From an uncultured Gemmatimonadota bacterium (GTDB lineage: Bacteria; Gemmatimonadota; Gemmatimonadetes; Palauibacterales; Palauibacteraceae): 64,000 nucleotides of DNA. The stretch covers positions 5,355 through 69,354 of the forward strand of contig CAYXHP010000072.1 in NCBI GenBank assembly GCA_964465015.1, written 5' to 3'. The position numbers and the translations under genes are program-made. Positions 1 through 64,000 of the stretch are shown in pieces. The first letter of the stretch is position 1; each line of letters begins with the position of its first letter. Below the pieces are notes generated by a model that saw only the letters and a list, made by a program, of their open reading frames with translations, had not been told where the DNA came from and did no database searches.

Positions 1-213
1 CATGACCTCGAAGTCCACGTGGACGTGAGCGTACGCCACCGCTCCGGGCGGCACCGTGGCGACGTTCATGGAGAGCCGCTTCGCTCCCACGTTCTTGGCC
101 GAGAGCCCCGTCCGGTAACGGATCCCGTTCCAGCCGCGGTGGACGCCGGGGTTGCGGATGCACAGGATCCCGCCACCATCTTCCACGGCTCGGGTCAGGT
201 CCTCGTGGTCCAT
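1..213 (-). CDS. cupin-domain protein, N-terminal part (gene runs off the window start)
   Basis: Minus-strand translation from the ATG (forward 'cat' at 211-213) reads MDHEDLTRAVEDGGGILCIRNPGVHRGWNGIRYRTGLSAKNVGAKRLSMNVATVPPGAVAYAHVHVDFEV. This has a cupin-like Hx..H / G..Y pattern. There is no stop codon before the window edge. Confidence 0.45.
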   Translation of the reverse strand, partial: MDHEDLTRAVEDGGGILCIRNPGVHRGWNGIRYRTGLSAKNVGAKRLSMNVATVPPGAVAYAHVHVDFEVM

Positions 214-254
214 GGTTCCCTCGCGGAGTGGCCGGGGTGAGGTCGGACGTCGAG

Positions 255-1592
255 ATGGGACGCTACGCCGCCACATCGCCGGGAGGCAAGCGGGCCGCGC
301 TGCTCGCGGCCCTCGTGATGGCCTGCGGAGCGCTGGCCGATTGTGCCGCGACCGCGCCCTCCCACCCCGCCTCCTCCCGCCCGGCTTCCTCTCCCCTGCC
401 GGACTCCGTGCGCGCCGAGCTCCTGGACCTCCGCAGGCGGCACGACTTCTTCCGTCTCCGTGACCGGATCGCCGACCTCGCAGAGCCGGCGGGCCCGTGG
501 GGCCTCCTGCTCCGGGCCGAGGTGGTGAGCGCCTTCGGCGACGAAGCCGCCTCCGACTCGCTCCTGGACCGCCTGGCCGCCCGCTACGGGAGTCATCCCG
601 ACTCGGTCACCTTCACCGCGCTGGGGCTGCGCTACCGCAACGACGTGAGGCTCTATCACTTCGCCGACGCCCTCTCCGACGCCGACGCCCTCCGGGCCTC
701 CCCCCTGTCCGACTCGGCCACCCTCAGCGAGCTGGGGATCCGAAGCGACCTCCCCTTCCTGCGGGCGCTACGGGACGCGCCTGCTCAGACGGTCGAAGTG
801 CGCGCCGACACGGTCCTCCCGCTCTGGAACGACGAAGTACCGGTCACGATCGACGGCGAGTACCGTCACTACGCCTTCGACAGTGGAGCCAACTTCTCGG
901 CCCTCATCCGCTCGGAGGCCCGGAAGCTCGGTCTGGAGATCCAGCCCACCGGGGGCAAGATCGGGAGCTCGACCGACCTCGACGTCGCGGCCGACGTCGC
1001 GGTCGCGAACCGGGTGGAGGTGGGAGGGACCATCCTCCGGCACGTCGTCTTCCTCGTCCTCCCGGACTCGGCCCTCACCTTTCCGGGAGGTATCCAGATC
1101 CGGGGCCTGCTGGGCTTCCCCGTCTTGAGAGCGCTCGGGGCGGTGGGCTTCCGGCGCGACGGGACGCTGAGGGTGGGACCCCGTCGCGTCGCGGCCCACC
1201 CGTACACCATGGCGCTCGAGGAGTACACGCTCTTCGCACCCGTGGTCGTGGCGGGCGACACGGTCTCGTGCCACCTGGACACGGGCTCGGGCACGACGGA
1301 CTTCTACCAGTCGTTCTACCGCACCCATCGGCGCTGGGTGGACAGCGCCGGCACACCCGACTCCGTGGAGACCGGTGGGGCGGGTGGGATGCGGCGCTTC
1401 CGCGTGGTCCGGGTCCCGAACGCCACGCTCCTGGTGGCCGGCAGGCACGTCAGGCTGAAGCGGCTGAACGTGTACACCTCCCCCGTTCGGCCCCGGAGCC
1501 GGGACGCCTGTCTCCTCGGACGCGACGCCCTGGGCCAGTTCGACGAGTACGTGCTCGACTTCGAGCACATGGCCCTGGAGCTGGGAGGCTAG
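255..1592 (+). CDS. lipoprotein with two retropepsin-like aspartic-protease motifs (FDSGAN and LDTGSG)
   Basis: ORF 228..1592. ATG at 255 gives MGRYAATSPGGKRAALLAALVMACGALADC, a lipoprotein signal with a VMAC lipobox. The D-S-G-A and D-T-G-S aspartyl-protease signatures are separated by about 130 aa, suggesting a pseudo-dimeric pepsin/retropepsin fold. Confidence 0.6.
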   Translation: MGRYAATSPGGKRAALLAALVMACGALADCAATAPSHPASSRPASSPLPDSVRAELLDLRRRHDFFRLRDRIADLAEPAGPWGLLLRAEVVSAFGDEAASDSLLDRLAARYGSHPDSVTFTALGLRYRNDVRLYHFADALSDADALRASPLSDSATLSELGIRSDLPFLRALRDAPAQTVEVRADTVLPLWNDEVPVTIDGEYRHYAFDSGANFSALIRSEARKLGLEIQPTGGKIGSSTDLDVAADVAVANRVEVGGTILRHVVFLVLPDSALTFPGGIQIRGLLGFPVLRALGAVGFRRDGTLRVGPRRVAAHPYTMALEEYTLFAPVVVAGDTVSCHLDTGSGTTDFYQSFYRTHRRWVDSAGTPDSVETGGAGGMRRFRVVRVPNATLLVAGRHVRLKRLNVYTSPVRPRSRDACLLGRDALGQFDEYVLDFEHMALELGG

Positions 1593-1720
1593 ACGGCGAG
1601 GCCGTTCCCTGCCGCCGCGCCGGGGCTATCTTTCACGCGCGCCGCGCTCGGCGGGTCGATGGCACGGATGCGCCCGGATACCCGGCCCTGCTCCTCGTCG
1701 AGAAAGGTCCGAAGGGAGCC

Positions 1721-2266
1721 ATGTCGATCTTCACGAATGCCGCCGCGAGCACCGCGGAAGAGACCGATGCCTACATCGCCGCCATCCTGGACCTCCTGGG
1801 AGACCGCGACCCGCTGGAGGTGCTGGCCGAAACGCCCGCCGCGCTGCGCCGCCTGGTGGCCTCGGTCCCGGCCGCGGCTCTCCTGGTGCCCGAAGCCCGG
1901 GGCAAGTGGTCGATCCGCCACGTGCTCCGGCACCTGGCCGACTCCGAGATCGTGTGGGGATGGCGCCTGCGGGTGGTGCTGGCCCAGAACCGACCGTCTC
2001 TCACCGGCTGGGACCAGGACGCCTGGGCGGATCGGCTCCACTACGAGGAGGCGGACGCCGCCGAGGCCCTGGAGGAGTTCGAGACGCTCCGCCGGGGCCA
2101 CCTCCGCCTCCTCGGCGCCATGGCGCCCGAAGACCTGGAGCGGATCGGGCTCCACGCAGAGCGTGGCGAGGAGAGCGTGGGGCGCATGCTCCACCTGTAC
2201 GCCGGGCACGACCTGGTGCACCTTCGGCAGGGCGACAGGATCCGCGCGGCGGTGAACGTGGCGTAG
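1721..2266 (+). CDS. DinB/YfiT-like metal-dependent hydrolase (DinB_2 family)
   Basis: The real protein starts at the ATG at 1721 (MSIFTNAAAS...) inside the longer GC-artefact ORF 497..2266. It has a four-helix DinB-like signature with conserved His residues (HVLRHLADSE, LYAGHDLVHLRQ). Confidence 0.7.
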   Translation: MSIFTNAAASTAEETDAYIAAILDLLGDRDPLEVLAETPAALRRLVASVPAAALLVPEARGKWSIRHVLRHLADSEIVWGWRLRVVLAQNRPSLTGWDQDAWADRLHYEEADAAEALEEFETLRRGHLRLLGAMAPEDLERIGLHAERGEESVGRMLHLYAGHDLVHLRQGDRIRAAVNVA

Positions 2267-2335
2267 CGGTCGTGAGACCGAGGAGGCGCAGGACCTTCGA
2301 CCAGGCGGACCACGAACCCGAGGCACGGAGAGTCC

Positions 2336-2806
2336 ATGCCCAAGCACACCGCGCTCGTGGAGTGGACCCGCGACGGCGCCGTCTTCACCGATAACCGTTA
2401 CAGCCGCGAGCACCGCTGGCGCTTCGACGGGGGCGTCGAGGTGCCGGCTTCGGCCTCGCCCCACGTGGTCCGGGCCCCGATGTCGGTGGCCGAGGCGGTC
2501 GACCCCGAGGAGGCGTTCGTCGCCAGCCTCGCCAGCTGCCACCTGCTGTGGTTCCTCTCGATCGCGGCGGCGAGAGGCTTCGTGGTGGACGGCTACCGGG
2601 ACGAGGCCGAGGGCGTCCTGGCCCAGGACGAGGAGGGAGAGATGTGGATGCGGACGGTCACCCTGCGCCCGGCGACCACTTTCTCGGGTCCGCGACTCCC
2701 GACCCAGGAGGAGCTCGAGGCGATGCACGACGAAGCGCACGAGCGCTGCTTCCTGGCGCGCTCGGTCCGGACGAAGGTGCTCTGCGAGGCGGTGGCCGAC
2801 CTATAG
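2336..2806 (+). CDS. OsmC/Ohr family peroxiredoxin-like protein
   Basis: 156 aa. It shows the OsmC-type pattern with two conserved Cys (SLASCHLLWF, HERCFLARS). Confidence 0.8.
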   Translation: MPKHTALVEWTRDGAVFTDNRYSREHRWRFDGGVEVPASASPHVVRAPMSVAEAVDPEEAFVASLASCHLLWFLSIAAARGFVVDGYRDEAEGVLAQDEEGEMWMRTVTLRPATTFSGPRLPTQEELEAMHDEAHERCFLARSVRTKVLCEAVADL

Positions 2807-2879
2807 CCTTCCCTGCCGGGAGAGGCGTCCCCCCGCGTGCCGACACGCAGGTCCTGAGGGCCGCTACCTCGAACCCGAC

Positions 2880-3091
2880 AGGCCCCCTCCTCGTAGTAAA
2901 TCCAGGATCATCGAACATATTTCGATTCTCGGCCGATCATTCGGTTCAATTTCGGTCTGAGAGCGCTTCATTTGGACGGCCCAATCCTTAAGAAAATCAG
3001 GTATGGAAGTTGCTATGCGAGTCGGCGGCAACTCCATGTGACGCTTGACTCTCATCCGAGTCGCGGCGTGCACAGAATCGGACGTAGATAC
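2880..3091 (+). promoter_or_regulatory. AT-rich upstream/promoter region of the curli locus (TTGACT -35-like hexamer at 3047-3052)
   Basis: GC drops sharply here (e.g. 'atatttcgattctcggccgatcattcggttcaatttcgg', 'aatccttaagaaaatcaggtatgg') in a roughly 70% GC background. The region sits directly upstream of csgE and contains TTGACT. Confidence 0.3.
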
Positions 3092-3661
3092 ATGGAGGGA
3101 GGCGCGGTGACCCATACCGTGGGAATCGGGTTCTCGGGCGCTATCCTTTTATTTTCGGCCTCTCTCCTCGTGGCCCAGCAGCCATCCGACGCACCGCGAT
3201 CGGACACCGTGACGCGCGTGGCAGCCGATTCCGACGCGGTTCTGGGCGTAACCTCGCTTCCACGCGAGGAGATTCCCGGCTACGCCGCCACGGCACGCTT
3301 CTTGGGCTCGTTGCACCGGCGAGACAATTCGCGTGCCGAGCCCGCCACAACCCGGAACGAGCTCTCCCTCGACCTCGTCGTGGATGAGACGCTCACCCCC
3401 ATGGGACGAGACTTCTTCCAGGCGTTCTACACGGCCTGGAAGGCCCCCGAGGGAGCGCCTACCTACGCCATACGGATCGGCGAGCAGCCGACGCCCGGCC
3501 TGTCCACCCGGATCGTCCTCTACCTGAACAACGAGCGGCTCCTGCAGTTCCCCCTGGTGAAGACGAGCCACGATTTCATCGAGGAGGTGGCGGGTCAGGC
3601 CGTTCGGTACATGCAGCAGCAGCTCCGGCAGCGCCTGTCGCCCGACGTCGAAGGATCCTGA
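3092..3661 (+). CDS. csgE: curli assembly/secretion specificity factor CsgE homolog
   Basis: It aligns to E. coli CsgE. The segment LDLVVDETLTPMGRDFFQAFYTAWK matches [24 protein letters not shown], and the IRIGEQPTP...LLQFPL...DF block matches INERPSARW...FQTFLFPLKRDF. There is an N-terminal signal peptide. The start is ambiguous: ATG at 3092, GTG at 3068 or GTG at 3107. Confidence 0.8.
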   Translation: MEGGAVTHTVGIGFSGAILLFSASLLVAQQPSDAPRSDTVTRVAADSDAVLGVTSLPREEIPGYAATARFLGSLHRRDNSRAEPATTRNELSLDLVVDETLTPMGRDFFQAFYTAWKAPEGAPTYAIRIGEQPTPGLSTRIVLYLNNERLLQFPLVKTSHDFIEEVAGQAVRYMQQQLRQRLSPDVEGS

Positions 3662-3704
3662 CGCGGCACGCCTCGACCATCACCCCGTCTTCCGTGGAGG
3701 AACG

Positions 3705-4148
3705 GTGAGCCCCGAGCGATCGATTCCGACTCTCGTGTCCGTCGCTGTCGTCACGCTACTGATGGCACTCCCGACGTCGGCTCGCGCCCAGGACCTGGTG
3801 TTCCAACCCCAGGTCACCGGGTTCGGCGCCGCGCCGGCGACGGTTCAGGTGAACCTGCAGCTGGCCCAGGCGCAGCAGGCCCAGCCGGACTTCTCTTCGT
3901 TCAACGATCCGCTGCAGAACTTCCAGCAGGACCTCCAGCGCCAGATCCTGAGCGGCCTGGCACAGCAGATCATCCAGTCGCAGTTCGGCGGCTCGTTCGG
4001 CCAGACCAACATCGACCTGGCGCAGCGCAGCACGTTCAACCTGGGCGACTTCATCGTCGACATCATCCCGGGTACCGATGCGCTCCAGATCCGGGTGGCC
4101 AACACCATCACGGGCAACTCGACCACCATATCCGTTCCGAAGTTCTGA
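3705..4148 (+). CDS. csgF: curli assembly protein CsgF homolog
   Basis: It has a signal peptide. The segment VFQPQVTGFGAAP...LQLAQAQQAQ...FQQDLQRQILSGL...GDFIVDIIPGTDALQIRVANTITGNSTTISVPKF parallels E. coli CsgF (FQFRNPNFGGNP...NSAQAQN...FTQAIQSQILGGL...NDYIVDI...LQLNVTDRKTGQTSTIQV...F). Confidence 0.85.
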   Translation: MSPERSIPTLVSVAVVTLLMALPTSARAQDLVFQPQVTGFGAAPATVQVNLQLAQAQQAQPDFSSFNDPLQNFQQDLQRQILSGLAQQIIQSQFGGSFGQTNIDLAQRSTFNLGDFIVDIIPGTDALQIRVANTITGNSTTISVPKF

Positions 4149-4205
4149 GAGCCTCGTGAGCGGACACCGCGCGTCCAACACACGAAGCGATCAGGAGAGA
4201 CACGG

Positions 4206-5579
4206 ATGAGGCGAGCGATCGGCCTCGGCACGGCGCTCCTCCTCGGAGCGGCGGGGTGCACGAACTACATGGCTCCCCTGCACACCGCCCCGCCGCGCCC
4301 GAACGGGTCCACGCCGGTGACGCGGGAGCTCCGCGAGCTCCCGGCGCCCAAGGAGAAGGTGGTGGCGGCGGTGTACCGGTTCCGGGACGAGACGGGCCAG
4401 TACAAGCCCAGCGCGAACGCGACCAGCTTCTCGACGGCCGTCACGCAGGGGGCGACGTCGATCCTGATCGATGCGCTCCAGACCTCCGGCTGGTTCGTGC
4501 CGATCGAGCGGGAGGACCTCTCCAACCTCCTGAACGAACGCCAGATCATCCAGCAGATCCGGCAGCAGTACGAGGGCGCGGCCAAAGACCAGCACCAGCT
4601 CCCGCCCCTCCTGTTCGCCGGCGTGATGCTCGAGGGCGGCATCATCGGCTACAACACGAACACGGTGACCGGCGGCGAGGCCGCCCGCTACTTCGGGGCG
4701 GGAGGCTCGGCCGTCTTCCACCAGGACCAGGTCACCGTCTACCTCCGGGCCGTTTCCACGCAGACGGGGCGCGTGCTGGAGAACGTCCACGCGACCAAGA
4801 CCATCCTCTCCCAGGAGGTCGAGGCGGGGATCTTCCGCTTCGTCGAGGCCAACCGGCTGCTCCAGTCCGACATCGGCTACAGCTACAACGAGCCCACCAC
4901 CGTCGCGGTCCGCGAGGCGATCGAGGAATCCGTACGCGCGCTGGTCGTGGAAGGGATCAAGGATGGCCTGTGGAGTCTCGCCGACTCCGCCGACTCGCGG
5001 AGCCCCGCGATCCTGGCCTACGAGCGTGACAAGAACCGGGCGCAGCGGACCGACGTGTTCGATCTGTTCCGGGGAGCGAGCCGCACGGGCTTCTCGCTCG
5101 GCCTGTGGGCGGGCGGTCAGAAGCTGGAGGGGAATTACCAGAACTCGCTCATCCGTCCGAGCGGAGGCCTCACGATCCGGCACTCCGTCTCGCCGAACGT
5201 CACGTTCGGCCTCGATGCCTCGGCCTGGCAGATCGCGGCCCGCAACGGCTTCCAGAGCACCGGCGCCTCGTTCGGGGGGAGCGCCCTCTACTACTTCCTG
5301 CCCGACGGCACGGCCACGCCTTACGTGCAGGTCGGCGCCGGGGCGCTAAAGGGCGACCTCATCTCGAGCGCCGGATCCGAGGGCCCGCTTCGCTGGCGGC
5401 CCTACATCTCGGCCGCCCTCGGAGTCGAGTACATGGTGCGTCCGGGAGCGGCGTTCGACCTGAAGCTCGAGAACCAGTACGCGGCCGAGGAAGGCATCGA
5501 CAACGTGGACGAGGGGGGGCTCAACGACTCCCTCTGGCGCCTCTCGGCCGGCTTCATCTTCTACTTGTCGCACTTCTGA
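4206..5579 (+). CDS. csgG: curli secretion channel lipoprotein CsgG with an extra C-terminal ~190-aa beta-barrel-like domain
   Basis: It has the lipobox LLGAAGC. Residues ~40-260 align along their length with E. coli CsgG (VAAVYRFRDETGQYKP, NLLNERQIIQQ, GGIIGYNTNTVTGGEAARYFGAG, TKTILSQEVEAGIFRF, SYNEPTTVAVREAIE). Residues ~265-457 are an additional domain with alternating hydrophobic beta-strand patterns and a C-terminal ...GFIFYLSHF (terminal Phe), like an OMP barrel. Confidence 0.9.
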   Translation: MRRAIGLGTALLLGAAGCTNYMAPLHTAPPRPNGSTPVTRELRELPAPKEKVVAAVYRFRDETGQYKPSANATSFSTAVTQGATSILIDALQTSGWFVPIEREDLSNLLNERQIIQQIRQQYEGAAKDQHQLPPLLFAGVMLEGGIIGYNTNTVTGGEAARYFGAGGSAVFHQDQVTVYLRAVSTQTGRVLENVHATKTILSQEVEAGIFRFVEANRLLQSDIGYSYNEPTTVAVREAIEESVRALVVEGIKDGLWSLADSADSRSPAILAYERDKNRAQRTDVFDLFRGASRTGFSLGLWAGGQKLEGNYQNSLIRPSGGLTIRHSVSPNVTFGLDASAWQIAARNGFQSTGASFGGSALYYFLPDGTATPYVQVGAGALKGDLISSAGSEGPLRWRPYISAALGVEYMVRPGAAFDLKLENQYAAEEGIDNVDEGGLNDSLWRLSAGFIFYLSHF

Positions 5580-5787
5580 CGTTCGTGTGGGGTGGTGGGG
5601 ACGTCCGTTCCAGCAACCGCAATCACCCGGGAGGACAACGGAGCTGAACTGACGAGCGACCGCGAGGTTCCGACCGGTGAGCCGGTCGGCGTGGGAGGAA
5701 CGCCGGGTTCCCGCGACGGCAAATAGGACGGCGCAGCCAGACGAGCGAGACGCAGTACCAGCGTTCACTCAGAGCGGAGAGAACAGC

Positions 5788-6741
5788 ATGCGTAAGCTCC
5801 AAGCACTCTTACTGGCCGGCGTCGTCGGACTGTTCCTGACGGCTGTCCCGGCGTATGGGCAGAGCAATACGGCCCACACGACCCAGACCGGGGACAACCT
5901 GAGCGCCGAGACGCACCAGCCCGGCGCCAGCAACCTGGCGAACATCGTGCAGGCCAACGACAACACGGGGCCGGAGGTGGCCTTCATTCGCCAGGCAGGG
6001 AACCACAACCAGGCCTTCATCCAGCAGAGCCAGACCGGTGGCGGCGGGATCACGCCTCCGCTGGAAGCGAGCATTCGGCAGTCCGGCGACTACAACGTCG
6101 CCCATCAGTCCGAGACCGCTCCCAGTTCGAATGCCGAGCAGATCCAGGAGGCGGTTCAGTCGGGCAACCACAACCGCTCCACGCAGACCATCGAGCACGG
6201 CTACACGATCCACCAGACCGTGCATCAGTCCGGTGACAACAACGTGGCGCGGCAGACCATCGGCGCAGACGGAAACGGACATATCAACGCCGACATCGTC
6301 CAGAGCGGAAACGGCAACACAGCCACGCAGGATCAGGCGGGCCTGAACGACAACGCGAGCATCACTCAGCCGGGCAACAACAACGTCGCGCACCAGCACC
6401 AGACCGGTCCGGCGTTCAGCCACGTGAATACGGCCGAGATCCGGCAGTCGGGGAATTCCAACACGGCGGTTCAGAACCAGACCATGGTCTCCGCCGCAGC
6501 CCCGCCGCACTACAACTACGCCACGGCTCACCAGTCGGGAAGCTCTAACCACGCCACTCAGAACCAGAGCGGGTTCGATCTGAACGCCACGATCCTCCAG
6601 TCCGGCAACGGCAACGTGGCGACGCAGAGCCAGATGTCCGGGTCTCTCCTAATGTCGACGATCACCCAGTCCAGCAACAACAACGTCGCGCACACAACGC
6701 AGACGGGCACCAGCGACGTCGCGACGGTCACGCAGGGCTGA
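5788..6741 (+). CDS. csgA: curlin-repeat major subunit (CsgA-like), paralog 1
   Basis: The signal peptide MRKLQALLLAGVVGLFLTAVPAYGQ is followed by many imperfect curlin repeats of the type Q-x-G-x-x-N-x-A-x3-Q (e.g. IRQSGDYNVAHQ, VHQSGDNNVARQ, IVQSGNGNTATQ, ITQPGNNNVAHQ, ILQSGNGNVATQ, ITQSSNNNVAHTTQ). An RBS GGAGAG lies upstream. Confidence 0.85.
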   Translation: MRKLQALLLAGVVGLFLTAVPAYGQSNTAHTTQTGDNLSAETHQPGASNLANIVQANDNTGPEVAFIRQAGNHNQAFIQQSQTGGGGITPPLEASIRQSGDYNVAHQSETAPSSNAEQIQEAVQSGNHNRSTQTIEHGYTIHQTVHQSGDNNVARQTIGADGNGHINADIVQSGNGNTATQDQAGLNDNASITQPGNNNVAHQHQTGPAFSHVNTAEIRQSGNSNTAVQNQTMVSAAAPPHYNYATAHQSGSSNHATQNQSGFDLNATILQSGNGNVATQSQMSGSLLMSTITQSSNNNVAHTTQTGTSDVATVTQG

Positions 6742-6769
6742 TCAGAACTCGGGAGCTGGAGGCAACAGA

Positions 6770-7570
6770 ATGCGTAAGCTCCAGGCACTCTTGCTGGCCG
6801 GCGTCGTCGGACTCTTCCTGACGGCCGTGCCGACCTTCGCGCAGAGCAATACGGCGACTGTCAACCAAACCGGTGACAATCTCACCGCCGAGGCCCACCA
6901 GCCGGGCGCCAGCAACCTGGCCAATATCATGCAGGCCAACGATAACACGGGCCCGGTAACAGCCTTCATCAGGCAGGCCGGAAGTCACAACAAAGCCTTC
7001 ATCGATCAGAGCCAGACGGGTGGCGGAGGCATCACCCCTCCGCTCGAGGCCTCGATCAGGCAGCCCGGAAACTACAACGTCGCCCATCAGTTTGAGAACG
7101 CCCCAGGCTACAATCAGGGGCAGACCCAGGAGGCCGTGCAGTCGGGCGACCACAATACCTCTAACCAGACGATCGATCATGGCTGGGGGATTCACCAGTC
7201 CGTGAACCAGTCGGGAAACGACAACGTGGCTCGTCAAACCGTAGATGGTAGTGGGGTCGGGAATCTGGTCTCGAGTATCATCCAGTCCGGAAATGGGAAC
7301 ACCGCCACGCAGGACCAGACTGGCCTGAATCAGACCGAGAACGCGAAGCAGTCGGGCAACAACAACGTCGCGCATCAGTATCAGACAGGGCCAGGCGCAT
7401 ACAGCCACCTTAACCTGGAGACCATTCTCCAGTCGGGGAATGCCAACCTCGCGGCTCAGCACCAGATGGGTCTGGACCTGACCTCGACGGTCACCCAGTC
7501 CAGCAACGGCAACGTCGCGCACACGACACAGACGGGAACCAACGACGTCGCGACGGTCACGCAGGGGTGA
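6770..7570 (+). CDS. csgA: curlin-repeat major subunit (CsgA-like), paralog 2 (tandem duplicate)
   Basis: The signal peptide and the C-terminal ...TNDVATVTQG are nearly identical to paralog 1, also at the DNA level. It has the same curlin repeat structure. An RBS GGAGG lies 8 nt upstream of the ATG. Confidence 0.85.
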   Translation: MRKLQALLLAGVVGLFLTAVPTFAQSNTATVNQTGDNLTAEAHQPGASNLANIMQANDNTGPVTAFIRQAGSHNKAFIDQSQTGGGGITPPLEASIRQPGNYNVAHQFENAPGYNQGQTQEAVQSGDHNTSNQTIDHGWGIHQSVNQSGNDNVARQTVDGSGVGNLVSSIIQSGNGNTATQDQTGLNQTENAKQSGNNNVAHQYQTGPGAYSHLNLETILQSGNANLAAQHQMGLDLTSTVTQSSNGNVAHTTQTGTNDVATVTQG

Positions 7571-7619
7571 TGAGAAACCCGCAGCTCGCCCATGGTAGGA
7601 GCGACTGCCACAGCGGATA

Positions 7620-7643
7620 CCGGGGGGGCGCACGCCCCCCCGG
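7620..7643 (+). terminator. strong GC hairpin (CCGGGGGGG-CGCACG-CCCCCCCGG) between csgA paralog 2 and the third curlin gene; putative terminator/attenuator with no U-tract
   Basis: A perfect 9-bp G/C stem with a 6-nt loop lies about 50 nt after the csgA2 stop. Confidence 0.35.
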
Positions 7644-7715
7644 CCGCTGCGTTGAAGGCGGAAGGGACATGCGCGCGATCGGAACGGAGTTCACGACTCC
7701 TCGAGGAGTGGACCG

Positions 7716-8372
7716 ATGAGACGGTTCCTACAGGTGACCCGCCCGACGAGGCTGGCTTGCGCGGCCATGGTGGCCGTCGCGGTTGGCCCGGGGCTCTCCG
7801 GCGCGGCGGCGCAGCAGACCGGCGGCGCGTACATCACGCAGGCGACCTCGCCGGAGACCGTGCTGCCCAGGTCGACGAGCCCCGACCAGCAGGCGACCGC
7901 CCTGTGGCCCCAGCTCGCCTGCTTGGGACTCGGAGCCGCCGGAGCCTCTTGCGATCTCCGCAGCTCGGCGGGTCCGCCGGCGGGCGGCTTCCGGAACTTC
8001 GTCGCCCTCGTGCAGGCCGGCAGCGGCAACTTCATCGCCACGGTCCAGGCGGGCGGCACGGGCAACCAGATCCAGGCGAGCCAGACCGGGGACAACAACA
8101 CGCTGTACGCGGATCAGCTGGGAAGCGACAACCTCCTGGGCGTGCGCCTGGTCGGCAACGACAACACGCTGCACTCGTCGCAACACGGCAGCGGCAACCA
8201 GTACCTGTTCAGCTTCGAAGGCAACTCCCTGAACCACAACCTCCTGCAGGAGGGAGACAACCTGCGGGCGGTGCAGATCGGCGTGGGGACGCTGCCGTTC
8301 AGCATCGAGCAGCTCGGTCACGACATGGAGATCCGGATCGTGCACGACCCCCTGAGCGGATGGCCGCGATGA
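7716..8372 (+). CDS. curlin-repeat protein with a distinct Cys-containing N-terminal domain (CsgB-like nucleator candidate)
   Basis: An RBS GAGGAG precedes the ATG. After the signal peptide there is a ~90-aa N-domain with cysteines (LACLGLGAAGASCDL). This is followed by curlin-type repeats: ALVQAGSGNFIATVQAGGTGNQIQASQTGDNNTLYADQLGSDNLLGVRLVGNDNTLHSSQHGSGNQYLFSFEGNS. Confidence 0.75.
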   Translation: MRRFLQVTRPTRLACAAMVAVAVGPGLSGAAAQQTGGAYITQATSPETVLPRSTSPDQQATALWPQLACLGLGAAGASCDLRSSAGPPAGGFRNFVALVQAGSGNFIATVQAGGTGNQIQASQTGDNNTLYADQLGSDNLLGVRLVGNDNTLHSSQHGSGNQYLFSFEGNSLNHNLLQEGDNLRAVQIGVGTLPFSIEQLGHDMEIRIVHDPLSGWPR

Positions 8373-9040
8373 GAGCTGACACAGTCAGACACGGACGCAG
8401 GAACAAGGCGGGCCTCCGGGGCCCCGCCGGCCTCCTGCCGCTGGCCCTCGCCCTCGCGACGCTGGCCGGCTGCAAGACCCCGACGACCGGACCCACGGCG
8501 ACGGGTGCCATCCAGGGTCGGGTCCTCAACGACAGCACCGGGTCGCCCGTGGCCGGAGCCTCGATCACCACGAATCCGCCCACCAGCGCGCCGGTCTCCG
8601 GCGCGGACGGGACGTTTGAGCTTCCGGACCTGGACACCGGGGAGTATTCCATCTCGGCCAGGAAGTCCGGTTTCTCGTCCGCCACCGTCTCGGTCTCGGT
8701 CGAGAAGGGAAAGACCACCGACGCCACCATCCTCCTCCCGCCCACCAGCTCGAAGTCGGACGTGCTTAACGTCGAGATCGATGATGTGCGCACCAGCACG
8801 CCAGCGCCCGATTCAGTGTTCACGGAGGTCGAGTACGTCGCCAAGAACGTGTCGCAGGACACGCTGGCCGAGTACAACATCGTCTTCAACATCTTCCTGC
8901 CGGGAAAAGTGCTGAAGCAGGAAGAGACGGGAGAGGATCTCCATCCAGACCAGCAGCACGTGGGTGATTTCCGGAAGTATGTCGGAGACACGACACCGGA
9001 CTCGGTCCGCGTCGGCGACATCTACACCCGGCCGACCTGA
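8360..9040 (+). CDS. lipoprotein with a carboxypeptidase-regulatory-like (CarbopepD_reg / transthyretin-like beta-sandwich) domain, coupled to the curli locus
   Basis: In-frame ATGs at 8360 and 8369 overlap the stop (8370-8372) of the preceding curlin gene. It has a lipobox LATLAGC. The segment GAIQGRVLNDSTGSPVAGASITT...GADGTFELPDLDTGEYSISARKSGF...VSVEKGKTTDATILL matches the CarbopepD_reg pattern. Confidence 0.65.
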   Translation: MAAMRADTVRHGRRNKAGLRGPAGLLPLALALATLAGCKTPTTGPTATGAIQGRVLNDSTGSPVAGASITTNPPTSAPVSGADGTFELPDLDTGEYSISARKSGFSSATVSVSVEKGKTTDATILLPPTSSKSDVLNVEIDDVRTSTPAPDSVFTEVEYVAKNVSQDTLAEYNIVFNIFLPGKVLKQEETGEDLHPDQQHVGDFRKYVGDTTPDSVRVGDIYTRPT

Positions 9041-9217
9041 CGCCGCTCCACCCGTCGCCTCGCCCGTCGCTCACCGGCAGGCCTTGACGCCGATCCTCCC
9101 TCCCGGACATTTCAGGAGTACTTTCTACGGCCCCACCCGGACCGCGACCCACCAGGCTCGACCAGAGCCGTGGTCGGTCGGTGTCCCGGGAATCCGCGAC
9201 AGCCTCGAGGGAGGCGC

Positions 9218-10168
9218 ATGGTGAGCGTCCTCGACGCCATCGGCGGCACCACCCTGGTCCGCCTGGCCCGCGTCGTACCTCCGGGCTGTGCCGATGTGCG
9301 GGTGAAGCTGGAGTGGGAGAACCCCACCGGGAGCTTCAAGGACCGCATGGCTCGCGCGCTGATCGAGCGGGCGGAAGCCGACGGCCGCCTGGAGCCCGGC
9401 GGCTCCGTCCTCGAGTACACGGGCGGCTCCACCGGCACCTCCCTCGCCCTGGTGTGCGCCGCGAAGGGCTACCGGCTCCGCATCGTCACCTCCGACGCGT
9501 TCAGCCGGGAGAAGCTGGACCACATGGCCGCGCTCGGGGCCGAGCTCACGCTGGTGCCGAGCGAGGGCGGCAAGACCACGAAGAAGCTGATCCTCGACAT
9601 GGTCGAGAGGGCCCGGGAGATGAGCCGCGAGCCAGGCACCTACTGGACCGACCAGCTCCACAACGAGGACACGATCGCCGGCTACCTGCCGCTCGGCGAG
9701 GAAATCTGGGACCAGACGAAGGGAAAGGTGGACGCGTTCGTGCACTGCGTGGGCACGGCGGCCTCCTCGCGCGGGGTCGCCACCGCGCTCAAGCGCTACG
9801 ACGCCGACGTCGAGCTCGTGGCCGTGGAGCCGGCCGAGTCCCCGGTCCTGTCGGGCGGTGAGCCACATCCCCACGAGATCGAAGGGGTGGGGATCGGCTA
9901 CACGCCCCCGCTGTTCGACCCGGCGCTCGTGGACGGCATCGAGGCGGTGGAGACCGAGGAGGCGAAGGCGATGGCCCGCCGGCTGGCGCGCGAGGAGGGG
10001 CTGTTCGCCGGCACGTCGTCGGGCGCCAACGTGATCGCCGCGCTCCGCGTGGGCCGGCGGCTGGGACCGGGAGCCACGGTGGTCACGCTCATGTGCGACT
10101 CCGGTCTCAAGTACCTGAGCACCGACGTGTACCGGACGGCGGAGGGGAGCCAGCCATGGAGCGAGTGA
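9218..10168 (+). CDS. PLP-dependent cysteine synthase family protein (CysK/CysM-like)
   Basis: It has the Lys-PLP motif GSFKDRMA and the glycine-rich GTSSGAN loop. The length and fold pattern fit the family. Confidence 0.8.
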   Translation: MVSVLDAIGGTTLVRLARVVPPGCADVRVKLEWENPTGSFKDRMARALIERAEADGRLEPGGSVLEYTGGSTGTSLALVCAAKGYRLRIVTSDAFSREKLDHMAALGAELTLVPSEGGKTTKKLILDMVERAREMSREPGTYWTDQLHNEDTIAGYLPLGEEIWDQTKGKVDAFVHCVGTAASSRGVATALKRYDADVELVAVEPAESPVLSGGEPHPHEIEGVGIGYTPPLFDPALVDGIEAVETEEAKAMARRLAREEGLFAGTSSGANVIAALRVGRRLGPGATVVTLMCDSGLKYLSTDVYRTAEGSQPWSE

Positions 10169-10524
10169 CAGGTATCGGAGGCGTGTTCTTCAGGGCGAGG
10201 GATCCGCACGCCCTCGCGGCCTGGTATCGCGATCACCTGGGCGTGCCGGTCCAGGCAGGCCAGACGTTCGCCGGCTTCCCCGCCGGAGATTCCGCCGCGC
10301 AGACGGTGTGGTCGGTGTTCCCCGTGGACACGGAGTACTTCGGTCCCGGCCACGGAGAGCTCATGATCAACTACCGGGTCCGCGACCTCGATGCGCTCCT
10401 GGCCCAGCTCCGCGCCGCGGGGGCCGGCGTGGACGACCGGATCGAGGAGTACGACTACGGCCGCTTCGGGTGGGCCACCGATCCCGAGGGAAACCGGTTC
10501 GAGCTCTGGGAGCCGAAGCCGTAG
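10156..10524 (+). CDS. VOC/glyoxalase-family protein
   Basis: The 122-aa protein has a typical glyoxalase-fold sequence. It overlaps the upstream stop by 13 nt. Confidence 0.7.
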   Translation: MERVTGIGGVFFRARDPHALAAWYRDHLGVPVQAGQTFAGFPAGDSAAQTVWSVFPVDTEYFGPGHGELMINYRVRDLDALLAQLRAAGAGVDDRIEEYDYGRFGWATDPEGNRFELWEPKP

Positions 10525-10544
10525 ATTCCCGCGGCGAGGGGGGC

Positions 10545-11093
10545 GTGGCCGGAGCCGGAGCGTCGGAGAGCGGGATCGTCGGGCTCGGCGACCTCCTCCG
10601 CCTGGTCGGCCGCTGGGAGGGCGTCGGGCACGCCGCGTACCCGACCATCGAACCCGCCGACTACCGGGAAGAGCTGGTCTTTCGTCACGACGGCACGGGT
10701 CCGCTGCTGCGCTATTTCCAGAGGGCGTGGCGCGCCTCCCCCGGGAACCGCGACGGAGAGCCCCTGTTCCAGGAGTGCGGCTTTCTCATCGACCGGGAGG
10801 ACGGGACGTTCGAGATGGTGAGCGCCCAGTGGAGCGGCCGAACCGAGGTGCTCCGCGGACCGGCCGCGCGGGACCATGATGGGCGCCTGTCCCTGGACCT
10901 GGCCAGCGTGGCCATTGGAAACGACGATCGCGTCCTCCGCTCCGCTCGACGTCTCGAGCTGGGCACCGACACGCTCGTCTATCGGCTCCGCATGAGCACG
11001 CGCTCGCATCCCGCGGGGGGCATCCACCTGAGGGCGAGGCTGCGGAGGGTGGATCCGGAGGGCCGACCCGCCGACCCGGAGGAACCGGCCTAG
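10545..11093 (+). CDS. DUF1794/nitrobindin-like (FABP-like beta-barrel) protein
   Basis: It contains LVGRWEGVGHAAYPT...YREELVF..DG..LLRYFQRAW...EMVSAQWSGRTEVLRG...LVYRLRM. The start (GTG at ~10545) is uncertain. Confidence 0.5.
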   Translation: MAGAGASESGIVGLGDLLRLVGRWEGVGHAAYPTIEPADYREELVFRHDGTGPLLRYFQRAWRASPGNRDGEPLFQECGFLIDREDGTFEMVSAQWSGRTEVLRGPAARDHDGRLSLDLASVAIGNDDRVLRSARRLELGTDTLVYRLRMSTRSHPAGGIHLRARLRRVDPEGRPADPEEPA

Positions 11094-12115
11094 GGGCTCA
11101 CCGGGCACGTGGCCGGCGCGGCTCCGGTCGTGTCACCCGCTTCCGGGGCCTCACGGGATCCCACCGTCGCGAGGAGCTCGGCCGGCACCTTCGCGCGGTC
11201 TCCCATCACGACCCCGATCGTCGCGTAGCCCCGCTCCTCCAGCCCCTCCCGTCCCCTCCGGGAGAGCAGGAAGGCGATGAAGGCGCGGCCGACCGCCGGG
11301 TCTCCCGCCCCGCCGGGCACCGTGGCGGCGTAGACGATGGCGCCGCCGCGGTGCACGGTGCCGTCGGGGGCCCGGTAGGTCATGGTGCGGTAGACGCTGT
11401 CGCACGCCGGGTCGCCGAAACTGATGGCCGGTGGGAGCCGGAGGACCGAGAGCCCCTGCGCCCGCGCCTCGGACAGGTAGAACACGCCCGCGTCGAGCTC
11501 GCCGGTCTGGACCCTCGCCGCGAGCTGGTCCTCGGGGAAGACCTGGCGCGGCCCTCCGATGAGACGGTCCGCCAGCCCGGGAGTCCCGTAGTGGCGCTCG
11601 GCCAGCCGGAGCATCCACACGGTCCGGTAGCCCTTGGGATCCAGGGCCGGATCCGTGCGCCCGAACCGAAAGCCGGGCCTCTCCGCGACCTTCCACCAGG
11701 GGACGAGTCCCCGGGCGGCGCTGTCGAGAGCCGCCGAGAAGCGGCCGCCCGGCCGGTAGCCCAGCGACAGCTCGCCCGTGGCGAACGCGATCGCCCAGCC
11801 GGGGTCGGCGCGCCCGAGGCCTCCGAGCGTTCCGGGGTCGGCTGTCACGTAGACGTCGGCCTCGAGGAGGCCATCGCGGATCTGGTGTGCTCCCGCGGTG
11901 GAGCCGCGCGCCACGCCCCTGAAGCCACGGCCCGTGCTGTCCTGAAAGCCCGGCCCGAGGGTCTTCTCCATGGCCGCCGTGAGCGAGGCGGCGTACACGA
12001 CGTCGGCCGGGTCGTCGGCCCGGCCGGTGGGCCGGCAGCCGGCCGTCGTGGCCACGGCACCCAGGAGGAGGGCGCCGAGCACGACAGCGGGCGAGCGCGT
12101 CCGCGCAGCTCTCAC
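11090..12115 (-). CDS. periplasmic solute-binding protein (molybdate/tungstate ModA-like) of an ABC transporter; no permease/ATPase adjacent
   Basis: It has a lipoprotein-like signal (AVATTAGC) and an SBP-family fold. Its start overlaps the stop of the ModE-like regulator by 4 bp. Confidence 0.65.
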   Translation of the reverse strand: MRAARTRSPAVVLGALLLGAVATTAGCRPTGRADDPADVVYAASLTAAMEKTLGPGFQDSTGRGFRGVARGSTAGAHQIRDGLLEADVYVTADPGTLGGLGRADPGWAIAFATGELSLGYRPGGRFSAALDSAARGLVPWWKVAERPGFRFGRTDPALDPKGYRTVWMLRLAERHYGTPGLADRLIGGPRQVFPEDQLAARVQTGELDAGVFYLSEARAQGLSVLRLPPAISFGDPACDSVYRTMTYRAPDGTVHRGGAIVYAATVPGGAGDPAVGRAFIAFLLSRRGREGLEERGYATIGVVMGDRAKVPAELLATVGSREAPEAGDTTGAAPATCPVSP

Positions 12116-12525
12116 CCGTCAGCCGCCGGGAGGTCGACCATGACGTTGGTGGCCTTGATCGACGCGACCACTTCCTTCCCGGGCTCCAGCCCGAGCTCGC
12201 GCACGCTCTCGGCGGTGATGAGCGCCAGGAGCCGGAAGGGTCCCGCGTGCATCTCCACCGTCGCGGCGGCGGTGCCGCACACGACCTCGGTGACGATGGC
12301 GCGAAGCTGGTTCCGGGCCGACTGGGCGGTCACGGTGGGCCGCGGCGTTCTCTGCTCGTCCAGCAGCTTCCGGATCGCGGCGAGCGGAACGATCCGCTGC
12401 CCTCCCCGGCTGCGTCCGAGCTCGATCTTGCCCTCCTCCTCCCAGCGCCGCAGGGTATCTACGCTGACGCCGAGGAGGACGGCTGCTTGACCTATACGTA
12501 GATATGTATCTTTCATAGGCATCAT
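12112..12525 (-). CDS. MerR-type HTH + TOBE (molybdopterin-binding) transcriptional regulator, ModE-like
   Basis: The N-terminal MKDTYLRIGQAAVLLGVSVDTLRRWEEEG is a MerR/excisionase-type HTH. The C-terminal NQLRAIVTEV...ASIKATNVMV is a TOBE domain. Confidence 0.75.
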   Translation of the reverse strand: MMPMKDTYLRIGQAAVLLGVSVDTLRRWEEEGKIELGRSRGGQRIVPLAAIRKLLDEQRTPRPTVTAQSARNQLRAIVTEVVCGTAAATVEMHAGPFRLLALITAESVRELGLEPGKEVVASIKATNVMVDLPAADG

Positions 12526-12575
12526 TACCTAGGTATTATGGTTCGACGCCGCAAGGACGGCGGAGGGAGACTCCC

Positions 12576-13445
12576 ATGTTCCTGATCGCCGGAGCCACCG
12601 GCTCCGTGGGCGGCAAGGTGGCCGTCCGGCTCCTCGAAGACGGCGAGTCCGTGCGATGCCTGGTCCGCCCCGGGACCAGCGCGGAAGCGCTCGAGCGCCG
12701 GGGCGCGGAGATCGCGGTCGGCGACCTGCGCGACCCCGCCAGCCTCGAGTGGGCCTGCCGGGACATCGACGTGATCATCTCCACGGCGAGCGCGACCCGA
12801 AGAACCGACGACACCCCCGAGAACGTGGACGGTAGAGGCAACCGGAACCTCGTCGAGGCCGCAGTGCCGGCCGGCGTTCGCCGTTTCGTCCTCGTGTCGA
12901 CCCTGCGCGCGTCGTCCGACAGCCCCGTCTCGACCTACCGCGCGAAGGGGGAGGCGGAGTCGGCGGTCCGCGACAGCGGCCTCGAGTACGCGATCGTCCG
13001 GGCGAACGCGTTCATGGACGTCTGGTTCGGGATGTTCATCGAGGCGCCGCTGGCCGCGGGCCGTCCGGTGACCCTCGTGGGCGAGTCTCGCGGCCGCCAT
13101 TCGTTCATCGCCGAGCGCGACGTGGCGGCGTTCCTCCTCGCCGGGGCGCGAAGACCGGGGGCCAGGGACCGGACCCTCGCCATCGGGGGACCCGAGGCGC
13201 TGGATTTCCGGGACGTCGTGCATGCGTACGAGTCCGCGCTGGGTCGGCCCATCCCGGTGCGCCGCGTCGAGCCGGGGGCCCCGATCCCCGGGGTTCCCGA
13301 GCCCGTGTGGGGTCTGGCGGCCGCGCTGGATGCGTCCGACTCCGTGGTGCCCATGGACGAGCTCGCCCGGGAGTTCGACATCGAGCTCACCGACGCCCGG
13401 ACCTACGCGCGGCGCTCGGCGCTGGTCCTCGGTTCGCAGCCGTGA
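12576..13445 (+). CDS. NmrA-like / atypical SDR NAD(P)-binding protein
   Basis: It has the N-terminal GATGSVGG Rossmann motif and the NmrA-like length. Confidence 0.8.
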   Translation: MFLIAGATGSVGGKVAVRLLEDGESVRCLVRPGTSAEALERRGAEIAVGDLRDPASLEWACRDIDVIISTASATRRTDDTPENVDGRGNRNLVEAAVPAGVRRFVLVSTLRASSDSPVSTYRAKGEAESAVRDSGLEYAIVRANAFMDVWFGMFIEAPLAAGRPVTLVGESRGRHSFIAERDVAAFLLAGARRPGARDRTLAIGGPEALDFRDVVHAYESALGRPIPVRRVEPGAPIPGVPEPVWGLAAALDASDSVVPMDELAREFDIELTDARTYARRSALVLGSQP

Positions 13446-14056
13446 CCATCCCTACGGGCCGCACGAGCGCGGCGGGGCCTTCGGCGGACACTCGAACCGG
13501 CGCCACCGCCCTCCTCGTGGTCGACGTCCAGCGGGGCCTGGTGGACGCCGGCCCCTGGGCCGCCGACGAGGTGCTCGGCAACATCGCCGCCCTGATCGCG
13601 GCCTGTCGCGGGGCCGGCGTGGAGGTGGTGCACGTCCAGCACGACGGCCAGCCGGGAGAGCCCGAGGAGCCGGGCACGCACGGATGGGAGATCCACCCGG
13701 CGGTGCGGCCCGCCCCGGGCGAGAAGCTCGTCCGGAAGCGCTTCAACAGCGCCTTCCGCGGAACGGACCTCCTCGACCACCTGCGGGCACGGGAGATCGG
13801 CCGGCTCATCGTGATAGGTATGCAGACCGAGTACTGCATCGACACGACCTGCCGCGTGGCGTTCGAGCACGGCTTTCGGCTCGTCATGCCCGAGATGACC
13901 AACACGACGCTGGACAGCGGCGAGCTCACGGGCCGCCAGATCCAGGAGCACTTCAATCGCCGGATCTTCGCGGGTCGCTTCGCCTCGGCGCCCACCATGA
14001 CCGACGCGCTGCGCATCATCGAGAAAGCCGGGAGAGCGGAGGGAGACGCCGCGTGA
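13442..14056 (+). CDS. isochorismatase-family cysteine hydrolase
   Basis: The segments LLVVDVQRG...GMQTEYCIDTTCR carry the catalytic Asp and Cys context. The GTG start overlaps the upstream stop (GTGA). Confidence 0.75.
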   Translation: MTIPTGRTSAAGPSADTRTGATALLVVDVQRGLVDAGPWAADEVLGNIAALIAACRGAGVEVVHVQHDGQPGEPEEPGTHGWEIHPAVRPAPGEKLVRKRFNSAFRGTDLLDHLRAREIGRLIVIGMQTEYCIDTTCRVAFEHGFRLVMPEMTNTTLDSGELTGRQIQEHFNRRIFAGRFASAPTMTDALRIIEKAGRAEGDAA

Positions 14057-14403
14057 GCGCGCTCGAGCGACTGAACCTGGGCCTGCGCGCATTGATGGAG
14101 CTGGGCGTGGTGTGCGGGCTGGCCTACTGGGGCTGGCACCTGGGGCGCAGCCGCCTGTCCCGGACATTGCTGGCGATCGGCGCGCCGGCCCTCGGGTTCG
14201 GATTCTGGGGCGCCGTGGATTTCCGGGGAGCCGGAGCGGCCGCCGAGTGGCTGCGGCTGGCCCAGGAGCTCCTGGTGTCGGGCCTCGCCGCCGCGGCGCT
14301 GTACGTGGCCGGGGCGCAGGCGCTGGGGTGGGCGCTGGCCGCCCTGTCGGTGGTCCACCACGGGCTGGTGTACGTGGCGGGCGGAAGGCTGCTGAAGAGC
14401 TGA
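14053..14403 (+). CDS. small membrane protein (DUF2568-like)
   Basis: A GTGA overlap with the upstream gene. It is 116 aa with 3-4 predicted TM helices. Confidence 0.5.
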   Translation: MSALERLNLGLRALMELGVVCGLAYWGWHLGRSRLSRTLLAIGAPALGFGFWGAVDFRGAGAAAEWLRLAQELLVSGLAAAALYVAGAQALGWALAALSVVHHGLVYVAGGRLLKS

Positions 14404-14446
14404 GGCCGGAACCGGCGCACCGGCGCCCGGTCGCCGCCCGATCCCG

Positions 14447-15721
14447 CTAGCTCCCGCCTCCGGGCACCGCCGCCGCGACCTCCGGCTCCTCCGCCCCGGC
14501 CAGCCTCGCCACCAGCACCGCCGCCACCATGTCGCCCGTCGCGTTCAGCGTCGTGGCGAACAGGTCCGGGATGGCGTCGACTGCGATGAGCAGTCCGATC
14601 CCCTCCATCGGGAGACCGATAGCCAGGAAGAGGGGTGCCAGCATCAGGAACGCACCTCTAGGCACGCCGGGGCTGGCGGCGGCCAGGAACACCGCCGCCA
14701 CCCCGATGATGGCCAGGTGCGCGGGACCCACGGGGATGCCGTAGAACCATCCCACGAAGAGCGCTCCCAGCGTCCAGGAGACCGGCCCCGCGACGTGGAA
14801 GATGGAGACGGCGAGCGGGAGCACGAAGCCCGACACGCGCTCGCTGACTCCCAGCTGGTCCTCGCAGCCCTCCACCATGACCGGAAGCGTGGCGATCGAA
14901 GAGCTGGTGCTGAGGGCGATGAGCTGGGCCGGGAGCGCCGCGCGCGCGAACACCCCGAAGCCCGTGCGCCCGAGGCCCGCGGCCACGGGATACAGGAGCG
15001 CGATCATCGCCACACACGCCGCCGAGTACACGACGATGAAGCCGACCACGGCGCCGGCCAGGCCCACGCCGGCGTGGGCCGCCAGCGGGAGGAGGAGCGC
15101 GAACACCCCGACCGGCGCGGCCGCCACGACCCAGCGCACCAGGACGAGCATGGCGTCGGCCAGCGCCCCGAAGAACCCGACGAGGGTGGCGCGGGAGGCG
15201 GCCGGGCTCCGGGCGATGGCCAGGGCCAGGAGCAGCGTGAATACGATGAGGGGCAGCATGGCGCCATCGGCCGACGCCGCTACCGGATTGGTCGGCACCA
15301 GGGAGACGAGCCACGAGCCGAAGCCCGTGGGCGCGTGGCTGGAGGCGACCTGCGCCGCGGCCTCGGCGGCACCGGCGGGGAGCGGGGGCCGCGCCCCGAC
15401 CTCGGGAAGGAGCCGCGCGAGCGCGCCGGCCACGGGGATGAACACGACCGCCACGCCGGCCAGGAGTGCGAGGAAGACCAGGAGGGTCCGGCCGCCGATC
15501 CGGCCCACGTCGCGAAGGTCGGAGACCGAGGCCACACCCGTCACCAGGAGGGACACGACCAGGGGGATCACGGTCATGCGGATGGCGTTCACCCACAGGG
15601 TGCCCACCGGCGCCACCCGGTCGGCGGCGTGCAGGAGGGTCGGGCTCCCGGAAGCCGCGATGGCCGCGCCGCCGGCGATGCCGACGACTACGGCCACCGC
15701 GACCCAGCGGCTCGACTTCAC
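14447..15721 (-). CDS. dicarboxylate/amino acid:cation symporter (DAACS / GltP-SstT family)
   Basis: It is a 424-aa polytopic membrane protein. Family-typical segments include TGDM and PLFLAIGLPMEG. Confidence 0.85.
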   Translation of the reverse strand: MKSSRWVAVAVVVGIAGGAAIAASGSPTLLHAADRVAPVGTLWVNAIRMTVIPLVVSLLVTGVASVSDLRDVGRIGGRTLLVFLALLAGVAVVFIPVAGALARLLPEVGARPPLPAGAAEAAAQVASSHAPTGFGSWLVSLVPTNPVAASADGAMLPLIVFTLLLALAIARSPAASRATLVGFFGALADAMLVLVRWVVAAAPVGVFALLLPLAAHAGVGLAGAVVGFIVVYSAACVAMIALLYPVAAGLGRTGFGVFARAALPAQLIALSTSSSIATLPVMVEGCEDQLGVSERVSGFVLPLAVSIFHVAGPVSWTLGALFVGWFYGIPVGPAHLAIIGVAAVFLAAASPGVPRGAFLMLAPLFLAIGLPMEGIGLLIAVDAIPDLFATTLNATGDMVAAVLVARLAGAEEPEVAAAVPGGGS

Positions 15722-15725
15722 CCGT

Positions 15726-16520
15726 TCAGGTCGTCGTGAAACCCGAGAAGATGAACTGGTACGCCTGCGCCTGAGCGTCCCAGTCGGCCCGGAAGGTGGT
15801 GGGGTGAGGGCCCGACATCCCCGGCACGCTCGGGATCGGATAGCTGAAGGACTTCTTCTGCATCAGGAGCGTCTTCGTGAGCATCGGCTCGAGGAAGATC
15901 GGCTTGCCGGCGTAGTAGCCCACCAGCATGTCGCCCGTGAACAACTGCCCGCTCTCCAGCTCCGCCGTGGGGAGGGCGTGCATCCCCATCTGCGGTACGC
16001 AGAGCCCGACCAGGGTGTCGGGCGCGCCCATCGCCTTGGCCATGTCGGGCGGAAGAGGGACGTCGGGCAGGCTGTAGCCCGCCGGCAGTGCGGACGGCTT
16101 GCTCGTGTCCGTGCAATCCATGGCCGCGAGCTCGGAGGGCGGGACCAGGTAGAAGTGGAAGTCGAAGTGCGGTGTCAGGTACGGTCCGGGCGGATGACCG
16201 TGCGCCTCCCAGTACATGGTCAGCTCGGTGAGTCCGGTCTTCACCTGCACCGAGGCCGGTATCCCGGATGAGGCGACCGCCGTCGGCGGCCAGGTCTCCG
16301 GCGCTTCGGCCGGGGCGCCCTCGATGCTGGCGATCGGGATGGTGGCCTGGACGTCGATGACGCTGTCGCCCTGGACGTGGGCCAGCGTGCACACCTGCGA
16401 CCCGAAGGCGTCGGCACAGGCGCCCTGGACTTCGGTAGCGGCCGGCGGCTTCGCGGCGCACGCGGCCAGCACGGGCAGGACGAGCCAGCCGAGCCGGCTC
16501 GGAGTGATACGTCGCAACAT
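15726..16520 (-). CDS. hypothetical lipoprotein (co-oriented 4 nt upstream of the DAACS transporter)
   Basis: It has a signal peptide with the lipobox LAACA. The sequence is non-repetitive and of protein-like composition. Confidence 0.6.
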   Translation of the reverse strand: MLRRITPSRLGWLVLPVLAACAAKPPAATEVQGACADAFGSQVCTLAHVQGDSVIDVQATIPIASIEGAPAEAPETWPPTAVASSGIPASVQVKTGLTELTMYWEAHGHPPGPYLTPHFDFHFYLVPPSELAAMDCTDTSKPSALPAGYSLPDVPLPPDMAKAMGAPDTLVGLCVPQMGMHALPTAELESGQLFTGDMLVGYYAGKPIFLEPMLTKTLLMQKKSFSYPIPSVPGMSGPHPTTFRADWDAQAQAYQFIFSGFTTT

Positions 16521-16754
16521 GACTGCACCTCCCGTGGAAGAAGGACCTCCGGCTCCCCGTGTCCCGCTCTCTATGCGGCACAGTCACCCACGGGCAACGT
16601 CGTAGACCTGCCGATGTACACCACGCGTTCGGAGGGCACAAGGTGGCGCCGACGGGCTCGCGGGACGATCGTGTCCTCGGGCCTCGATACGGGAGCGTGC
16701 TTGAAGCGACCGGTACCGGAGGACGGACAGCGGCGTCGGCGAACGGCGGGGCGC

Positions 16755-16976
16755 ATGGTGACGGGACTCGGCGTCCTGCTCCTGGCCTCCGGACTGTGGC
16801 TGGTGGGGGGCTACGTGGCGCGCGCCGTGGCCGTACTGCACGAGCCGGATCGCTCGTGGCTCTTCTGGGGGCTCGCCATCCTCTTCCTCGGCCTGATGCT
16901 GGCGGGGGCCGGAGCCGGTCTCATCGCCTGGGGGCGGAGCCTCGCCCGCAGACCGGCCGAACGGTCCGGCCCATGA
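16755..16976 (+). CDS. small two-TM membrane protein (hypothetical)
   Basis: MVTGLGVLLLASGLWLVGG... has two hydrophobic helices. It is weakly supported. Confidence 0.3.
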   Translation: MVTGLGVLLLASGLWLVGGYVARAVAVLHEPDRSWLFWGLAILFLGLMLAGAGAGLIAWGRSLARRPAERSGP

Positions 16977-17031
16977 CCGCTCCCGGCTCGGGAAGCCTTC
17001 CATGACCCGCTCCCGAACGCTACCATGGGCC

Positions 17032-17829
17032 ATGCGCTCCGCCAGGATCGGACTCATCGGGGACCGTGACCCGGACGTGGTCGCGCACCGCGCCATCGAG
17101 CGCACTCTGGCCCTCGCCGCGGACGAGCCCACCGGATCACCCGACGCCGACGGCACGGCGAGCGCGGACCGGTCGGGCATCGCCGCATCGGCCGGGACCG
17201 CGGCCGCCACAGTCTGGGAGTGGCTCCCCACGGCGGGCCTCGCCGCCATCCGATCCGCCGACCTGGAGCCGTTCGACGGCCTGTGGGCCGTGCCCGCCAC
17301 GCCCTATGCGAGCGAGGAGGGGGCGCTGCGCGCCATCCGCTTCGCGCGGGAGACGGGCCGGCCCTTTCTCGGCACCTGCGGGGGCTTCCAGCATGCGCTG
17401 CTCGAGCTCGCCCGGCATGTCCTGGGGCTCCGGGACGCCGGCCACGCGGAGACGGACCCGACCGCACGCGACCTCGTCGTGGTACCGCTCGCCTGCTCCC
17501 TGGTGGAGACGACGGGGAGCGTGCTCCTGGCCGAGGGCTCCCGGCTCCGCTCGATCTGCGGCGCGGACCGTCTCCTCGAGGGCTACCACTGCAGCTTCGG
17601 CGTGAACCCCCTGTTCCGCGAGGCGTTCGAGGAAGCCGGCACACGTTTCGTGGCGACGGACGAGGAGGGAGACATCCGGGCCTTCGAGCTCGAGGGACAC
17701 CCCTTCTTCCTCGGAACGCTGTTCCAACCCGAGCGAGCCGCGCTGTCGGGCCGCGTCCACCCGGTGTGTGACGCGTTCCTGGAGGCCGCGCGACGGCACG
17801 CGTCGTCGCGTGGCCGGGCCGCGACTTGA
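17032..17829 (+). CDS. stand-alone class I glutamine amidotransferase, CTP-synthase C-domain-like
   Basis: It has the catalytic Cys context PFLGTCGGFQ and the His/Glu region HPFFLGTLFQPE. An alternative start is the ATG at 17002. Confidence 0.7.
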   Translation: MRSARIGLIGDRDPDVVAHRAIERTLALAADEPTGSPDADGTASADRSGIAASAGTAAATVWEWLPTAGLAAIRSADLEPFDGLWAVPATPYASEEGALRAIRFARETGRPFLGTCGGFQHALLELARHVLGLRDAGHAETDPTARDLVVVPLACSLVETTGSVLLAEGSRLRSICGADRLLEGYHCSFGVNPLFREAFEEAGTRFVATDEEGDIRAFELEGHPFFLGTLFQPERAALSGRVHPVCDAFLEAARRHASSRGRAAT

Positions 17830-18902
17830 ACGAACAGCCGGCCACGCTCCGGATCGAGATCGACCTGGCCATGGATCCGGGCGAGGCGTTCGCCCGCGTG
17901 GTCGAGGAGATCCGGTTCGGGCTCGACCGCCGGGGCCTTCGTTTCAGCGCCGGTCCGGACGGAGGACTGCTCGAGCGAGGCCGGCCCGTGGCCCGGGTCG
18001 TCGAGTGGGAGGCGGGCCGGAAAGCCGTCGTGGACTGGCATCCCGAGAGCTGGAATCCGGAGACCTCGACCCGGCTCGAGATCCGGGCCGAACCGGTGGC
18101 CCCGGGCGCCCGGGTCACGATCGAGCAACGGGGATGGGAAGTCGTGGTCGGCGGCTCGGAGGAGCTGACCGGCTGGTTCGGCGGTGAGCTCGCGGCGCGG
18201 TTCCTCTTCGCGATGGCGCCGGGCGCCGTGGGCGATTGGCTCACCGACCGCCAGGCCCGCCGGCCCACCGGTCCGCAGTCGGCCGAGGTGTACCGAGACC
18301 CCCTGTACCACTACCCGGGCTTTCACGTCCTCCTGGACGAGCTCGACCTCCGGCCCGGAGACCGGCTCCTCGAGGTAGCCTGCGGCGGCGGCGCGTTCAT
18401 GCGCATGGCCCTGGAAAGCGGCTGCCGGGCCGCGGCGATCGACTTCAGCCCGGAGATGGTCCGGGTGGCCCGGGATCTCAACCGCGAGGCGATCGCCCAC
18501 GGCCGGCTGGAGATCGCGCGGGCGGACGCCGCCGCCCTCCCGTTCGCGGACGAGACGTTCACCTGCGCGACCATGGCCGGAGCGCTGGGCTTCCTGGAGG
18601 ACCCGGTCGCCGCCCTGACCGAGATCCGGCGCGTCCTCGCCCCCGGCGGGCGGGCCGTCATCATGGGCACCGACCCCGAGCTCCGGGGGACACCGGCCGC
18701 TCCGGAGCCGATGGCCTCGAGGCTGACGTTCTACGACGAGGAGGGGCTCGAGGAGCTCGGCCGTGCCGCCGGATTCGCCGGGGTCTCCGCCGTGCGCCGG
18801 AGCCTGGACGAGCACGCCCGGACCGTCGGAATCCCCGAGGAGCACCTCGTCCTGTTCGACTCGGTCCCATCGCGCTTCCTCCTCCTGCGGAAGGACGCGT
18901 AG
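17826..18902 (+). CDS. SRPBCC (AHSA1/polyketide-cyclase-like) domain fused to a class I SAM-dependent methyltransferase
   Basis: The N-terminal ~150 aa are SRPBCC-like. The C-terminal part carries the LEVACGGG motif I and a post-I acidic residue typical of MTases. Confidence 0.75.
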   Translation: MNEQPATLRIEIDLAMDPGEAFARVVEEIRFGLDRRGLRFSAGPDGGLLERGRPVARVVEWEAGRKAVVDWHPESWNPETSTRLEIRAEPVAPGARVTIEQRGWEVVVGGSEELTGWFGGELAARFLFAMAPGAVGDWLTDRQARRPTGPQSAEVYRDPLYHYPGFHVLLDELDLRPGDRLLEVACGGGAFMRMALESGCRAAAIDFSPEMVRVARDLNREAIAHGRLEIARADAAALPFADETFTCATMAGALGFLEDPVAALTEIRRVLAPGGRAVIMGTDPELRGTPAAPEPMASRLTFYDEEGLEELGRAAGFAGVSAVRRSLDEHARTVGIPEEHLVLFDSVPSRFLLLRKDA

Positions 18903-19011
18903 ACGGGCCGGCGGCGAGGCACGGGACGCACCGCCCGGGGATTGACACACCCGCACCGCGGGTCGAGGGTGAGATGTCTCCCCTCTGCCTCCCGCTTCAG
19001 GAGGAACCCAC

Positions 19012-19262
19012 CGTGAGACGGACTCTGAGCGCCATCTCACTGACCCCGCTCCTCGCCGCGCTGGCCACGCTGGACGCAGCGCGGCAAGCACCAGAATCCT
19101 TTCCAGGGCGTGCCCGCCACCGGCAAGGACATCACCATCCACGGAATCATCATCACGCGGTTCGAGAACGGCCGTGCCGTCGAGGAATGGGAGGAGGCGG
19201 ACATGGTCGGCCTGATGCGGCAGCTGGGCGTGGCGGCTCCGCCGGGACCGGCCGACGGTTGA
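19012..19262 (+). pseudogene. remnant of a SnoaL-like ester cyclase (signal peptide in one frame, C-terminal ~57 aa in another; middle missing)
   Basis: GGAGGA-N7-GTG at 19012 gives VRRTLSAISLTPLLAALATLDAARQAPES, after which the frame degenerates to R/G/H. A second frame from ~19089 reads HQNPFQGVPATGKDITIHGIIITRFENGRAVEEWEEADMVGLMRQLG, stopping at 19260-19262. This is typical of the C-terminus of NTF2/SnoaL cyclases. Confidence 0.35.
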
Positions 19263-19412
19263 GAGTGGACCGAGCCCGGAATCCGGCCCGGTGACGCGCC
19301 GACGACTACTTTCGTCAACGAAATGGACTCCCGGGGTGTAGTCACTACGGGGAGATGCTCTCGCGACTTCGCCGTCTGGAGCGATCTCCACCCTGCAACG
19401 CGGGGAGGGAAC

Positions 19413-20183
19413 ATGAAGCAGAGCCTCGTCATTTCCGTCATGGCGCTCGCTATCGCGACGCCGCTCTCGGCCCAGAGTCGTCACCGGCCGGCGCAGCATC
19501 GGGAGAACCACCGGCGGGAAGCGCGTCGGGCGACGCCCCACCGCCAGCAAGCTCGCCCGGCGAGGCCCCACCGCCAGCAAGTCCGCCCGGCGAGGCCCCA
19601 CCGCCAGCTAGTCCGCCCGGCTCCCGACCGGCACGCGCCGCCCGTCCGGGTGACGCCTCGCGCACGCGACCGCGTGGTGCTCGGCAACCGTGGACACGGC
19701 TCGCAGGGGTCGGATCGGTCGTGGAACCGCGATCGCCAGCGCGAGCGGGACTGGAGCCGGAATCGCGACGCGGACGGCGGCCGCTACCGGGATCGCGGCG
19801 GCGAGCGGGACTGGAGCCGCGACCGCGACTGGAACCGCGAACGGGACCGGAGCTGGAGCCGCGATCGTGACCGGACTCGATGGGTGGAAGGCCGCGGCCA
19901 CGACCGCTATTACCTGGCGCGCCCGTGGGAGCACGGCCGGTTCCGATACCTCGGACCGCGCTACCGCTACTCGATCGTGCACTTCGAGCTCGGCGCCCGG
20001 CGCCTGTGGCTGCCGGGAGGCTTCCTGTTCGAGATCGCGGCCTGGGACTGGCCTTACGCGAGCCGGTGGTGCTGGACGTGCGACGAGTTCGCCGTCTACC
20101 TCGATCCGGGACACCCCGGGTGGTACTTCCTGTATGACGCCCGCCTGGGCGAGCGGGTGCACGTGCGCTTCCTCGGCGGGTGA
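19413..20183 (+). CDS. secreted low-complexity repeat protein (HRQQxRPARP decapeptide repeats, RDRDWSR repeats, Trp/Tyr-rich C-domain)
   Basis: It has the signal peptide MKQSLVISVMALAIATPLSAQ. It contains the 3x30-bp DNA repeat. The C-terminal ~90 aa (YYLARPWEHGRFRYLGPRYRYSIVHFELG...WCWTCDEFAVYLDPGHPGWYFLYD) look like a folded domain. Confidence 0.6.
   Translation: MKQSLVISVMALAIATPLSAQSRHRPAQHRENHRREARRATPHRQQARPARPHRQQVRPARPHRQLVRPAPDRHAPPVRVTPRARDRVVLGNRGHGSQGSDRSWNRDRQRERDWSRNRDADGGRYRDRGGERDWSRDRDWNRERDRSWSRDRDRTRWVEGRGHDRYYLARPWEHGRFRYLGPRYRYSIVHFELGARRLWLPGGFLFEIAAWDWPYASRWCWTCDEFAVYLDPGHPGWYFLYDARLGERVHVRFLGG
19531..19620 (+). repeat. 3 x 30-bp near-perfect tandem repeat (cgaggccccaccgccagcaagtccgcccgg) inside the repeat-protein gene
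   Basis: Three adjacent copies at 19531-19560, 19561-19590 and 19591-19620 have 1-3 mismatches each. Confidence 0.8.
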
Positions 20184-20416
20184 CGCTTCGACTGGGTGAG
20201 GCCCGCCGCGCCGAGCTGGTCGCGCGACTCCAGGGCTACTACCTGAGCGAGTTCGACGAGAAGCTGAGCGCCTTCCGGGCGGCTCAGCTCCTCGACTTCA
20301 TGCTCGGCGCGCTGGGACCACCGGTCTACAACCAGGGCGTGCAGGACGCCCGCGGCTTCATGCTCCGCAAGCTGGACGACCTGGACGGGGAGGTGTACGC
20401 GCCCGACGTCGGATGA
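20180..20416 (+). CDS. DUF2164-family small protein
   Basis: The GTG start overlaps the upstream stop (GTGA). The 78-aa protein reads RAELVARLQGYYLSEFDEKLSAFRAAQLLDFMLGALGPPVYNQG. Confidence 0.6.
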   Translation: MTLRLGEARRAELVARLQGYYLSEFDEKLSAFRAAQLLDFMLGALGPPVYNQGVQDARGFMLRKLDDLDGEVYAPDVG

Positions 20417-20554
20417 GGGCCGCGCTCCAGGTGGCGCAGAGTAGGCGCTTACGGCCCGCCAGCTCCGACCGGCGACCCGTGGTGGCCGTTGGTGCCCGCG
20501 CCGCTGGAGTTCCGGGTCGGGGACCGACTGGCCGTGCCGTTCCATCCGGACAGG

Positions 20555-22429
20555 TCAGCGCGCCGGTGGAGACGCCCCTTCCGCCACGGGCTCGAGCAGC
20601 CAGAACTGGGTAGAGTAGGACACCACGGTGAAGGCGATGGCGCGGCCGTCGGGCGAGACGGCCGGCTGCGTCTTGTCGCTGGGATCGGTGGTCACCTGCG
20701 TGACCGCACCGCCTTGGGCCGGAACCCGGAAGACCTGGAAGTGCCCGTCGTCCGCCTGCTGGATGAAGGCCACCCAGCGGAAGTCCGGCGCCGCCCCGAT
20801 GCCCGAGAACAGCTGCTCGCTCCTGAAGCGGTGGACCAGGCGTGGAGAGCCCCCGCCCCGCGCCACGACGTAGATCGCACGGCGGTTCAGCCCCTCGGCG
20901 GCGTCGAACACCAGGCTGTCGGATCCCCCGGCCCACTGCACCTGGTCCACCTGTCCGCCCAGTCCCTCGATCGTCACGCGGCGGGCCTTCCTCGTCACCT
21001 GCCCCGTGGCTGGATCGATCCCCAGCACGAAGGCGACCCCGCGCCAGCGGCCGTCCTCTCGCACCTCCGTCCCGTACGTGATCCAGCGCCCATCGGGCGA
21101 CCAGCGAGGCCAGCCCGTCTCGTGGCCCCCTCGCGTGATCGGCCAGGCCGCTTTCGACCCATCGGCCGGCTTCAGCCACACGTCGTCGAGGCCATCGGCG
21201 TGGGAGTGCAGGACGATCCACCGGCCGTCGGGCGACCAGTCCAGGCTCTGGTCTTCGGCCGGCGAGGCTCGGACCACGGCATCGGGTCGGTCGGCGGGCG
21301 CCGCACGGACTACCCGCACCGTGCCCAGGTCCTGCGCGATGTCCGGGTACCCGAAGTCGTCGACCTTCCGTCGCCAGGTGCCGAAGGTGAAGGCGACCGT
21401 CGACCCGTCGGGGCTCCAGGAGGGCGTCTCCGACTGGAACTCGGTGAGCTGACGTGGCACACCGCCGGTCGCCGACACGACCGAGAGGGTCACCCGGTAG
21501 TCCTGGACGCCGAACAGGACGCGGCCGTCGCGCGTCACCGAGGGCATGTAGCTGTCCCTCGCGAAGCGGGTGAGGACCCGTGAAGGGCCGCCGGCTGCCG
21601 GCCGAGCCCGGAGATCCAGCGTGCCCCGATCGTTGGGGGATCCGTAGTAGAGCGTGCGGCCGTCGGGGGAGAAGGCGAGCGGGCCGTAGGCGGGCTCGTC
21701 TCCCGGGCCCGGATCGGAGCCGCACGGTCGGCTGATGCGCGGCGTCCCATCCTCCACGGCAAGGCACGTCACGGCGCCGCCGCCCGGGGACCACGCCGGG
21801 TAGGAGAGCGCCGTCGGGGCCGGCCTCAGCCGGCCCGCGGAGGCGTCGGAGGCCGCGATCCACAGGGCGGAGCCGTCCTTCCAGGGCAGTGTGCCCGCCA
21901 CCTTGGATCCATCGGACGACCACGCCAGGCCCTCGGCCAGGTCCGGATCCACCCGCACGGTGTCACCCTCCGGCGTCACGGCCGGGACGGGACCGCTCCA
22001 CAGCCGGGCGCGCGCTCCGCTCGGGACGGCGAAGCTCCACCACGCCCATCGCCCCCGACCGTCCATCTCCCGCGCGACCACGCGCCGAGCATCCGGGAGC
22101 CAGGCGATGAAAGGGATGCGCCGCGCCGCCGGGCCGAGGGTCGTGACCGGACCGCTGGCCGCGCGCACCAGGAGCAGGTGGTCTCCCGACGTGTAGGCGA
22201 GCCACTCGCCGTCCGGGGAGATGGCGCCGATCGGATCCCGGTAGCCCACCGGACCCATCTGGCGCGCGACGGCGACCAGGCGCAGGCCCGCGGCCGCCGG
22301 GAGCCCGTCACCACCCTCCTGCGCCGCCGCCGAACGCGGGACGGCCGGGGCGATGGCCGCCGCCACGGTGACGATGGCCAGTGCGATGGTGCCGAGGGGG
22401 GTCGTCCAGCCACGCATGGTCGGCACCAT
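20555..22429 (-). CDS. TolB-like WD40/PD40 beta-propeller periplasmic protein
   Basis: It has a signal peptide and many PD40-type repeats (SPDG..LAYTS, SPDGRTLYY, SWSPDGSTVAF, WSPDGRWIVL, SPDGRWITYG, SPDGRAIAFT). Confidence 0.8.
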   Translation of the reverse strand: MVPTMRGWTTPLGTIALAIVTVAAAIAPAVPRSAAAQEGGDGLPAAAGLRLVAVARQMGPVGYRDPIGAISPDGEWLAYTSGDHLLLVRAASGPVTTLGPAARRIPFIAWLPDARRVVAREMDGRGRWAWWSFAVPSGARARLWSGPVPAVTPEGDTVRVDPDLAEGLAWSSDGSKVAGTLPWKDGSALWIAASDASAGRLRPAPTALSYPAWSPGGGAVTCLAVEDGTPRISRPCGSDPGPGDEPAYGPLAFSPDGRTLYYGSPNDRGTLDLRARPAAGGPSRVLTRFARDSYMPSVTRDGRVLFGVQDYRVTLSVVSATGGVPRQLTEFQSETPSWSPDGSTVAFTFGTWRRKVDDFGYPDIAQDLGTVRVVRAAPADRPDAVVRASPAEDQSLDWSPDGRWIVLHSHADGLDDVWLKPADGSKAAWPITRGGHETGWPRWSPDGRWITYGTEVREDGRWRGVAFVLGIDPATGQVTRKARRVTIEGLGGQVDQVQWAGGSDSLVFDAAEGLNRRAIYVVARGGGSPRLVHRFRSEQLFSGIGAAPDFRWVAFIQQADDGHFQVFRVPAQGGAVTQVTTDPSDKTQPAVSPDGRAIAFTVVSYSTQFWLLEPVAEGASPPAR

Positions 22430-22562
22430 AGGGGCGGCCTCCCTCCTCCGCCAGACGCCGGTCGGGCGCTACATTGGAAGAGCGACGCCGTGATCCTCGC
22501 CAGCTCCCGGCCGGAGGCGCGCGCCCGCGTCGTGGCCGTCGAGACCGGAACGGAGTCCCGCC

Positions 22563-23429
22563 ATGAGACGATTCCTGAGGCGGCACCCGATCACCTCGTT
22601 CGTGCTCCTCGCCGACGCCCTCTCGTGGGCCGCATGGCTCCCGCTCCTCGCGCGGGGGGCGGTCGTGAGACCCGGGAGCGCCGTCACGCACTTCCCCGGT
22701 CTGCTCGGTCCCGCGGCGGCCGCTTTGCTGGTGGTGGCCGCGGGGGAGGGCCGCGCGGGCCTCTCCGGCCTCGTGCGGCGCGTGACCGAGGTCACCGTGC
22801 CGCCGGCGCGCTTCCTCGCCTACGGCCTGAGTCCTCTGGCCTTCCTCGGCGCGGCGCTGGCGCTCGACGCGGTCACGGGGCGGCCGCTCCCGGCGGCACG
22901 CGATTTCGCGGTCTACTCCGGGCTCCCGGTCCTCCCGGTTCCCGTCGTTGCCCTCCTCGTCTTCGGATTCAACGGCCTGGGCGAGGAGACGGGCTGGCGG
23001 GGCTTCGCGCTCGGAGCCCTGCAGCAACGCTTCGGCGCCGTGAAGGGCACGCTCGTCCTCGCGCTCGCATGGGCCTCCTGGCACGCGCCGCTGTTCGGGA
23101 TCGTCGAGACCTATCGGGTCATGGGGCCAGCCGCGCTCCTGGGCGGCTTCGGGCTCGGGATCTGTGCGGGGGCGGTGGTGCTGGCGCGCGTCGTGAACCG
23201 GACCGGGGGAAGCGTGCTGGCCGCGGCCCTGTGGCACACCACCTACAACCTCACCTCGGCGACGGCGGCCGGCCGGGGGCTGGTGGCGGCCGTCACCACC
23301 ACGTGCGTGATGGCGTGGGCCGCCGGGCTCCTGCTACTGGAGTGGAGGAGGCCGCTGGAACGGTCCCGGCTCGCGGTGCCCTCCACCGCCGTCCACACGG
23401 GCGGATCCGCCGCTCCCGGTGGCCCATGA
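22563..23429 (+). CDS. CPBP-family (CAAX-protease-like) intramembrane metalloprotease
   Basis: Motif 1 is GLGEETGWRGF (EExxxR). Motif 2 is the WASWHAP His context. Motif 3 is HTTYN. It is polytopic. Confidence 0.8.
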   Translation: MRRFLRRHPITSFVLLADALSWAAWLPLLARGAVVRPGSAVTHFPGLLGPAAAALLVVAAGEGRAGLSGLVRRVTEVTVPPARFLAYGLSPLAFLGAALALDAVTGRPLPAARDFAVYSGLPVLPVPVVALLVFGFNGLGEETGWRGFALGALQQRFGAVKGTLVLALAWASWHAPLFGIVETYRVMGPAALLGGFGLGICAGAVVLARVVNRTGGSVLAAALWHTTYNLTSATAAGRGLVAAVTTTCVMAWAAGLLLLEWRRPLERSRLAVPSTAVHTGGSAAPGGP

Positions 23430-23587
23430 GGACCGGGAGTGCCCGATCGGAGACCCGGCCCCGGCGGTGGGCGCACGCCGGGCTCCGATGCGCTGGTGTG
23501 CGAACTTGGAGCGACGTCCGCCGCGACGTAACGTTGAGTGTCTTGCGCGACCCGATCGCAGGTGCCGCGCAGAACCCGGAGGTAGCC

Positions 23588-23899
23588 ATGCCTCGATCCC
23601 CGAAGGAGCTCCCGCGGCCACGCGCCGCTACGGCCGTGGCCGGCCTCTACCTGTTGGTGGCCCTGATCACGCTCCTCCTCCCGGTGTTCTCGGGCTCGAC
23701 GCTTGTGGGCGTGTGGCCGATCCTCCTCGCGCTCCCGTGGAGCGCGTTCTTCCCGCTGGGCCTGGTGAATCACGCGGCTCCCGGAGTAGCCGGGGCGGCC
23801 CGATTCCTCATGCTTCTGGTGGCCATGCTGGCCAATGCCGCCCTGCTCTACCTGGGCATCCGGTGGGCCGGCCGGTGGTCCGCGGCCCGACGACGCTGA
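23588..23899 (+). CDS. small hydrophobic membrane protein (hypothetical)
   Basis: 103 aa, three hydrophobic segments, ATG start. Confidence 0.45.
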   Translation: MPRSPKELPRPRAATAVAGLYLLVALITLLLPVFSGSTLVGVWPILLALPWSAFFPLGLVNHAAPGVAGAARFLMLLVAMLANAALLYLGIRWAGRWSAARRR

Positions 23900-23937
23900 C
23901 CGCCCATCTCGACCGCCGCCGGGTCCGGCCGATCACC

Positions 23938-24489
23938 GTGCTGGGCCACGTCGGCGGTGCCTGGCTCAGGAGCCAGAGGGAGCGCTATCGCCCCGAGGGA
24001 CGACCCCTGGCGGAGGACGAGGAGGCGCTCCTGGCGCCCCACTTCGGACGGTCCACGCTGAGCTCGGTCCGCATCGCGCTGGTCCCGGGCAGCGGCCGGC
24101 CACCGTTCTACCGGGAGACGACCCGCGTCGCGCTCGACCTCGCGGGCATGTCCGCGATCACGTTGGTGGACACGATCGTGGTGAATCGCCGATTCGTGGA
24201 GGAGCCGCTCCCCGGGGCGCTCCTGTTCCACGAGCTCGTGCACGTGGTCCAGTTCGAGGCGCTCGGGGCGGAGGAGTTCGCGCGCCGCTACGTCCTGGGC
24301 TGGCTCCGCGGCGGCCTGTCCTACTCGGCCATCCCGCTGGAGCGGGCGGCCTGCCGGCTCCAGGCCACCTTCCAGAACGGAACGCTCACCGGGCGCGTTG
24401 TGGGACCGATGGCCACCGACGGAACGGCTGATCTCGAGGTGCGAACCGGCCGTGCGACGGAACGCCGGGGGACGGGAGGAGCCGGATGA
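23938..24489 (+). CDS. DUF4157-like putative zinc metallopeptidase (HExxH: LLFHELVHVVQ)
   Basis: The segment LAPHFGRSTLSSVRIALVPG ... LLFHELVHVVQFEALG matches the DUF4157 signature (F.PRFG.DFS.VR.H ... AHEL.HVVQQ). The start is by eye (GTG at 23938). Confidence 0.55.
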   Translation: MLGHVGGAWLRSQRERYRPEGRPLAEDEEALLAPHFGRSTLSSVRIALVPGSGRPPFYRETTRVALDLAGMSAITLVDTIVVNRRFVEEPLPGALLFHELVHVVQFEALGAEEFARRYVLGWLRGGLSYSAIPLERAACRLQATFQNGTLTGRVVGPMATDGTADLEVRTGRATERRGTGGAG

Positions 24490-25634
24490 CCTCGCTCAGG
24501 ATGGTCGCCACGGGGTGGGTCGCGATCGTCGCCCTGGCGGCGAATCCCGGCTGTGAGCCGGGACAGGGCGGAGCGGAGGCGTCTTGGTCCGGCACGCCGG
24601 CCGTCGACTACCGGGTCGTACGAGTCGCGCCCATGACCATCGACCGGGCCGCCCACCAGGCCACGCGCCTCCCGGATGGACGCGTCCTCGTCACCGGCGG
24701 CTGCTCCGGCGAGCACTGCGGCCGCATCCTGGCCTCGACGGAGCTGTACGATCCGGCCACCCGGTCCTTCCGGCCCGCGGCGCCGATGAGCATGCCGCGC
24801 GCCAGCCACGCGGCAGCGCTCCTCGCCGACGGCCGGGTGCTGGTCGCGGGGGGCTGGGACGGGAGCGGGCCGACGGCCACGGCCGAGGTCTACGACCCCC
24901 GGGCCGACCGCTGGGCGCGCGTGGGAGACCTGACGGTGCCACGCGCGAGCGGCATCGCGGTCCCGCTCGAGGACGGGCGGGTGCTGATGGTGGGAGGCGG
25001 CCAGGGAGGGAGCGTCGACCTGGCCTCCGTGGACGCCTTCGATCCAGCGACCGGGACCTTCTCGGCGGTCGGAAGCGCGGCGACCAACCACTACCTGGCC
25101 ACGCGCCTCGCCGATGGCCGGGTGCTCCTCACGGGCGGTGACGGCGCGGACGGCTCGATCCTGGCCACCGCCGAGATCCTGGATCCGGCCACCGGCAGCT
25201 TCACGACCACCGGCTCCATGGCCACGGCCCGGGTCAAGCACGCCGCGGCGCTCCTCCCGGACGGCGAGGTGCTGGTGATCGGCGGGTCGGACCGGCGCGG
25301 CTACGCGGCGCGCTTCCCGAGCACGGAGCTCTACGACCCGGCGGCGGGTACCTTTTCGCCGGGGCCCGACCTCCGATGGGGTCGTCACAAGATCCGCGAC
25401 GCCGTGGCCGTGCTCCCCTCGGGCGATGTCGTGGTCGCGGGAGGTGCGCGACGGCCGGAGGTCTTCGACCACGCGCGCCGCGTCTTCGTACCGGTAGAGG
25501 GGGAGATCGGCGGACCGCAGATGTTCGCCACCGCCACGGCGCTCCGCTCCGGAGAGGTGCTGGGCCTGGGCGGCTACGACGACCACACGCGGCCTTCATC
25601 GGCCGCGTGGCTGATCGTGCCGGCGGCGCCCTGA
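24486..25634 (+). CDS. secreted Kelch-repeat beta-propeller protein
   Basis: It has a signal peptide. There are six repeats of the type DGRVLVxGG...TAE.YDPATG.F. Confidence 0.8.
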   Translation: MTSLRMVATGWVAIVALAANPGCEPGQGGAEASWSGTPAVDYRVVRVAPMTIDRAAHQATRLPDGRVLVTGGCSGEHCGRILASTELYDPATRSFRPAAPMSMPRASHAAALLADGRVLVAGGWDGSGPTATAEVYDPRADRWARVGDLTVPRASGIAVPLEDGRVLMVGGGQGGSVDLASVDAFDPATGTFSAVGSAATNHYLATRLADGRVLLTGGDGADGSILATAEILDPATGSFTTTGSMATARVKHAAALLPDGEVLVIGGSDRRGYAARFPSTELYDPAAGTFSPGPDLRWGRHKIRDAVAVLPSGDVVVAGGARRPEVFDHARRVFVPVEGEIGGPQMFATATALRSGEVLGLGGYDDHTRPSSAAWLIVPAAP

Positions 25635-26437
25635 CCGAGCGCTGCGCCAACTGCGGCGAGGTCCTGGTCGGCCCGTTCTGCCACGAGTGCGGACAGGAGG
25701 CGGCGTGCCGGCCGGATTCCCTGCGGGACTTCCTCCGCCACGGCGTCTCCGGCCTCCTCCACGTGGACGGGATCACCCTCCGGAGCGTTCGAGATCTGCT
25801 GCTTCAGCCGGGAAAGCTCACGGCCGACTTCCTGGCCGGGCACCGCGTGCGCTACGTGCAGCCGGTGCAGCTCTACCTGCTGGCCGCCGCCCTCTTCTTC
25901 CTGCTCAACTCCTACCATCCGTTCCTCGTGGCGGACCTGGCCCATCGTCAGGTTCGGAGCTCCCTGGGGATCATGTCCACGGGCGGGCCGATCGAGCCGG
26001 AACAGCTCCGCCAGTTGGCGGCTCGCGGCATCTCGCCCGCCCTGTTCGCCGAGCGCTTCCGCAGGGCCGCCGGGGGACTCATGCCGCTCTTCCTGCTGGC
26101 CGCCGTGGTGCTGTTCGCGCTCGCCATCGCCGCCTTCCACCCCCGCTCTCCCCGTCCGCTCCTCGGCGCGGCGATCTTCGCGCTCCACTGGACGGCCTTC
26201 TATCTCCTCCTGATGATGGTCGAGCGCACGCCGGGCGGTCCCCCCGGCTCGAGGCCCCTGGTGAGCGGCCTCCTGTCGGCCGTGGCTCTGGTACACCTCG
26301 TGGCGGCGCTCCGGCGCGTGTACCATCAGGCGTGGGCGTGGACGGTGCTCAAGGGGCTCGGCCTGTTCTTCGTCTTCAACATCTTCCTCGCGGCGTGGGC
26401 GAGCGCGGTGATCCTGTACGCCTACCATTCCATCTGA
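25607..26437 (+). CDS. DUF3667-like zinc-ribbon + polytopic membrane protein
   Basis: The N-terminal CANCGEVLVGPFCHECGQE is a Cys4 ribbon, followed by 4-5 TM helices. The start is uncertain (GTG at 25607). Confidence 0.55.
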   Translation: MADRAGGALTERCANCGEVLVGPFCHECGQEAACRPDSLRDFLRHGVSGLLHVDGITLRSVRDLLLQPGKLTADFLAGHRVRYVQPVQLYLLAAALFFLLNSYHPFLVADLAHRQVRSSLGIMSTGGPIEPEQLRQLAARGISPALFAERFRRAAGGLMPLFLLAAVVLFALAIAAFHPRSPRPLLGAAIFALHWTAFYLLLMMVERTPGGPPGSRPLVSGLLSAVALVHLVAALRRVYHQAWAWTVLKGLGLFFVFNIFLAAWASAVILYAYHSI

Positions 26438-26480
26438 GCCCAACCCCGACCGCAGCCGGAGTCGGAACCATGATAGAGTC

Positions 26481-27290
26481 GTGAGCCAGCCGGCCGAGTC
26501 GACCGGAGGTCGGCCCGTGCAGACCGAGAAGGTCGAGCACATCCCGGTGATTTGGGTGGAGCCCGATGCGAACTCCCACCCGAGGCGCCTGGCGCTCTTC
26601 CTGCCCCACTTCACGGGCACCAAGGAGAAGGTACGGCCGCAGCTCGAGGACCTGGCCGCCGACGGCTTCGTCGCCATGTCCTTCGACCCGTGGCAGCACG
26701 GCGAGCGCGGGAGCGGCGAGACGCCCGACGAGATGGTGGAGCGGGTGTTCGCTGCTTTCCGGCGGCGATTCTGGCCCATCCTGGGGCAGACCACGCTGGA
26801 CGTACTGCGCGTCATCGACTGGGCCACCGACACGCTGGCGGTCGAACCCGCCATCCGCGTGGGAGGCCTGTCCATGGGAGGGGACGTGGCCGTGGCGGCC
26901 GCCGGAATCGACCGGCGCATCGAGCGGGTGGCGGCCGTCGTGTCCACGCCCGACTGGCTCCGGCCCGGCATGCGGGATCTGTCGCATCCGGAGCGGCTGC
27001 TGGAGCCGGGCGAGCCCGATTCCTACGCGCGCTGGTTCTACGACCAGCTCAACCCGCTCACCCACGTGGGACGGTACGGCCACGGGCTCGCGCTGAAATT
27101 CTGGTGCGGGGAGCGGGACACACAGGTCCCGGCCGACGGCGCGCTCCGGTTCCAGGCCGAGGTCCGGGACGCCTTCTCGGAGCGGAGCGGCGACGTCCAG
27201 GTCGACATGCTGCCGGGCCTGGCGCACATGGACGTGCGGGATCCCGCGCGCTGGTGGCCCGACTGCCGGGAGTGGCTGGCGGGCCCCTGA
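26481..27290 (+). CDS. alpha/beta-hydrolase (dienelactone hydrolase / S9-like)
   Basis: The nucleophile elbow is GLSMGGD, with downstream Asp and His (LAHMD). Confidence 0.75.
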   Translation: MSQPAESTGGRPVQTEKVEHIPVIWVEPDANSHPRRLALFLPHFTGTKEKVRPQLEDLAADGFVAMSFDPWQHGERGSGETPDEMVERVFAAFRRRFWPILGQTTLDVLRVIDWATDTLAVEPAIRVGGLSMGGDVAVAAAGIDRRIERVAAVVSTPDWLRPGMRDLSHPERLLEPGEPDSYARWFYDQLNPLTHVGRYGHGLALKFWCGERDTQVPADGALRFQAEVRDAFSERSGDVQVDMLPGLAHMDVRDPARWWPDCREWLAGP

Positions 27291-27306
27291 GCCCTATCTT
27301 TTCGTC

Positions 27307-28089
27307 ATGACCGAGCGACGCTACACCGAGGACGAGGTCGCCAGGATCTTCGAGCGGGCCGCCGACCCCGAGCAGGCCTCGCGACGTCGCCTGGCCGCCG
27401 GCGAGGGCCTGACGCTCGGCGAGCTCCAGGAGATCGGCCGCGAGGTGGGGATCGCGCCGGAGGCGGTCGAGGACGCCGCCCGGTCGCTGGAGAAGCGGCC
27501 GGAGCGGCCCACGCGGCGTACCCTGCTCGGCTTTCCCATCGGGGTCGGCCGCACCGCGCAGCTGGACCGGCACCTCTCCGACCGGGAGTGGGAGAGGCTC
27601 GTGGTCGACCTGCGTGAGACGTTCGACGCCCGGGGCAGCCTCCGGACGCACGGCTCCTTCCGGGAGTGGACCAACGGCAACCTCCAGGCGCTGGTCGAGC
27701 CCACGGCGGACGGCGATCGGATCCGGCTCAGGACCTTCCGGGAGCAGTCCCGCCTGCTCATGTTCGCGGGCTCCGGCATGTTCGGCCTGGGGGGCGTCGC
27801 GCTCCTCACGCGCGCCCTGTCGGGCGCGATGCAGCACGGTGGCGGCGGTCTCACCTCGCTGTTCCTGATCGGACTCGGCCTGTTCGGGCTCGGCGCCTTC
27901 CGGTTGCCGCGCTGGGCTCGGCTGCGCGGCCGCCAGATGGACGGGATCCTGGCGCGGCTCGAGGCCGCGGCGGCGGAGAGCGCGCGTCCGGAGTCTACGA
28001 CCTCAGACCAGGCCGCAGTCCCATCAGACACCACCCCGCCACGGCCCACATCAGGGCCGCCGAGATCCACGCCACCCGGGACGGACTGA
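27307..28089 (+). CDS. hypothetical membrane-anchored protein
   Basis: The soluble N-domain is followed by two hydrophobic helices and a Pro/Ser/Thr-rich tail. Confidence 0.55.
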   Translation: MTERRYTEDEVARIFERAADPEQASRRRLAAGEGLTLGELQEIGREVGIAPEAVEDAARSLEKRPERPTRRTLLGFPIGVGRTAQLDRHLSDREWERLVVDLRETFDARGSLRTHGSFREWTNGNLQALVEPTADGDRIRLRTFREQSRLLMFAGSGMFGLGGVALLTRALSGAMQHGGGGLTSLFLIGLGLFGLGAFRLPRWARLRGRQMDGILARLEAAAAESARPESTTSDQAAVPSDTTPPRPTSGPPRSTPPGTD

Positions 28090-28110
28090 GCGCCAGCGCG
28101 GGAGCCTGCC

Positions 28111-29283
28111 ATGCACCGTTCGCTTCACTACTCGGCGTGGCTCCTCTGCCTCGCGGCTCTCGCGTGCGGCGAGCACCCTGGCCACGCCCCCGGCGCCTCG
28201 CCCCCCCTCTCTGGCGCACCCGTATCGATGCGGGCCGCGCCCACGCTGCGCGTGGGCGTCGCGGAAGGCGACACGACGCTCGAGTTCCACCGGGTGGTCA
28301 CGCCTTTCCGGCTCCCGGATGGTCGGCTCGTGGTGCCGGTCGCGGGCTCGGGCGTCCTGCGCGTCTTCAGCGCGGACGGCACGCTCCTGGAGAGCCTGGG
28401 ACGGCCGGGGGACGGGCCGGGCGAGTTTCGATCCCTGGCAGCCGCCTGGCCGCGAGGGGACACGATCGAGGCGTTCGATGCCGCGCTCGAACGTATCACG
28501 TGCTTCCCGCCTTCGGCCGAGCCCAGGGTGGTGACGCTCCGGGCGCCCGGAAACGCCCGTGCGCTCACGGAGGCCCAGGCCATCGTGCCCGGAGCGCTTT
28601 CCGACGGCTGGATGCTCTACGGCGTCGAATCGGCCGGCATGGGGCGACGGGACACCGTGGCCGTGCGGCGCTTCGGCCCGGACGGCTCGCCGGCGGCGCT
28701 CGTGGCGCGCCTTCCCGGCATGGCGCGCTACAGCACGCCGATGGCCGGAGGTCCGGACCCCCTCTCGCCCCGCACCGCCTTCGCCATCCACGCGGGACGG
28801 GTCTACGTGGCCGAGACGATGAAGGCGGAGATCTGGGAGCTGGACGGCGACGGCCACATGGAACTCGAGCTGAGCTGGACGCCCGAGAACCCGCCGTCCC
28901 CGAAGACGGCGTTCCGGGAGGCGGTCCAGGCGGCCGTGGCCGCCGCCCCGCCGGAGCAGCGGCCCGTCGTGCGCGAGCGTCTCGAGTCGTTTCCGGTGCG
29001 CGACCGGGTGCCGGTCTTCTGGAGCTTCCTGGTCGACGCGGACGGCTTCGTGTGGGTCGAGCCGTTCGAGCCGGCGCGCCACTCCATGGTCCTGCCGGCG
29101 GCCGCGGTCGCGGAATCCGCCAGCGTCTGGAGCCTCTTCACGCCGGGCGGGACGGCCGCGGGGACCATACGGGTGCCCGCCGGCTTCCAGCCCGCCAGCA
29201 TCGGACGTGACGCGGTCGTCGGAGTCCGGCGCGACAGCCTGGGGGTCGAATACGTCGAGGTCCACGCGCTCGAGCGCCGCTGA
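28111..29283 (+). CDS. hypothetical lipoprotein (beta-propeller-like)
   Basis: It has a signal peptide with an LAALACG lipobox and repetitive beta-strand-like blocks. Confidence 0.6.
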   Translation: MHRSLHYSAWLLCLAALACGEHPGHAPGASPPLSGAPVSMRAAPTLRVGVAEGDTTLEFHRVVTPFRLPDGRLVVPVAGSGVLRVFSADGTLLESLGRPGDGPGEFRSLAAAWPRGDTIEAFDAALERITCFPPSAEPRVVTLRAPGNARALTEAQAIVPGALSDGWMLYGVESAGMGRRDTVAVRRFGPDGSPAALVARLPGMARYSTPMAGGPDPLSPRTAFAIHAGRVYVAETMKAEIWELDGDGHMELELSWTPENPPSPKTAFREAVQAAVAAAPPEQRPVVRERLESFPVRDRVPVFWSFLVDADGFVWVEPFEPARHSMVLPAAAVAESASVWSLFTPGGTAAGTIRVPAGFQPASIGRDAVVGVRRDSLGVEYVEVHALERR

Positions 29284-29425
29284 CGGCCGCCTCCCGGCTC
29301 TATCCGCGTCAGCTCCGTGCCCGTGAGCGAAGCGCGACCTGGCCGGCAGATGAAACCGGCAGACCTTGCCCCGCGTCGAGCCGACGGGCACGCTATCGGA
29401 AACCGAGCAACCGCAGAAGGCTGTC

Positions 29426-29683
29426 ATGGATGAAACGCTACGTCTCCTCATCCCGGTGCTGGCGATCTCGATCCCGGTGATCGCGGTCGCGGGACGCTAC
29501 ATCGTGACGCCTCTGGTCGAGGCTCTCTCGAAGCGGGACCTCGAGGACGGGAGCCCCCGCGTCGACCGGGAGGAGATGGACCAGCTTCGGGACCGCGTGG
29601 AAGGGCTGGAGAAGGCCCTCGCCCGGGTGACCGAGGAGCAGGAGTTCCAGAAGGCCCTGCAGGGCCGCGGCGAGAGCTCCTGA
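29426..29683 (+). CDS. small single-TM protein with coiled-coil tail (hypothetical)
   Basis: MDETLRLLIPVLAISIPVIAVAGRYIV then a charged helical tail. The ATG at 29366 is an alternative start. Confidence 0.4.
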   Translation: MDETLRLLIPVLAISIPVIAVAGRYIVTPLVEALSKRDLEDGSPRVDREEMDQLRDRVEGLEKALARVTEEQEFQKALQGRGESS

Positions 29684-29689
29684 ACCGCC

Positions 29690-31543
29690 GTGGACCGCAG
29701 ACGGTTCGTCCGGAACGCCGCGGCGCTGCCGCTCCTGGCCCTGCCCTGGCCCGGAGCACGGCCCGACGTCCGCGGCTCTCGAGCCATCACCGGTGCCGGC
29801 CCGGGACAGGCCGCGGGCGGTGACCGCGTCCGGCCCGGCGACCCGGAGTGGCCGTCGCCGGCGGAGTGGGCGGAGCTGAAGGGGAAGGTCGGCGGGCGGC
29901 TGCGGGAGCTCCGCTCGCCTCTGGCGGCCTGCCGCGCCGATCCGGGTGGCGCGGCAGGCCGGAAGTTGTGGGCGGAGCTTCGCGACCCCTTCTACCTCCG
30001 TGACCACCCGGCGCTCACGGGCTCCAGCGGGTGGGTGGACGCGTGGACCAGCGTCCCGAGCGCCTACGCCGTGGCCGCTGAAACGACCGCCGACGTGGCC
30101 GCGGCCGTGGTCTTCGCCCGGGAGCACCGGCTGAAGCTGGTGGTCAAGGGCGGCGGCCACAGCTACCAGGGGCGCTCGTGCTCCCCGGACTCCCTTCTCG
30201 TATGGACCCGCGGGCTGGACGACATCCAGATGCACGAGGCCTTCGTCCCGGCGGGATGCGAGAGTCGGGTGGCGGGGCAGCCGGCCGTGAGCGTCGGTGC
30301 GGGCTGCATCTGGATGGAAGCGTACGAGGCCGTCACGACGCGCGGCGGACGCTACGTGCAGGGGGGCGGCTGCACCACGGTTGGCGTGGCTGGACTGGTC
30401 CAGAGCGGCGGTTTCGGGAGCTTCTCCAAGCGCTTCGGTACAGTGGCGGCCGGGCTCCTGGAGGCCGAGGTGGTGACGGCCGACGGACGCGTCCTGACCA
30501 CGAACGCGTGCTCGGAGCCCGAGCTGTTCTGGGCCCTCAAGGGGGGCGGCGGCGGGACCTTCGGCGTGGTGACCCGGGTGACGCTCCGGACCCGCGACCT
30601 GCCTGAGACGTTCGGGGGCGCGTTCGGGACCATCCAGGCGGGCTCGGACGAGGCGTTCCGCGAGCTGCTCGGGCGTCTCCTCGCCTTCTACCGGGAACGG
30701 CTGATGAACCCGCACTGGGGCGAGCAGCTGCGGCTCCGTACCGGGAACGTGCTCGACATCTCCATGGTCCTCCAGGGCCTCTCCGGCGACGAGGCGCAGG
30801 CCACCTGGAAGCCGTTCTCGGACTGGGTGGCCTCGCGACCGGACGACTTCACGGTGCAGCGGCCGATCGGCGCCGTCGCGTTCCCGGCCCGGCACATGTG
30901 GGACGCCGACTTCCTCGAGCGCCTGGCCCCCGATCTCATCGTGCGTGACGATCGGCCCGGCGCCCCGGCCTCGAGCTTCGTATGGGCCGGCGACCACGGC
31001 CAGGCGAGCCAGTTCTGGCATGGTTTCCACTCGGCCTGGCTCCCGGCCGACTTGCTCGAGACGAAGCGGCGGGAAGAGCTGGCCGACGCGCTCTTCCGGC
31101 TCACACGGCTGTGGGACGTATCCCTGCACTGCAACAAGGGGCTGGCCGGCGCGCCTCCCGAGGAGTTGGAGGCGGCGGCGGACACGGCGACGAACCCGGC
31201 GGCCCTGCGGGCGTTCGCGCTGGCGATCGTCGGCGGCCAGGGTCCACCGGGATTCCCCGGCGTACCGGGCCACGAGCCCGACCTGGACAAGGCCCGGCAC
31301 GCCGCGGATACGATGCGCCGGGCCTGGGCCGAGCTCGTGAAGGTCGTCGAGCGGCCGGGCTCGTACTGGTCGGAGAGCGACTTCTTCGACGCCGACTGGC
31401 AGCGGTCCTTCTGGGGACGGAACTACGACCGCCTCGAGGCGGTGAAGCGACGCTACGACCCCGACGGGCTGTTCATCGTCCACCACGGCGTGGGCAGCGA
31501 GGCATGGAGCGACGACGGGTTCACCAGGAGGGCGAACACATGA
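29690..31543 (+). CDS. Tat-exported FAD-linked oxidase (FAD_binding_4 + BBE-like domain)
   Basis: The twin-arginine signal is MDRRRFVRNAAALPLLA. The FAD-binding region includes VVKGGGHSYQG. The BBE-like C-terminus includes RRYDPDGLFIVHHGV. Confidence 0.85.
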   Translation: MDRRRFVRNAAALPLLALPWPGARPDVRGSRAITGAGPGQAAGGDRVRPGDPEWPSPAEWAELKGKVGGRLRELRSPLAACRADPGGAAGRKLWAELRDPFYLRDHPALTGSSGWVDAWTSVPSAYAVAAETTADVAAAVVFAREHRLKLVVKGGGHSYQGRSCSPDSLLVWTRGLDDIQMHEAFVPAGCESRVAGQPAVSVGAGCIWMEAYEAVTTRGGRYVQGGGCTTVGVAGLVQSGGFGSFSKRFGTVAAGLLEAEVVTADGRVLTTNACSEPELFWALKGGGGGTFGVVTRVTLRTRDLPETFGGAFGTIQAGSDEAFRELLGRLLAFYRERLMNPHWGEQLRLRTGNVLDISMVLQGLSGDEAQATWKPFSDWVASRPDDFTVQRPIGAVAFPARHMWDADFLERLAPDLIVRDDRPGAPASSFVWAGDHGQASQFWHGFHSAWLPADLLETKRREELADALFRLTRLWDVSLHCNKGLAGAPPEELEAAADTATNPAALRAFALAIVGGQGPPGFPGVPGHEPDLDKARHAADTMRRAWAELVKVVERPGSYWSESDFFDADWQRSFWGRNYDRLEAVKRRYDPDGLFIVHHGVGSEAWSDDGFTRRANT

Positions 31544-32058
31544 CGGACGATCCGGTCGGCCGGGCCTTCATCGACGAGTCCCGGGCGCTGCTGACCTCCA
31601 GCCATCTTCCGCGGCTCGTGGGGAGCGTACGGTCGCTCCCGGAGCGGGACCTGTGGTGGCGCCCCAACGAGTCATCCAACAGCGCCGGGAACCTGGTCCT
31701 CCACCTGGCGGGAAACGTCCGGCAGTGGGTCGTGAGCGGCATCGGAGGCGAGCCGGACGTGCGGCGCCGGGACGAGGAGTTCGCGGCCGAGGGGGGCCGG
31801 AGCCGGGAGGAGGTGCTCGGGGTCCTCTCCGCGGCGGTCGCGGATGCCGACCGGGTGCTGGCCCACCTCGATCCGGGCCGGCTGCTGGAGCCGCTGGTGA
31901 TCCAGGGCACCGACACGACGGTCCTCCGGGCCCTGTACCACGCCGTCGAGCACTTCGGCATGCACACAGGGCAGCTCGCCTACATCGCCAAGCTCCGGAC
32001 GGACCGCGACCTGGGCTTCTACGAGGTGGAGGGCGGGATCGCCCGTCCGAGGTGGTGA
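31541..32058 (+). CDS. DinB-family / DUF1572 protein
   Basis: Its ATG overlaps the upstream stop. The conserved His triad context is NLVLHLAGN...YHAVEHFGMHTGQL. Confidence 0.75.
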
Positions 32059-32059
32059 C

Positions 32060-32803
32060 GTGAGCGTCGCCGCCCTGTACGACGTCCACGGGAACCTGCC
32101 GGCGCTCGAGGCGGTCCTCGAGGAGGTGCGCGACGCCGGCGTCGACCGGGTCCTCGTGGGCGGGGACGTGCTCCCGGGTCCCATGCCCGCCGCGTGCCTT
32201 GCCCGGCTCGAGGCCCTCGAGATCCCGGTCCACTACATCCGCGGTAACGGCGAGTCCGCCGTGCTCGCCGAGCTGGCCGGCGAGCCGCTTCCGCCCCTGC
32301 CCGAGTCGGTCCTCGAGGTCATTCGCTGGACCGCGCGCCGCATCGGACCCGAGGCGGGACGTCGGATCGGGCGCTGGCCCGCCACTCTCCACCGCGAGAT
32401 CGACGGGATCGGACGGGTCCTGTTCTGCCACGCCACGCCCGGGAGCGACACGGAGATCTTTACACGCCGGGCGCCCGAAGAGCGCCTCCTCGCCCTGTTC
32501 GGTGACACCGAAGCGGAGCTGGCCGTGTGCGGGCACACGCACATGCCCTTCGACCTCCAGGTGGGCGGGCTCCGAATCGTGAACGCCGGAAGCGTGGGCA
32601 TGCCCTACGGCGAGCCCGGGGCCGACTGGCTCCTCCTGGGCCCGGACGTGCAGCCACGCCACACGCCCTACGACCTCGAGGCGGCGGCGCGCCGCATCCG
32701 GGCCACCGACTATCCCGGGGCCGACGACTTCGCGGAGCGCTCGGTGCTCCGGCCACCGACGGCCGAGTCCATGCTGGACGCGCTGTCGGGCGCCCGGGGC
32801 TAG
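32060..32803 (+). CDS. metallophosphoesterase (calcineurin-like)
   Basis: The motifs are DVHGN, GGDVLPGP, GNGE, CHATP and GHTHMPFD. Confidence 0.8.
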   Translation: MSVAALYDVHGNLPALEAVLEEVRDAGVDRVLVGGDVLPGPMPAACLARLEALEIPVHYIRGNGESAVLAELAGEPLPPLPESVLEVIRWTARRIGPEAGRRIGRWPATLHREIDGIGRVLFCHATPGSDTEIFTRRAPEERLLALFGDTEAELAVCGHTHMPFDLQVGGLRIVNAGSVGMPYGEPGADWLLLGPDVQPRHTPYDLEAAARRIRATDYPGADDFAERSVLRPPTAESMLDALSGARG

Positions 32804-32853
32804 CCGGGGAGGCCCGGGCCCGATCGCGCGATCCCACGCCACGAGGAGGTTCG

Positions 32854-33213
32854 TTGGCCGACAAGGTGAACCTGGCCCAGAAGCTGTCGCTGTTCCACGA
32901 TCACTGGAAACCCCGGCTCGTGGCACGCCTCAACGACTACAAGGTCCTGCTCGTCAAGGTGAAGGGAGAGTTCGTGTGGCACCGCCATGCGGAGACCGAC
33001 GACTTCTTCCTGGTGCTCCGGGGGCGACTCACGATCCAGCTCCGCGACCGGGACGTCGAGCTCGAGGAGGGCGAGCTGTTCGTGGTGCCCCGGGGGATCG
33101 AGCACCGTCCTCGGGCCGACGAGGAGGCGTGGGTCCTCCTCATCGAGCCGGAAACCACGAGGAACACGGGCGACGCCGGCGGGGAGATGACGGCCGAGCC
33201 GCAGGAGATCTGA
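32854..33213 (+). CDS. cupin-domain protein
   Basis: TTG start 5 nt after GAGGAGG. The motifs WHRHAETDDFFLVLRGRL and FVVPRGIEHRP give a two-His cupin signature. Confidence 0.7.
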   Translation: MADKVNLAQKLSLFHDHWKPRLVARLNDYKVLLVKVKGEFVWHRHAETDDFFLVLRGRLTIQLRDRDVELEEGELFVVPRGIEHRPRADEEAWVLLIEPETTRNTGDAGGEMTAEPQEI

Positions 33214-33313
33214 GCGCGAGCCCGCGGCAGGACCACCGAGGCCGTCCGCTCCGCTGGCGGCCGGGCCCCGCGCTCGCCACCGGCTTCTCCGAGTCACGCC
33301 CACCCGCCCCGTC

Positions 33314-34261
33314 TCAGCGCAGCAATCGCCGGCCTTCCAGGAGTCCGCCCACCAGCACCATCGACAGGTTCGTCGCGATGAACACGAGGAGGGAGTACGC
33401 GAGGGCATGCGCGGGGCTCACGCCGTAGGGCGCGAGGAGGAGGACGAGCGCGCCCTCCCGAAGTCCGAGCCCGGCCACGCTGACGGGGAGGAGCGCGGCC
33501 ACGAGCGCCGCCGAGCGGGTCCAGGCGACGGCCGGCACGGTGAGGCCGAGCGCCAACGACCGGGCCAGCAGCGCGCACGCGGCGACCCCGAGCAGCTGGG
33601 CGGCCAGGGAGAGCAGCGCGACCTCCAGTAGCGTCCTCCGGTCCAGGCTGCGGACGGGGTTCACGGCCTCGCGCAGGGAGTCCAGGCGGCGGAGGAGCGC
33701 ACCCGTCCGTCCTCTCCCGAGCCGCTGGCCCGAGGCCGGAAGCACGGCGGTGGGCGCCGCCATCAGGGCCGTGAACGCCAGCAGGCCGACGAGGAGCGCG
33801 GCCATGACGAGCGCCGCGGTGAGGCCCGTGTGGGGCGTGGAGAGTTCCCAGAAGGCCAGACCCACGACGCACAGCGCCAGGGTGGCCAGGATGCGGTCGC
33901 AGAGGAGCGCCGCGATCAACCGCCGGCGCGCGGTCTCGGAGTCCGACAGCCGGTAGAACCGGATCGCGACCCCGGCCACGTTCCCCGCCGGGAGAAGGTA
34001 GCTGTAGAACCGGGTCGTGAGGTTGACTTCGAGGACCTCGGGCACCGAGAGCCCCATGCCCTCGGCCCGGACGAGGCGCTGGAGCCGGACACCCACGGCG
34101 GTCTGCGACACCAGGCTGAGAGCGGCGGCTCCGAGGGGGAGCCCGAGTCCGGCCCCCAGGATCGATCCGGCGATGCCGGCGAGGTCGACACGGCGGAAGA
34201 GGAGCCACAGGACCACGCCCGCCACGGCGAAGCGGCCGATGCGGACGAGCGCGCGGCTCAC
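33314..34261 (-). CDS. flippase-like / lysylphosphatidylglycerol-synthase TM-region family (UPF0104) membrane protein
   Basis: The real start is the GTG overlapping the upstream stop (GTGA). It has 8 TM helices with the family pattern (FRRVDL...YYSYLLPAGNVAG...). The N-terminal R/P-rich part of ORF 33314..35509 is off-frame artefact. Confidence 0.65.
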   Translation of the reverse strand: MSRALVRIGRFAVAGVVLWLLFRRVDLAGIAGSILGAGLGLPLGAAALSLVSQTAVGVRLQRLVRAEGMGLSVPEVLEVNLTTRFYSYLLPAGNVAGVAIRFYRLSDSETARRRLIAALLCDRILATLALCVVGLAFWELSTPHTGLTAALVMAALLVGLLAFTALMAAPTAVLPASGQRLGRGRTGALLRRLDSLREAVNPVRSLDRRTLLEVALLSLAAQLLGVAACALLARSLALGLTVPAVAWTRSAALVAALLPVSVAGLGLREGALVLLLAPYGVSPAHALAYSLLVFIATNLSMVLVGGLLEGRRLLR

Positions 34262-35502
34262 GCCGGCATGCCCTCCCTGGAGCGGTACACCGGGCGACCG
34301 GTCATGGTGGGCGGCGGATCCTCGCCGAGGAGCCCCAGCACCGTGGGCGCGAAGTCGATGAGTCGCATCCGGTCCGTCTCCAGAGCCTGCGTCGGGTCGG
34401 AGAGGACGATGAACCCCCGCTCGGCGGGGTGGGAGGGCATCTGCCCGTGGTTGCCGCGGTGCCGGGGATCGCGGATCCGGGGCCGGAGCACCCGGTTGCT
34501 GAGGCCCAGGTAGAAGTTGGCCAGCGGCTGGTAGAAGTCGTGTGGAAAGAAGGCCGACCCGTGCTCGGCGATCAGGTAGAGCTCCCCGTAGCGATCGTCC
34601 TCGAACTCCAGGTGAAAGCGCCGCATCTCCCCCCGCGTGAACACCCGAACGCCAGGAAGCGAGCGCACCGCCGCCGTGATCGCGCGGCGGGCCCGGTCGG
34701 TCTCGAACCAAAGGCGCGCCAGGCTGATCTCGACGTAGTGGTGGTACTCGCCGCGCGGAATGCCCGTCTCCTTCAGCGCCCGGACCAGATCGACGCGCCG
34801 GGTGATCGGCTCCTGCCCGTGATCGACCAGGAGCATGAATCGGGTGCCCATCTCGCGGCAGCGCGCCGAGAGTCCCTCGACCAGTCCATCCACCTCCCGG
34901 AGACTCCGCCGCACCAGGTCCGGATCGTCCAGGCCCCAGTGCGAGAGGAGATCGAAGGCGTGGAACTGGATCAACTCGAACTCCGCCCCGGACGGGCACT
35001 CGGCCAGCAGACTCGGGATGTGCTCGAATCGGTCCGTGAAGCGATAGGTGGCGCGCTCTCCCAGGAGGTCGAACAGACCGGGCATCGGTGACTCCGCGCC
35101 GACCCGCAAGTCGCCTCGGCCACATCGCTCGTACTCGAACCGGTGGAGCTGGAAGTGGCGGCGTCGGCGCCAGGGGATCGCCGCCAGGTCGACGCGGCGC
35201 GTCACGAGGTGGACCAGGCACTGGGCCGTGGTCGTCACCAGGTCGGGCACCCGCTCCAGGAGCCGAACCCACGGGCCGCGTGGCACGTCGCGCCGCAGGC
35301 TCACCTGCCAGAACCCGTGCTCGTGCGGCCAGGCCCCCGTCAGCAGAGTCGCCATCAGCTCGGTGGTGGGAAGGGTCTCCAGGGTGACGGCCGGGAACTC
35401 CGACAGCAGGTCGCAGAGGAACGGAGTGATCCGCGGATCCAGCCGGCGTCGGTCGAGGCCGGGGACGTAGCACACGAACAGGCGTCGAGCGGCTGGCTTC
35501 AC
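34258..35502 (-). CDS. alkaline-phosphatase-superfamily enzyme (type I phosphodiesterase/nucleotide pyrophosphatase-like)
   Basis: It starts at a GTG (VKPAARRLFVCYVPGLD) preceded by GAGGATG. The segments ...LLVDHGQEP... and the His/Asp metal-ligand contexts fit the AP superfamily. The N-terminal ~150 aa of the ORF are artefact. Confidence 0.7.
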   Translation of the reverse strand: MKPAARRLFVCYVPGLDRRRLDPRITPFLCDLLSEFPAVTLETLPTTELMATLLTGAWPHEHGFWQVSLRRDVPRGPWVRLLERVPDLVTTTAQCLVHLVTRRVDLAAIPWRRRRHFQLHRFEYERCGRGDLRVGAESPMPGLFDLLGERATYRFTDRFEHIPSLLAECPSGAEFELIQFHAFDLLSHWGLDDPDLVRRSLREVDGLVEGLSARCREMGTRFMLLVDHGQEPITRRVDLVRALKETGIPRGEYHHYVEISLARLWFETDRARRAITAAVRSLPGVRVFTRGEMRRFHLEFEDDRYGELYLIAEHGSAFFPHDFYQPLANFYLGLSNRVLRPRIRDPRHRGNHGQMPSHPAERGFIVLSDPTQALETDRMRLIDFAPTVLGLLGEDPPPTMTGRPVYRSREGMPA

Positions 35503-35904
35503 GTGACATCCTCGAGCTGAGTCCTGGCGCCGCCGGAACTCGGCGGGTGCCGGCGCGCCCCGGGAGCGCGATCGCGACCCGGGAAGAGGGTGGGGCAGCA
35601 GGTAGCGGGCCATCGCGCCCCTCCCCGAAACCCCATGCCCGACGGGAGGATCCGGATCTCGCGGCTCGGGGCCGCGACCGCGCATGTGGGACCGGCGCAA
35701 CACCCGGGGAGGCTCGCGGGCTCGCGCGCGCCCCTCCCGGTCCGGCGCGCGCCCGTACGACCCCGACGCCCCGCGACGACTCTTCGAAGCCCCGCCGGCG
35801 CCTCCCCGATGACCGTGGCCGGTGCCGCCCGGACTTGCCCAGCGAAGCGGCCGCCGCGAATGTCGCTGGAGTTCCGGAGAGGGATCCGCCCGCCTGGAGG
35901 AATC

Positions 35905-36324
35905 ATGGCGACGATGTCGGCCCGCGTGCGCAACGCGGCGGACGGGCACGAGGTGGAGGTGTCGACCGGGGAAGCTCGGACGATCCTCGAGATCGCGGCG
36001 AAGTCGTCCGGGCGGGGCTCGGGCGTGAGCGGAGGGGAGCTCCTGCTGGCGGCGCTCGCCACCTGCCTGTGCAACGACCTGTTCCGCGAAGCCGAGAAGA
36101 GGGACATCGAGCTGGACGAGGTCGAGGTGGAAGCCGAGGCCGAGTTTCCCGCCGAGGGCGTGGCCGCTCGTGGGGTCACTTGCCGGGTCCGGCTCTCCGG
36201 CTCGGCGAGTCCCGCTGTGCTCCGGGAGCTCACCCTCGACACGGACAAGGTGGCCGAGATCCAGAACACGGTTCGCGCCGCCACGGCCGTCACTCTTCAG
36301 AGCGTGGAAGTGCCGGACGAGTGA
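35905..36324 (+). CDS. OsmC family protein (second paralog)
   Basis: GGAGG then ATG at 35905. The conserved Cys pair is AALATCLCND. Confidence 0.75.
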   Translation: MATMSARVRNAADGHEVEVSTGEARTILEIAAKSSGRGSGVSGGELLLAALATCLCNDLFREAEKRDIELDEVEVEAEAEFPAEGVAARGVTCRVRLSGSASPAVLRELTLDTDKVAEIQNTVRAATAVTLQSVEVPDE

Positions 36325-36399
36325 GCCTGGGGCCGTTCTCGTGCGCCGGCTCCGACCCGGAGCTCGCGTCCGGCGCTTGAGCGCATAGCGGCCGCGGCC

Positions 36400-37482
36400 T
36401 CAGACTCCCAGGTCGACCACTCCGACGATCGGGTGGTGATCGGAGCCGTAGCGATCGTCGATCGTGCGGACCGTGGACGCCCACCCGGCGGGAAGCCGGA
36501 ACATCAGGTAGTCGAGCTTCCGTGACAGCACGCCGGCCATGGTGAAGGTCGGCGCGTCCTCTCCTGGCGTATCCGGGAAGCTGGCACGCAGAACGCGGGG
36601 CGCTTCCTCCAGCGCCGCGGCGCTCCACGTGTTGAGGTCCGCGCCCACCACGACGGCGTCTCCCGTCAACTCTCGCGCCACCACCCGCGCCTGCCTCGCG
36701 CGTGCCGCTCCGAAGCAGTCCCCGATTCGTGACCACGGCGCGCGGTGGGCCAGGTGGACGCTGGCCACTCGAAGGCTCCAGGGGCGACCGCCGCGAGTGG
36801 ATCCGGCGACGGTGCCCGCGACGACCACCCGTCGCTGCACCTCGAGAGGGAGCTCGATGGCCGTGGGCTCGTCCAGCGGCAGACTCGAGAGAAGGGCGTT
36901 CCCCCGATCCTCGTCGCCCTCGCCATTCCTCATGGACGGGGCGTAGAATAGGTAGAGGCCGAGGCGGCGCGCGGCCTCCACGACGTCCAGGCGCTCTCCC
37001 GAGGGCGGCGCCTCGACGATGCGACCGGCGGACCTGGCGCCGGGCTCGGAGGGCGGAAGGTCCGGGGCGACCCGGTAGCCCTCCTGAAGCAGCAGGACGA
37101 AGTTCTCCACCCTGCCGCCGCCCGTGAGGGCGCCGGCACGGAGATCCTCCACCAGGCGCACCAGGTCACCGCCGCCGACGTGTACGTTCCAGCTCACCAC
37201 GACGAGCGAGTCCGAGGGTCGCGCCGGGAGGCCGGACGGTCGTTCCACGACGGCGGGCCCCACGGCGGAGCACCACGCCTCGAGCCCGCGGCCCCGGTCC
37301 GGCCGGGCGGGGGTGAGCCAAACCACCGGAACGGCGGAGCCCACCGCGTCAACGGTGTTCATGCAATGACTTCCTTCGCCCGGTGGCGGCGCCGCCCGGG
37401 CCGTGACGCACGCTCCCGCGCCAGCGGCCGCGACACCGGCCAGCGCGATGCGGCGTATCGTAGCGGGAGATCCATGGGTCAT
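36400..37482 (-). CDS. endonuclease/exonuclease/phosphatase (EEP) family protein, secreted
   Basis: It has a signal peptide and the terminal EEP motif SDHHPIVGVV. Confidence 0.75.
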   Translation of the reverse strand: MTHGSPATIRRIALAGVAAAGAGACVTARAAPPPGEGSHCMNTVDAVGSAVPVVWLTPARPDRGRGLEAWCSAVGPAVVERPSGLPARPSDSLVVVSWNVHVGGGDLVRLVEDLRAGALTGGGRVENFVLLLQEGYRVAPDLPPSEPGARSAGRIVEAPPSGERLDVVEAARRLGLYLFYAPSMRNGEGDEDRGNALLSSLPLDEPTAIELPLEVQRRVVVAGTVAGSTRGGRPWSLRVASVHLAHRAPWSRIGDCFGAARARQARVVARELTGDAVVVGADLNTWSAAALEEAPRVLRASFPDTPGEDAPTFTMAGVLSRKLDYLMFRLPAGWASTVRTIDDRYGSDHHPIVGVVDLGV

Positions 37483-37568
37483 CGCGATCTGCTACCCCGG
37501 AGTTTCCGCCGGCGGTTCGGGAGGACGCGGCGCCCGGGCCCATCCGCCGACCCTGGACCCGTCGACTC

Positions 37569-38936
37569 GTGGTGCTGATCCTCGCCGCGATGGCCGCGGC
37601 GGCGGTGGCGGTCCTCCTGCTCCGAATTGCCGACGTGGTGCGGGGGCGTCCGATCCGCACGGTGGTCGAGGGCACGCCCGGCGAGCGGCCGCCCGCTGTT
37701 TCCGATCCACGGTTCCTGGAGGTGGCTTCGGCCGCGATCGGCACCGACCTGGAGCGAGGGAACCGCGTCGAGATCCTGACCGACACGGCCATCTTCCACC
37801 GGATGCTCGCCGACGTCTCGGCCGCCCGGCGATCGGTCACGGTGCAGGCCTACTACTGCGAGCCCGGCCGGCTCGGCGACCGGCTGACCGAAGCTCTCGC
37901 GGACCGAGCACGCGCCGGCATTCGGGTGCTCGTCCTCGGCGACGGCTTCGGCTGCGGCCGATTCCTGCGCAGCGTGGCGCCGGGGCTGCGGGCCGCCGGG
38001 GCGAGCGTGGTCGAGTTGCGTCCCGTCCACTGGTACGCCCTCCACCGCGCCCAGCACCGCAGCCACGTTCGGGCCGTGGTGATCGACGGTACCATCGCCT
38101 ACACGGGCGGATTCGGGTTCGCGGACGACTGGATCGGCGATCCGGCCGGAGCCACTCCCTGGCGCGACACGGGGGTGCGCTTCACCGGGCCGGCCGTGCT
38201 GCGGGCCCAGGCCGCGTTCGTCTCCGCGTGGGCCGAGGCGACGGGCCAGCTTCGCGCGGGCTCGCTACTGCTGCCCGGCAACCCGGCCGCCGAGGCGGCA
38301 TCCGCGGCCGGCTCCGGACGGGCGGAGGACACGATGGCCGCCTCGAGCACCGCCGCGACGGAGACATCGGTCGCCGAGGCGGACTCGGTCACCGCCGGAC
38401 TGCTGCTCTCCGAGCCCGGCCTCGGCACGACCTCGGCCGAGCGCTACCTGGCGCTCAGCATCGCCGGCGCCCGGCACACCCTGTACGTCACGAATTCCTA
38501 CTTCGTGCCGACGCCGGCCCTCGTGACGCTGCTGGTGGCGGCCGCGAGGCACGGCGTGGACGTCCGCCTCCTCCTCCCGGGCCGGCGCACGGACGTACCC
38601 AGCACGCGCTATGCCGGCCGCGTCTTCTACGGCGAGCTGCTCGCGGCGGGCGTCCGCATCTGGGAGTACCGGCCCACCATGATCCACGCCAAGACCTTCG
38701 TGGCCGACGGCGTGTGGTCCTCGGTGGGGGGAATCAACCTGGACAACCGGTCGCTGCGGCTGAACACCGAGGCCGCTCTCCTGATCCACGATCGGCGGAT
38801 CGGCACGGCCCTGGACTCGCTGTTCCGGGCCGACCTGGAGCGAGCCGACGAGGTCACGCTGGAGCGCTATCGGGCGCGGTCGACCTGGGAGCGGATCCGC
38901 GACCGCGCAGTGCATCTGGTGGCGCCCATCCTCTGA
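37569..38936 (+). CDS. cls: cardiolipin synthase / phospholipase D family (two PLD domains)
   Basis: It has an N-terminal TM helix and a second HKD motif HAKTFVADGVWSSVGGINLDNRS. The overall Cls architecture is present. Confidence 0.85.
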   Translation: MVLILAAMAAAAVAVLLLRIADVVRGRPIRTVVEGTPGERPPAVSDPRFLEVASAAIGTDLERGNRVEILTDTAIFHRMLADVSAARRSVTVQAYYCEPGRLGDRLTEALADRARAGIRVLVLGDGFGCGRFLRSVAPGLRAAGASVVELRPVHWYALHRAQHRSHVRAVVIDGTIAYTGGFGFADDWIGDPAGATPWRDTGVRFTGPAVLRAQAAFVSAWAEATGQLRAGSLLLPGNPAAEAASAAGSGRAEDTMAASSTAATETSVAEADSVTAGLLLSEPGLGTTSAERYLALSIAGARHTLYVTNSYFVPTPALVTLLVAAARHGVDVRLLLPGRRTDVPSTRYAGRVFYGELLAAGVRIWEYRPTMIHAKTFVADGVWSSVGGINLDNRSLRLNTEAALLIHDRRIGTALDSLFRADLERADEVTLERYRARSTWERIRDRAVHLVAPIL

Positions 38937-39932
38937 TCAGACGACCTCGAGCGCCCGGACCGGCGGCAGGGCGCCCATCACGTAGATCCATTCGCCATCC
39001 CGGTCGACGGCATAGTGGATCTCGCCTCCGCTGGTGGCGGCGAAGAAGCGGCCCGGGCCTTCGAGGTCGAAGGCGAGACCGGTGATCCCGTCGCGCACTC
39101 CGCGCGGATTCCACAGGGCCCGCTGGCTCCAGGAGGCGGCCCCATCGTGGCTCACGAACAGCCGCGGCCCGGCGCCCCCGGGGCTCTCCGCCCACGCTCC
39201 CGGCGTCCCGGCCGCCGTGGCCAGGAGCAGGGCCGGACCGTCGCGCTCGGGATCTTCGGGCGAGAGCCGGAAGGCCGTGCAATAGGCGCTGCCGATCGGC
39301 TCCCGTGGGGCGATCCACTGCTCCCCCCTCTCTTCGCTCACGTAGAGCCCCCCTCCGGTGGCGGCGTACAGGCGGCCCACCCGGATCGGGTCGGCGGCCA
39401 GGACATGTACGTCCTCGTACAACCCATCGTGGATCGGCCGCCAGCTCCGGCCGCCGTCCTCGCTCCGGTAGGCACCGCCGACCTCGATGCCCGCGTACAG
39501 ACGCTGCTCGTCCAGCGGGTCCACGGCCAGCGTCTCCACGTGAGGCCGTCGTTCGCCGTAGCCCTTCCACTCCTCGGTCGGAGCGAGCGCCACGAGGCCC
39601 TCGAGCTCCTCCCAGGTGCCGCCCCCGTCCACCGACGCGAACACGCCGGCCGGCTCCACCCCGACGTAGAGGACCTCGCCGCGATGACGGCCCGTCACCG
39701 AGCGCACCGCCCGGCCGTCCGGCACGCGGAACCGGGGGGCCCAGCTCTCGCCCCGGTCGCGCGACACGTACAGGCGCCCCGACTCCGTGCCGCAGAAGAC
39801 CGCGCCTTCCGTGGCCCACAGGCAGGTCGCCGGGTGGCCGGGCATGGCCTCGGCCTTGAGCTGGGCACGATACTCTCCCGCCAACCACCGGTAGACCTGG
39901 ACGCCATCAGGTGTCCCCACTATGAGCCGCAT
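38937..39932 (-). CDS. BNR/sialidase-like (Ycf48-like) beta-propeller protein
   Basis: There are multiple S-x-D-x-G-x-[ST]-W repeats (SRDRGESW, SVDGGGTW, SEDGGRSW, SEERGEQW, SHDGAASW). Confidence 0.7.
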   Translation of the reverse strand: MRLIVGTPDGVQVYRWLAGEYRAQLKAEAMPGHPATCLWATEGAVFCGTESGRLYVSRDRGESWAPRFRVPDGRAVRSVTGRHRGEVLYVGVEPAGVFASVDGGGTWEELEGLVALAPTEEWKGYGERRPHVETLAVDPLDEQRLYAGIEVGGAYRSEDGGRSWRPIHDGLYEDVHVLAADPIRVGRLYAATGGGLYVSEERGEQWIAPREPIGSAYCTAFRLSPEDPERDGPALLLATAAGTPGAWAESPGGAGPRLFVSHDGAASWSQRALWNPRGVRDGITGLAFDLEGPGRFFAATSGGEIHYAVDRDGEWIYVMGALPPVRALEVV

Positions 39933-40129
39933 GTGATGTCCCTTCCCGTGTCATCCTGTGGATGGATCGTGCCCTCGATTCACCTCGCCGGCGCGCGACT
40001 TCCCACCTGCCGGCGCACGACGGGGAAGCGGTGGCGCGAGGACCGGCCCGGGCCGCCGCCCTCCCCGAGGACCGCCGTGTCCGCAGACCCGCCCTCCCGC
40101 CCGGCGGTCCGCGGACCGCCGGGAAGGTC

Positions 40130-41527
<1,398 letters not shown>

Positions 41528-41540
41528 CGTGCTCGCCTCT

Positions 41541-42077
41541 TCAGAACTTGACCGTATCGCCGACCTTCACACCGTTCCGTTCGAACCACCCCTTCGCCAT
41601 CTCGAGCGCGTACATGGACGGCCTGGCCGAAGTGTGGAGCGAGTCGCTCTCCGCCTTCATGTGCTGGATGTCCACGATCGACCCGGCGGCGGTGATGAAC
41701 GCGATGTCGAGGGGGATCTCGGTGTTCCGCATCCAGAAGGACAGCGTCTGTTCGCTCGGGTACACGAACAACATGCCGTGATCGGTGGGTAGCGAGTCAC
41801 GGTACATGAGCCCGCGCTGACGTGCCAGGTCGTTGTCCGCCACCTCGGCGGTGACCACGTGGCCTCCGACGTCCAGGTGCGTCACCTGGAGGCCGGAGGA
41901 GCTCACCGTGTCCGCCGAGGACGCGGCGACGGCGGATGTGCCGGCCGACGGCGGGGCGGCCGCGGATTCGGATCGGCTGGCGGCCGCCGAGGCGGAGTCG
42001 CCTCCGCACGCGGCCACCAGCAGCGCTCCGGCCAGCAGCGCCGCACCGGCCGCTGGTCCTGTCGACCGTTCGAACAC
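41541..42077 (-). CDS. DUF192-domain secreted lipoprotein
   Basis: GAGGAG-N6-GTG start. It has the lipobox LVAACG. The DUF192 core is MLFVYPSEQTLSFWMRNTEIPLDIAFI...SMYALEMAKGWF. Confidence 0.65.
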   Translation of the reverse strand: MFERSTGPAAGAALLAGALLVAACGGDSASAAASRSESAAAPPSAGTSAVAASSADTVSSSGLQVTHLDVGGHVVTAEVADNDLARQRGLMYRDSLPTDHGMLFVYPSEQTLSFWMRNTEIPLDIAFITAAGSIVDIQHMKAESDSLHTSARPSMYALEMAKGWFERNGVKVGDTVKF

Positions 42078-42245
42078 GGCATCTCCTCGTTCGGAATCCC
42101 ACGCCGCCGCCGGGGTCGGTCCGGCCGCTCCGCGGCAACTTCCTTCCGCCCCCACCCTCATGCAAGGCCGACGCCGGGTCCCCCGGCACGGGGGTCCGCG
42201 GTGGCGGCGGTGGCGGCCGCGACCTATAAGGAGAGGACGGCTGGA

Positions 42246-42668
42246 ATGGACGCCTCGACAAGGACGATGGCCATGCGCCGACGAGCCGCCCCCGCCCTCC
42301 TCCTCTGCCTTCCTCTCCTCGCCGCCGGCTGCCTGGCCGCTGCGGCCGGGGCCGGAGCCGGCGGTCTCTACCTGACGACGCGCGGCGTGGGTCAGGTGAT
42401 CGAGGGGGGCATCGAGCCCGTGACCTCCGCCACCCGTGACGCCTTCCAGACCCTCGGAGTCGACTACAAGGGGCAGAAGGACTCCGACGATGGGAAGAGC
42501 CGCGAAGTATGGGGAAAGTCGGGCGAAGACGACGTGACGGTGGACCTGGAGCGCCGCACGGACGTGGCCACCAAGGTGGAGGTGTCGGTCAAGACCGGCG
42601 CCGTCACCTGGGACAAGGACATGGCGCGGAAGATCCTGGACGAGATCCGGAAGAACCGACAGGGGTAG
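42246..42668 (+). CDS. DUF3568-like small lipoprotein
   Basis: AAGGAGAGG then ATG. The lipobox is LAAGC. Confidence 0.6.
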   Translation: MDASTRTMAMRRRAAPALLLCLPLLAAGCLAAAAGAGAGGLYLTTRGVGQVIEGGIEPVTSATRDAFQTLGVDYKGQKDSDDGKSREVWGKSGEDDVTVDLERRTDVATKVEVSVKTGAVTWDKDMARKILDEIRKNRQG

Positions 42669-42702
42669 GAGGAGGAAGGCACACCGGGACCAGGAGGCCA
42701 GG

Positions 42703-43437
42703 ATGATCTTCCCCAACGTGCGCGCTTCTTTCGGTCGCGACGAAGCGGCTCGCGTGATACGCACCCTGGCCGATGGGGATGCGGGCCGCGCCAGCGAATG
42801 GAGGACCGTGCTGGCCGAGCGTGGCCTCGACCCGCTCCTGGACGACCCCTCCCTTCCCGGCCTTCTGATGGGGGGCTCCCGAACCGTAGAGGATCTCTCG
42901 CTCGGCCTGGTCCTCTACGTCCTGGTCCGGCACGCCCTCCTCGAGAGCGGCGTGGAGAGCCGCATCATCGCCGACTACGTCTCCGCCCTCGTCCTCGAGT
43001 TCGGCTTCCGTGGCCGATCCCACCGCATCTCCGACCAGGACGGCCGCGAGTATCACTATCTGGTCGACATTCTCGCCGACATGGCCACGGCGCGGGGGAG
43101 GCGAGCGTTCCTGCTCCAGGCGCACCTGGGAAACTTCGCACTGTGGCTGTCCGGACTGTTCCCCGACCACATCGAGTCGCGGATGCACGGCCGCGGGGGA
43201 CCGGACCTGTCCTACTACGAGGAGATGGGCCGGACCGGCTACCGGATGGCCGCCGACGCCCCGGTAGCCCGCCAGGAGTCCCTGGACCGCCTGTACCGCG
43301 ATGCGGCGGAGGCTTTCGTGGAGCTTCGGCGGGGCCTCAACCGGGTCTCGGACCGCTACCTGGTGCCGAAGAGGGCGGCTTCGGTGGACCGCCTGCTGCG
43401 CCAGGTGAGAGACACCGTCCAGGAGCGGGAGAGCTGA
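42703..43437 (+). CDS. hypothetical protein
   Basis: 244-aa ORF of protein-like composition with no recognisable motif. Confidence 0.55.
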   Translation: MIFPNVRASFGRDEAARVIRTLADGDAGRASEWRTVLAERGLDPLLDDPSLPGLLMGGSRTVEDLSLGLVLYVLVRHALLESGVESRIIADYVSALVLEFGFRGRSHRISDQDGREYHYLVDILADMATARGRRAFLLQAHLGNFALWLSGLFPDHIESRMHGRGGPDLSYYEEMGRTGYRMAADAPVARQESLDRLYRDAAEAFVELRRGLNRVSDRYLVPKRAASVDRLLRQVRDTVQERES

Positions 43438-43606
43438 GAGGCGGGGGTGAAGCGGTCCGTGGGACCGAGGGTCGGCCGGGGCCGCGAATCGATAATGACT
43501 ATTGATTCGAGCCTCCTGGCGGCCTAGCTTCCCGTCACCGAGCCATGCCGGAAGCACGAGGGCGCGCGCTCCGGCATCACGCGGCCGTACTCCGAGGCAC
43601 GAGCCC

Positions 43607-44113
43607 ATGGACACCACTCTCCAGACCCGACCTCCGCTGGGCTGCGCTGCAGTCATGATGAGCGTGTTCCGCGCCAGCCTGCAGGAGCACCAGCTCCCCG
43701 TCACGCAACAGCGGGAGACGGTGGCGGGCATCCTGTTCGAGTCCACCGGTCACCTGTCGGCCGACGATATCGCCGCCCGGCTCAGCGAGCGTGGCGATCA
43801 CGTCGGCAAGGCCACGATCTATCGGACCCTGAACCTCCTGGTGGACGTCGGGCTGGCCACGGAACACGACTTCGACGAGGGCTTCAAGCGCTACGAGGCC
43901 CGCATCGGGCCCTCGCGCCACGATCACCTGATCTGCACCTCGTGCGGGGAGGTGTTCGAGTTCCACCGACCGGAGCTCGACGCGCTCCAGGAGGAGATCG
44001 GGGCCGAGACCGGCTTCAGGCCCCTCACCCGGCAGGTCAAGATCTACGGCCTGTGCGCCGAGTGCGACGCCGCCGAGGCGCGCGAGGGAGAGGATCTCCG
44101 TCGTGCCGGGTAG
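43607..44113 (+). CDS. fur: Fur-family metalloregulator
   Basis: The DNA-binding helix is ATIYRTLNLLVDVGL. The metal sites are HDHLICTSCGEVFEF and the C-terminal CAEC. An alternative start is the ATG at 43655. Confidence 0.8.
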   Translation: MDTTLQTRPPLGCAAVMMSVFRASLQEHQLPVTQQRETVAGILFESTGHLSADDIAARLSERGDHVGKATIYRTLNLLVDVGLATEHDFDEGFKRYEARIGPSRHDHLICTSCGEVFEFHRPELDALQEEIGAETGFRPLTRQVKIYGLCAECDAAEAREGEDLRRAG

Positions 44114-44167
44114 GCCGGGCCACCGCGCTGCCGGCCCGCCGCCACTCTTCCCGCACGGCCGCTTCGC

Positions 44168-44734
44168 GTGAGCCGCGCGAGCGAGCGGCTCCTCCAGCTC
44201 CTGGCGCAGCGCTCCTTCCGCCTGGGCGACTTCGAGCTCGCCTCCGGTCGCCACAGCGACTACTACATCGACTGCCGTACCACCACGATGCACGCCGAGG
44301 GGCAGGCGCTCCTGGGCGAGGTGGCCCTGGACGCCTTGCACGAAGCGGAGCTCCATCCCGACCTCGTCGGTGGGCTCACCATGGGCGCCGACCCTATCTC
44401 GTACTCGATCGCCGGCGAGAGCTGGCGCCGCGGGGAGCCGGTCCACGCCTTCTCGGTCCGAAAGCGCGCCAAGGACCACGGACGTGGCCGCCGCATCGAG
44501 GGCTGCTTCGAGGCCGGCGCACGCGTGGTGGTGGTGGAGGACGTGATCACGACCGGAGGCTCGGCCCTGCAGGCGATTCGCGAGGTCGCGACCGAGAACG
44601 GCCAGGTGCTGGGTGTACTGGCGCTGGTGGACCGGGAGGAAGGCGGACGGCAGGCCATCGAGCGGGAGGGCCATCGGGTGATCGCCCTGTACACGGCCGG
44701 CGAGCTCCGGGACGCCTACCGGCAGCTCGACTGA
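44168..44734 (+). CDS. pyrE: orotate phosphoribosyltransferase
   Basis: The PRPP-binding loop is VVVVEDVITTGGS. The N-terminal segment FELASGRHSDYYID is typical of PyrE. Confidence 0.85.
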   Translation: MSRASERLLQLLAQRSFRLGDFELASGRHSDYYIDCRTTTMHAEGQALLGEVALDALHEAELHPDLVGGLTMGADPISYSIAGESWRRGEPVHAFSVRKRAKDHGRGRRIEGCFEAGARVVVVEDVITTGGSALQAIREVATENGQVLGVLALVDREEGGRQAIEREGHRVIALYTAGELRDAYRQLD

Positions 44735-44809
44735 AACAGACGAACCGGTGAGGGGTTTGGAGCAGGAACGGCCGCTTTTCGACCCGTGTTCGGTGGAGGA
44801 CAGGCCCAC

Positions 44810-45388
44810 GTGATCCGCTTCACGGAAACCGCCCGCCAGCGCGTGCTGGCGTTCATGGAGGAGGAGGGTGAGAAGGGACTCGCGGTCCGCATCGACCTGC
44901 GCGACTCGAGTCCCTTCGCCCCGGAATACGACCTGGCCCTGATCGGTCCCGAAGAGATCATCGAGGACGACCGGGCGTTCGACCAGGGAGGTTTCCGTCT
45001 CTACGCGGCACCGACCGCCGCCGAGTTCCTGGAGGGCTCGGAGATCGACTGGGTCGAATCGCTGCAGGGAACCGGCTTCAAGGTCGACAACCCCAACGTG
45101 AGGCCGCTCGGGTCCGAGCCTCCCAGCGGTCCGCTCGCCGAGCGGGTCGAACAGGTGCTGCGCGAGCAGATCAACCCCGGGGTCGCCTCCCATGGCGGCC
45201 ACGTCAGCCTGGTCGACATCCGCGACGGAGTCGTCTTCCTCCGCATGAGCGGCGGGTGCCAGGGGTGCGGGATGGCCTCCGTGACCCTGACGCAGGGTAT
45301 CAAGGAGGCGCTGCGTCGCGCGATACCCGAGGTGCGGGGGGTCGAGGACGTCACCGACCACTCCGCCGGCCGGAACCCCTACTACTAG
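44810..45388 (+). CDS. nfuA: Fe-S cluster biogenesis protein NfuA (HesB/IscA-like N-domain + NifU C-domain)
   Basis: GGAGGA-N10-GTG start. The C-terminal segment is GGHVSLVDIRDGVVFLRMSGGCQGCGMASVTL (CxxC). Confidence 0.8.
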   Translation: MIRFTETARQRVLAFMEEEGEKGLAVRIDLRDSSPFAPEYDLALIGPEEIIEDDRAFDQGGFRLYAAPTAAEFLEGSEIDWVESLQGTGFKVDNPNVRPLGSEPPSGPLAERVEQVLREQINPGVASHGGHVSLVDIRDGVVFLRMSGGCQGCGMASVTLTQGIKEALRRAIPEVRGVEDVTDHSAGRNPYY

Positions 45389-45392
45389 TCCC

Positions 45393-46622
45393 CTAGCGCA
45401 GGATCCCCGCCACCCCCGTCTCCGTGGGCATGCGCTCCGCGGGGAGCACGAGCGCGTTTCCGCCGTGCAGGATCACCACCTCGGCGAGCTCGTCCAGGAG
45501 CTCGGCCGCCTCCCCGGATGGATCGTCGCCGCCCTCCTTCTCGATCTCGATCGCGCCGGTCTCACGGTCCAGGCGGCCCCACACCCGTCGGTCACGCTCG
45601 GTGAGGAGCAGTCGGATACGGCCGGCCACGGCCAGGTGAGCCAGGTTGGCCAGGTCCAGCTCCCCCTTGCCGCGCCCGTAGGATCCCTCCCACAGGTCCA
45701 GGGCCCGGTCGATCTCGCGGTCCACCTGCGCCCGCGCGATCGGCCACGCCGCCTGGTGGACGCGCTCGGCGCTCCAATCGGCGACGGAGGCCTCGATCCC
45801 CTGCTCGGCCAGGTTGCGCAGCCGGCTCACGTCGCGGTACAGGGAGTGGTATTCCTTGACCGCGGCCAGGACCAGCGGTCCGATCTCTCCCTCGAGCATG
45901 TCCTGCAGTCCCTCGTCGACCGCCTTGAAGAACCGGCGGAGCTCGGGCTCGTCGTCGTCGGCGCCGACCCCGTGGCCGTGGAAGACCGGCATCACGCCAC
46001 CCCGACCGTGCGTGCCGTGCGTATCCCGGGTGTACTTGCGGCGGAGCACGATCTTCTGATCGCGTTCGAACTCGTAGCCCAGAGCTTCCATGAGGTTGCG
46101 CGGCACGCCCTGGAGGTCGATGGGGCTCGCTCCGGCCGCCGTCCCGGACCACAGGACGACCTTCTTCTGGCTCAGCCCGAGCACCCAGTACCGGTCGGGC
46201 GCCTGGAGGTACTCGAGCATCGGGCGGGTATGGAAGGTCGGCGCCACGACCACCAGGTCGGGGAGATCGGCCGGGAGCCGGTAGAGCCGCTGGACGGCGG
46301 GTGAGGCGAATACGGCCAGCCCTCCCGACTGGTACCGCCAGAACTCCTCCTCGCGCGTCAGCGGCTCGAGCTCCGCGGTGAGGGACTCCCCGGCGCCGTT
46401 GGAGCCCTCGGCCGTGCCGAGCAGATCCCGGGCCCGGTCCAGCGCCGCCCGGTACCGGAGGCGATTGGTCTCCGCCTCGCTGCTCGAGCGCTCGGTAGGA
46501 ACGTACATGGAGATGGCGGGACCTTCCCGCTCCTCCAGCAGGGTGCGCAGGTCATCTCGTCCAAAGTAGTCCACGAAAGCCCCCTCTCGTGAGGTCGGCT
46601 CGGTATCAGGCAGCGCGTTCAT
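45393..46622 (-). CDS. hypothetical protein (possibly bacterial eRF1/Pelota-like 'baeRF' fold; unconfirmed)
   Basis: 409 aa of soluble composition. There is no clear motif. The C-terminal ELLDELAEVVILHGGNALVLP resembles the C-domain of eRF1/Pelota-like proteins. Confidence 0.55.
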   Translation of the reverse strand: MNALPDTEPTSREGAFVDYFGRDDLRTLLEEREGPAISMYVPTERSSSEAETNRLRYRAALDRARDLLGTAEGSNGAGESLTAELEPLTREEEFWRYQSGGLAVFASPAVQRLYRLPADLPDLVVVAPTFHTRPMLEYLQAPDRYWVLGLSQKKVVLWSGTAAGASPIDLQGVPRNLMEALGYEFERDQKIVLRRKYTRDTHGTHGRGGVMPVFHGHGVGADDDEPELRRFFKAVDEGLQDMLEGEIGPLVLAAVKEYHSLYRDVSRLRNLAEQGIEASVADWSAERVHQAAWPIARAQVDREIDRALDLWEGSYGRGKGELDLANLAHLAVAGRIRLLLTERDRRVWGRLDRETGAIEIEKEGGDDPSGEAAELLDELAEVVILHGGNALVLPAERMPTETGVAGILR

Positions 46623-46706
46623 CGATTCCCTTCAACCTACGTACCAGCTCCATCGGCGCGGCCACGATCGCCCGACGCGCATCCGCGCCGCATTCGCTAC
46701 GATCCT

Positions 46707-47048
46707 CTAGTCGCCCGGGACGACGGCGTGCAGCACGAGGCCCACGACCGACATGACCAGGGCCCCCAGGAAGGCGGCCCCGAAGCCGCTCAGGGCGAAG
46801 CCCGGCGTGAGAGCGGCGGCCAGGTAGAACAGGACCCCGTTGAGGATCAGGTAGAAGATCCCCAACGTCAGGATCGTGACCGGGAAGGTGAGGAACACCA
46901 GCACCGGCTTGACCACGGCGTTGACGAGGCCGATGACCAGAGCGGCCAGGAGCAGGGCCCGCGTGCCGGCCACGGAGATGCCGGGCACGAGCCACGCGGT
47001 GAACCAGAGGGCGGCGGCGTCGATCAGCCAGTTGACCAGCAGGCGCAT
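46707..47048 (-). CDS. DUF360 / holin-family-4-like small membrane protein
   Basis: 113 aa with 3-4 TM helices. The N-terminal LIDAAALWFTAWLVPGISV matches the DUF360 N-terminal motif. Confidence 0.6.
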   Translation of the reverse strand: MRLLVNWLIDAAALWFTAWLVPGISVAGTRALLLAALVIGLVNAVVKPVLVFLTFPVTILTLGIFYLILNGVLFYLAAALTPGFALSGFGAAFLGALVMSVVGLVLHAVVPGD

Positions 47049-47169
47049 CCGGTGACTCCTTCCATGGGGAACCGCTCTGGCGGCCGACGCCGACGCGCGG
47101 GATCGCCCACCCGTGGCCGCGGACCGGGGCTCCGCGACCACCCGTAATCTAGCGCTCCGGAGGCCCGCC

Positions 47170-47718
47170 ATGAAGATCCAGAGAGATGACGTCACCCTCG
47201 AGCTGGTGCGAGGAAGCATCGCGGCGCAGGAGGGCTTCGACGCGGTGGTGAACGCCGCCAACGCCCGACTGGAACCGGGCGGGGGCGTGGCCGGGGCGAT
47301 CCACCGCGGCGCCGGTCCCGGCCTGGCGCGGGAGTGCCGACCCCTGGGCCCGATCGAGCCCGGCGAGGCCGTACTGACGGGCGGACATCGCCTCCCCAAC
47401 CCCTACGTCATCCACTGCCTGGGTCCGGTGTGGGGCCGGGACGAGCCGGCCGACGAGCTCCTGCGGCGCTGCTACCGGCGAGCGCTCGAGCTGGCCGAGG
47501 AGCACGGTCTCTCCTCCATCGCCTTCCCCGCCCTGTCGACCGGGGCCTTCGGCTACCCGCTCCCCCAGGCCGCCCGGGCCTCGATCGACGAGATCGTGAG
47601 CGCGCTGCCACGCCTCCGTTCGGTGCGGCGGATCCGATTCACGCTGTTCGGAGACGAGGCCCTGGAGGCGTACCGGAAGGCGCTCCGCGACCGAACCGGG
47701 CAGGAGGAGGGAGACTGA
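47170..47718 (+). CDS. macro-domain protein (YmdB-like O-acetyl-ADP-ribose deacetylase)
   Basis: The macro motifs are VVNAANARLEPGGGVAGAIHRGAG and SIAFPALSTGAFGYP. GGAGG lies upstream of the ATG. Confidence 0.8.
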   Translation: MKIQRDDVTLELVRGSIAAQEGFDAVVNAANARLEPGGGVAGAIHRGAGPGLARECRPLGPIEPGEAVLTGGHRLPNPYVIHCLGPVWGRDEPADELLRRCYRRALELAEEHGLSSIAFPALSTGAFGYPLPQAARASIDEIVSALPRLRSVRRIRFTLFGDEALEAYRKALRDRTGQEEGD

Positions 47719-47781
47719 AGGATCGACCGCGGAGATCTCCGGAGACTCGTCCGGCCCGCCGGGGTGGCGCTCGAAGGCCGG

Positions 47782-48453
47782 TCAGCTCTCGGGGCCGCAG
47801 GAGCGCACCGAGCCCCCGAAGCGCTGGACCACCCGGCTCGCGCCGTCCGAGTCCAGCGGCCCGGCCACCACGCGCGTGAGACCGTCGGGCCCGGCTTCGG
47901 TGCGTGCCGACTCGCCTTCCTCCTCCAGGCGGGACACCATGGCGCGGGCGTTGCCCTCGTCGCGGTAGGCGCCCACCTGGACTTCCCGACAGGCCCTCGG
48001 CGGCGTACTCACCACGATCCTCACGCGCGCCGTGCCGTCGACCAGGAAGCCCAGCTTGCGGGCCGCGGCCCTGGAGACGTCCAGCACCCGGCCCTTCACG
48101 AAGGGACCGCGGTCGTTGACGCGCAGCTCGGCCCGGCGTCCGTTGTCCAGGTTGGTGACGTCGATCCAGGTCCCGAGCGGCAGCGTCCGGTGGGCCGCCG
48201 TAAGCGCGTTCATGTCGAAGGTCTCGCCCGAGGCGGTCGGGCGACCGTCGAACTGGTCTCCGTACCAGGACGCCAGCCCGGTCTGGCTCCAGCCCGGGTT
48301 CACGCTGGCCATCGCCGGCTCGGCCGACGCCGGCCCGGGCCCGAGCGAGGGCGGGCGGTTGCGGCCGGCGCAGGCGCCGGAGTAGCACAGCAGGACCAGC
48401 GCCCCGGCGCGCACGAGCCGGCGGGCGGTGGCGGATCTCGGGACGGCGTTCAT
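47782..48453 (-). CDS. rlpA: septal ring lytic transglycosylase RlpA (DPBB + SPOR domain) lipoprotein
   Basis: The real start is the ATG at 48453. The DPBB core is GLASWYGDQFDGRPTASGETFDMNALTAAHRTLPLGTWIDVTNLDNGRRAELRVNDRGPF. A C-terminal SPOR-like domain follows. The remainder of the 997-aa ORF is artefact. Confidence 0.8.
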   Translation of the reverse strand: MNAVPRSATARRLVRAGALVLLCYSGACAGRNRPPSLGPGPASAEPAMASVNPGWSQTGLASWYGDQFDGRPTASGETFDMNALTAAHRTLPLGTWIDVTNLDNGRRAELRVNDRGPFVKGRVLDVSRAAARKLGFLVDGTARVRIVVSTPPRACREVQVGAYRDEGNARAMVSRLEEEGESARTEAGPDGLTRVVAGPLDSDGASRVVQRFGGSVRSCGPES

Positions 48454-48624
48454 GACTGGATGAGAGTCCCGGACCGCTCCGGACGCAAGCCGGAGCCCCG
48501 CGACCGGAACGCTTCTTGACCCGTGGGGAACGGACCGGGCTGGCACCCGGCCCATTCGGGGGACATCCTTGGGGCGTCCCGGCTTCCGATCAGGCGACCA
48601 CCTCCACAGGAGAAGCCGACGAAC

Positions 48625-50943
48625 ATGGCGACGGCAGCGAATCTGGGCTTTCCTCGCATCGGCACGGAACGCGAGCTCAAGAAGGCAACCGAGGCCTACT
48701 GGCGCGGCGAGATCGCGGCCGACGCCCTGGCCGCGAGAGCAGCGGAGCTGCGGCGGCGAGCCTGGGGAGCTCAGCAGGCGGCGGGCATCGAGCACGTCCC
48801 CTCCAACGACTTCTCCTACTACGACCACGTTCTCGACACGGCCGCCCTGCTGGGCGCCATCCCGGAGCGGTACGGGTGGACCGGCGGGACGCTGGAGCTG
48901 GACCGCTACTTCGCCATGGCCAGGGGCTCGCAGACCGAGGAGCTCGACGTGCCGGCAATGGAGATGACCAAGTGGTTCGACACCAACTACCACTACATCG
49001 TCCCCGAGCTCAGCTCGGACCAGGAGTTCCGGATCTCCGGCTCGAAGCCCCTGGACGAGCTGGCCGAGGCGCGTGGGGCGGGAGTCGAGACCGTCCCGGT
49101 CCTCCTGGGACCGGTCAGCTTCCTCTTCCTTTCCAAGGCGAGCGAGGGCGTGGATCCGCTGGCGGACCTCCTGGATCCCCTCGTGGAGACCTACGCCGAG
49201 GTCCTCTCCGGCCTGGTCGGCGCCGGAGCCGACTGGATCCAGCTGGACGAGCCGTGCTTCGTCGAGGACCGGCGTCAGTCCGAGCGAAGCTCGCTCACGC
49301 GGGCTTACGCGTCGCTGGCCGAGGCCGTGCCGGACGCGCGCCTCCTCGTCCAGACCTACTTCGGCCACGTGGGGGACTGCTACGAGGCCCTGGTCGACCT
49401 TCCGGTGGCGGGAATCGGCCTGGACCTCGTCCGGGGCCGGGAGCGGCACCTGGGGCTCCTGGAGACCCGTGGCTTCCCCGACGACAAGGTGCTCCGGGCC
49501 GGCGTCGTGGACGGCCGTAACGTGTGGATCAACGACCTCGAGGGCTCGCTCGAGCTCCTGGAGCGCCTCGCCTCGCTCGTGGATCCGAGCCGCCTGCAGG
49601 TCTCGCCCTCCTGCTCCCTCCTGCACGTCCCGCTGGATGCCGCGCGCGAGACGGGGCTGGACGCGGAGCTCCGCTCGTGGCTGGCCTTCGCCCACCAGAA
49701 GCTGGGTGAGGTGGAGATCCTCACGCGTGGCCTGAACGAGGGGCGGGACGCGATCGGGCGCGAGCTGGCCTCGAACCGGAAGGCTCTGGAGAGCCGGGAG
49801 GGCTCCAGCCGTACCCGCCGGCCGGAAGTGCGGCGCCGGATGAAGGCGCTCGATCCGGATGCGGCCCGTCGGCCCGAGCCGTTCGGCCAGCGCAAAGCCG
49901 TGCAGACCGAGCGCCTGGGCCTCCCGGTGCTCCCGACCACGGTGATCGGCTCGTTTCCCCAGACGGGGGAGGTACGCTCGAAGCGCCGGGCGTTTCGCTC
50001 CGGTGACCTGGACCGCGAGGGGTACGAGAGCTTCCTCGAGGCGGAGATCGACCGCTGCGTGCGGGTCCAGGAGGAGGTCGGCCTGGACGTCCTGGTCCAC
50101 GGCGAGTTCGAGCGCAACGACATGGTCGAGTACTTCGGCGAGCTCATGGACGGCTATGCCTTCACCCGGAACGGCTGGGTGCAGTCCTACGGGAGCCGGT
50201 ACGTCAAGCCGCCCATCCTGTACGGCGACATCCACCGTCCCGGCCCCATCACGGTGCGCTGGTGGTCCTACGCCGCCTCCCGCACCGACCGGCCGCTCAA
50301 GGGGATGCTCACCGGACCGGTCACCATGCTGCAGTGGTCGTTCGTGCGGGACGACCAGCCGCGCCGGGAAACGTGCTACCAGCTGGCCCTGGCCGTGCGC
50401 GACGAGGTGGAGGACCTGCAGGCGGCGGGGACGCCCGTGATCCAGGTGGACGAGCCGGCGCTCCGCGAGGGGCTCCCGCTCCGCCGGGAGGGCCGTGACG
50501 ATTACCTGCGCTGGGCCGTGAACGCCTTCCGGATCGCCACGGCCACGGCGCGGCCCGACACGCAGATCCACACGCACATGTGCTATTCGGAGTTCAACGA
50601 CATCATCGAGCACATCGCCCGCATGGACGCCGACGTCCTCCTGATCGAGAACGCGCGCTCCGACGAGGAGCTGCTGGCCGTGTTCCGGGACTTCGACTAC
50701 GAGCGCGACATCGGTCCGGGCGTGTACGACATCCACTCGCCGCGGGTGCCGCCGGCCGAGGAGATGGCCGACCACATCCGGGACTCACTCACGGTGCTCC
50801 CGGCGGACCGGCTGTGGGTGAACCCCGACTGCGGGCTCAAGACCCGGCGCTGGGAGGAGGTCGTTCCGGCCCTGGCGAACATGGTCGAGGCGGCCCGGAC
50901 CGTCCGCGGCGAGCCGGGAGACGGGGCCGCCGGAGGAGCATGA
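48625..50943 (+). CDS. metE: cobalamin-independent methionine synthase
   Basis: Both URO-D-like halves are present. The N-terminal segment is ANLGFPRIGTERELKKATEAYW. The zinc ligands are IHTHMCYSEF and NPDCGLKTRRWEE. Confidence 0.9.
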   Translation: MATAANLGFPRIGTERELKKATEAYWRGEIAADALAARAAELRRRAWGAQQAAGIEHVPSNDFSYYDHVLDTAALLGAIPERYGWTGGTLELDRYFAMARGSQTEELDVPAMEMTKWFDTNYHYIVPELSSDQEFRISGSKPLDELAEARGAGVETVPVLLGPVSFLFLSKASEGVDPLADLLDPLVETYAEVLSGLVGAGADWIQLDEPCFVEDRRQSERSSLTRAYASLAEAVPDARLLVQTYFGHVGDCYEALVDLPVAGIGLDLVRGRERHLGLLETRGFPDDKVLRAGVVDGRNVWINDLEGSLELLERLASLVDPSRLQVSPSCSLLHVPLDAARETGLDAELRSWLAFAHQKLGEVEILTRGLNEGRDAIGRELASNRKALESREGSSRTRRPEVRRRMKALDPDAARRPEPFGQRKAVQTERLGLPVLPTTVIGSFPQTGEVRSKRRAFRSGDLDREGYESFLEAEIDRCVRVQEEVGLDVLVHGEFERNDMVEYFGELMDGYAFTRNGWVQSYGSRYVKPPILYGDIHRPGPITVRWWSYAASRTDRPLKGMLTGPVTMLQWSFVRDDQPRRETCYQLALAVRDEVEDLQAAGTPVIQVDEPALREGLPLRREGRDDYLRWAVNAFRIATATARPDTQIHTHMCYSEFNDIIEHIARMDADVLLIENARSDEELLAVFRDFDYERDIGPGVYDIHSPRVPPAEEMADHIRDSLTVLPADRLWVNPDCGLKTRRWEEVVPALANMVEAARTVRGEPGDGAAGGA

Positions 50944-52847
50944 GCGAGGGCCGCGGCCCGGCCGATCGGAACGCCGACCCCACGCCCCCGGACGTCGAGG
51001 GATCACCGCCGTCCGCCCGGCTGGACCGGCGGTCCGAGGAGGACGCGCAGCCCGGGATCGCCGGGGCCGGGGAGGCCCCCCATCCGCTGGGGATCGCCTA
51101 CCGCCTGAGCCTCCTCTCCATCCTGGTGGGGGTGGTGGCCGGCCTGGGCGCCGTGGCGTTCCGCGGCCTCATCGCCCTGTTCCACAACCTCTTCTTCCTG
51201 GGACGCCTCTCGTTCAGCTACGACGCCAACCAGCACACGGCGACGAGCCCCTGGGGGCCGCTGGTGATCCTCGCCCCCGTGGTGGGCGCCGCCATCGTCG
51301 TCTTCCTGGTCAAGAACTTCGCCCCGGAGGCGAAGGGCCACGGCGTGCCCGAGGTGATCGACGCCAACTACTACCACAAGGGGATCGTCCGGCCCATCGT
51401 CGCCCTCATCAAGTCCGTGGCCTCGGCGCTGTCGATCGGGAGCGGCGGCGCGGTGGGGCGGGAGGGCCCGATCATCCAGATCGGCGCGTCCTTCGGCTCC
51501 ACGCTCGGGCAAATCATCGAGATGCCCACCTGGCAGCGGATCACGCTGGTGGCGGCCGGCGCCGGCGGCGGGATCGCCGCCACGTTCAACACCCCGATCG
51601 GCGGGATCCTGTTCGCGATCGAGATCATGCTGCACGAGAGCAGCGTGCGGACGCTCGTGCCCGTGGGGATCGCGACCGTGACGGCCACCTACATCGGCCG
51701 GCTGTTCTTCGGACCCAACCCATCCTTCGTGATCCCGAGCCTGGTGAGCTCCTCCTTCAACCTCACCGACCCCAGAGCCCTGATCTCGTTCGTGGGCCTC
51801 GGCATCCTCATGGGCCTGGCCTCGGCTCTGTTCATCCGGTCGCTGTACTGGACCGAGGACGTGCTCCTCGATTGGATCCCCCGGAGCTACTATCTCCGCC
51901 ACGGTCTCAGCATGCTCGGGGTGGGGATCACGATGTATCTGTGCCTTCGCTCCCTGGGGCACTACTACGTGCAGGGTGTGGGTTACGCGACGATCCAGGA
52001 CATCCTCTCGGGCGGCCTGGGACCGATCCTGCTCCTGCTCCTCCTGTACGTCCTCAAGCTCATGGTCACCTCGGTGACGCTGGGCTCGGGGGCCTCGGGC
52101 GGCGTGTTCTCGCCAGCCCTGTACATGGGGGGCACTCTCGGAGCGGCGTATGGGCTGGCCCTCGGCCACTTCTTCCCGCCGCTCCGGGCCGTGGGTGCCC
52201 CCGGATTCGCCGTGGCCGGGATGGCGGGCGTCGTGGGCGGGACGACCGGCGCGGCCATGGCGGCCATCGTGATGATTTTCGAGATGACCCGCGACTACGG
52301 TGTCATCATCCCGATGGCGATCACGGTGGTGCTCAGCTACGGCGTCCGGGAGCTGTTCGTGGACCAGAGCATCTACACGCAGAAGTTGGCCCGGCGCGGC
52401 CATTTCGTGCCCCTCGCCCTCCAGGCCAACTTCCACTATCACCGGCGGGCCCGCGACATCATGGACACGAACGTCGTCACGGTCTCGCCCTCCACTCCCC
52501 TCGCGCATTTCCTGCGCTCGGTGCGCGAGATGGACACGGCCAGGCACTTTCTGGTAGGGAGCCCCGACCGGGTGTTCGGCGTAATCTCCAGGGACCGTGC
52601 GCTGGAGGCCGTGGCGGGAACCGAGCCGTGTCGAACCCCGCTCGATCTCGTCCGACGTGATTACATCGTGGTGAACGAGGACGACATCTTCTTCGACGTG
52701 CTCTCGCGCATGCACAGGGCGCACGTGCCGCTGGCTCTCGTGAAGACGCACAGCGCGGATCCCGCCCGCGGCACGGTTCTCGGCATCATCACGAAGGACG
52801 AGGTGGCGGATTCTCTGGAGTCCGCCGTCGACCTGTTCGCCGACTGA
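50940..52847 (+). CDS. ClC-family chloride channel/transporter with C-terminal CBS pair
   Basis: ATGA overlap with metE. The selectivity motifs are GSGGAVGREGP, GASFGS, GIFAP-like GVFSPAL and GTTGA. Two CBS domains lie at the C-terminus. Confidence 0.85.
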   Translation: MSEGRGPADRNADPTPPDVEGSPPSARLDRRSEEDAQPGIAGAGEAPHPLGIAYRLSLLSILVGVVAGLGAVAFRGLIALFHNLFFLGRLSFSYDANQHTATSPWGPLVILAPVVGAAIVVFLVKNFAPEAKGHGVPEVIDANYYHKGIVRPIVALIKSVASALSIGSGGAVGREGPIIQIGASFGSTLGQIIEMPTWQRITLVAAGAGGGIAATFNTPIGGILFAIEIMLHESSVRTLVPVGIATVTATYIGRLFFGPNPSFVIPSLVSSSFNLTDPRALISFVGLGILMGLASALFIRSLYWTEDVLLDWIPRSYYLRHGLSMLGVGITMYLCLRSLGHYYVQGVGYATIQDILSGGLGPILLLLLLYVLKLMVTSVTLGSGASGGVFSPALYMGGTLGAAYGLALGHFFPPLRAVGAPGFAVAGMAGVVGGTTGAAMAAIVMIFEMTRDYGVIIPMAITVVLSYGVRELFVDQSIYTQKLARRGHFVPLALQANFHYHRRARDIMDTNVVTVSPSTPLAHFLRSVREMDTARHFLVGSPDRVFGVISRDRALEAVAGTEPCRTPLDLVRRDYIVVNEDDIFFDVLSRMHRAHVPLALVKTHSADPARGTVLGIITKDEVADSLESAVDLFAD

Positions 52848-52937
52848 GACGCGGCGGGCGGTGCGGCCGGAGCGCCCACGGCGGTTCGGTCGACATGCCC
52901 GGCGCGAAGGCAGCGCTCGAGCAACGGAGATCGAGTC

Positions 52938-53333
52938 ATGAGGGACACGAGCTACGGCGCGCACAGGGAGCTCCCGGGCGTCGACTACGAGGAAGCCATC
53001 GTCCGGGTGGAGGCGGCGCTGGGCGCGGAGGGCTTCGGCGTCCTCACCCGGATCGACGTGAAGGAGACGCTCAAGAAGAAGCTGGACGTGGACTTCAGGC
53101 GCTACGTGATCCTGGGCGCCTGCAATCCACCGCTGGCCCACCGCGCGCTGAGCGCCGACGACGACATCGGGCTGCTCCTGCCCTGCAACGTCGTGGTCGC
53201 CGAGATGGAGGGCGGCGCCGAGGTGGCCTACGCGCGGCCCGAGGCGATGCTGGCCCTGGCGGACGTGCCCGAGCTGCAGTCGGTGGCCCGCGAGGCCGAG
53301 GAGCGGCTGGCGCGGGCGCTGGACAGCCTGTGA
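52938..53333 (+). CDS. DUF302-domain protein
   Basis: 131 aa. VRVEAALGAEGFGVLTRIDVKETLKK...ILGACNP is the DUF302 signature. Confidence 0.75.
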   Translation: MRDTSYGAHRELPGVDYEEAIVRVEAALGAEGFGVLTRIDVKETLKKKLDVDFRRYVILGACNPPLAHRALSADDDIGLLLPCNVVVAEMEGGAEVAYARPEAMLALADVPELQSVAREAEERLARALDSL

Positions 53334-53334
53334 G

Positions 53335-53730
53335 CTAGGGCAGCGGCCGCCGGGACTGGAGAGCGAGGACGTTCTCGTCCGGATCGCGGAAGAAGGCCAT
53401 CCAGAGCTCGTGGTCCTCGGCCCGGTGCACGCGGTGGGGCTCGCCGAGGAAGACCACGCCGCGCTCGCCCAGGACGCGGTACGCGGTGTCGATGTCGTCC
53501 ACCTCGAAGTACAGGACCGACGAGGCGTGATCGAAGTCCGGGCTCTCGGGAGCCGAGAGCATGAGCTGGAGGTCTCCGCACTGCAAGAAGGCCAGGCCGG
53601 GCGGCGCACGGAACAGGAGCGGGAGGCCGAGGGCGTCGCGGTAGAAGTCCACCGACGCGTCGAGGTCCCTCGCGCGCACCGCCACCTGGCCGATGCGACG
53701 GATGCCGAATGCCTCCGCCTGCTCGTTCAT
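53335..53730 (-). CDS. VOC/glyoxalase-family protein
   Basis: ATG at 53730 gives a 131-aa glyoxalase fold (IGQVAVRARDLDASVDFYRDALGL...). The upstream part of ORF 53335..54285 is artefact. Confidence 0.7.
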   Translation of the reverse strand: MNEQAEAFGIRRIGQVAVRARDLDASVDFYRDALGLPLLFRAPPGLAFLQCGDLQLMLSAPESPDFDHASSVLYFEVDDIDTAYRVLGERGVVFLGEPHRVHRAEDHELWMAFFRDPDENVLALQSRRPLP

Positions 53731-53794
53731 GGGCTCTCCTCGCCGGTTCTCGAAGGGACGGGTGCCGCTCGCCCGAACGGCGAGCTTGATTTCA

Positions 53795-53811
53795 TTAGTT
53801 GCTCTAACTAA
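53795..53811 (+). promoter_or_regulatory. perfect AT-rich palindrome TTAGTTGCTCTAACTAA in the divergent VOC-MarR intergenic region; candidate MarR operator
   Basis: The segment 'gatttcattagttgctctaactaaactagtgag' is a sharp AT island. The arms TTAGTT/AACTAA are reverse complements. An overlapping ACTAGT palindrome is also present. Confidence 0.5.
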
Positions 53812-53821
53812 ACTAGTGAGC

Positions 53822-54376
53822 ATGGAGAGCCCGTCAAGGGGAGCCGTGGGGGACGTGGAGGAAGCCGGCCGAACCAGCGCGGTCGGGGCCGTCGGAGCAG
53901 AGGCGACGGGACCGGGCCACGCCGAGATCGCCGCCCGGCTGCACGCCGCGGCCATCCGGCTACTCCGCCGGCTCCGCAGCCAGGATGCGGCGAGCGGCCT
54001 GAGCGGTCCGCGCCTCTCCGCCCTCTCGGTGCTGGTGTTCGGGGGACCGCGGAGCCTGGGCGAGCTGGCGGACGCCGAGCAGGTTACGGCCCCCAGCATG
54101 AGCCGCCTGGCCACGGCGCTCGAAGAGGCCGGCCTGGCGCGCCGGGGGCCCGATCCCGACGACGGCCGCCGGGTGCTGCTCCGCGCCACGGCCGCGGGCG
54201 AGCGGTTGCTGCAGGAAGGACGGCAGCGGCGCATCGGAGAGACGGAGCGGCTCCTGGGGTCGATCGAAGAGACGGACTGGGACATCCTGAGGCAGGCGAC
54301 CGGGATCCTCGAGGGGGTCCTCCGGGAGGAGGGATCCCGGAGGCGCGAGACAGGGACCGGTAGCCCGGGCGGCTGA
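53822..54376 (+). CDS. MarR-family transcriptional regulator
   Basis: The winged HTH is LGELADAEQVTAPSMSRLATALEEAGLARRGPDPDDGRRVLLRATAAGERLL. Confidence 0.75.
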   Translation: MESPSRGAVGDVEEAGRTSAVGAVGAEATGPGHAEIAARLHAAAIRLLRRLRSQDAASGLSGPRLSALSVLVFGGPRSLGELADAEQVTAPSMSRLATALEEAGLARRGPDPDDGRRVLLRATAAGERLLQEGRQRRIGETERLLGSIEETDWDILRQATGILEGVLREEGSRRRETGTGSPGG

Positions 54377-54435
54377 CGGGAGCAGCTACCGCGGGCCCGC
54401 CGGGGGCGAGCCCCGGCACCCTCCCCGGTGAACGA

Positions 54436-55641
54436 CTACATGCCGCCGGCGCGCACCGGCGCGGCGCTACGGCTCTGGACGCGACGGCCGACGCGGGCCT
54501 CCAGCGAGACGCGAACGCCCGGCGGTTCGTACGGGCAGAAGGGATCCTCCCCGAGCGGGTCGCCGGAAGCCGCGAAGGCCCGCGCGCGGCTGCCGCCGCA
54601 CACGAACCGGAACGGGCAGATCCCGCACTTGCCGTGCAGGGCCTCGGGGTCCCGCAGCGAGCGGAACAGGTCGCTGTCCCGGTAGAGCTCGACCAGCGAG
54701 CGCTCGCGGACGTTGCCGGCCGATAGCGCCAGGAAGCCGGATGGGAACACCTCGCCCGTGTGGCTGATGAACACGAACCCGTTGCCATCGCCGGTCGATC
54801 CGAGATCGGCCGCGGTCGGACCCGCGGGATCGGGGAGGCGTCCGCTGTTCCGGTCCTCGGCCTCGATCTCGCGACCGACGCGCCGGTAGAAGGGCGCCTC
54901 CACGGTCACCACCTTGAACGAGGCGCGGCGCTGGCGACGGTAGATCCAGCGCAGCAGGGCCTCGGTCTCCCGCGGCCCGAGCGGCTGGAGCACGGAGCCG
55001 CGGCCCACCGGCACGAGGAAGAAGAGCTCCCAGGCCACCGCTCCCAGCGACTCCACCAGATCGGCGATGCAGGCCATGTCGCCCGCGTTGCCGCTGGTAA
55101 CGGTGGTGTTGATCTGGATCGGGAGCCCCACCCGGCGCGCGGCCTCGGCCGCCCGCATCACCACGTCGAAGGAGCCGGGCTGGCCCCGGAAGGCGTCGTG
55201 GTCGGCGCTGCTGCATCCGTCCAGAGACAGCGCCATCCGGACCACGCCGGCGTCCTTCAGTCGGCCGATGAGCTCGTCCGTGAGCGACGGCGCGGGGGCC
55301 GGTGTGACCGCCATGTGGAGCCCGAGCTCGCGACCGTGGTCGAGGAGCTCGAACACGTCCGGACGCACCATCGGGTCGCCACCCGAGAGGACGACCACCG
55401 GAGGCCGAGGCGTGAACGCCGCCACCTGCCGCAGGACTTCGAAGGCCTCCGCGGTCGTCAGCTCGTCCGGGTGCGCGAACGGCTGGGCCTCGGCACGACA
55501 GTGCACGCACTTGAGCGGGCACGCCTGCGTCAGCTCCCAGGTGAGGACCACCGGTGCCTCCGCGTACGCGCGCCGCATGGCCCGGGGGCCACCCCCGGCG
55601 CGGTGCGGGTGTCCCCCCGCGTGTCCGATTCCCATCTCCAT
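54436..55641 (-). CDS. radical SAM / SPASM-domain enzyme, AhbD/NirJ-like
   Basis: The rSAM cluster is CPLKCVHC, preceded by LTWELTQA (WE.T..C.L.C.HC as in the NirJ/AhbC/AhbD family). The SPASM C-terminus is GKCGICPFRFVCGGSRARA...DPFCPY. The start is at MEMGIGH (RBS GGGGGAGAGAG) or at MRRAYAE (55578). Confidence 0.8.
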   Translation of the reverse strand: MEMGIGHAGGHPHRAGGGPRAMRRAYAEAPVVLTWELTQACPLKCVHCRAEAQPFAHPDELTTAEAFEVLRQVAAFTPRPPVVVLSGGDPMVRPDVFELLDHGRELGLHMAVTPAPAPSLTDELIGRLKDAGVVRMALSLDGCSSADHDAFRGQPGSFDVVMRAAEAARRVGLPIQINTTVTSGNAGDMACIADLVESLGAVAWELFFLVPVGRGSVLQPLGPRETEALLRWIYRRQRRASFKVVTVEAPFYRRVGREIEAEDRNSGRLPDPAGPTAADLGSTGDGNGFVFISHTGEVFPSGFLALSAGNVRERSLVELYRDSDLFRSLRDPEALHGKCGICPFRFVCGGSRARAFAASGDPLGEDPFCPYEPPGVRVSLEARVGRRVQSRSAAPVRAGGM

Positions 55642-55927
55642 AGTCGTCTCTCTCCCCCCGGCGAACGTCGAACATGCCTCGGACTTCGCACCCATAGTGG
55701 CTCGCACGGTGGCCGGGCCGGTATAGGAAGGTGGCCGACGGCGATCGTGGGGCAACGGCCCGGCCCCGTGTGGTGGGGATCCCACCGTCTCCGTAGGGAA
55801 GCACCCGACACCGGAACGGGAGACGTGGAACGGCGCGGCACCCACGATCGTTCCCATGGGGCCGGCACCGGGCGTGCGGCCCGACCGGGCCCGCGGGACC
55901 GTGGTGGACGAAGCGAGGAGATGAAGG

Positions 55928-56524
55928 ATGCGAAGGCGGACGTTCGTGGCCGGACTGGCCGGGATCGCGGCGGCCCCGCTGTTCCTGGGTGAATGGCTCG
56001 GGCTCGAACGCGATCCGGACGAAGGGGCCGGACGCGGCGCGGGGCCCGGGCTCCTGCGCGATGCGGCGGCCGGGGGCCGCTCCGACACGACGGGTGGCGA
56101 AGCCGTGCCCCCGCTTCGGAAGAGCCGCGAGGAGTGGAAACGGATCCTCGAGCCCGACGCCTACGCCGTCCTGTTCGAAGCGTACACCGAGCGCCCTTTC
56201 TCCAGTCCACTCGACCACGAGACGCGGGCCGGCACGTACGTGTGCGCGGCCTGCTTCCTGCCCCTGTTCTCCTCGGACACCAAGTACGACAGCGGTACCG
56301 GGTGGCCCAGCTTCTGGCGGCCGCTCGATGAGAGTCATCTGGCCACCAAGCCCGACTACCAGCTGGTCGTCCCGCGCACCGAGTACCACTGCGTGCGTTG
56401 CGGCGGCCACCAGGGGCACGTGTTCGACGACGGCCCGCCCCCCACCGGATTGCGCTACTGCAACAACGGCCTGGCGCTGCGCTTCGTACCGAAGGGCGAG
56501 GACCTCCCGGCCCTGCGCACCTGA
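55928..56524 (+). CDS. msrB: peptide-methionine (R)-S-oxide reductase MsrB with an N-terminal Tat-like signal and linker
   Basis: GAGGAG then ATG. MRRRTFVAGLAGIAAAPLFLG matches the RRxF pattern plus an h-region. The MsrB core has the catalytic Cys (GTGWPSFWRP...RYCNNGLALRF) and two CxxC zinc pairs. Confidence 0.85.
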   Translation: MRRRTFVAGLAGIAAAPLFLGEWLGLERDPDEGAGRGAGPGLLRDAAAGGRSDTTGGEAVPPLRKSREEWKRILEPDAYAVLFEAYTERPFSSPLDHETRAGTYVCAACFLPLFSSDTKYDSGTGWPSFWRPLDESHLATKPDYQLVVPRTEYHCVRCGGHQGHVFDDGPPPTGLRYCNNGLALRFVPKGEDLPALRT

Positions 56525-56621
56525 GCGCTCCCGTCCGAGGCGTCGGACTTGCGTTCGCTCTCCCGCGCGCAGATCTCGTGGGGAAAGCCGGCGAACCTCG
56601 AACTGGATCCCGGAGGAGAGG

Positions 56622-57800
56622 ATGCGCTCGTTCGACTACCTGATCATCGGCGCGGGAATGACCGCGGACGCCGCCGTGGCGGGCATCCGCGAGCAGGACG
56701 AGGACGGCTCCATCGGACTCATCGGCGCCGAGGAGGAGCCCCCCTACGACCGTCCCCCCCTCAGCAAGGGCCTGTGGAAGGACATGTCCGAGGAGGACAT
56801 CTGGCGGTCTTCCGCCGCCGACGAGGCCGATCTCCTCCTGGGACGGAGGGTCGTATCGCTGGACCGCGAGGCGAAGACCGTCCGGGACGACGGCGGCGAC
56901 GAGTACGGCTACGGCAAGCTTCTCCTGGCCACGGGCGGCGCGCCGCGGACCCTCCCCGACGCGCCCGCGGAGGTGATCCACTACCGGACCTTGGAGGACT
57001 ACCGGCGGCTGCGCGCGCTGGCGGACGACGCGCGCCGATTCATCATCGTCGGGGGCGGGTTCATCGGGAGCGAGGTCGCGGCGGCCCTGTGCATGGCCGA
57101 CCGGGACGTGACGATCGTGTTTCCGGAGAAGGACCTGTGCTCCCGGCTCTTCCCTGCGCGCCTGGCGAGCTTCGTCTCCGAGTACTTCCGGAAGCAGGGC
57201 GTGACGGTGCTATCCGGCGAGAGCGTGGCGGGCGTCTTCTCCCGGGACGGCGGCGTGCAGGTCTCCCTGCGGTCGGGCGAGTCGCTGCGCGCGGACGGGG
57301 TGGTGGTCGGCATCGGCATCGTCCCGGAGACCGGTCTGGCGGAGGACGCCGGCCTGGACGTCGGCGACGGGATCGTGGTGGACGCGCACCTGCGGACGAG
57401 CGACCCGGACATCTTCGCGGCGGGCGACGTGGCGTCCTTCCCCCATCCGGCTCTCCGCCGGCGCCTGCGCGTGGAGCACGAGGACGCTGCCAACACCATG
57501 GGCCGCCAGGCCGGACGCAACATGGCCGGGGCCGACGAGCCCTACGAGCACGTACCGCTCTTCTACTCCGACCTGTTCGACCTCGGCTACGAGGCGGTGG
57601 GCCGCGTGGACACGCGCCTGGACATCGTCGAGGACTGGGAGGAGGAGCATCGCAAGGGCGTGGTCTACTACCTCGAGGACGAGCGGGTCGAGGGCGTCCT
57701 GCTGTGGAACACGTGGGGGCAGGACGAGGCCGCCCGCGGACTCCTGCGCGACCGCTCGAAGATCCTCCCCGGCGACCTGGTGGGCCGCCTGCCCGAATAG
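56622..57800 (+). CDS. FAD-dependent pyridine nucleotide-disulfide oxidoreductase (AIF/ferredoxin-reductase-like)
   Basis: GGAGGAGAGG then ATG. The FAD site is DYLIIGAGMTADAA. The NAD site is FIIVGGGFIGSEVAA. There is a C-terminal reductase dimerisation domain. Confidence 0.8.
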   Translation: MRSFDYLIIGAGMTADAAVAGIREQDEDGSIGLIGAEEEPPYDRPPLSKGLWKDMSEEDIWRSSAADEADLLLGRRVVSLDREAKTVRDDGGDEYGYGKLLLATGGAPRTLPDAPAEVIHYRTLEDYRRLRALADDARRFIIVGGGFIGSEVAAALCMADRDVTIVFPEKDLCSRLFPARLASFVSEYFRKQGVTVLSGESVAGVFSRDGGVQVSLRSGESLRADGVVVGIGIVPETGLAEDAGLDVGDGIVVDAHLRTSDPDIFAAGDVASFPHPALRRRLRVEHEDAANTMGRQAGRNMAGADEPYEHVPLFYSDLFDLGYEAVGRVDTRLDIVEDWEEEHRKGVVYYLEDERVEGVLLWNTWGQDEAARGLLRDRSKILPGDLVGRLPE

Positions 57801-57903
57801 GCGGCAGCTTCGGCCGGACGCCCGCTCCGGCCGTATTCGCCGCTCCCAAACGCGCTGGAGGGCGCCGCCTTCCGGGCCTCCCGCGAGCGTTCGGTCGCCC
57901 CTC

Positions 57904-57938
57904 TTGCATTTCTATGCATCCATCTGAATAATCATGCT
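57904..57938 (+). promoter_or_regulatory. argG promoter with two tandem ARG-box-like palindromes (TGCATTTCTATGCA and TGAATAATCATGC), centres ~20 bp apart
   Basis: An AT-rich island 'ttgcatttctatgcatccatctgaataatcatgc' lies 65 bp upstream of argG. There is a possible TTGCAT(-35)/N17/AATAAT(-10). argR is encoded at the end of the same operon. Confidence 0.45.
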
Positions 57939-58002
57939 TCGTTCGCTCGGGGGCCGGCGTGCCACCGCTCCCCGGGTCCGGCACATGCACGAGGAGCACG
58001 AG

Positions 58003-59310
<1,308 letters not shown>

Positions 59311-59353
59311 GCCCGCCATCCTCCCCTTCCGGCCCGGAGGAGGGAGCGAAGCG

Positions 59354-60865
59354 GTGAGCCGATCCGACCAGAGCGGGAGCGACGATCGTCCGGCGGAGGA
59401 CGCGGGCGCCCATTCCGTCTGGGGCGGACGGTACGTGGAGCCCCTCGACCCCGCCATCCACGCCTTCACGAACTCCCTCCCCTTCGACCGCCGCCTGGTG
59501 CGGCACGACCTGGCGGCCAGCCTGGCCCACGTCCGCATGCTGCTCGAGACGGGCATCCTGGAGCCGGAGGACGCTGGCGCCATCCTGGACGGTCTATCGG
59601 GGCTGCTGGCCGACATCGAGGCGGGAGCGCTCGCGGTCGAGGGGCCGGACGAGGACATCCACGGCTGGATCGAGCGCCGCCTGGTCGAGCGGATCGGCCA
59701 GCCGGGTCGCCGCGTGCACACGGCCCGCAGCCGGAACGACCAGACGGGCGCGGCCCTGCGGCTGTGGGTGCGCGACGCGGCCGCGCGGCTCGTGGCGGCG
59801 GCGCTCGATCTGGCGTCCGCCTGGACGGACACGGCCGCCGGCCACGTCGAGACGTGGATGCCGGGCTACACCCACCTGCAGCGCGCGCAGCCGGTCACTC
59901 TCGCCCACCACCTCCTGGCCCACGTGTTCGCGCTCCTGGCCGACGCGGAACGCCTGAGGCGCGTGCACGCCGCCGCCGGTCTCTCGCCGCTCGGGGCCGG
60001 GGCGCTGGCCGGCACGTCGCACCCGGTCGACCCGGAGCGGACCGCCCGGCTGCTCGGCCTCGGGGGCGTCTACCCGAACACGCAGCTGGCCGTGGCCGAC
60101 CGCGACTACGTGGTCGAGGCCGCCTTCGCCGCCGCCCTCCTCATGACGCACCTGTCGCGCTGGGCCGAGGAGGTCGTGCTGTGGACTTCGGCCGAGTTCG
60201 GCTTCGCCGCCCTGTCGGACCGCGTCGCCCAGGGGAGCAGCCTCATGCCGCAGAAGAAGAACCCGGAGGCGGCCGAGGTCATTCGCGGAAAGAGCGGGCG
60301 GGCGATCGGCGACCTCGTCGCCCTGCTCACCGCGCTCAAGGGTCTCCCCCTCGCCTACGACAGTGACCTGCAGGAAGACAAGGAGGCGCTGTTCGACGCC
60401 GTCGACACGGCGCTCGCCTCACTGCTCGGGGCGCGGGCGCTCTCCGCCGGACTGGAGTATCGGCCCGGGCGCATGCGGGATGCGCTCCGCGGCGGGTTCC
60501 TGACCGCCACGGACCTGGCCGACCACCTGGTGCGGCGCGGCGTCCCGTTCCGGACCGCGCACGCCCATGCGGGCGCGGCCGTGCGGGAGGCCGAGTCCCG
60601 GGGCGTGGAGCTGGCCGAGCTGCCGGGGGATGTCCTCCTGCGCGCCTGTCCCGAGATCGGGCCGGAGCCTCCCGACCTGTCGGCGGAAGCGGCGGCCCGG
60701 GCTCGACGGTCCCCGGGCGGGCCGGCCCCGGAGCGGACGGCCGAGCAGGTCGATGAAGCCAGGCGCCGCGTGGCGGAGCTTCGGGGCTGGGTGAACGGCC
60801 TGGAGGAGCCCCCGATCCTGTGGGCCCACCGGACCGGCACCCTCCGGGATCCAGATCTCCCGTGA
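59354..60865 (+). CDS. argH: argininosuccinate lyase
   Basis: GTG start after GGAGGAGGGAG. The fumarase/ASL superfamily motif is GSSLMPQKKNPE. The ArgH-type N-terminus is SVWGGRY... Confidence 0.9.
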   Translation: MSRSDQSGSDDRPAEDAGAHSVWGGRYVEPLDPAIHAFTNSLPFDRRLVRHDLAASLAHVRMLLETGILEPEDAGAILDGLSGLLADIEAGALAVEGPDEDIHGWIERRLVERIGQPGRRVHTARSRNDQTGAALRLWVRDAAARLVAAALDLASAWTDTAAGHVETWMPGYTHLQRAQPVTLAHHLLAHVFALLADAERLRRVHAAAGLSPLGAGALAGTSHPVDPERTARLLGLGGVYPNTQLAVADRDYVVEAAFAAALLMTHLSRWAEEVVLWTSAEFGFAALSDRVAQGSSLMPQKKNPEAAEVIRGKSGRAIGDLVALLTALKGLPLAYDSDLQEDKEALFDAVDTALASLLGARALSAGLEYRPGRMRDALRGGFLTATDLADHLVRRGVPFRTAHAHAGAAVREAESRGVELAELPGDVLLRACPEIGPEPPDLSAEAAARARRSPGGPAPERTAEQVDEARRRVAELRGWVNGLEEPPILWAHRTGTLRDPDLP

Positions 60866-61329
60866 ACCGGCGCGAGCGGGAACGGCTCATCCGGGAGATC
60901 GTGGCCGACTCGCCCATCGGCACGCAGGAGGAGCTCGTCCGGGCCCTGGCGGCCCGCGGCATCGAGGTGACACAGGCCACCGTGTCCCGCGACATTCACC
61001 GGCTCGGACTCGTCAAGGTGCCCGATGCGGGCGGACGCTACCGCTACACGCTCCCCGAGACCTTCGAGGAGCACGCGGCACCGGACGCCTCGGAAGCTCT
61101 GCGGCGCGCGTTCGAGGAATTCGTGCTCGATGTCGATCCCGTGCGGGACATCGTCGTGGTGAACACCGAGATGGGGGCGGCCAACGCCGTGGCCGTGGCC
61201 CTGGACGAGGCCAGGATACCGGGCGTGGCGGCCACCCTGGCCGGCGACGACACGATCTTCGTCCTCACCCGCTGCGAGCTGGACCGGCGCCGCGTGCTGG
61301 TCGCGCTTCGGGACATGCTGGTGGGCTGA
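60862..61329 (+). CDS. argR: arginine repressor
   Basis: GTGA overlap with argH. The N-terminal winged helix is QEELVRALAARGIEVTQATVSRDIHRLGLVK. The C-terminal oligomerisation/arginine-binding segment is GDDTIFVL. Confidence 0.85.
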   Translation: MNRRERERLIREIVADSPIGTQEELVRALAARGIEVTQATVSRDIHRLGLVKVPDAGGRYRYTLPETFEEHAAPDASEALRRAFEEFVLDVDPVRDIVVVNTEMGAANAVAVALDEARIPGVAATLAGDDTIFVLTRCELDRRRVLVALRDMLVG

Positions 61330-61353
61330 GCGGGACGACCCCCTCGCGGCGCC

Positions 61354-62856
61354 TCACCCGCTCCACTGCTCGAGCCACCTCTCCAGCGAGACCTTCCTGC
61401 GAGTCGCCTCGCTGCTCATGGACCGGACCTTCCCGAACACGGGACGCTGCGGCCACCCGCGGTCGTAACGACCCAGGCACCACAGGATCCCGTTGTAGGA
61501 GTTCGGATCCCGCCCGTCCACGGCCCAGCGGTCGTTGAGGTGGAGCATGACCCGGAGGGCGTCGCGCGGGTGCTCGCTCCACTCCAGGATCTTCTTTCCC
61601 CACAGCATTCGCATGTGGTTGTGGATGCGGCCCTCGCCGAGCAGCTGCCGCTGGGCCGCGTTCCACACCTCATCGTGGGTCGCCGCCGCCTCGAAGGTCC
61701 CCTCGTCGTAGCTCCACTCGCGCAGGTCGGAGGCATGCTCCTCCAGCGTGTCGCGGGCCCATTCCGGCAGCGACTCCCAGCGCTCGAAGTCGTCCGTGAG
61801 CGCGCAGCGGTTGAAGCCGATCTCGCGCCAGGTGACGAGCTCGTCCAGGAAGGCCTCGGCCTCCGGGCTCATGCCCCACCAGCCCTCGCGCGCGCCGTCG
61901 GTCCGATCCGAAATTCGGTCGGGAGACCAGCTCTCCCTCGAGGCCACGGCCCGGAACACCTCGTGCGCCGACACGTGCCCGAAGTGGAGCCAGGGCGACA
62001 GGCCGCTCGCGGCATCGGCGTCGGGATCGGAGCGATGCTCGGCATAGCGGGGCAGGCGTTCCCGGATGAAGGCGGAGAGCACCTCCGAGGCCGCCACGGC
62101 GCCGCCCCGGAAGGGCACGGGAGGCACTCCGTGGTCGATGGGCAGGGACCCGAGGCCGCGGTCGCCGACGCCGGCTCCGGCTTCCGTGCGCCCCGGCTCC
62201 AGGAGCTCCTCGGACGCGGCGGGCCACCGGTCCGCGATTTGGGGCGGAATCGGCGGCGCCCCGGGAAGCGGGTCTCCGAGCAGCGGGTGCTCGTCCGGGA
62301 AGCGGTCCAGCCACGCCGGGAGCTCGCCCTGCAGGAAGCGCCGGAACGACCGGGCCGTGCGGAAGACGCGCTCGGTGGCGCGCAGGGGCAGGAGGCCGTT
62401 GGAATCGACCGCTTCGAGCCGAACGTCCAGCTTCCGGGCGGCGGCCTCCAGCATGCGGGGCAGGAAGAAGCACGGCCAGTCGTCGGTCACCACGATGCAG
62501 GCCCGCGAGGCCCAGGCGGCCAGCAGTCCCTTGCCCGCCCCGGGCGAGGGCTCCACGTAGGGGTGGTAGAGCGCCCTGGCGCCCCCCAGCCGGTTCCGCT
62601 GGTCGGCCATGCCGTCCAGCACGAACCGGTGGTGTCGGTTCGAAGCCCAGCGATAGTCGCAGCGGAGCGCTTCGAGCAGGACGAGGGGCCGGTCCAGGTC
62701 GCGGGCGTGCTCGACGGCTCGCTGGAGCGCGAAGTTGGCGTCCAGCCTCCGGAAGGCCGTCATCCAGTAGAGGATGATGCCCCGGTCCCGGCGCAGGGGC
62801 GCGTCGTTGACGATGCGGACGCGGATCGCGGGGACTCCGGCCGTGTCGCCGCTCAT
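61354..62856 (-). CDS. phr: deoxyribodipyrimidine photolyase, class II-like
   Basis: The N-terminal segment is ILYWMTAFRRLDANFALQRAVEHA. The C-terminal FAD-binding helical domain includes RIHNHMRMLWGKKILEW and NGILWCLGRYDRGW. Confidence 0.85.
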   Translation of the reverse strand: MSGDTAGVPAIRVRIVNDAPLRRDRGIILYWMTAFRRLDANFALQRAVEHARDLDRPLVLLEALRCDYRWASNRHHRFVLDGMADQRNRLGGARALYHPYVEPSPGAGKGLLAAWASRACIVVTDDWPCFFLPRMLEAAARKLDVRLEAVDSNGLLPLRATERVFRTARSFRRFLQGELPAWLDRFPDEHPLLGDPLPGAPPIPPQIADRWPAASEELLEPGRTEAGAGVGDRGLGSLPIDHGVPPVPFRGGAVAASEVLSAFIRERLPRYAEHRSDPDADAASGLSPWLHFGHVSAHEVFRAVASRESWSPDRISDRTDGAREGWWGMSPEAEAFLDELVTWREIGFNRCALTDDFERWESLPEWARDTLEEHASDLREWSYDEGTFEAAATHDEVWNAAQRQLLGEGRIHNHMRMLWGKKILEWSEHPRDALRVMLHLNDRWAVDGRDPNSYNGILWCLGRYDRGWPQRPVFGKVRSMSSEATRRKVSLERWLEQWSG

Positions 62857-62937
62857 GGCTCCTCGCCGGGGGCGGCCGCGCTCAGGCCTGCCGCGAGGAC
62901 GCCGCCGCGGCGGCCGGCGCCGGGACCGGCCGGCGGA

Positions 62938-63261
62938 TCAGGAAGAAGGGGGAGGCGAAGCCGTGTCCGCGGCGCTCCGCAGGAGTTCGTCCAGGTACAC
63001 CCGGAGCTCATCCAGCCGGCCGGGAACCAGCGAGTAGTACACCCAGCGTCCCTCGCGCCGGTCGGAGACGAGTCCGGCATCGCGGAGCGACTTCAGGTGG
63101 AAGGAGAGCAGCGACTGGGCGACCTCCAGCTCCTCCGTAAGTCGGCCCACGCACTTCTCGCCACCCCGGAGCAGGCCGAGTATTCGGAGACGTTTCGGGT
63201 CGGAAAGGGCCTGGAAGCAGCGGCCCATTTCCCGCGCGGGAACGGCAGCTTCGACTTTCAT
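62938..63261 (-). CDS. ArsR/SmtB-family transcriptional regulator
   Basis: CFQALSDPKRLRILGLL...CVGRLTEELEVAQSLLSFHLKSLRDAGLV is a canonical ArsR HTH. Confidence 0.8.
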   Translation of the reverse strand: MKVEAAVPAREMGRCFQALSDPKRLRILGLLRGGEKCVGRLTEELEVAQSLLSFHLKSLRDAGLVSDRREGRWVYYSLVPGRLDELRVYLDELLRSAADTASPPPSS

Positions 63262-63285
63262 GCATACAAAATGTATTCCGTATGC
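63262..63285 (+). promoter_or_regulatory. inverted repeat GCATACaaaatgtattccGTATGC (inner ATACA-aaa-TGTAT) abutting the arsR start codon; candidate ArsR operator
   Basis: A 6-12-6 inverted repeat in an AT-rich patch immediately upstream (in the mRNA sense) of the minus-strand arsR ATG. Confidence 0.45.
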
Positions 63286-63304
63286 CGGAAGTCAAGCAGG
63301 CCCG

Positions 63305-64000
63305 TCAGGCCGTCGCGGCGCCCAGGGCGGCCACGACGGTGTCGTGCACGGGGGTCGGCACTCCGGCGCGCCGACCCAGCCGCGTCACGGCGCCGCTCAG
63401 GATGTCGAGCTCGGTCGGCCCGCCCGCCTCGACGTCGAGGACGAAGCTCGGCACCATGGCGCCGGGCAGGCCGGCGATGAACTCGACCGCGCGCGACTCC
63501 TCGTCATCGGGGAGGGCGGCCCCGGCGGCCCGTCCCACGGCCGCCGCCTCGGCCACGGCTCGCTCGATCAGCAGGAGCCCGAGCTCGGCCTCGCGCACCC
63601 GGCCGACGGAAGCCCGGGCCAGGCCGCACGCGCCCGAGATCGCTGTCAGGAACACGAACTTCCGCCACAGGTCGACCTCGATCTCCCCCGATGCCCGGGC
63701 GTCGGCCCCCGCCTCGCGGAAGATCTCCGCCACCCGCTCGACTCGCTCGGAGAGTCCACCGCCGGGCTCCCCCACGACGACCCGCCGGAACGGGCTCCTC
63801 CGCTCGATGATGCCGGGCGCCACCTTCGCGGCACTGATCGTGGTGACCCCGGCCAGGAGCCTCTCCTCCGGGACGCCGCCCTCCCGCAGGCGGGCCACCG
63901 CCTCGACTCCGTTGAGGAACGGGAGGACATCGGCGCCGGCGGCCGCCAGGCTCGCTGCGGCGGGCGTGACCGAGGCGAGTGAATAGGCCTTCACCGTGAC
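63305..64000 (-). CDS. panE: 2-dehydropantoate 2-reductase (ketopantoate reductase), C-terminal portion; gene continues beyond the window end
   Basis: The stop is at 63305. The translation up to the window edge matches the ApbA/PanE C-terminal helical domain (WRKFVFLTAISGACG..., VTRLGRRAGVPTPVHDTVV). The N-terminus lies outside the window. Confidence 0.7.
   Translation of the reverse strand, partial: VTVKAYSLASVTPAAASLAAAGADVLPFLNGVEAVARLREGGVPEERLLAGVTTISAAKVAPGIIERRSPFRRVVVGEPGGGLSERVERVAEIFREAGADARASGEIEVDLWRKFVFLTAISGACGLARASVGRVREAELGLLLIERAVAEAAAVGRAAGAALPDDEESRAVEFIAGLPGAMVPSFVLDVEAGGPTELDILSGAVTRLGRRAGVPTPVHDTVVAALGAATA

Follow-up and report, generated by a model that had tools for sequence, protein, structure and literature searches.

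The in vitro biochemistry of AhbD has been worked out with enzymes that carry the full SPASM domain, those of M. barkeri and D. vulgaris, and not with the single-auxiliary-cluster subclass. In the M. barkeri enzyme, the AuxI cluster was found to influence the second decarboxylation (PMC10452713). AhbDs from non-methanogens combine a CX3CX2C motif with a C-terminal CX2CX5CX20-38C motif and have Glu, Ser and Ser at the positions of M. barkeri C223, C274 and C324 (PMC10452713). The ahb genes of H. volcanii are scattered (PMC8305020), and deletion of one of its genes, HVO_2144, impaired anaerobic growth alone. Supply of haem to this mutant fully restored growth by DMSO respiration and restored denitrifying growth partly at best (PMC5746218). 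The gene product is listed by UniProt as "Coproheme decarboxylase AhbD" (D4GUU1), while NCBI names it TIGR04053; it was recognised here through its neighbours, namely nirK, the Pfam family named HVO_2142, DUF2249, halocyanin and norB. In Thermus, the member of the same family has been called NirJ by the researchers working on it (PMC5748679, PMC7694296). The oxygen-free haem step in bacteria using the coproporphyrin-dependent (CPD) pathway was called unknown in a 2024 paper (PMC10965808). A 2026 review assigns it, on genomic grounds only, to AhbD, which is reported in CPD bacteria without any other Ahb enzyme (PMC13564367).

The window considered here, that is, the whole 64-kb stretch of DNA analysed, contains a radical SAM (rSAM) gene encoding 401 residues at 54436..55641 on the minus strand. 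It lies within a longer ORF (54436-56088, minus strand), whose in-frame upstream codons had been regarded as non-coding, and rightly so, the true start being the ATG at 55641. This start is preceded by GGGGGGAGAGAG, and the ATGGAG start is kept in four relatives. Both motifs claimed in the preliminary description, WELTQACPLKCVHC and CGICPFRFVCGGSRARA...DPFCPY, were found. The CX3CX2C motif of the radical SAM cluster (C41, C45 and C48; 55498..55521, minus strand) is invariant in all 304 family members, as are the four cysteines of a CX2CX5CX20C motif (C339, C342, C348 and C369; 54535..54627, minus strand). The latter are the predicted ligands of a single auxiliary [4Fe-4S] cluster of the AuxII type. 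At the positions of the AuxI cysteines stand E248, T283, S301 and S351, and the same replacements occur in 280-303 of the 304 relatives. These positions were assigned via motif spacing and not via alignment to the M. barkeri sequence. S351, at the site of M. barkeri AhbD C324, is Ser in 287 of the 304, whereas the seven cysteines, E248 and S301 are each present in 303-304. The "SPASM tail" of the preliminary description thus shrinks to a four-Cys remnant sufficient for one auxiliary cluster: the AuxI cysteines are missing, and only the AuxII half of the canonical eight-Cys motif is left. In Pfam, the rSAM domain (PF04055) was detected as anticipated and the SPASM domain (PF13186) was not. An AF2 model (pLDDT 89) has a radical SAM barrel and a C-terminal domain, preceded by a His/Gly-rich extension of 25 residues with low model confidence. 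No AhbD structure is present in the PDB; the best folds for the model are PqqE, SuiB and BlsE, which are generic SPASM/twitch enzymes, and the best sequence match is PqqE (1.5e-23).

The rSAM gene is an ordinary member of an already known family. The protein passes the NCBIfam equivalog TIGR04053 with 433.2 bits (cutoff 395; positions 3-366 of a model of 366). Against the canonical AhbD model, TIGR04545, it fails with 325.6 bits (cutoff 500), though aligned over the full length, and the same model is also failed by the H. larsenii orthologue of HVO_2144 (343 bits) and by the Thermus family member (351 bits). The preliminary description had called the enzyme AhbD/NirJ-like. This holds, as the AhbD model is the second-best NCBIfam match after TIGR04053 and the family includes the H. 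volcanii AhbD. Formally, the subgroup is TIGR04053 and none of the AhbD or NirJ TIGRFAMs, which is the outcome it had named as speaking against itself. TIGR04053 is, however, the single-auxiliary-cluster AhbD type, and CX3CX2C, CX2CX5CX20C, E248, S301 and S351 together reproduce the pattern of the non-methanogen single-auxiliary-cluster AhbD group (Fix et al. 2023; PMC10452713). The nearest named homologues come from Gemmatimonadota MAGs and are only ~56% identical. A full-text literature search for "TIGR04053" returned no paper. The family is unnamed at NCBI, AhbD at UniProt (for H. volcanii) and NirJ in Thermus, and this leaves an annotation gap.

HVO_2144 aligns with the window protein over 344 residues with 55% identity (E 1e-123). 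The two share TIGR04053, both Cys motifs and Glu/Thr/Ser/Ser in place of the AuxI ligands, and in both organisms the gene lies apart from other haem genes. Unlike its archaeal counterpart, the window enzyme belongs to a bacterial host, has the His/Gly-rich N-terminal extension, and is encoded in a window without norB, nirK, halocyanin, DUF2249 or the CGCGG protein discussed below. With the canonical AhbDs (M. barkeri Mbar_A1458 and D. vulgaris; TIGR04545) it shares the alignment along the full-length model, with radical SAM core and C-terminal auxiliary-cluster domain, and presumably the reaction from Fe-coproporphyrin III to haem b. The AuxI cysteines (C223, C256, C274 and C324 in M. barkeri numbering) are absent, so that two clusters are expected and not three. 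Because AuxI affects the second decarboxylation in M. barkeri, the kinetics or the handling of the intermediate may differ in the window enzyme.

By analogy with these systems, we consider it likely that the rSAM protein is an oxygen-independent coproheme decarboxylase, that is, an AhbD-type haem b synthase with one auxiliary cluster, and that the MarR gene next to it forms a separate unit. The mechanism is modelled on the characterised AhbDs. SAM would be reductively cleaved at the CX3CX2C cluster, and the resulting 5′-deoxyadenosyl radical would take hydrogen atoms, sequentially, from the propionates of rings A and B of Fe-coproporphyrin III. Each substrate radical would then lose CO2 and one electron to give a vinyl group, the released electron leaving via the CX2CX5CX20C cluster. 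[quoted passage not shown] Fold and chemistry are unrelated, as ChdC employs H2O2 while the window enzyme would employ a SAM-derived radical in an oxygen-free reaction. Since coproheme would be the only substrate needed, the enzyme could serve as an anaerobic alternative to ChdC/HemQ in the CPD pathway without AhbA, AhbB or AhbC. "Probable oxygen-independent coproheme decarboxylase" is a suitable annotation for the gene.

The surroundings of the gene were described earlier as devoid of ahbABC or nirDLGH partners, and a Pfam scan of 46 ORFs of the window bears this out, no such gene nor any other tetrapyrrole gene being found. None of these ORFs is a coproheme-supplying gene either, be it CpfC of the CPD pathway or AhbABC. 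The label "orphan, substrate unknown" does not follow, as absence of ahbABC nearby is normal for AhbD genes, given the scattered ahb genes of H. volcanii and the CPD bacteria with AhbD alone. Upstream of the rSAM start, a conserved 5′ region (55642..55800, minus strand), including GT(N)GGG-N5-CCCTAC, consists of blocks shared by the window and four relatives (loci L001, L006, L008 and L010), and these are probably promoter or operator blocks of the rSAM gene. A riboswitch in this leader was considered and rejected: RNAalifold gave -7.7 kcal/mol, covariation support was absent, and an Rfam scan of 53200-56200 with E up to 1 returned one chance-level miRNA match only.

Divergent from the rSAM gene lies an MsrB gene with an N-terminal twin-arginine-like signal (55928..56524, plus strand; TIGR00357, 151 bits). 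It is missing from this position in the relatives; in L001 and L006, an FAD oxidoreductase is directly divergent from the rSAM gene instead. In the window, this FAD-dependent ferredoxin/rubredoxin-reductase-like oxidoreductase of 392 residues (HcaD/AndAa/NorW-like) follows at 56622..57800 on the plus strand. It is 52% identical, over the full length, to an oxidoreductase of Thermus JL-18 encoded 2.5 kb from the TIGR04053 gene of that organism. It is possibly the redox partner of the rSAM enzyme, the linkage being weak. As a conserved partner it was rejected, since among 96 loci the linkage is confined to two lineages, the window's own clade and Thermus. On the other side of the MarR gene, and divergent from it, stands a gene for a VOC/glyoxalase-fold protein of 131 residues (53335..53730, minus strand; PF00903, 1.5e-18), which is found beside the rSAM gene in all close relatives whether MarR is present or not.

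Elsewhere the family has neighbourhoods of a different kind, anaerobic or NO-related, which favour the decarboxylase reading; that the window copy lies in no such setting counts against it. The Thermus locus has the order nor-nirS-rSAM-cytochrome c, and the haloarchaeal loci contain norB, nirK and halocyanin. In B. mycoides the neighbours are nrdDG, adhE, FprA and Fnr, and in D. ficus they are CbiX, cobA and a P450. Hemerythrin, COX1/NorB, ScdA, NnrS and Crp/Fnr are the commonest neighbour families in 16 further bacterial loci, and no haem-synthesis family is found among the 25 commonest bacterial ones, a further point against that reading. A protein of TIGR03995, "CGCGG family putative rSAM-modified RiPP protein" (Pfam rSAM_target_put), is encoded within 6 kb in 25 of ~63 haloarchaeal loci, in 13 cases immediately upstream of the family gene on the same strand. 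By its NCBI label, this protein, often encoded near haloarchaeal family members, is a putative target of an rSAM enzyme.

According to another reading, TIGR04053 enzymes are not plain haem b synthases but part of a conserved archaeal and bacterial module for NO reduction or nitrosative stress, in which they make a specialised cofactor or act on or with a small protein (in haloarchaea, for example, the CGCGG protein). We regard this as unlikely. If it were true, the haem-rescuable phenotype of H. volcanii would be indirect, and the window copy, which lies outside any anaerobic or denitrification neighbourhood, would work with some other partner.

An improbable rival reading makes the rSAM protein a RiPP-like maturase whose protein or peptide substrate, comparable to the CGCGG proteins, is encoded elsewhere in the genome. 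The TIGR03995 genes near the 25 haloarchaeal loci hint at a protein substrate or accessory, and the closest solved folds include the peptide-modifying SPASM enzymes PqqE, SuiB and SkfB. Nevertheless, neither the window, translated in all six frames, nor any bacterial locus yielded a homologue when searched with an HMM built from 25 CGCGG proteins. Some peptide maturases bind their substrate through the AuxI cluster, which the window protein lacks, and every RiPP-maturase model scored far under its cutoff. Neither an adjacent precursor nor PF13186, by which a SPASM-domain RiPP maturase would be recognised, is present at the locus. The preliminary description had seen no precursor peptide, and the small-ORF search of the two gaps flanking the rSAM gene likewise gave nothing convincing or conserved. 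The 55642-55927 gap contains just three ORFs of 21-29 residues, and relatives show no conservation of its distal part (past ~55800), where the 22-residue ORF lies; towards the MarR gene, the gap of 59 nt is too short for a peptide ORF. The rescue of the H. volcanii mutant by haem (PMC5746218) also argues against a peptide substrate.

Little likelihood is given as well to a NirJ-like or other tetrapyrrole tailoring role for denitrification enzymes, such as a step towards haem d1 or an NO-reductase cofactor, instead of general haem b synthesis. The Thermus thermophilus "NirJ" (TTJL18_RS11465) is encoded in a nirSJM operon, and linkage of the family to norB, NnrS and ScdA recurs across phyla. This "NirJ" is itself a TIGR04053 member (483 bits) and 46% identical to the window protein. 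Its locus resembles the window in having a convergent MarR gene nearby and, within 4 kb, a methionine sulfoxide reductase gene as well as that of the 52%-identical FAD oxidoreductase. It differs in that it sits in a mobile denitrification island and is induced by DnrS, DnrT and NsrR, the name having been given by homology only; the reductase nearby is MsrA where the window has MsrB, and the MarR proteins of the two loci are not related. The NirJ-type models (NirJ, NirJ1 and NirJ2) are all failed by the window protein, with 159, 138 and 210 bits for TIGR04051, TIGR04054 and TIGR04055 against cutoffs of 515, 650 and 500. Identity to true NirJ is ~30% and to TIGR04053 members at least 40%, which leaves a gap between the groups. 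Moreover, haloarchaea of the NirK type and non-denitrifying Bacillus also have family members, no other haem d1 gene was seen beside any family member, and the window is without nir or nor genes.

The decarboxylase reading leaves the MarR gene as a neighbour. This gene (plus strand, PF12802 1.4e-10 and PF01047 1.2e-8) resembles the Rv0880 family only weakly (87 bits against a cutoff of 220). It probably starts at GTG 53846, giving 53846..54376, with ATG 53822 as the alternative, because the AAGGGGAGCC-GTG block, a Shine-Dalgarno sequence with the GTG, is conserved in L001. The palindrome reported before it is real but not contiguous: it is a perfect inverted repeat of 6 bp with a 5-nt spacer, TTAGTT-GCTCT-AACTAA, at 53795..53811. 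The AT island around it is confirmed, the GC content falling locally to 47%, where the window as a whole has 71%. Only one copy of TTAGTT-N5-AACTAA exists in the window even with three mismatches allowed, none being expected, and all 17 bases are the same in L001 despite diverged flanks. Winged-helix domain matches and a 6-5-6 inverted repeat upstream are what is looked for in the MarR family, and the repeat is the probable MarR operator, to be annotated as an ordinary autoregulatory one. The spacer and -10 element of TTGATT-17-TAAACT, a promoter-like sequence for marR (8 of 12 matching, by eye), overlap with this repeat, while a stricter sigma-70 consensus scan gave no marR promoter match.

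The preliminary description had implied a pairing of MarR and enzyme, which is not supported. That MarR, operator and rSAM gene make up a single regulatory unit, in which a ligand sensed by MarR would control the enzyme, is very improbable: the two genes adjoin in the window and in L001, and a convergent MarR gene is also near the Thermus family member, but they are arranged tail to tail, a distance of 1.8 kb separates the operator from the rSAM promoter, the region upstream of the rSAM gene has no operator copy of its own, and the Thermus MarR has no significant similarity to that of the window (E 0.004, 93 residues). In L006 and L010, MarR is deleted save for a 3′ remnant, whereas the VOC gene and the rSAM gene are kept, the latter encoding proteins 76-79% identical to that of the window (80-84% in local alignment). 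The loss of MarR with retention of the enzyme suggests that the two are not functionally coupled, and no sign of MarR control over the rSAM gene was seen. The MarR gene and its palindrome give the impression of a neighbour that has no relation to the enzyme and can be dispensed with. Through TTAGTT-N5-AACTAA, MarR is probably a repressor of its own promoter and perhaps also of the divergent VOC gene, the likeliest candidate for a second target. In the 59 nt between the two convergent stop codons, a GC-rich inverted repeat, GCCGGGG-N5-CCCCGGC (54399..54417), lacks a T-run and may form a bidirectional terminator hairpin.

The radical SAM gene lies on the minus strand at 54436-55641 and encodes a protein of 401 residues. 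It is contained in a longer minus-strand ORF (54436-56088), and its start was taken as the ATG at 55641 because GGGGGGAGAGAG precedes it and because the ATGGAG start is kept in four related loci. The nearest homologues, of 386-433 residues, are similar in length to the window product. Both motifs claimed in the preliminary description, WELTQACPLKCVHC at the N-terminus and CGICPFRFVCGGSRARA...DPFCPY at the C-terminus, are present, and its overall observation of a radical SAM gene with a convergent MarR gene and a palindrome in an AT-rich dip was confirmed.

The protein is a routine member of an already curated family, the NCBIfam equivalog TIGR04053, which it matches over the full model at 433 bits (cutoff 395). 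Among the assignments proposed earlier, PF04055 holds and is the only Pfam match; the SPASM model PF13186 gave none, and the AhbD and NirJ models remain below their cutoffs. The AhbD (oxygen-independent haem b synthase) model TIGR04545 scores 326 bits against a cutoff of 500, yet aligns from end to end. NirJ2 (210 bits) and NirJ (159 bits) are also under cutoff, and all RiPP-maturase NCBIfam models score far below the AhbD and NirJ models and their cutoffs. The nearest named homologues come from Gemmatimonadota MAGs and many Halobacteria (50-57% identity). A tblastn search of plasmids detected family members 40-56% identical on replicons of haloarchaea, Thermus, Deinococcus and the Bacillus cereus group, with a gap down to true NirJ at only ~30%.

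AhbDs were divided into two groups by Fix et al. in 2023 (PMC10452713). Those of methanogens and sulfate reducers carry two auxiliary clusters and a SPASM motif of eight cysteines, whereas non-methanogen archaeal AhbDs retain only CX2CX5CX20-38C, with C223, C274 and C324 replaced by Glu, Ser and Ser (PMC10452713). The C-terminal motif of the window protein is CX2CX5CX20C. Across 304 aligned family members, C41, C45, C48, C339, C342, C348 and C369 are invariant, while E248 is Glu in 303, T283 Thr in 280, S301 Ser in 303 and S351 Ser in 287, the M. barkeri-equivalent positions being mapped by published spacings rather than by alignment to the M. barkeri sequence. The AlphaFold2 model (pLDDT 89, pTM 0.86) shows a radical SAM barrel with a C-terminal domain. 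Its best fold matches in the PDB, which holds no AhbD structure, are PqqE, SuiB, BlsE, SkfB and anSME.

A link to a genetically studied enzyme was provided by Haloferax larsenii, in which the radical SAM gene adjoins halocyanin, norB and nirK, as has been published for ahbD of H. volcanii, HVO_2144 (PMC5746218). A homologue search with the H. larsenii protein retrieved an H. volcanii protein (P0205) that is UniProt D4GUU1, 'Coproheme decarboxylase AhbD', and bears the NCBI name 'TIGR04053 family'. Its locus contains nirK, a match to the Pfam family that bears the name HVO_2142, DUF2249, the radical SAM gene, a copper protein and NorB, and it is therefore HVO_2144. The window protein is 55% identical to it over 344 residues (E 1e-123). 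Deletion of HVO_2144 causes a growth defect only under anaerobic conditions; added haem fully restores growth by DMSO respiration and at best partly restores denitrifying growth (PMC5746218). On these comparisons, the window enzyme is probably an oxygen-independent coproheme decarboxylase of the AhbD type, from the subclass with a single auxiliary cluster.

As the preliminary description had claimed, no ahbABC or nirDLGH partner is evident, nor was any other tetrapyrrole gene found by Pfam scan among 46 ORFs of the 64-kb window, but the orphan status it drew from this is no anomaly. The ahbA, ahbB, ahbC and ahbD genes of H. volcanii are dispersed in the genome (PMC8305020). According to a 2026 review, AhbD is present in bacteria of the coproporphyrin pathway, the majority of them without any other Ahb enzyme, where it would stand in for the oxygen- or peroxide-dependent ChdC (PMC13564367).

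The neighbourhoods of TIGR04053 genes are norC-norB-norH, nirS and cytochrome c in Thermus JL-18; norB, nirK, halocyanin and DUF2249 in haloarchaea; adhE, nrdDG, YwiC, FprA, rubredoxin and Fnr in B. mycoides; P450, CbiX and cobA in D. ficus; and nosDFY, cupredoxin and COX1 in two metagenomic loci. Among 99 ORFs neighbouring the gene in another 16 bacterial loci (within L078-L095), there were hemerythrin 7 times, COX1 6 times (3 with a NorB cytochrome c-like domain), ScdA_N 4 times, and cytochrome c, Crp/Fnr, YwiC and NnrS 3 times each; haem-synthesis families were absent from the 25 most frequent. The commonest of these, hemerythrin/ScdA (RIC), NorB-type COX1, NnrS, Crp/Fnr and YwiC, look like an NO-reductase or nitrosative-stress module. 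The usual setting of TIGR04053 is therefore one of anaerobic and NO-responsive genes, which fits an oxygen-independent haem synthase needed while cells assemble haem enzymes for anaerobic respiration. The window copy is outside any such set. The Thermus member goes by 'NirJ' (PMC5748679, PMC7694296); the published T. thermophilus 'nirJ' of haem d1 maturation (L011:8974-10101) scores 483 bits with TIGR04053 and 164 bits with NirJ against a cutoff of 515, and its name may be wrong.

For the family at large, linkage to TIGR03995, the 'CGCGG family putative rSAM-modified RiPP protein' (Pfam rSAM_target_put), leaves room for a reading of TIGR04053 enzymes as protein maturases or as partners of an accessory protein. 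A TIGR03995 protein of ~100 residues is encoded within 6 kb in 25 of ~63 haloarchaeal loci (for example L015:4938-5237 and L096:12845-13165), and directly upstream on the same strand in 13 (L023, L027-L030, L038, L042-L045, L051, L058, L072); the gene adjoins norB in H. volcanii and Halarchaeum. These proteins end in EQCGCGGHV. The window, however, gives this reading no support: an HMM built from the 25 CGCGG proteins matched nothing when the window and the bacterial loci were searched in six-frame translation, and the small peptide ORF sought in the gaps beside the gene yielded no credible candidate. With the AhbD-type assignment preferred for the window, moderate interest remains in the unsettled annotation of TIGR04053, and little in the window itself.

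The MarR gene (plus strand, PF12802 and PF01047) ends at 54376, 59 nt from the stop of the convergent radical SAM gene. The 'perfect AT palindrome' upstream of it is the candidate operator TTAGTT-GCTCT-AACTAA (53795-53811): the 6-bp inverted arms are indeed perfect, although a 5-nt spacer separates them. It is the only copy in the window when up to 3 mismatches are tolerated (0 expected). GC at this site drops to 47%, from 71% for the whole window. In L001, a related locus whose radical SAM protein is 82% identical by local and 78% by multiple alignment, all 17 bp of the operator are unchanged amid diverged intergenic DNA, and a -35-like TTGA and a AAGGGGAGCC-GTG block are also kept. Judged by sequence, marR would be transcribed from TTGATT-17-TAAACT, whose spacer and -10 the operator overlaps, an arrangement that would give MarR autorepression. 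A pairing of MarR with the radical SAM gene had been implied; in the related loci L006 and L010 (radical SAM proteins 76-79% identical by multiple, 80-84% by local alignment), MarR is lost except for a recognisable 3′ remnant while the radical SAM and VOC genes are kept. Since there is also no second operator in the window, we infer that MarR is not tied to the radical SAM gene; it would be an unrelated, autoregulated neighbour. The deletion (L006 11228-11430, L010 1598-1905; compare window 54300-54385) took the MarR gene and operator and left ~90 nt of remnant between the radical SAM and VOC genes. Between marR and the divergent VOC/glyoxalase gene (53335-53730, minus strand) is a GC-rich hairpin, GCTCGCC-GAACG-GGCGAGC (53767-53785), followed by TTGATTTCAT; it is terminator-like by scan and not conserved in L001.

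The leader of the radical SAM gene (55642-55800) has sequence blocks in common with the relatives, including GT(N)GGG-N5-CCCTAC, which are probably binding sites of some regulator. Rfam gave no match, and no conserved RNA fold was found in this leader. In L001 the element is perfect (GTAGGGC-TCC-GCCCTAC). In the relatives the conserved region is common to the radical SAM gene and a divergent FAD oxidoreductase gene; in the window MsrB (55928-56524) is inserted between the two, both it and the FAD oxidoreductase (56622-57800) being divergent from the radical SAM gene. The window oxidoreductase, a ferredoxin/rubredoxin-reductase-like protein encoded next to the radical SAM gene, shares 52% identity across its whole length with one of Thermus (L011:12567-13745), whose gene is 2.5 kb from the TIGR04053 gene there. 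Both loci have a methionine sulfoxide reductase (MsrB in the window, MsrA in Thermus) and a convergent MarR; the oxidoreductase linkage was found only in these two lineages.

MsrB has an N-terminal extension of ~60 residues beginning MRRRTFVAGLAGIAAAPLF, which looks like a twin-arginine export signal and as such would be unusual for an MsrB. Elsewhere in the window, CsgF, CsgG and a curlin-repeat protein form a secretion set of the curli type at 3561-6741. The run at 43499-47718, syntenic with the relatives, comprises Fur, a phosphoribosyltransferase, a NifU/Fe-S scaffold protein, a bacterial eRF1-like protein (baeRF), a PF04020 holin-like membrane protein and a Macro-domain protein.
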